From Saccostrea cucullata (taxonomy: Eukaryota): a stretch of DNA of 64,000 nt. Below are positions 1-64,000 of the stretch, piece after piece. The notes under the pieces were generated by a model, which was not told the origin of the DNA, searched no databases, and saw only the letters and a list, made by a program, of their open reading frames with translations. The translations under genes were made by a program, and so were the position numbers. Each line of letters begins with the position of its first letter. Positions within the stretch are counted from its first letter, which is position 1. Where the stretch lies: positions 248,001 through 312,000 of the forward strand of contig NW_026930753.1 in NCBI RefSeq assembly GCF_032062105.1, in the 5' to 3' direction.

Positions 1-25900: not shown

Positions 25901-28255
25901 TGTGTAGCGTTTTTGATCGTCTGGAATCTGCTGGCTTAAAATTGAAACCTAACAAGTGTACTTTATTTGCCAGTCAGGTAGAATTCTTGGGTCACATAGT
26001 GTCAACTGATGGCATAGCAACAAGCCCATCTAAGACAAAGGTAGTCCAAGACTGGCCTACACCTTGCAATGTGTCAGAAGTGAGATCATTTTTAGGTCTT
26101 TGCAGTTACTATAGAAAATTTGTTCAAAATTTTGCTGCTATTGCAAAGCCATTGCATGATTTAACAGCCAAAGACAAGAATTTCAAATGGACAGAGGAGT
26201 GTCAAGATGCATTTGAAAAACTTAAGGCAGCTCTCACTTCTGATCCAATATTGGCTCATCCTGATTTCAGCAAAGAATTCATTTTAGACACAGACGCAAG
26301 TGATAAGGCTATTGGAGCAATCTTATCTCAGATCATTGATGGTAAAGAAAGAGTGTGTGCTTATGCCAGTCGTTGCTTGTCAAAATCCGAGAGACGTTAC
26401 TGTGTAACGAGAAAAGAGCTACTGGCTGTGACATATTTTGTGAAATACTTTAAGCACTATTTGTATGGCAAAGAGTTCCTTGTTAGAACTGATCACAGTT
26501 CCTTACGCTGGCTTATGCAGTTTAAAAATCCCGAAGGACAATTTGCGCGCTGGATTGATGTGTTGTCCACATATAACTTTCGAATTCAGCATCGTCCAGG
26601 ACGATTGCATGCAAATGCAGATGCCATGAGTAGGCTACCTTGTAAACAATGTGGGTATGATGATAACTGGAGAGAAGAGTCTACTGACCCCATTGTTAGA
26701 CAAATAGGTACCACTGAGTCATTGCAGTCCTCACAGGAAGCTGATGCCGACCTTCAAAAGCTACGTTCATGGATAGAACTTGGTTCCATTCCAAGTAAGG
26801 TCTCTGTTTCAGGTGAAAGTTTTTACCTGAAGTCCCTGGTTTCTCAGTTGGACAGACTCTGCGTAAAAGATGACCTCATTTGTCGAAAATGGGAAGACAT
26901 GTCAACAAATCAGATATTTTATCAATATCTAGTACCAAGTTCTGAGCGTCGGAGTGTCCTTTAGCAATATCACGATGGGAAAACGGCAGGACACCTAGGT
27001 ATTAAGAAAACTTTGCACAAAATACGGCTAAGGTATTACTGGCCAGGACTACAACGTGATGTTCGCCAATACATTGCTGGTTGCGAACTCTGTGCAAAGA
27101 GAAAGAGTGACAATGTAACAAAGTGCGCACCTATGAAAATAGTACACGCGGGATATCCTATGGAAAGGATAGCTATGGACATTTTGGGCGAGCTTCCACT
27201 TACAAAAAATGGCAATAAATATATCTTAGTGGTTGCTGATTTTTTTACGAAATGGACGGAGAGTTTTGCCATGCCAAACATGGAATCCCGCACAGTTGCA
27301 AGAATCTTGGTAGAAGAGGTGATTTCTCGGTTTGGGGTACCGGCAGTCTTGCACTCCGATCAAGGAAGGCAATTCGAGAGCAAGTTGTTCATGGAAATGT
27401 GTTCTTTGTTGGGCATAACGAAAACACATACAACACCATACCATCCACAATCTGATGGTATGGTGGAACGATTCAATCGTACATTGACAACGATGCTTAG
27501 TAGTTTTGTAAATGAGAACCATAACGACTGGGACGAACACTTGCAATATGTCATGATGGCATATCGTTCTACTATACACGAAACCACTGGGTTTTCACCT
27601 AATGCGTTGATGCTGGGGAGGGAAGTCTGTACTCCCTTGGACATCTTATATGAAGTACCTTCATCAATAAAACCAATACCACAGAATACGTGGGTTTGGG
27701 AACTTCAAGATAGACTTGAGAATGCCCACAAAATTGTCCGTGTCAATACAAACCAAGAAATAGTACGCCAAAAGCATTACCACGACAAAAAGTTGAACTG
27801 AGGAAAGTTTAATAAAGACGATGAAGTCTATGTTTATTTTCCAAAAAGAAAATCGGGGCAGTCTCCTAAATTCACTAGCTATTGGCGTGGTCCTTACAAA
27901 GTAATCAAGAAAATGTCTGAGGTGACATATATGGTTGACTGTGGTCCATACGGTTCAAATCAAATAATCCATGTAGACAGAATGAGACTGAAATGCAGTC
28001 AAACTTTGGTAGGAGAAAAGTGAAAACATTGCTGAAAGCATTCCAAGGTCCGTCACTAATGAACAACTTCCAGATAATGAGACAAGAAAAGATGACAATG
28101 AAAGTATAAGTGAAGATTCTCAAATAAAGAACGGAAGTCAGGTGCAAACAACAGATGAAAGTCAAGTGTTAGACAAAGAGGCTGATTTGCCTACAAGACA
28201 ATTCAGAAGTAGACGACCACCTGTTTGGTTAAAGGATTATGAGACAGATTATTAG
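22974..28255 (+). pseudogene. gag-pol: Gag-Pol polyprotein of Gypsy A (single-ORF type, disrupted)
   Basis: ATG 22974 (MGSNIEND..STP, like the element B N-terminus), frameshift near 23068, then the 1298-aa ORF: gag core, CCHC knuckle CFYCGKPGHMKSKC, protease LVDSGA, RT YLDD, RNase H DTDAS. In-frame stops at 26962 and 27799; integrase HSDQG, YWRGPY module, C-terminal RRPPVWLKDY ending 28255. Confidence 0.92.
23140..23236 (+). repeat. 27-bp coding tandem repeat in gag (TDHSMTGQL)
   Basis: ACAGACCATAGTATGACAGGCCAGTTG about 3.5 times, with degenerate copies downstream. Confidence 0.85.
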
Positions 28256-28315
28256 TATTGAGTACAGTTATAGTATCTTGTATATAATGTTTGTTCATTT
28301 ATTTCAGATCCAATC

Positions 28316-29044
28316 ATGGTGAAGACAAAGTTGACAAAGCGTATCGATTCAAGAAAATGTCCCATGTGTTCTGTACTCTGTCATGGAGACGTAGACTTCA
28401 CCAATCATGTAGTGGAGTGTGCACAGCAGGAGCATGCCTGCACCTTTTGTGAATTTGCTTCACAGAAGGAATGCAACGTCAAACGCCACATGAAAAGAGC
28501 TCATAAGGGATTACTAGAAGATTCAATACCCTTGGGAGGGGTGGCTGATAAAATTGGTCAAAAAAGAGAAGAGGACAATTTGAATAGAGATGATGTAGAT
28601 AACACAGATGACCATGTTTCTGATTCAGGTGATGAGGATTGGATAAGTCAGGATCCAGGTGAATTACTGGAAGAGAGTCATGAGATGCCATCTACAGTAG
28701 TAGAAAATCCTCTTAAGAAAGGTGGTGAAGTTTTGGATGCGCCAAGAGAAAGTGACTTACTTGCAGGTCGGGTTTTCAGAAAGAAAACAAAGCCATCTCT
28801 GCCAGGAAAACGTGTCCACCCTCAAGATGACCATTCCCTTGTGACTTCACAAGCAGTGGATGAAACGGCAAAGATGTCCACAATGACTCAGACATCAGGT
28901 TGTTTCCTCGATGATAAACTTAAGGCAGATGTTGGTACACAGACGGATTTTGCGACAGAAATATCGAAGAAAACAATTTGGAAATTCAGACAGGGTGATA
29001 TCGACATAGAGGAAATTACAGAGGAAAAATTAATTTTGTATTGA
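28316..29044 (+). CDS. Accessory ORF3 of Gypsy A: zinc-finger protein, 242 aa
   Basis: Intact ORF between pol and the 3' LTR. C2HC finger CPMC-x12-H-x3-C and C2H2 finger CTFC-x12-H-x4-H, acidic middle region. Preceded by a splice acceptor (TTCATTTATTTCAG ending 28307). Confidence 0.8.
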   Translation: MVKTKLTKRIDSRKCPMCSVLCHGDVDFTNHVVECAQQEHACTFCEFASQKECNVKRHMKRAHKGLLEDSIPLGGVADKIGQKREEDNLNRDDVDNTDDHVSDSGDEDWISQDPGELLEESHEMPSTVVENPLKKGGEVLDAPRESDLLAGRVFRKKTKPSLPGKRVHPQDDHSLVTSQAVDETAKMSTMTQTSGCFLDDKLKADVGTQTDFATEISKKTIWKFRQGDIDIEEITEEKLILY

Positions 29045-29178
29045 CTTAATCATAGCTGAAATGTATTTGTTTGAAATAGTTAACACAGATAGTGTTCAAT
29101 TTGTAAAAAAAAAATTAAATAAAAAAAAGTAAAATTGTTGTTATCATTCGGGACGAATGTACCCAGAGGCTTGGGTAA

Positions 29179-29752
29179 TGAAATGTTATTTTTGTATTGA
29201 ATCAAACGTTTTTATGACCATATTTTCCTCGTAAAATGGAATGACCTGACACCCCTTACAAATAGAACACCCTATGTGTATATAAACCCGGGATGTAGTG
29301 AATCTGTGTCTTTCTTGTTAAAGTTATCCGAGAGTGTAGAAGCTGGATAGTAAGTATAAGGTTCAATAAAAGGCTTAAGTGTTTAGAAAGATAAGTAGGC
29401 AATTCATTCAGTGGCCCGAATAGAGTCAAAGCTGCTTTGGTAGTCTGCCTATCTTATTATTATCCTGAGTAGTCGTCCACTGTGACCGACCATAGCACTC
29501 ACATATTAAGTCAGGGAAAATAGCTAGTGCTGGGGATAGTGGCCGACCTGTCTCTGGTGCTAGTCTATTTAATTAGGAAACGTATAACACTTACTTATTG
29601 ACGGTCTTTCATTTATTTTTGATTCACTTCTTGATTTAACCCAAGGTAGGGACATTCAAATATATAATATATTCTAATCAGTGATTGAGAAAAAGTATTA
29701 CTTAGTTTGGCAAAGAGGTTCTTACGAAATCATTTAATTGATTGACGGCAAT
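29179..29752 (+). repeat. 3' LTR of Gypsy A (3'-truncated)
   Basis: Starts TGAAATGTTAT, aligns to 22310-22895 with scattered substitutions and one ~11-bp deletion. Confidence 0.9.
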
Positions 29753-30796
29753 GCAGATAAAAAAAACCAATCTTTTCAGGATTGTACTTTTGTATGTAAT
29801 TTATTAAAAATCCATCAATGACATGTTTATTGTCATCCAATCAGAATATCACTATCAAAATGAAACATTTTATCTCATTTGGTTCAACAGCAACCCGATA
29901 TATAGAGTATCTAGGTCAATAACACACTGTATGGTGTCTGACAAATCCCTTTAAAGTCTACTTTGCAGTTATAAATGTGTTAAACACATGGCCTTCTGTT
30001 TCGCTCTAAACATATATAGTACCATTTCACATACTCAGTTATACAAGTTGCCTAAACATTTTCAAGTGATATTATTGAATTTATTGTAGTTAATGTCATC
30101 CTAATTTAGGAATTGGTCCCTTTGACCTAAACAATTGGAATGTTAGTGTGGGTAATAGTATTTTGTAATAATTAAAATTTCTTTGCAGGAAACGCTCGTC
30201 AGGACACAAGACTGAAAAACAGACGTACTGAAACACTGCCGTAAACACAGCCATCATTAAAGTCAACGGATTACCTAGGAACATCAAAGCAATATGACTG
30301 GCAATTTTTATCAATCAATGTGGCAGAAAAACATAAAAAAAAATATTTAAATGTTCAACTTCTTTGTTCATTGCCTTTTTTTCTTGATATATGAATATCA
30401 ATATATGAATATCGCAAAATATTTATGCGAATTTCGCACGATTTTTACATGAAAAAATGATAAATTGGAATTTGCGTAAATATCATGCGAAATTTCAGTC
30501 ACATGAAAATCGCACGAATGTCGCATGAATATTGTATGGGGACGTTCGCATGAAATTCGTATATGGAACTTTTCGCATGGTTTTTATATGATTTCCCCAC
30601 GGAATCCATGCGAAAAGGCAATCGCATGAAAATCATGTGACTCACTTTTCCCTGTGTACTATTGATGTTATAATATAGCACTGATTTATTGAAGGTAGAA
30701 TATTTTGTATGCTTCCTAATTACCCCTGCGTACAAAAAATAACGCACACTATGTAATGAAGCTTTTACAAAAGTCATCTCGTCTTATCCTTATGTT

Positions 30797-32146
30797 CTTT
30801 AGAAGGAGATTTTGAAAGAATATTTCTATGTAGTATATGTCAAGTCAAACGTTGCAATATTCGATCTTTTCCATTTGTATTGTAAAATTTTCCATTTGTA
30901 TTGTATGATATTTTGTGTATTGTATAATTTTCCATTTGTATTATAAAATTTTTTATTTGTATTGTATAATTTTTATGCATTGTATACTCAGTAATTTGCC
31001 ATTCGCATTCTATAATTTTCCATTTGTATTGAATAATTTTTCATTTGCATTATATAATTTATTTGCTTTTTTGCATTGTATAATTTTTCATTGACATTTT
31101 ATATTTTTCAATTGCATTGTATAATTTTTCATTTATATTGTAAAAAAAATCATTTGTATTGTACAATTTTTTTAATTTGTATTCTATATTTTCCATTTGT
31201 ATTGTATAATTTTTCATTTGCATTGTATCCGAGGGATTGTTTATATCTTTAGAAGGAGATTTTGAAAGAATATTTCTATGTAGTATATGTCAAGTCAAAC
31301 GTTGCAATATTCGATCTTTTCCATTTGTATTGTAAAATTTTCCATTTGTATTGTATGATAATTTGTGTATTGTATAATTTTCCATTTGTATTATAAAATT
31401 TTTTATTTGTATTGTATAATTTTTATGCATTGTATACTCAGTAATTTGCCATTCGCATTCTATAATTTTCCATTTGTATTGTATAATTTTTCATTTGCAT
31501 TATATAATTTATTTGCTTTTTTGCATTGTATAATTTTTCATTGACATTTTATATTTTTCAATTGCATTGTATAATTTTTCATTTATATTGTAAAAAAAAT
31601 CATTTGTATTGTACAATTTTTTTAATTTGTATTCTATATTTTCCATTTGTATTGTATAATTTTTCATTTGCATTGTATCCGAGGGATTGTTTATATCTTT
31701 AGAAGGAGATTTTGAAAGAATATTTCTATGTAGTATATGTCAAGTCAAACGTTGCAATATTCGATCTTTTCCATTTGTATTGTAAAATTTTCCATTTGTA
31801 TTGTATGATATTTTGTGTATTGTATAATTTTCCATTTGTATTATAAAATTTTTTATTTGTATTGTATAATTTTTATGCATTGTATACTCAGTAATTTGCC
31901 ATTCGCATTCTATAATTTTCCATTTGTATTGTATAATTTTTCATTTGCATTATATAATTTATTTGCTTTTTTGCATTGTATAATTTTTCATTGACATTTT
32001 ATATTTTTCAATTGCATTGTATAATTTTTCATTTATATTGTAAAAAAAATCATTTGTATTGTACAATTTTTTTAATTTGTATTCTATATTTTCCATTTGT
32101 ATTGTATAATTTTTCATTTGCATTGTATCCGAGGGATTGTTTATAT
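30797..32146. repeat. Three near-identical 450-bp tandem units built from ~21-bp AT-rich subrepeats
   Basis: AGAAGGAGATTTTGAAAG at 30801, 31251 and 31701; internal TTGTATAATTTTTCATTTGCA-like monomers. Confidence 0.95.
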
Positions 32147-33897
32147 TGGTTTGTAACGAAAGGATTTTATTGGACAGGTTTAATCTAATCATATATCTGA
32201 TTTCGTAATACCCGAGATTTTCCAGGAAGTTTACATGTGTTATCCAGTCTGAGAATTCAGTACAAGGCTCATTTTTTCGGAGAAAAAAGTAAGTTGAAAT
32301 AATGACCTGTAGGGATTTTAAAACAAAGTAAAAGCATTTAGTTTTAACAAGATATGCTCATATCATCTCACAACAAACCTATTTCGTAGTTTCAACTTTT
32401 CTGACCCAACGGTTCTTGAAAAGATGTATAGAAGATGTCATCTAATTTTTACTAAACCACTTCCATACACAAAAAGCATCATCCTTCATTTTAAGAAATT
32501 TAAATCCAGTTTATCAATGTATACCGGTACTTCTTGGCAAGTTAGGGCTAGCAGAGTAGTACTTGATAAAATGCTGAATATGCCAAAAGTTTACAGACGG
32601 ATGATAGATATAATGTAATGAGAAAAGCTGACTTTTCTACCATACACTTTATTTTTCACAACTGCCTGTATTTACATGTATGTTTGTATCAATATCTCTC
32701 CATCGGCCTTAGTTAATATAATTCTTTAACAAAATATTTCGACGATAAAATGTGCAAATGTGTAAATGTACATTTTGTCGTCCATTCCGCAAGAGGACAA
32801 AAATGGCTCATCAAAGGGCCATATTGTCGGCAGTGACAATAGGTATATATGCACGAGAGGAAGAATATACATGTATATATACTGTACTTTTTCCTTACCT
32901 GATATTGGACTTTTCCAAATTCTGTATTCACCCATTCTATCAAACTTTTCTGAAAAAACAAAAAAAAAATAAAGTTAATGATGTCAATAAGTCTTGAATG
33001 TCTTTTATCAGAATCGAAAATATTCCGTACCATTTTTTTTATTCCTAAAAAGTTTAAGTCAAAGAGTATAAAAATTGGCCTGATATTAAAATAGGACAAT
33101 TTTGCATCTGGATATATCTACAGACTTTTTATTTTTTTCAAACAAACTTTTTTTTCAATATCTCTTACACATTTTCTGTAAGAGGTATTCAAAATAGCAT
33201 ACGTATATGGATGAATTTCGTACGATTTACGGAACGTCATACTGACGATTTGCTGGCGGGGGGGGGGCTGTTAAATGTTTAAAGCACTTCATATTATGAT
33301 AAAACACTTTATATAAATATAACGGGTGTTGTACAAAATATAATGACATACATATATCTACAATATATAATGAAAGATGATCTGACAGGTGTATAATGGA
33401 AGTTGCTCAATATATACTTTAAAAACTACTTCATATAATTAAAATAGTACAACATATAATGAAGAAAACTCTGCATATAATGTTTATTCCTCATATAATA
33501 CAGCCCCGGTCTTCCATACACATTCTCCAATTATGAAGTTGTCCATACACGTTAACAAATTGTGACAAAAAGGGGGGTATAAGACCTCTAAAGAGGTTTC
33601 GCGTGATATTTTACGCATGGACTTGTGAAAAATTTTTTTTCTCAAAGTTATCATACTCATGTTTTAGCCAAATGTTATCACGATCATCAAAGTTTTCAAA
33701 GGAAATAAAAAAATAGATTTATTTTAAATAATCTATATAGTGCGTCTATTGATTTTTATCTAGGGATAAAAAATTTATTTTTCCCTGGCATTATTCTGCT
33801 TTTCAAAATATTCAACCATTTTCGACACTTGTGTATTTTCGAACAATACCTATACTTCTTTGAACGAATATTTCCGAGAGCAGCATTAGCAAACTTC

Positions 33898-34384
33898 TGA
33901 AGCAAAAACTGTAATCGAGATCATATTATCCTTTCATTTCTCGGTAGTCGCACTGACTTCCGGTTTCTTGTTTCCTTTAGGTTCTCTGCAGGTCATGTGA
34001 CCTGTTGTAGGTATAAATAAGGAGACAATCGGTTGTTTTAGTTAGTCTGTTGCTGACAGCCGAATTGGAAAGACGGTTGTATACAGAGAAGTCAAACGTG
34101 GTAGGTACTGCAAGGAATACCTTGAATCAAGTCTTATGTGTCTGAAATAGACTTTCGAGACTTTGATTGATTATATATTATTTAGATAAAGTACCTGATA
34201 TTCTGGTTTGACTGAAGGTAAGAAACAGACGCGCTTCAGTCCTTGGAAGGCGCGTGCGCTCCCGAGAAACGGAGGAATAATTGTACATACTATTAATTTA
34301 AATTTGTGATTGAGAAAATTGATTTATTCTTTAATTGTTCAGATAGAACAGCCGAATCCCATAAAAGAACCCGAAAACGTTACA
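33898..34384 (+). repeat. 5' LTR of Gypsy B
   Basis: TGAAGC...CGTTACA, direct repeat of 45696-46182, TATAAATA at 34013. Confidence 0.95.
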
Positions 34385-34390
34385 TAATTT

Positions 34391-34413
34391 TGGTGGCAGC
34401 GCGGTGGGATTCG
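34391..34413 (+). promoter_or_regulatory. Primer binding site (tRNA-Leu) of Gypsy B
   Basis: TGGTGGCAGCGCGGTGGGATTCG matches the tRNA-Leu 3' complement with a 2-nt insertion; same TAATTT spacer as element A. Confidence 0.85.
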
Positions 34414-34483
34414 GCAGATAATCAAAGTAAATAATATAAGTTTTAAATTAAAAAATTTTTGTGTTATATTTGCCTTGTAAATC

Positions 34484-35759
34484 ATGAGTGCGATGGAGGA
34501 AATGATCAACGAAGAGATATCCTTTCTTGAAAAGAGTTGTGAGGGATTGCGTCTTGAAATAGAACAGCAATCTACACCCGTTGAAACAACTCGACCAATG
34601 CGCGATTCTGGAATTGCATCATTGACTGGTGAACGCGCACAAGAAAATCAGCCTGGAAGAGCGCTAGATGGGGTGACAATAAGGAGAAAAACAGCTCAAC
34701 GAAATTTCACTGCAGAACCAAATGCACCCAGTTCGACAAGGGATTATGCTGCGAGTGCTCAACAATATGAAACGATGGTGCCACAGCCAAACTGGAAAAC
34801 GCCGAACATTTTGTCAAGTGCACATCCACACCCAGTTCATATGTTGAGTGAGACTCTGGCGCATTCTCCTTTTCAAGTTCAATTGGAAATGACATCGCAA
34901 GGAGAGTATCAAAAAAGGCCTCCTGTGCAAACGAAAGATGCAGAATTATTTCATGAGGGTCAGGTACAAAACAAGTTTGAGACTCTAAGATCTTCATTAA
35001 ATGCGCAGTTTTCAGAAACTGCTTTAGAACATAATGCACAGCTACCGATTCAAATGAAGTGTACATCCGCGAATGCGCTGCAGCATATATCAGCAGATGC
35101 GCTGCATCAAACACCTGTGGATGCGCTTCATCAGATACCCGCGAATGCGCAGAGTCGATATGGAAATTCCGGAAATGAGGTAAACTAAGGGATAGATAGC
35201 TCATTTCCCCGACAGATAGTCAACGTTGCTGATAAAGAGAACAAGGACCAAAGTGAGAAAGCTACAGCCAAGTGTAACATTAAGCCAGCAACCTTTGATG
35301 GAACTCATTCTTGGCTGGATTATAAATCCCATTTTGATGCGTGTACGGCTATTAATAATTGGAATTCTAAGGAAAAGGGGTTGTATTTAGCAGTGTCACT
35401 GCGAGGAGCTGCACAAGGAATATTAGGAAATGTTTCGCCAGAAACGGGACAACAATATGACCATTTAGTGAAAGCGCTTGAAGAAAGATTTGCTCCACCT
35501 AATCAAACGGGGTTGTACCGTGCACAACTCAAAGAAAGGCGTCAACGGGCATCAGAAACATTATCTGAGCTAGGCCAAGCTGTGTGCCGATTGACGTATT
35601 TGGCATATCCATCTGCACCGGCAGAAGTAAGAGAAACTCTTGGTAAAGAGGCTTTTATTGATGGATTGATAGATTCTGATATGAGACTACGCATTAAACA
35701 GAGTCGACCTCAGAATCTAAATGAAGCTATTCGCCTGGCAATAGAACTTGACGCCTACT
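34484..35759 (+). pseudogene. gag: Gypsy B gag, 5' part
   Basis: ATG 34484, in-frame stop at 35186, then IKPATFDG..YLAVSLRG..ERFAPPNQT..RLRIKQSRP..AIELDAY, homologous to element A gag. Cut by the LINE insertion. Confidence 0.9.
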
Positions 35760-36045
35760 CGGATGAGTCACGTGACACGGAACAGGGTGGACGCTTTATC
35801 TGTTCTTGTGTTTTTTTTTTGACATTTTTTGCCAAAATCTCTATTTCTACACACTTAAAATCTGTTGGAAGTGGCGTAGGATAGTTTTTGGCCTGTGTAT
35901 ATATGTTCATTGGATTTGGATTGGATATTATATTCGTTTTTTGTGAATTTTTTGTGTGTGTGAATTATCTGATACCTTGGTGAACACTCTTCACCCCTTG
36001 ATCGCTTGTATTACTTGTATTGCACAGCGAGGTTTAAACTCCGTC

Positions 36046-37386
36046 ATGGGTGATCGGACAGAGGAACGTACGATCAAACCGCTATATTTAAAAGACTCAG
36101 AAATTCAATGCTCGGATGATGGCAGAATAACAGACTTCGACTTAATGGACTGTATCACGAAAGTGGTTGGAAATTCCTTGCATTGTCTACAACTTGACCG
36201 GAATTTGTGGAGAGTTTACCTCAGTGATAATGCCAGTAGAGAAAAACTTCTAACAGAGGGAATACATATTCAAAACATTTCTATTTCTTTCTTTGACACA
36301 AATCCTTACTCGTCAGGTAACCATAGTACCACAGAGAAAACTTTGAAAATCAGATTATGTGGCCTTCCCCTATCTGTAGACGATTCAGCTGTTCATGAAT
36401 TACTGGAAAAACTTGAAGTCAAGCCTAAAAGTAATATTCTATACGAGAAAATTCGCCACCCGGTTACAAATAGGATGACTAGTGTACTAAACGGGAATCG
36501 GTTTATTTACATTGAGCCTTTACCCGAAGAAAAGTATCTTCCCAGGATCAACTACTGTGCGGGCCTGCGCTGTCAGATTTTCCATTACGGTCAGCCTAAA
36601 TCCCAGAGGAAACTCACATGTACTAAATGCTGGGCGACAGATCATACCAGGAGGTACTGTAATAACGCCCCACGTTGTAAAGTGTGTAAACAGGAAGGGC
36701 ACCAGCCAGGGGATGAAAAGTGCGCGTATTATCAAGTCCAAGAAAACGTTATTGCCTTTAACGGAGAAGACAACGTGCTTTCTAATTTTTTCCCTTGTGA
36801 ATTAAATATTTATGGAATAACGCATAAATCTGCGGAACACGCCTTCCAATACACAAAGGCCGTTAGATGTGGCGATCTCGAGTCAGCCAAACTGGTTCAG
36901 GAGGCCAGAGATGCCCTATCAGCCAAACGGTATGGCGACAAGGTCAAACCCAACGAGCAATGGTTTGAGACCAGGGAAACAGCCATGACCGAAATAATCG
37001 AAAATAAATGTGTACAAGTCCCAATGTTTCGGGAAAAATTAAGATCGGTTAAGAAGGACATTATATTCGCCGAATCAACCTACAATGACATATGGGGCAC
37101 TGGTTTGGATAAAAAAGGTACGGAGAACACCAAAATTGATTCCTGGCCTGGAAAAAACCTTCTTGGCAAAATTATCAGTAAAATCGGCAAAAAAATACGG
37201 AAACGAAAAAAAAGTGACCAGTGGAGCAAACCAAAACAGAAACAAAAACCGAAAGTTAACACCAAACAGCGAGACATTGCACAGATGTTACATGCTTTAA
37301 GGAATCAATCGGATTCTGAATCCATGTCAGGTTTTGATGAATCATCGGACTCTGATTCAGACGACCCGGCTAAGAAGGACAAATAA
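36046..37386 (+). CDS. LINE ORF1p: Tx1-like RNA-binding region, two zinc knuckles, NADAR (YbiA/DUF1768-like) domain, basic/acidic tail; 446 aa
   Basis: First ATG at 36046, uninterrupted frame. Knuckles CTKCWATDHTRRYC and CKVCKQEGHQPGDEKC. NADAR motifs in order: LSNF, SAEHAFQYTK, AKRYG, W..M..K..Q, AESTYNDIWGTG, GKNLLG (~36748-37200). Confidence 0.9.
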   Translation: MGDRTEERTIKPLYLKDSEIQCSDDGRITDFDLMDCITKVVGNSLHCLQLDRNLWRVYLSDNASREKLLTEGIHIQNISISFFDTNPYSSGNHSTTEKTLKIRLCGLPLSVDDSAVHELLEKLEVKPKSNILYEKIRHPVTNRMTSVLNGNRFIYIEPLPEEKYLPRINYCAGLRCQIFHYGQPKSQRKLTCTKCWATDHTRRYCNNAPRCKVCKQEGHQPGDEKCAYYQVQENVIAFNGEDNVLSNFFPCELNIYGITHKSAEHAFQYTKAVRCGDLESAKLVQEARDALSAKRYGDKVKPNEQWFETRETAMTEIIENKCVQVPMFREKLRSVKKDIIFAESTYNDIWGTGLDKKGTENTKIDSWPGKNLLGKIISKIGKKIRKRKKSDQWSKPKQKQKPKVNTKQRDIAQMLHALRNQSDSESMSGFDESSDSDSDDPAKKDK

Positions 37387-37504
37387 ATCAAAAACTGTGT
37401 AATGCTCGAACGTCGCAGGACTTTGATTCTCGATCAGCGGACTGGAATGAAAAGTTACGGTATTTTTTTCTATAACAAATATATGCATTTGAATATTAAT
37501 TCTT

Positions 37505-40500
37505 ATGGAAAAATTAGAATTTATCTCAGTTAATGTAAGGGGTTTAAATACCCCCGAAAAAAGACGAAAAATTTTTACATGGTTGAAAGAATGTAATATA
37601 GATATCATTCTGTTGCAAGAAACACATTTTTTAGAAAAAAATGAATCTGTATATAATTTAAACTGGAGAGGAAAAACATTTCACGCATATAGCGACTCTG
37701 CATTCAGTAGAGGCGTGTCTGTTCTGTTTAACGCAAAAATAGATGTTAACATAATAAATGTCAAAAAGTCTATTGATGGTAGGAAAATTCTGATAAATCT
37801 TGAAATCGAGGGTAATATTCTTACAATAGTAAATATATATGCACCTAATGAAATTAAAAAGAGGTGTGAATTTTTCAAAAAAACTTAAGAACTTTATTTC
37901 AAAAAATTGTGTCAACGAAAATATTATACTATGTGGAGACTTTAATTGCCAGATAAACAATATTAATAATGTAGATAAAAGTGCAAATTATTTAAAAGAT
38001 TTGATAAGGCATTATAACATGGATGATATATGGAAAAAACAAAATCCAGGTATGTCAGGTTTCACTTGGTGTGATGCAAAAAATGATCCTAAAAGTCGAA
38101 TAGATTATGTTTTTATAAATGATTCTTTTTATTATAGCATAGCAGATATCAAGGTTAGAAAAATTCCAGGCACTCATTCAAACGGGAGTCGAATGAGTGA
38201 CCATAGATACTTAAAATTTAGTTTTGATATCGATAAAACGAAAAAAGGTCCCGGATATTGGAAACTTAACGTTTCCTATCTCGACAATGAAAAATATAAA
38301 AAAGGTATCTTAGACATTATTCATAGTATAAATTCCTCTTTAAGCCCTATTTTGACATGGGAGTTAATTAAACGAAAGGTTAAAGATTTCTCGATTTATT
38401 TTGCAAAAAATGAACAAAAATCAATTAAACAAAAGATAAGAACACTAGAACGCGAAATAGAAGATATGGAGAAAGGAAACGTAGAAAATTTTAATTACAA
38501 AAGACTGAAAACTTTAGAAGCGGAACTTGACGCTATTTATGACAAAAAATCTAAAGGTGCGCAGATAAGGTCTAAAATTAAATGGATAGAGGAGGGGGAG
38601 AAAAATTCAAAATTCTTTTTAAATTTAGAAAAACGCAATCAATCATCAAACGTAATTAAAGAAATAAAAACAAGAGAAGGAAATAAAATCAGTAAAACTA
38701 ATGCCATTTTAGGTGAAATGTATTCTTTTTATAGCGAACTATATACTAGTAAAGAAATTTAAAACGAAAAAATAGAAAAATATTTATCTGAGATAGACGA
38801 TATCCCTAAATTAAGTGAAGAAGATAAGATATTGTTAGAAAAATTTCCAACATATGAAGAGTGCAAGGAAGCTGTTGATAGCATGAAAAAAGAAAAATCA
38901 CCTGGACTAGATGGCCTTCCTAGTGAATTTTATCAATGTTTTTGGGAAACACTTGGGCCTTTCTTTTATAAAGCACTTAATGATATTTTTGATAAAGGTG
39001 AATTGTCTTACACACAGAAACTTTCTATTATATCACTGATCCACAAAAAGGGTGAAAAAGATAATTTAAAAAACTATAGACCGATAAGCTTAACAAATAC
39101 AGATTATAAAATTATTGCCTTTGTCTTTGCAAAGAGATTACAAAATATACTATATAAGTTGATTAACGAAAATCAAACGGCTTACATAAAAGGGAGATAT
39201 ATCGGTGAAAATGCTAGATTAGTACTTGACGTTTTTGAATACTGTGAAAGTGAAAATTCAGATGGTATATTACTTTTCTTAGACTTTGAAAAAGCATTTG
39301 ACTCGGTTGAATGGAACTTTCTTTTCCAAGTCTTACAAAAATTTAATATTGGCAATAGTTTTATAAAGTGGGCAAAAATTTTATATACAAATCCAATGTT
39401 TAAAATGAAAAACAACGGCTGGCTTTCTAAAACAAGCGAAATGACGCGAGGAATTAGGCAAGGCTGTCCTATTTCCGCTCTCTTGTACCTATTCGTCGCA
39501 GAAATTTTGGCTATTAAAATAAAATGTGATACTGATATAAAAGGCATTACAATTAATAATTATGAAATCAAAAACATCCAACATGCAGACGATTTGACTG
39601 TAGCTTTAAAAGACGAAATATCAATGAAGCGAACTCTGGATAAATTACAAGAATTCTGTGAACATGCGGGTTCAAAAGTAAACATGCATAAGACAGAATG
39701 CATTTTATTAGGGGAACTAAGAAATTTATATGATGAACTCTACGGTATAAAAATTAAGAATAAAGCAGTAAGATGTTTGGGAATATTCATAGGGCATGAT
39801 AAGGAAGAATGTTACAATAAAAACTGGATGAAAATTTATCACGATATTGAAAAACTTTTTGAATCTTGGAAAAGAAGAAAACTAACGCTATTTGGTAAAT
39901 CATGTATAGTTAAGACACTTGCTATATCTAAACTTACATACGTTGCCTCAATACTAAGTCTTCCTGATAATGCTTACATTAAAAAAATACAACGTCTAAT
40001 TTATAACTTCATTTGGGATAAAAATGAACGAATTAAAAGAAACACGCTTATAGGTAGAATTTTAAAAGGTGGACTCTCAATCGTTGATATTGAATGTAAA
40101 TTAAAAGCCTTAAAAGCAGCTTGGGTACCTAGATTGTTAAAAAGCAAAGGTATTTTGTACAAAATTTTTGATGGTTATTGTAAAAAATCAAATTTTGAAG
40201 TTCTCTATGTGTTAGATTTTTCTGATAGAAAAGTAGAAAATATGGAAAAATTAGAGAAACTACCTAAATTTTATCAACAAATGTTATGTTGCTTTAATGA
40301 ATGTAAGCCCTGTTTTTTGAACAAAATGTCTTCCGATAATGTTCTTCGACAGCCGATATGGAACAATTGTAACTTTGTTTATAGGGGAAATACATTATTT
40401 TTTAAAAACTGGATAGCCAGTGGGATTTTGCATGTTAAAGACTTATTTGACGATGATGGTAATTTTAAATCATTGTTAGATTTTTCTAATTGTTGTGTGA

Positions 40501-41210
40501 ATTTAAAATTCTTTCTTCTGTTTTCAAACCTTTGCTACTAAAGTATGATTTTTCAAATTGTAAGTTTGTTAACATAAGATACAAAAATTATTTTCTTTTC
40601 TACACAGGACAGGTTAATATCATAGATCAAAGATGTAACTTTTTTTATGACAATCTTGTACACAGAAAATTTTGTAAACCATGTTATCAAATAGTTTTAA
40701 GCAACGAATTCAGTCGAACCTTCAGAATGGAAAAATATATATCAATGTAAATTATATGACATACCCGATAAACAACTTACAGAATTCAACTATAAACTTT
40801 TAAACAATATTCTTTGTAATAACTTGTATCTCAGTAAATGGAAAAAAGAAACGAGTAGTAATTGCAAATTATGCCACGTGAATGAAACTTCAAAACATCT
40901 CATTTTTGAATGTAAAAATGTTGGTGAAATTTGGAATAGATTAAGTTTGTACCTGAAAATAGATATCAAATGGAAACATGTAATAATTGGATTTAGCTCT
41001 GAGCGCAATAGAAAAATTGTATCACTCAACACACTCATCTCATATGTTGCCTGTAGGATTTACAAATATAAGATGTACTGTCGAATACATTCCTTAGATG
41101 AAACTAGTTATAACATCTTTAATCACGTTAAATCTTCAATTTTTTTCTATGCTTCCATTCTAAAAAATTTGAAATCACTTGACTACAAACTTTTTAAAAA
41201 TTTTGCATAA
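37505..41210 (+). pseudogene. LINE ORF2p: APE endonuclease, reverse transcriptase, C-terminal zinc finger (disrupted)
   Basis: APE motifs NVRGL, LQETH, NIYAPN, GDFN, SRIDY, SDH, GPGYWKLN; RT motifs SPGLDG, NYRPISL, LDFEKAFD, GIRQGCP, QHADD; CKLC..HLIFEC. Frameshift in the A run near 37880, stop at 38760, frameshifts near 40490 and 40730. Confidence 0.93.
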
Positions 41211-41341
41211 AATTGTCTGAAGGTAATATTGTCATATTGTTTGTAATGTAATTTGTCTGTTATATATATATTTCACTGTTTGTTTGTATGAAGAATTTAA
41301 AATAAATAAATTAAAAAAAAAAAAAAAACTTGACGCCTACT

Positions 41342-44300
41342 ATAAGACCGAGAAAAGAAGTCATATGCGCGAAACTGAAAGTCAGGGACAAGCACGAGCT
41401 CAAGCTTCCGAGTCTGGAGATTTAAAAGCGCTGATGCAGAAAATGCAGAATAAAATAGATAATCTGGAGAGGCAGATTAAGGCAAATGCAAGATTCAGCA
41501 GAGATTCTTTTCAGAAGGAAGGCAAGCGGAACAGGGTAAAATGTTACTACTGCTCAGAGGAAGGACACATTCGGAAGAATTGCCCAAAGTTGAAGAACAA
41601 AGCTCAAGACAAAGAAAAGGATATGCGGCGACATGAATCAAAGTCAGATGGCGGAAGCGCATTTCAAGTGCGCAGTAGACGTAAAAGAAAGAGAAAATGT
41701 AAAAGCAATGGCAATGTTGGCGCAAACAATTTGTGCGAGGAAGCAGGTATCTTCATTCAGGGAAATGTGAATGGGAGCAGTGCAAAACTCTTGATTGACA
41801 CTGGAGCATCCCTTACTTTTATTTCATAGAGATTGTTTGATACATTGCAGGAGGAAAAACCTGTGCACAAGGAGAACGCACAACGAATATTCAATGCTAG
41901 TGGTTCTGTTCTGTCCCAGTATGGTAAAGCAACATTTTCTCTCAAGATTGGTGAGTCAGATAGATTTATTGATGCAGTTGTTGCAGATATTTCTGTGGAC
42001 GGAATTATTGGACTTGATTTTCTCAAGAAATACAATGGGCTGAAAGATCTTCAAGAGAGTTTGCTGCGATTGAATTATGAGACATGCCCATTTTCCTGGG
42101 AAGGCACACTAGGTTGTTACAGAGTCACTGCAGCCAGTGATATTTGCATACCACCGAGGAGTGAAATAATTATTTCTGCCAATGTTACGGGAAATAATAA
42201 CTATGGAGGAGCGGATTACTTAGTGGAACCAGAACGAAAATTTATTGAGAAAGGGCGTGCGCTAGTAGGACGCACTCTCGTTAAAGGTAGCGATAAGATA
42301 CCAGTTTGCTAAATGAATGTCACTAATGATATGCAACAGATTTTTCGAGGAACTCTGATTGGGAAAATGACAGCTGTTGAGGAGAGACCAAAATCCCCAT
42401 TTTATCCTCAGGGTTTAACCAAAGAGCTAAGAGGTGATCTGAAAGATTTGTTAGACAGATGTAAAGGAAATCTATTTTCAGAGCAAGTGACAAAAGTTGA
42501 GAACTTCCTACGAAAAAATCAGTTTTTGTTCGCAACTTCTAATTATGACTTAGACCAGTGTGGTGCGCCACAAGATAAACATGGAGCAGGCTAAACAACC
42601 TATCAAGCAAGGTCCTAGGCGAATTCCGATTCATCTAACTTATGAGGTAGATGCACAGGTTAAGGAAATGCTCGAGAAGGATGTAATAGAACCTTCAACC
42701 TGGGCATCGCCAGTAGTTCTTGTACGCAAGAAAGACGGCACAATGCGCTTTTGTGTAGACTACCGTCGATTAAATGAGGTGACCACAAAGGACGCTTATC
42801 CTCTTCCAAAAATTGATGAGGCTTTTGACCACTTATCAGGACACAAGATGTTTTCTACGCTTGATCTGAACAGTAGTTACTGGCAGGTTAGTATGGAGGA
42901 GAGCGACAAGCCGAAGACTGCATTTGTGACACGACAAGGTTTATTCCAATTCAAGGTTATGCCCTTTGGCTTATGCTGAGCGTCTGCAACGTTTGAGAGA
43001 CTTATGGAAACCGTTCTTGCAGGACTCCAATGGGATAAGTGTTTAGTATACCTTGATGACATTATTGGTGTAGGCAAATCATTTGATGATATGCTTGAAA
43101 ACCTGCAACATGTTTTTCAGAGATTGCATCAGGCTGGCTTAAAGTTAAAGGCCAAGAAATGCAATTTTTTTGCTAGCAAGGTATCCTATCTGGGACACAT
43201 CATTTCCAAAGACAGAATTGCAACCGACCCAGAGAAAGTGAAAGCAGTAGCTGAGTGGCCAATTCCAAATACTGTGACAGAGTTAAGATCTTTCCTAGGT
43301 CTTTGTAGTTATTACCGGCGCTTTATAAAGAATTTTGCATCAGTTGCCAAACCATTGCATCGACTCACAGAAAAGGGAAGGAAGTTTCTGTGGGGTAAAA
43401 AAGCCCAAGAAGCATTCGAAGTGCTGCGCAACAAACTGATAACTGCGCCAGTATAAGCTCTACCAGATGTAACGAAGCCATTCATTCTGGATACCGACGC
43501 TAGCAACGAAGCGATCGGTGCGGTATTATCTCAAAATATTGATGGTAAAGAACGTGTTATAGCATATGCTAGCCGTACATTGTCCAAGTCAGAGAGGAAA
43601 TATTGTGTGACCCGGAAAGAACTTTTGGCCATTGTCCATTTTATTAAGCATTACCGCCACTACCTTTATGGTAAACAGTTTCTTATTAGAACGGACCATG
43701 GGTCTTTGAGATGGCTTTTAAGATTCAAAAACCCAGAGGGTCAGTTGGCAAGGTGGTTGGAAGTGATCAGTACCTATGATATGAAAATAGAACACAGACC
43801 CGGTAAAAAGCATGGTTATGCGGACGCGCTGAGCAGAATAACTTGCGCTCAGTGTGGGTTTGATGCTTCATCATTGGAAAATGCTGAGTATGATATGAAA
43901 GTTGAACCAGCTGTACGAACTTTACAGTCATCGGATATAAAAAGTGAAGAGATGGATTATAGTCTGCAAGAGGCTCAGGAGCAGTGTAGAGACATTAAGC
44001 TTGTAAAAACATGGGTCGAGAAAGGTAAGCGACCAAGTTTCAGCGATATGTCTATGCATGGCTACGTAGTGAAGTCTTTGTGGAATCAGTTTTCTAGACT
44101 TGCAATAGAGAATGGATTGCTCATGCGCAAGTGGACTCTGCTTCGTCCCAACAAAGAAGTTCATCAAGCTATCATACCAGACCAAGAGCGCAGACGCGTC
44201 TTGGAAATGTGTCATGATAACCAGACGTCAGGACACTTGGGGGTGAACAAAACGATAGCTTAGATACGACAGAGATATTACTGGCCTGGATTTCAAAAAG

Positions 44301-45441
44301 ACGTCTACCAGTATGTTACAGGTTGTGACAAGTGTACGAGACGTAAAAATCCAAACCCTAAACATAGGGCCCCAATGCAGATTACCGGATCAGGTATGCC
44401 AATGGAAAGAATTGCCACAGATATACTGTGTGAGCTACCTTAGACTGATAGAGGAAATCGCCACATTTTAGTTGTGTAAGACTATTTCACCAAGTGGACA
44501 GAGGCATTCGCTCTGCCAAATATGGAAGCTGAGACGATTGGACGCACTATGGTAGAACAGGTATTTGTCAGATTTGGTATCCCCTTTACCATTCATTCGG
44601 ACCAAGGTCAACAATATTAGAGCAAGCTCTTTCAAGAGATGTGTCGGTTACTTGGGATTAAAAAGACCCGTACAACACCCTATCACCCGAAGTCAGACCG
44701 ACGGTGGAGCGCTTTAACCGCACATTGTTCTCTATGTTAAGCACTTACGTTCAGGAAAATCAACGTGACTGGGATTTGCATCTTCCGTATATACTTATGG
44801 CATATCGTTCTACAGAACATACCACCACTAATTTCTCGCCAAACATGCTTATGTTGGGACGAGAAGCAACTACCCCATTAGAGTTGATGTATGAAATGCC
44901 TCCAGGTATTAAGGATATTCCAACAAGTCAATGGGTTTTGGTGTTGCGTGAACGATTAGAGTCAGCTCATAAGTTGGTCAGAGAAAACATTCAAGGTGAA
45001 ATGCAGCGCCAGAAAAGGTACCATGATACCAAACTAGCATGGTCATCCTTTAGTCCCGGAGAAAGAGTTTATGTATTTTTCTATACCAGAAAGAGCGGCT
45101 GTTCTCCGAAGTTAATATCATTTTGGAGAGGGCCTTTCTTAATTGAAGACAAATTGTCAAATGTTTTATATGAGGTTGCATGCGGAACAAAATGCAAAAG
45201 CACTATCATCCACTGTGATCGCTTGCGGAAGTGTAAGTCACAGATACTTCAAAGAGAGAATGATATCAGTAATTTCTCGAGTCAAAACAATGCAGATGAT
45301 ACTCAAGAGTGTCTTGTAGAAGAAAATGAAGATCAGTATGATGTTAGGGAAAACCCAAGCAGTTGTGCTTCAGATAGGCTAAGGCGCATTAGAAATGCAC
45401 CTGCGTGGCATGACGACTTCATTGTTGAATACAAATTATAA
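41342..45441 (+). pseudogene. pol: Gypsy B gag 3' part and pol (disrupted)
   Basis: CCHC CYYCSEEGHIRKNC, protease LIDTGA, RT WASPVVLVRKKDG..YLDD, RNase H, integrase HSDQG/ERFNRT, FWRGPF module. Many stops and frameshifts (e.g. 41827, 42310, 42977, 43454, 44261). Confidence 0.93.
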
Positions 45442-45695
45442 GCTCTCAGGACAACTATAGATTAGTGTAGACCATGAGGAAGAACTCTGGTTTTAGTGGT
45501 TAAAACTGTAGCTATGGCACAATAACATTGTAAATTTAAGCAGAGAGCTTAGTATCTTTCAAATCTTTATGGGATATGCACATAGTCAGGAAGACTATTG
45601 CATGGTATAAATAATAATGAACATATGTAAAATTGTACGCCTTTAGTTTTTCTTTATTTAGGAATGCGAGACGCATTTCCTGGAGGCGTGAGAAG

Positions 45696-46182
45696 TGAAG
45701 CAAAAACTGTAATCGAGATCATATTATCCTTTCATTTCTCGGTAGTCGCACTGACTTCCGATTTCTTGTTTCCTTTAGGTTCATTGCAGGTCATGTGACC
45801 TGTTGTAGGTATAAATACGGAGACAATCGGTTGTTTTAGTTAGTCTGTTGTTGACAGCCGAATTGGAAAGACGGTTGTATACAGAGAAGTCAAACGTGGT
45901 AGGTACTGCAAGGAATACCTTGAATCAAGTCCTATGTGTCTGAAATAGACTTTCGAGACTTTGATTGATTATATATTATTTAGATAAAGTACCTGATATT
46001 CTGGTTTGACTGAAGGTAAGAAGCGGACGCGCTTCAGTCCTTGGAAGGCGCGTGCGCTCCAGAGAAACGAAGGAATAATTGTACATACTATTAATTTAAA
46101 TTTGTGATTGAGAAAATTGATTTATTCTTTAATTGTTCAGATAGAACAGCCGAATCCCATAAAAGAACCCGAAAACGTTACA
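45696..46182 (+). repeat. 3' LTR of Gypsy B
   Basis: Direct repeat of 33898-34384, preceded by purine-rich GGAGGCGTGAGAAG. Confidence 0.95.
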
Positions 46183-48014
46183 CTTCTAATGCAAAAACAC
46201 CGCTTAATCCAAAGCAGATCCAGGGCCTGCGCCTCGGGTGTTTGCACCCAACTCCAACCCCCATCTTTCGATTTTTAAAAAAAAATATTGTATGTACTAT
46301 CCTAAAATCAAGGGAAAACGCCTCATTAATATCATAAAGGCTTGCAATGTAACGCTTTGCATTGCAGCAATGTAATATTAAGATTATTACATTCAAGTAG
46401 TTGAAATGATTTTAAGGGGAATGGTCATATAAACTCATAGACAATAAACTAATATATTTTCAAATTAAGATGCAGATTCAATTTCAAGAAGTAATTTATC
46501 GGAACAAATAAAACAAAATGGAGACATTGAAGTATTTGTTATTAGAGAAACAGGCGTCGGAACCAAATGTTAACTGGTGAGGACTTAGCCTCCTTTCCCA
46601 TTGTTTTGCAAAGATATTAAATCTTTAGTATATTTTTGACACAAAAGGGGGGAGGGTATGTTGGTATTCCGGAAGAATCTTATTCCACCAGTGGACATCA
46701 TTTAGCGAGCTCAGTGTTAAAGTAGTTCTAGTTTTTAAAGGGGGGGGGGGGGGTTGGAGTGCAATTTGTACTGTAATGGTGAATATATTTTATATATATT
46801 CAATATAAAATAATAAATATCATTCAAACTCGCATTATAAAAATAAAAGGCAAATAATATTTACCTAATCTAAGCACGTTTTGTGTTATTGAAGTCCTGG
46901 CGAAGAAAATATTTGGATGGGGGGATGGGCAGTCATGAAATATTCTTTAAAATCGCAGTTTATCCCTACATCCCGACTGGGGTACATGTATCAAATTAAC
47001 TTTTGCCAGTCCTGACACAGATGTCATTTGCAAGTTCATTTCACTGTTTACCAACAAATCAATCACATTCCTTTGATAATATTACACCGTATATTCTACT
47101 TAATTATCCTTCTTGGAAATATTCACCATTTTGGATATAATTATGTTATTGTACACATAGACAAAAACACTCGCTATATACCCGACAATATATAACTCAC
47201 GGAAAAATGCGTACATGGAAGCTTAAAAGCCTATGGACTTACGTTAAATAATAACAATGTTATTTATATAAGTTTTCCACATTATGTTTTTTTAAAATTG
47301 ATATTTTTTGAACACCTAAAAATATTTTATCTACAATCATCGCGTGAATGCAAAATATTAGAAGTCCCTATACCGCGACTTTGACGTCATTTTCTGCACA
47401 TTGTGACGCCAATAGAAAAACTTGAGGACTTGTCAAATGTTGGGGAAAATAAAGCAAATAAACCTGTTATGGTTATAACCTGGCTACTATGTGGAGGGCT
47501 TCTGCTAAACAATGATCCAGAACAGACATGCAAATATGGAAAACATAGATAAACGCGTATACATTTCATGTTTTTAATTGAACAAATGGACTATTCAATA
47601 TCTGTTTAGAATACCACATTGAACAAGTAATGTATTTATGCTAAAAAGGATTTATGGATGTACTATGTGCTATGTGTGTATAATTTAAAGTAACTCCTCT
47701 AATGTTAGATAAAATCCTTGCAATGTGATGTTACTAATAATATGAAATTATATAAGGTAATTTTGCTTTCTGCATGCGCTAGCTGACCAAACGATAAATA
47801 ATGACTTTAAACATGAGACGCATTCCTCTCGGAGAAAAAAACTAAAAGTTATTGAAACTACAAATTTTTGATTAGGTTTGATTGACACATCTTTGCACCT
47901 TCACAAATTTTAATATTATTCTTAATACTTAGGAAAAGTGACAATTTTGTTGTGTTTTAATAAAAAAAAAAGGAAGGGGGGAGTAATTCATTTTCTTATT
48001 ATTTTAATGTAATT

Positions 48015-49040
48015 TTAAACCCTGACCCCTAGATAGCAAGGAGCATGAAAAAGACATATTTTATTTATATTTATACATGCAAATTTATAGTAATGCATTT
48101 AGTTTGTTTGCTTTATACTCAGGATCAGACAAGATTTTCAAAGCAATGGTGCATTTTCACTTAATGATCAAAAAAGTTTATACCGAGTATCCTAACCCTC
48201 AGGCCACACCTTTAACAATTTTTGAAATCATTTCTTTACTCTTCATAACACTTATTTCATGGCTTAATACCCAGGAGCAGAGAAGAAGATTTTTATACAT
48301 CTAATGCATGTTCCTATATAATCATTAGAGCCCAAGTCTAACACCAGAACCCCTGACTCAGGGGCAGGAAATTAATAATTTTGCTAAAGACACTCATTTT
48401 CATCATAACCATGACCTGAATTCATTGGCTTAATACCTAGGAGCAGAGAAGAAGATTTTTAAATAAATAATATAATTAAGTTTAGAATACATTTTTATTC
48501 ATAGAAATGGATTGAACATCAGGCATAAATGCCTATGATCGTTCTCTCCATAGATTTAATTTAAGTATATATTATCATTAGAGTCCCGCCCAATCAGCAG
48601 ATGCTCTGCATGAACCAGACCGGACATGAAATTCACAATTTTATAAGAGGCAATCTTCTTCATCTTAACTATGTGTGTAGTTCATCGGCGTAATACCCAG
48701 AGCAGAGGAAAATATTTTCTTGAAAATAAAATGTTTTACTAAATTATATAATCATTAGACCCCCTCCCTAAATCCGGGAGCCCTGACCCTGGGCCCATTA
48801 TAACTATGAACATGTACTTAGTTTGTTTAATAACGTAGTTAATTGACTGAATACCTAGTAGAAGCGAAGATTTTCAAGTAGATAATGCATTTTTACTATA
48901 TGATCCTTAAAAATCCACTCTAGCACTAGGAATCCTGACCCTGGGGCCATGAATTCTTTTACAGAATGACAATCATGTCAACAGATTGACTGTTTAATGT
49001 CCAGAAGAAAATAAGATTTTTAAAGATTGCATGAATTTTG
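48015..49040. repeat. Diverged tandem repeat array (satellite or Helentron remnant)
   Basis: Recurrent CCCTGACCC(T/A)GG.. and TAATACCCAGGAGCAGAGAAGAAGATTTTT motifs at irregular ~150-190 bp spacing. Confidence 0.55.
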
Positions 49041-49395
49041 ATGGTACAGTTATTTGACCAGTTCCAAATAAGAAACAGATTCGGCGGTGCTATAAAAATA
49101 CTAGGCATTATTTCAAAATCTAAGTGTTTTGTCAAGGCAGTTCGATGACTTGTGGAATTAAATATTGTTAAATAAAAGTTCAGCCTTCCCTAAAAAAAAT
49201 TATTTCACAAGTTACCATAGGTATCCATTTTACCACTTACGAATAAGCCGACGAGTTCCGGATAGCCTAAGGATTCTTCAACTCTAGATCTAAATTAAAA
49301 AATATACGTCCCAGACGTTATCCACTGGCATGCCTAAGAAAAGTTTAATTAATTGCTTACCAATAAATTATTTGTATTTCCAAAGGTTGAAGAGA

Positions 49396-49937
49396 AACTA
49401 GAGGTACCGTGGGCACTGAGCTCATTTTAATGATACCCCGCACCTCCTTTATGATTATTTATGACAAAATCCATGTTTTGCTCTGGAAACCCGAAATAAG
49501 TGTCAGATCAAAAAAGTAAAATAAAAGATCACAATGTAATAAAGAATCTGTGAAAGTATCATTAAATCTTATTCAGTGGTATAGGAGGAATTGCGGATAA
49601 GAGGTGGATATACAATGTACCTTTCAATATTAGAAAGAAGGACAGTATCTATGTTTTTTTCAGGGTGCCCGATTTATGTGCTTGATCCAGAAATAAAATA
49701 GGTGCACTTTGGCACTGTTAAACAAAGATTCTGTGAAAGACTCATTAAATTCTGTGAAGCCTCATTAAACTTCATTCAGTGGTAGAAGAGGGGTTGCGGA
49801 TAAGAAATGGATACCCCAGAGCATATCAAACGGACAGACGTACAGACAGACGGACGACGGACGTCCATACGGATGGATGGACAACCATTCGTTTACTATA
49901 AACCCCTTCTTCCTGTTTTTCAAGCAGGGTCCTAATA
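49396..49937 (-). mobile_element. HINE/Helentron-like non-autonomous element
   Basis: AACTAGAG.. end with short palindrome, two internal repeats (..TTCAGTGGTA..TTGCGGATAAGA), (GACG/GACA)n near 49831-49882, terminal hairpin. Confidence 0.55.

Positions 49938-64000: not shown

Follow-up and report, generated by a model that had tools for sequence, protein, structure and literature searches.

A Ty3/Gypsy accessory gene family of bivalves with a histone H3-like N-terminus and frequent absence from sister elements

Introduction

Both viruses and hosts have documented histone-mimicking proteins, and the capture of chromatin readers and writers by transposons is also known. For H3 N-terminal mimicry proteins (H3TMs), the rule is M-Z-R-X-K, with Pro at position 1 tolerated in VRK1; R2 belongs to the three requirements for a PHD-type H3 mimic (PMC8166343). 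Influenza NS1 possesses a four-residue H3-like motif at its C-terminus, and the available part of that account of viral histone mimics names no retrotransposon case (PMC6028506). CERV, an extra gene of the Ty3/Gypsy element Cer1 of C. elegans, has a spliced mRNA and is nuclear (PMC10309623). In plant DNA transposons, VANC and TnpA are lineage-specific accessory factors of the anti-silencing kind, with cognate copies as their proposed targets (10.64898/2026.08.24.746577, PMC13547354). ASCIZ/ATMIN combines N-terminal zinc fingers with a disordered tail that carries TQT sites (PMC5963919). The available text of 10.1101/2021.11.30.470311 describes the capture of chromatin readers by transposons and does not mention "mimic"; that of PMC6238403, on mollusc Gypsy clades (Mag C-clade, MolGy and others), mentions neither "zinc" nor "third ORF". 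In the literature searched, we found no transposon-encoded histone mimic, no animal retrotransposon with an accessory anti-silencing factor and no description of the ORF reported here, which Repbase, subscription journals or supplements may note.

In this study, we analysed ORF3 of a Ty3/Gypsy element from the oyster Saccostrea cucullata. Like the H3TMs, ORF3 possesses a motif at the extreme N-terminus, a removable Met and K4, and it is likely a chromatin protein; unlike them, it has K or N in place of R2, keeps T3, T6 and often R8-K9, and is encoded by a transposon (PMC8166343). Like NS1, it is a small accessory protein that is largely disordered, belongs to a selfish element and carries a short H3-like motif, but the motif of ORF3 is N-terminal, in register and joined to zinc fingers (PMC6028506). 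As an extra Ty3/Gypsy gene it resembles CERV, for which the available text does not describe the finger and motif architecture (PMC10309623). ORF3 occupies the same position in the element as errantivirus env (PMC13524379), but has no hydrophobic segment. A merely proposed action on cognate copies is the point of likeness to VANC and TnpA; in contrast to them, ORF3 belongs to an animal retrotransposon, has unrelated domains, and its predicted finger-2 recognition is not family-specific (10.64898/2026.08.24.746577, PMC13547354). The arrangement of fingers and TQT-bearing tail is like that of ASCIZ/ATMIN, but ORF3 has one conserved site, an H3-like start and no homology beyond generic fingers (PMC5963919).

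Results

The window is a stretch of 64,000 nucleotides (assembly GCF_032062105.1, contig NW_026930753.1, positions 248,001 to 312,000, forward strand). As shown in Table 1, it contains a Ty3/Gypsy element, recognised by an LTR pair (94.9% identity in the alignment of 22313-22895 with 29182-29752), a primer-binding site and the domain order protease-RT-RNase H-integrase. We take the primer-binding site to be of the tRNA-Leu type. In gag-pol, in-frame stops are located at 26962 and 27799, and frameshifts near 23070 and 28020. The first-pass annotation of this DNA had described an intact 242-aa frame with pol upstream and the 3' LTR downstream, and this was confirmed. However, its start at 28308 was misplaced, because this is the base just after the acceptor-like CAG. 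It had also pointed to the contrast between an unbroken ORF3 and a damaged gag-pol. This is true but uninformative, because chance could readily produce it (probability about 0.6, a hand estimate for a 0.73-kb ORF escaping 4 lesions spread over about 5.3 kb). In the nearest ORF3-bearing sister, L002/L155 (80% DNA identity), ORF3 has stops and a frameshift. The ORF3 motifs, in turn, occur well beyond chance expectation.

Table 1. Features of the Ty3/Gypsy element and its ORF3 in the window
Feature	Position	Strand	Remark
5' LTR	22313..22909	+	first few bases not alignable; terminal ...TTACA
Primer-binding site	22916..22929	+	also present in most of the clade's families
gag-pol (CCHC knuckle, protease, RT, RNase H, integrase)	22974..28255	+	two stops and two frameshifts
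Splice-acceptor-like site (pyrimidine tract and CAG)	28290..28307	+	8 nt upstream of ORF3 ATG
ORF3, 242 aa (P0001)	28316..29044	+	ATG 28316, stop ends 29044
H3(1-9)-like motif	28319..28345	+	H3 register once Met is removed
Finger 1 (C2HC, acidic helix) and finger 2 (C2H2)	28358..28504	+	
Acidic W-x(2-4)-D-P motif	28640..28660	+	30/36 relatives vs 0.3 expected by shuffle
R-x-x-T-x-P in basic patch	28778..28795	+	32/36 relatives vs 3.6 expected
First TQT, not conserved	28886..28894	+	
Conserved LC8-type site	28928..28948	+	D at -4, TQT, D at +2
C-terminal beta hairpin, predicted	28955..29038	+	residues 214-241
3' LTR	29179..29752	+	final ~14 bases absent; purine-rich tract immediately before

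Several further features of this DNA were observed. In gag, six tandem 27-nt units at 23138-23319 encode a repeated 9-residue peptide. The C-terminus of pol (28190-28255) closes integrase with an R-x-R-x-x-P-x-W/Y-L-x-D-Y tail, which is conserved in all families, ORF3-bearing and ORF3-less alike. Three 450-nt tandem copies made of T-rich 21-nt subunits lie at 30796-32149. A second Gypsy element of the same clade (L041 family), whose LTRs are 97.9% identical, extends from about 33898 to 46182. A LINE is inserted in it at about 35900-41200; the first ORF of this LINE has a NADAR domain (E 1.7e-22), and endonuclease and RT follow.

We searched for relatives of ORF3. In the species' own genome (1.17 Gb), 100 of the 150 candidates scored matched the ORF3 protein. 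Among 50 fetched loci, 46 had both ORF3 and an integrase match, with ORF3 downstream. The exceptions included L002 and L044, without an integrase match, and L025, without a scored ORF3 frame; in L037 an insertion separates integrase and ORF3. Full-length database relatives are named from Saccostrea, Crassostrea/Magallana, Ostrea, Mytilus, Argopecten, Mizuhopecten and Ylistrum; genomic context was read in the S. cucullata genome, and some genome copies are identical to database proteins named Saccostrea. For one relative labelled as coming from a bacterial symbiont bin, we infer host DNA. Among the best 150 of 171 profile matches at E <= 1e-30, most were long multi-finger proteins that matched mainly the finger region, and 31 were new relatives that matched much of the profile in one or two stretches. 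Pfam gave a single sub-threshold C2H2 match to ORF3 and nothing else. Foldseek gave no match at E <= 0.001 and only generic C2H2 fingers, the ESM Atlas matches were unnamed or generic C2H2 clusters, and a metagenome scan found no ORF3 relative. The homologue search, which the first-pass annotation had recommended, showed that the H3-like start, the fingers and the LC8-type site are kept across families that are about 25-35% identical. ORF3 is a conserved accessory gene under purifying selection, with an overall dN/dS of 0.35.

Some relatives are unusual. The P0101 cluster contains eight near-identical sequences, seven of them named from one scallop species, which suggests a recent expansion in that species. 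In L044, P0076, P0192 and P0193, protease, Gag or the integrase tail is joined in frame to ORF3, and P0192 and P0193 retain the H3-like motif at the join. Such fusions are likely internal deletions or gene-model joins; the protease-ORF3 fusions P0076 and L044 are likely internal deletions. A Gag-ORF3 splice fusion, considered for long members of the P0160 cluster, was rejected because those members are Gag alone. The N-terminal extensions of database models are mostly translated acceptor tract or unrelated exons. In L119 (G000:C9972), antisense ORFs lie downstream of integrase, and we presume that they resemble Polinton/Maverick capsid-region genes.

To compare N-termini, 36 representatives with less than 55% identity were drawn from 84 full-length sequences. 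In 35 of them one Met lies 10-24 residues before the first Cys; the choice of this Met did not depend on the motif. At residue 1 they have V (14), P (10), A (8), T (2) or N (1), and residue 2 is N (17), K (16), P (1) or F (1). Arg at position 2 was found in 0 of these 35 relatives and in 0 of 65 in a second set. The H3-type residue is present at T3 in 31, K4 in 33, T6 in 33, R8 in 18 and K9 in 22 of the 35, and Q5 and A7 of H3 are not kept. Pro at position 7 (17/35) creates T-P-x-K/R in about half of the relatives, which is presumably a CDK-type site and could account for some of the H3 likeness. P0157 and P0162 lack the H3 register. By the sequence rule for a removable initiator Met (Z = A, G, S, C, T, P or V), 34 of 35 relatives qualify, versus 68 of 113 control N-termini. 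When elements were found through integrase and compared with a profile without the N-terminus, x-[KN]-T-K-x-T was present in 19/19 Met-bearing copies; four further matches were partial or had no Met.

The mean score of the relatives against residues 1-9 of the genome's own H3 was 17.8, with the best offset at 1, and against H4 it was -10.8, the comparison covering these two histones. The 113 controls scored -4.0 on average against H3, with a maximum of 16, which 22 of the 35 relatives exceed; seven controls reached at least 9. Another set gave a mean H3 score of 20.25 at offset 1 and 6.75 at the second-best of 32 offsets, on which we rely less because the start Met of its 37 genome copies was picked by a pattern favouring T3/K4. 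A search of the PDB with the N-terminal profile, a weak search with 13 columns, gave no match at E up to 10.

In seven distant pairs, pN was 0.107 in codons 1-9, 0.184 in the fingers and 0.385 elsewhere. In codons 1-9 of these pairs pS was 0.81. Because synonymous sites are saturated there and yet pN is low, the N-terminal motif is under selection at the protein level. In twelve close pairs, dN/dS was 0.12 in codons 1-9 (from small counts, 7 synonymous and 3 non-synonymous), 0.16 in the fingers and 0.42 elsewhere. In both sets of pairs, some partners have frameshifted tails, which raise the values elsewhere. Purifying selection on motif and fingers, for which a dN/dS check had been proposed, was thus observed. 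All four Thr codons are used at T3 and at T6. The spacing from Met to motif is fixed, and that from motif to first Cys varies from 11 to 19. The match to H3 at T3, K4, T6 and R8 that had been noticed in this one copy is in register in the relatives as well (R8 in 18/35), but R2 of H3 is never kept. ORF3 departs from the published H3-mimic rule M-Z-R-X-K at position 2, which is K or N and never R. Readers that tolerate the loss of R2 exist, such as ADD-type domains and survivin. Because the relatives share descent, the H3 likeness counts as one evolutionary observation, chosen after the fact.

Both zinc fingers and the acidic region were present as annotated, and the fingers are conserved in relatives. 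The C2HC finger is formed by C15, C18, H31 and C35, and the C2H2 finger by C42, C45, H58 and H63. Of 34 relatives, 31 have K/R at -1 of finger 2, 32 have N/Y at 3 and 33 have R/K at 6. These recognition residues are of the DNA type, resemble CTCF-type fingers and are alike across families, not family-specific. The predicted DNA binding rests on this one finger, because finger 1 is acidic and the inter-finger linker has a non-canonical length. Finger 1 was also considered as a UBZ-type ubiquitin binder and rejected, since the Asp essential to such binders is not conserved. An AlphaFold2 model was confident for the two-finger unit at residues 11-60 (block pLDDT 90-93), gave pLDDT 73-86 for the hairpin at 214-241 and had low confidence between them. 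The peak 19-residue hydropathy is 0.65 in ORF3 and 1.03 over 36 relatives. Thus, there is no TM segment, in agreement with the earlier view that ORF3 is not Env.

The W-x(2-4)-D-P and R-x-x-T-x-P sequences are two motifs newly recognised here. The former stands after an acidic run. A likeness to the p53 second activation domain was considered for it and gained no support from a PDB search with its profile, which gave no match at E up to 10. The latter corresponds to what had been read as a basic patch, RKKTKP..GKR. The patch is present and is better read as this conserved motif, in which R155 and P160 are invariant. It presumably resembles a 14-3-3 site and an NLS. The available text of PMC12017986 shows no 14-3-3 consensus.

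Two LC8-type TQT motifs had been proposed. Both coordinates were exact (the second at 28937-28945), but only the second motif is conserved, the terminal site being found in 32/36 relatives. In the first, the Met at -2 disfavours LC8 binding (PMC6607443). TQT beyond residue 110 occurs in 20/36 relatives versus 1.9 expected, [TVIS]QT in 32/36 versus 5.6, and two or more QT in 14/36. The terminal site lies 33-46 residues from the C-terminus, directly before the hairpin. Its flanks (polar at -4 in 32/32, D/E at +2 in 26/32) match the features of binders, and many TQT peptides do not bind LC8 (PMC6607443). By sequence, ORF3 has what is expected of an LC8 client: a TQT-type anchor, favourable flanks and a disordered region. 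A predicted complex with the genome's own LC8 scored 0.52 versus 0.11 for the best control and lends weak support; the runs share at least 61% of contacts, with partner pLDDT of at least 38. In the benchmark of such complexes, 51 of 78 solved pairs passed the mark, as did 2 of 108 mismatched pairs; passes at 0.60 or below, the range in which the score of 0.52 falls, came from 5 of the 78 and from each of the 4 passing mismatches. The score may be driven by likeness to solved LC8-peptide complexes.

Upstream of ORF3, a YAG lies 0-13 nt before the ATG in 44/44 distinct upstream sequences, with no other ATG between them. An acceptor-like site with at least 10 pyrimidines out of 15 is present in 43/44 copies, as compared with 175 of 3350 random 3' positions (5%). 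Because this site is conserved and no ATG intervenes, a spliced mRNA translated from the ATG at 28316 is suggested. No splice donor was conserved in the leaders of 16 elements with an LTR pair, from 21 examined. Neither of two sets of RNA contigs contained a joint at the acceptor, across which a 248-nt contig runs unspliced; these data, contigs from two runs with small word shares (0.07 and 0.05), are uninformative on expression. Since no donor is conserved and no junction appears in either set, we infer splicing solely from the acceptor side.

ORF3 lies downstream of integrase at 65 of 139 related loci, the best integrase matches in this genome (23/90 and 6/13 scored, and 36 by hand-matched coordinates), and is absent from the other 74. 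Each of the 13 families compared, the window's own and 12 others, has at least one sister without ORF3. For example, the closest sister, L152 (94%), lacks window positions 28301-29029. Mapped deletions are 637-869 nt long, are usually common to the copies of a family and mostly remove the acceptor as well. Their junctions show short direct-repeat overlaps in seven families, and the rest have unrelated filler or no clean junction; the loss in L121 and L125 could not be mapped. The second Gypsy element in the window has no ORF3 and shares a 731-nt deletion with L147-L149. LTR and 3' region identity between ORF3-bearing and ORF3-less forms is 78-98%.

In the integrase tree (102 sequences), ORF3-less copies stand beside ORF3-bearing ones on short branches, and two clades of 7 and 10 sequences showed no ORF3-bearing sister, a further test covering one of them. 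Open frames of at least 1600 aa are kept in 23 of the 74 ORF3-less copies. Because ORF3-less copies are as common as ORF3-bearing ones, include copies with open frames and make up two clades that showed no ORF3-bearing sister, the element can spread without ORF3. At support of at least 95, the integrase tree contains 4 of 5 ORF3 splits, and the ORF3 tree agrees with 5 of 8 splits of the integrase tree; shallow nodes agree, and deeper nodes are unresolved or conflicting. ORF3 and integrase distances correlate weakly (rho 0.18; 212/5000 permutations), and at least two placements, those of L087 and L132, conflict between the trees. Therefore, some module exchange is likely.

Absence of the ORF from sister copies had been named as something that would refute the proposed role. 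This applies in part, as the absence is real, even in the closest sister. However, the ORF3-less copies descend from an ancestor that had ORF3 and lost it by deletion, a pattern that speaks for a trans-acting factor rather than against function. The deletion lineages, and the many ORF3-less copies with open gag-pol, show that ORF3 is dispensable in cis. The simplest reading is that an ancestral ORF3 was lost many times, unneeded in cis and selected in the long term.

Discussion

From sequence comparison, it is well supported that ORF3 represents an undescribed accessory gene family with a selected H3-like N-terminus and repeated loss. That ORF3 is a trans-acting nuclear chromatin regulator benefiting its own Ty3/Gypsy clade has, in our judgement, a little less than an even chance. 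The steps of such a mechanism differ in certainty. Given the acceptor-like site, ORF3 would very probably have a spliced mRNA of its own that begins at the ATG. By the aminopeptidase rule, Met would very probably be cleaved, placing residue 1 in the H3 register. It is slightly favoured that a histone-tail reader or enzyme, dependent on T3, K4 and T6 though not on R2, would then recognise the motif as an H3 tail. LC8 bound beside the C-terminal hairpin would probably make a dimer, in which the single canonical finger gains avidity, and finger 2 would bind DNA. Action in trans is suggested by the deletion lineages. The least certain step is the net outcome, which may be activation or anti-silencing of the LTRs of the clade and not restraint. 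The fullest version, a true H3 mimic whose altered residue 2 selects readers or enzymes independent of R2, LC8-dimerised and steered by its finger as a trans-acting shared good that would maintain LTR activity in the clade and on which ORF3-less cheaters, arising repeatedly through deletion, ride, is offered tentatively, at less than even confidence.

The register of the motif bears on whether H3 is imitated at all. A functional ORF3 could instead carry at its N-terminus a kinase site, import signal, degron or ligand of some other N-terminus-binding domain, the H3 likeness being a coincidence in a K/T-rich peptide. The constant lack of R2, the loss of Q5 and A7, the frequent T-P-x-K/R and the seven controls that score at least 9 agree with this. 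However, T6 is retained with or without P7, T3 and K4 are equally conserved, and the motif keeps its distance from Met while its distance to the first Cys changes. We consider such a coincidence unlikely.

The same architecture could serve self-restraint. A zinc-finger repressor with an N-terminal motif can recruit a co-repressor, following SNAG-like logic, and ORF3 may do so at its own LTR or RNA; deleters would then spread faster in the short term while ORF3-bearing lineages persist. In line with this, the larger of the recent expansions in several families consist of copies without ORF3, yet almost every deeper branch of the integrase tree holds copies that have it. LC8 dimerisation is also used by host silencing complexes (PMC7919418, PMC7861614). 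Nevertheless, a diffusible repressor would also hit the ORF3-less copies, whose LTR and 3' regions are so similar to those of ORF3-bearing forms, and we regard self-restraint as rather improbable.

Another role would be that of a Rev/CERV-like RNA-binding factor for export or splicing of genomic RNA, with the motif as a tether to transcription sites. CERV of Cer1 is phospho-regulated, besides being nuclear and spliced (PMC10309623), and ORF3 has a conserved likely phospho-motif. Joint deletion of acceptor and ORF3 would end the need for such a factor. However, finger 2 resembles the DNA-binding fingers of CTCF-type proteins, and an export role alone does not explain the H3 register, so we judge this role distinctly improbable. 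Finally, a recently captured, neutral host gene fragment, which the first-pass annotation had itself raised and which REST-like, hunchback-like or HIVEP3-like database names might suggest, is barely credible, because a single finger is the basis of those names, the matches to host multi-finger proteins lie mainly in the finger region, relatives occur in oysters, a mussel and scallops, the overall dN/dS indicates constraint, and most supported ORF3 splits recur in the integrase tree.

If the fullest version is correct, ORF3 would combine histone mimicry by a transposon with an anti-silencing accessory role in an animal retrotransposon. Oyster database entries named REST-like or hunchback-like include this retrotransposon gene. 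The ORF3 family offers a testable 9-residue peptide together with a series of natural substitutions at R2, and within one genome at least 13 families provide natural pairs with and without ORF3.

Follow-up and report, generated by a model that had tools for sequence, protein, structure and literature searches.

What does a NADAR domain do in the ORF1 protein of a LINE? The question is raised by the element at 35760-41326 of the window, the whole 64,000-nucleotide stretch of Saccostrea cucullata DNA that was analysed. The initial annotation had proposed that the domain, tethered to the element's RNP, erases host ADP-ribose marks from element RNA or cDNA. We examined the element, the fold and active site of the domain, its spread among elements, and the readings that compete with this proposal.

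A full-length LINE inserted in a Gypsy gag

By length, the sequence at 35760-41326 is a full-length L1/Tx1-type LINE inserted in the gag of a Gypsy-like LTR retrotransposon (Table 1), which has LTRs of 97.9% identity and is flanked by a 4-bp target-site duplication (TSD). In the TSD of the LINE, two leading A residues may belong to the poly(A), leaving 13 unambiguous bases with a chance probability of ~5e-6 at the given boundaries. The element had been annotated as complete, and this held for its length, 15-bp TSD, poly(A) and open ORF1; it is not intact, as ORF2 is broken at four places, by a frameshift at ~37877, a stop at 38760-38762 and gaps at ~40491 and ~40712. This copy thus has only one of the two open reading frames that autonomy requires. 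A sister copy, L031, retains an open ORF2 of 1247 aa, the best PDB match of which is L1 ORF2p at 300 bits, compared to 56 bits for R2. L1-group features are all present, namely ORF1 followed by an ORF2 with N-terminal APE endonuclease, reverse transcriptase (RT) and C-terminal zinc motif, a poly(A), and a TSD of ~15 bp.

This insertion and its siblings have unrelated flanks, with TSDs of 15-16 bp that start A-rich, ruling out a target preference for Gypsy gag. Many Tx1 families insert sequence-specifically, although the trait is not universal, and the unrelated flanks show no such targeting here. The designation Tx1-type is based on the knuckle-type ORF1 and on PMC12477816. The best explanation for the locus is a young copy, by now non-autonomous, of a large invertebrate L1/Tx1-type family. 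The palindrome of the 5′ UTR opens, whole or in most of its length, all seven sibling 5′ ends examined; an RNA contig fits the LINE from 35767 onward, and RNA libraries contain sequence near-identical to the NADAR LINE. The palindrome is a candidate internal promoter element.

Table 1 Features of the NADAR-bearing LINE and its host element (window positions)
Feature	Position	Strand	Basis or detail
Gypsy-like LTR retrotransposon hosting the LINE in its gag	33898..46182	+	LTRs 33898-34384 and 45696-46182
Left TSD, 15 bp	35745..35759	+	exact match to 41327-41341
5′ UTR	35760..36045	+	7 variable bases, then perfect 10-bp palindrome at 35767-35776 with CACGTG E-box core
ORF1, open, 446 aa	36046..37386	+	ATG 36046 to TAA 37386; RRM-RRM-CCHC-CCHC-NADAR-basic/acidic tail
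Two RRM-fold domains, aa ~8-90 and ~97-182, type I ORF1 core	36067..36591	+	AF2 model, pLDDT 94
Two zinc knuckles, CX2CX4HX4C and CX2CX4HX6C, aa 192-226	36619..36723	+	sequence
NADAR/YbiA-type domain, aa 232-388	36739..37209	+	Pfam, Foldseek, structure comparison, residue map
Lys/Arg-rich stretch, then acidic Ser/Asp tail	37210..37383	+	charge counts
ORF2 (APE endonuclease, RT, C-terminal zinc motif), broken	37505..41210	+	in four pieces
3′ UTR	41211..41326	+	AATAAA 41301-41306; poly(A) 41313-41326
Right TSD	41327..41341	+	exact match to 35745-35759

ORF1 joins an RNA-binding core to a YbiA-type NADAR

The model of the RRM region matched numerous RRM structures at Z 7-8, and its sequence gave weak feature matches to ZCCHC3-like and zf-CCHC clusters. 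Two RRMs immediately before CCHC knuckles are the arrangement of type I LINE ORF1s (PMC4120745), to which this ORF1 adds a C-terminal NADAR, a domain not listed for ORF1 in the passages of that survey that the analysis covered. Knuckle residues C205, C211, C214, H219 and C226 are nearly invariant. The NADAR domain is net basic with a very basic stretch directly after it, and this stretch and the acidic tail have evolved faster between subfamilies.

As the initial annotation had described, the two knuckles are followed in frame by a NADAR domain. Pfam PF08719 matched aa 241-385 with an E-value of 1.5e-22 and 81-84.5 bits (gathering score 35.1 bits), covering profile positions 9-163 of 163, and the motif pairings read by eye against YbiA reappear in the HMMER alignment to 2B3W. 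The predicted structure (pLDDT 97.6) has the YbiA fold, with five core helices and small sheets, and scored above Z 8 with two structures only, the Phytophthora nicotianae NADAR 8BAU (Z 18.6, rmsd 2.3, 155 aligned in VIA; Foldseek E 1.3e-8, TM 0.85) and E. coli YbiA 2B3W (Z 15.8). Lying in frame within ORF1 and inside the TSDs, the domain is cargo of the element, as first proposed.

Residue numbers follow the NADAR numbering of PMC11543638, mapped through the alignment to 2B3W. At 23-26% identity the domain shares the equivalents of E43, K50, K75, G78, W89, R93, E125 and W133 with 8BAU and 2B3W. It differs from them in carrying Asp at R79, in a loop between E125 and W133 that is one residue shorter, and in its fusion to an RNA-binding ORF1. 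By sequence and model it is of the YbiA type, with Glu in the last strand (E343) where DarG1 has Asp and phage NADARs have His. DarG1 (BC4488 family; 8BAT), the antitoxin associated with DarT1, also has an N-terminal extension that is absent here (Z only 7.6 to 8BAT), and the element has neither a linked DarT nor any other ART gene.

The catalytic residues are conserved and the phosphate pocket is remodelled

E43, K50 and E125, which are mechanistically important in NADARs (PMC11543638), correspond to E264 (36835), K271 (36856) and E343 (37072). In close homologs they were kept in 88 of 89, 85 of 90 and 74 of 85 sequences, and the whole triad was retained in 73 of 92 divergent ORF1 NADARs, bearing out the expectation that the active site would be conserved across families. 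For three pairs of subfamilies, dN/dS of the domain was 0.055, 0.12 and 0.08. Between subfamilies, its dN (0.19-0.31) was similar to that of the RRM core. These values indicate purifying selection and exclude a decayed pseudo-domain. The outcomes that the initial annotation had listed as counting against it on computation, such as a missing profile or fold match, a single copy or a variable active site, were not observed.

From these residues, the domain is most likely catalytically active. A non-catalytic module for RNA binding or oligomerisation, in which the fold alone is retained, would suit the basic charge of the domain and of the stretch after it, and about 20% of divergent members alter a triad residue (K50 to M or Q, for example). 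Even so, we consider it improbable, given that the acidic catalytic residues and the W/G pocket motifs are near-invariant among ORF1 NADARs of 30-35% identity.

The pyrophosphate-binding set is less uniform. W306, R310 and W350 retain the equivalents of W89, R93 and W133, while the phosphate-binding Arg of the GR motif (R79) is Asp298 and the D130 position is Asn beside an Asp. R79 is Arg in 7 of 7 prokaryotic NADARs compared to 10 of 92 LINE NADARs, and the R93 position is also variable in the family, indicating from residue identities that the pyrophosphate clamp is remodelled in LINE NADARs and the GR-motif Arg mostly lost. With one pyrophosphate-binding Arg gone, the pocket would match a smaller, ribosyl-phosphate substrate, as would be expected of an N-glycosidase that sanitises the RNA template or nucleotide pool of damaged or ring-opened guanine nucleotides. 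Riboflavin-pathway intermediates chemically resemble ring-opened GMP. To our knowledge, however, animals make no riboflavin, and our literature search turned up no record of nucleic acids being processed in this way. We therefore regard this reading as very improbable despite the YbiA-type Glu and the cleavage of reactive riboflavin intermediates by YbiA (PMC11543638).

NADAR domains recur among bivalve transposons

The genome contains at least 95 matches to ORF1 and at least 151 to the NADAR domain, and the ORF1-NADAR fusion is present also in Pinctada and Crassostrea, as the expectation of further mollusc copies had it. The C. gigas proteins P0018 and P0063 are 57-68% identical to this ORF1. 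Chance, or capture by one copy, is excluded by these numbers. Nor was a recent bacterial or phage donor supported, since the best phage and plasmid matches reach at most 36% and group apart, in a tree with weak deep nodes and query-biased matches; the nearest matches are other animal transposon-type NADARs.

The initial annotation did not recall such a fusion as characterised. It is not new: NADAR in C. gigas Tx1 ORF1s is already on record (PMC12477816, Genome Biol 2025), in Repbase LINE families that resemble ours in fusion type and host group and come from another oyster species. That report gives the fusion one sentence and a supplementary alignment, without selection analysis or function and, in the text covered here, without a residue audit. 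Added here are NADARs in esterase-type ORF1s and in a LINE lineage outside L1, and the loss of the domain in one related family, of which ~10 copies without NADAR lie upstream of an APE gene. No PHD-esterase-NADAR ORF1 was found in this genome, the match being to the NADAR part alone. Since one related family persists without it and other ORF1 types and lineages carry it, NADAR looks like accessory cargo that elements have used repeatedly.

In this genome two NADAR loci adjoin a MULE, and this association with DNA transposons argues against the initial suggestion of a role specific to target-primed reverse transcription. NADAR is also carried by an Ectocarpus Gypsy Pol (PMC12477816), and NADAR and Macro domains occur in the oyster nidovirus PONV1 and further animal RNA viruses. 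Like the LINE, these are RNA-based parasites with the domain in a replication or coat polyprotein, although element class and fusion position differ, and the nearest matches of the Ectocarpus domain are mostly bacterial.

A proposed eraser of base-linked ADP-ribose

All tested NADARs, from all four families, hydrolyse ADP-ribosylated guanine on DNA and RNA in vitro, and Glu-type NADARs act on cytidine too, so that the "guanine-specific" label of the initial annotation is too narrow. In our model, ORF1p would coat the element RNA through its two RRMs and two knuckles, and its NADAR would hydrolyse ADP-ribose off nucleobases (guanine N2, possibly cytidine) of element nucleic acid, the first target being the RNA that ORF1p itself coats. 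Such cleaning would keep the RNA fit for translation and for copying by RT where the host has base-modifying ADP-ribosyltransferases of the CARP-1/pierisin type. We put the probability that an RNP-tethered hydrolase removes base-linked ADP-ribose (G-N2 or C) at roughly 0.5. Undoing a host chemical attack would be the likely role of the domain; what it acts on, which host enzyme writes the mark and whether it serves counter-defence are put forward here as proposals. Against this reading weigh the remodelled pyrophosphate clamp, the lack of any sign that the domain has undergone rapid adaptive change, and the fact that activity in vitro is no predictor of protection in vivo. YbiA and T4 NADAR fail to rescue E. 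coli from DarT1 (PMC11125620).

Two other readings bear on the substrate. The domain may instead bind or destroy soluble ADP-ribose derivatives, such as immune signals or RNA-repair by-products, or read ADP-ribosylated partners. That role has been suggested for many viral NADARs, would accommodate the remodelled phosphate pocket, and fits the loci beside DNA transposases, whose transposition has no RNA intermediate. We consider it unlikely, as attachment to an RNA coat of RRMs and knuckles points to nucleic acid as the substrate, the three catalytic residues are conserved, and the literature argues that macromolecular marks are the target of eukaryotic RNA-virus NADARs. Housekeeping of the transposition RNA intermediate (end or cap processing, RNP remodelling), unrelated to host attack, is the hypothesis of PMC12477816; the trans-splicing function of nematode SNA-3 NADARs and a giant-virus cap methyltransferase fused to NADAR are in keeping with it. 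The related family and most LINEs transpose without NADAR, however, and NADARs are inactive on RNA ADP-ribosylated at a phosphate end or 2′-OH, making this reading unlikely too.

For the base-directed hydrolase, a G-N2 writer was sought in the genome with the profiles PF22596 and PF01375; the searches were empty, as were their controls, and the literature search returned no host writer. The genome has many PARP matches, and the G-N1 mark made by PARP15 is not removed by NADAR. The LINE domain may share the working logic of DarG1 and phage orphan NADARs, in which a parasite or toxin partner reverses guanine ADP-ribosylation. More tentatively, and well short of even odds, marine invertebrates may use base ADP-ribosylation by CARP-1-type writers as an unrecognised anti-transposon defence, with a widespread NADAR eraser clade serving as the counter-measure and moving between L1/Tx1 LINEs, LINEs of other lineages and DNA transposons, an animal counterpart to the contest of DarT1 and phage NADAR. 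With the fusion already on record, the value lies in the wider spread and in what can be tested with it rather than in the window copy: an abundant LINE family with a conserved NADAR tethered to its ORF1 protein makes it possible to ask directly if transposons of animals are restricted by base ADP-ribosylation. It bears also on what animal NADARs act on physiologically and on what guanine ADP-ribosyltransferases of bivalves, such as CARP-1, are for. Homologues of CARP-1 have been reported mostly from bivalves.

The fusion of a NADAR domain to ORF1

The fusion of NADAR to ORF1 is real and conserved. The initial annotation had thought it possibly novel, but PMC12477816 already describes several C. 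gigas Tx1 families whose ORF1 contains a YbiA-family NADAR, and such a domain also in Ectocarpus Gypsy Pol, so that the type of fusion is known. A literature search found no functional study. The identity of the domain was borne out by Pfam NADAR, which matched ORF1 residues 241-385 with 81 bits (cut-off 35.1), and by an AlphaFold model (pLDDT 97.6) matching Phytophthora nicotianae NADAR 8BAU (TM 0.85, Z 18.6, rmsd 2.3) and E. coli YbiA 2B3W (Z 15.8), with no other structure above Z 3 in the same comparison. DarG1 (8BAT), the DarT1-associated antitoxin, matched weakly (Z 7.6), which, together with the Glu marker, places the domain with YbiA-type NADARs. A model of residues 1-390 predicts two RRM folds, two knuckles, and then NADAR; under the classification described in PMC4120745, the modeled protein has the makeup of a type I ORF1 plus one extra domain.

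Active site and possible function

Active-site residues were mapped by 8BAU numbering. At the positions of E43, K50, and E125 the window ORF1 has E264, K271, and E343, which are kept in 88/89, 85/90, and 74/85 close homologs, respectively; conservation extends across families, for of 92 divergent ORF1 NADARs 73 have the triad intact. The window domain also keeps the K75, G78, W89, R93, and W133 equivalents and, judged from its sequence, is likely an active enzyme; a non-catalytic domain is improbable. At the position of pyrophosphate-binding R79, 7/7 prokaryotic references have Arg, but LINE members have Lys, Asn, Arg, or Asp (Asp in the window copy); the R93 position varies among LINE NADARs as well. 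These changes possibly reflect a substrate shift or looser ADP-ribose binding; that the domain handles soluble ADP-ribose or serves as a reader is doubtful.

In vitro, members of all four NADAR families clear G-ADPr off both DNA and RNA; those of the Glu type act on C-ADPr as well. We give a probability of about 0.5 to the reading that the domain removes base-linked ADP-ribose from element nucleic acid: ORF1p would bring NADAR onto element RNA, where an adduct on a base would presumably stop both translation and reverse transcription. Invertebrate RNA viruses, including oyster nidovirus PONV1, carry NADAR, which has been argued to act there against host ADP-ribosylation, and CARP-1 homologues are reported chiefly from bivalves. 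Against removal of base-linked ADP-ribose, profile searches (PF22596, PF01375) found no CARP-1/pierisin-type writer in the S. cucullata genome, the controls being silent too; PARP-made G-N1 marks are not reversed by NADAR, activity seen in vitro is no guide to protection in cells, and the phosphate pocket is altered in the element. Housekeeping RNA processing, along the lines of the role suggested in PMC12477816, seems unlikely, and a damaged-guanine glycosidase more so than any other reading.

Structure and insertion of the element

The element was previously described as complete. Its full length, target-site duplication, AATAAA followed by poly(A), and open ORF1 stand, but ORF2 is in four pieces (frameshift ~37877, stop 38760-38762, gaps ~40491 and ~40712), so the window copy is non-autonomous. 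It sits within the gag of a Gypsy-like element with 487-bp LTRs and a 4-bp duplication; the 97.9% LTR identity suggests a recent insertion. Insertion sites of element copies are unrelated to one another, so this target is incidental. The 5′ ends of sibling copies have 7-8 variable bases followed by an E-box palindrome shared with the window copy, a likely internal promoter that would set the start of transcription just upstream. The Gypsy-like element has a primer-binding-like stretch after its 5′ LTR and a fragmented gag-pol. At ~30796-32150, an AT-rich ~21-bp repeat makes up three tandem units of 450 bp that are nearly identical.

Features of the window and of two further S. cucullata contigs
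Feature	Position	Strand	Remarks
Element	35760-41326	+	full-length LINE between exact 15-bp duplications
Target-site duplication, exact, 15 bp	35745-35759 and 41327-41341	+	sequence identity
ORF1	36046-37386	+	open frame
E-box palindrome, perfect, 10 bp	35767-35776		common to full-length copies L031-L035, L041, L049
Gypsy-like LTR element	33898-46182		interrupted by LINE within gag; LTRs 33898-34384 and 45696-46182
NADAR ORF divergent to MULE transposase match	G000:C10955:92689-93440
NADAR ORF divergent to MULE transposase match	G000:C18254:118369-123834

Copies, selection, and possible expression

The domain is not confined to the window copy: at least 95 matches to ORF1 (43-100% identity, NADAR covered in most) and at least 151 to NADAR were counted in the genome. 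In the sister copy L031 (89% nucleotide identity), both ORFs are open and ORF2 is closest to L1 ORF2p. The proposed dN/dS comparison gave, by simple Nei-Gojobori counts, 0.055 for NADAR between the window and locus L002, with two further subfamily pairs at 0.12 and 0.08; NADAR changes no faster between subfamilies than the RRM core. Contigs of four RNA or presumed-RNA runs align along the element, many at ≥95-99%, with strand not readable and DNA carry-over possible, and lack the ORF2 lesions of the window copy.

Distribution among LINE lineages

Homologs sought in other molluscs were found in Pinctada imbricata and Crassostrea/Magallana gigas, and also in many marine assemblies. ORF1-NADARs merely ~30-35% identical still lie upstream of APE-RT ORF2s, and core and NADAR distances are correlated (rho 0.71), which fits a single old association by sequence comparison. 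A nested family of ~10 copies (P0286, P0287 at L056, P0290), with an acidic low-complexity tail in place of NADAR, shows that the domain can be dispensed with.

ORF1-like proteins of other architectures also bear related NADARs (PHD-esterase-NADAR-knuckles, PHD-NADAR-esterase, coiled-coil/L1-RBD-NADAR). Two domain orders are seen among proteins P0227, P0230 (L059), P0177, P0190, and P0198, in which NADAR and knuckles are accompanied by PHD, GDSL esterase, or both; the ORF that follows at L059 encodes an APE and has a long N-terminal extension, and an Atlas esterase/NADAR/knuckle cluster has 52 members, most commonly Annelida. Behind P0226 lies an ORF2 unlike that of L1, scoring 71 bits to L1 ORF2p over the RT core only; NADAR is therefore carried by at least two deep LINE lineages. 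At L053:224-5643, a NADAR-ORF1 whose RRM core is weakly related precedes a non-L1 ORF2 (APE from residue 233). NADARs of these other architectures and lineages lie within a single group of 145 rows in the NADAR tree, separate from the prokaryotic references (SH-aLRT 94, not starred), a grouping that is suggestive only.

Transposon-type NADARs are also grouped with the NADAR-TatD DNase fusions P0156 and P0206 (L063) and with P0172 (L060), a 1502-residue protein with C-terminal NADAR adjoining a second NADAR ORF. Two NADAR loci adjoin MULE transposase matches (~200 bp on C10955, ~5 kb on C18254). Long NADAR ORFs of 546-908 residues (C5976, C12507, C14337, C18254) are absent among the ORF1 matches listed. 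The database gene models P0089 and P0090 join pieces of the window ORF1 to CARD or tyrosine-phosphatase domains and are probably mis-annotated insertions.
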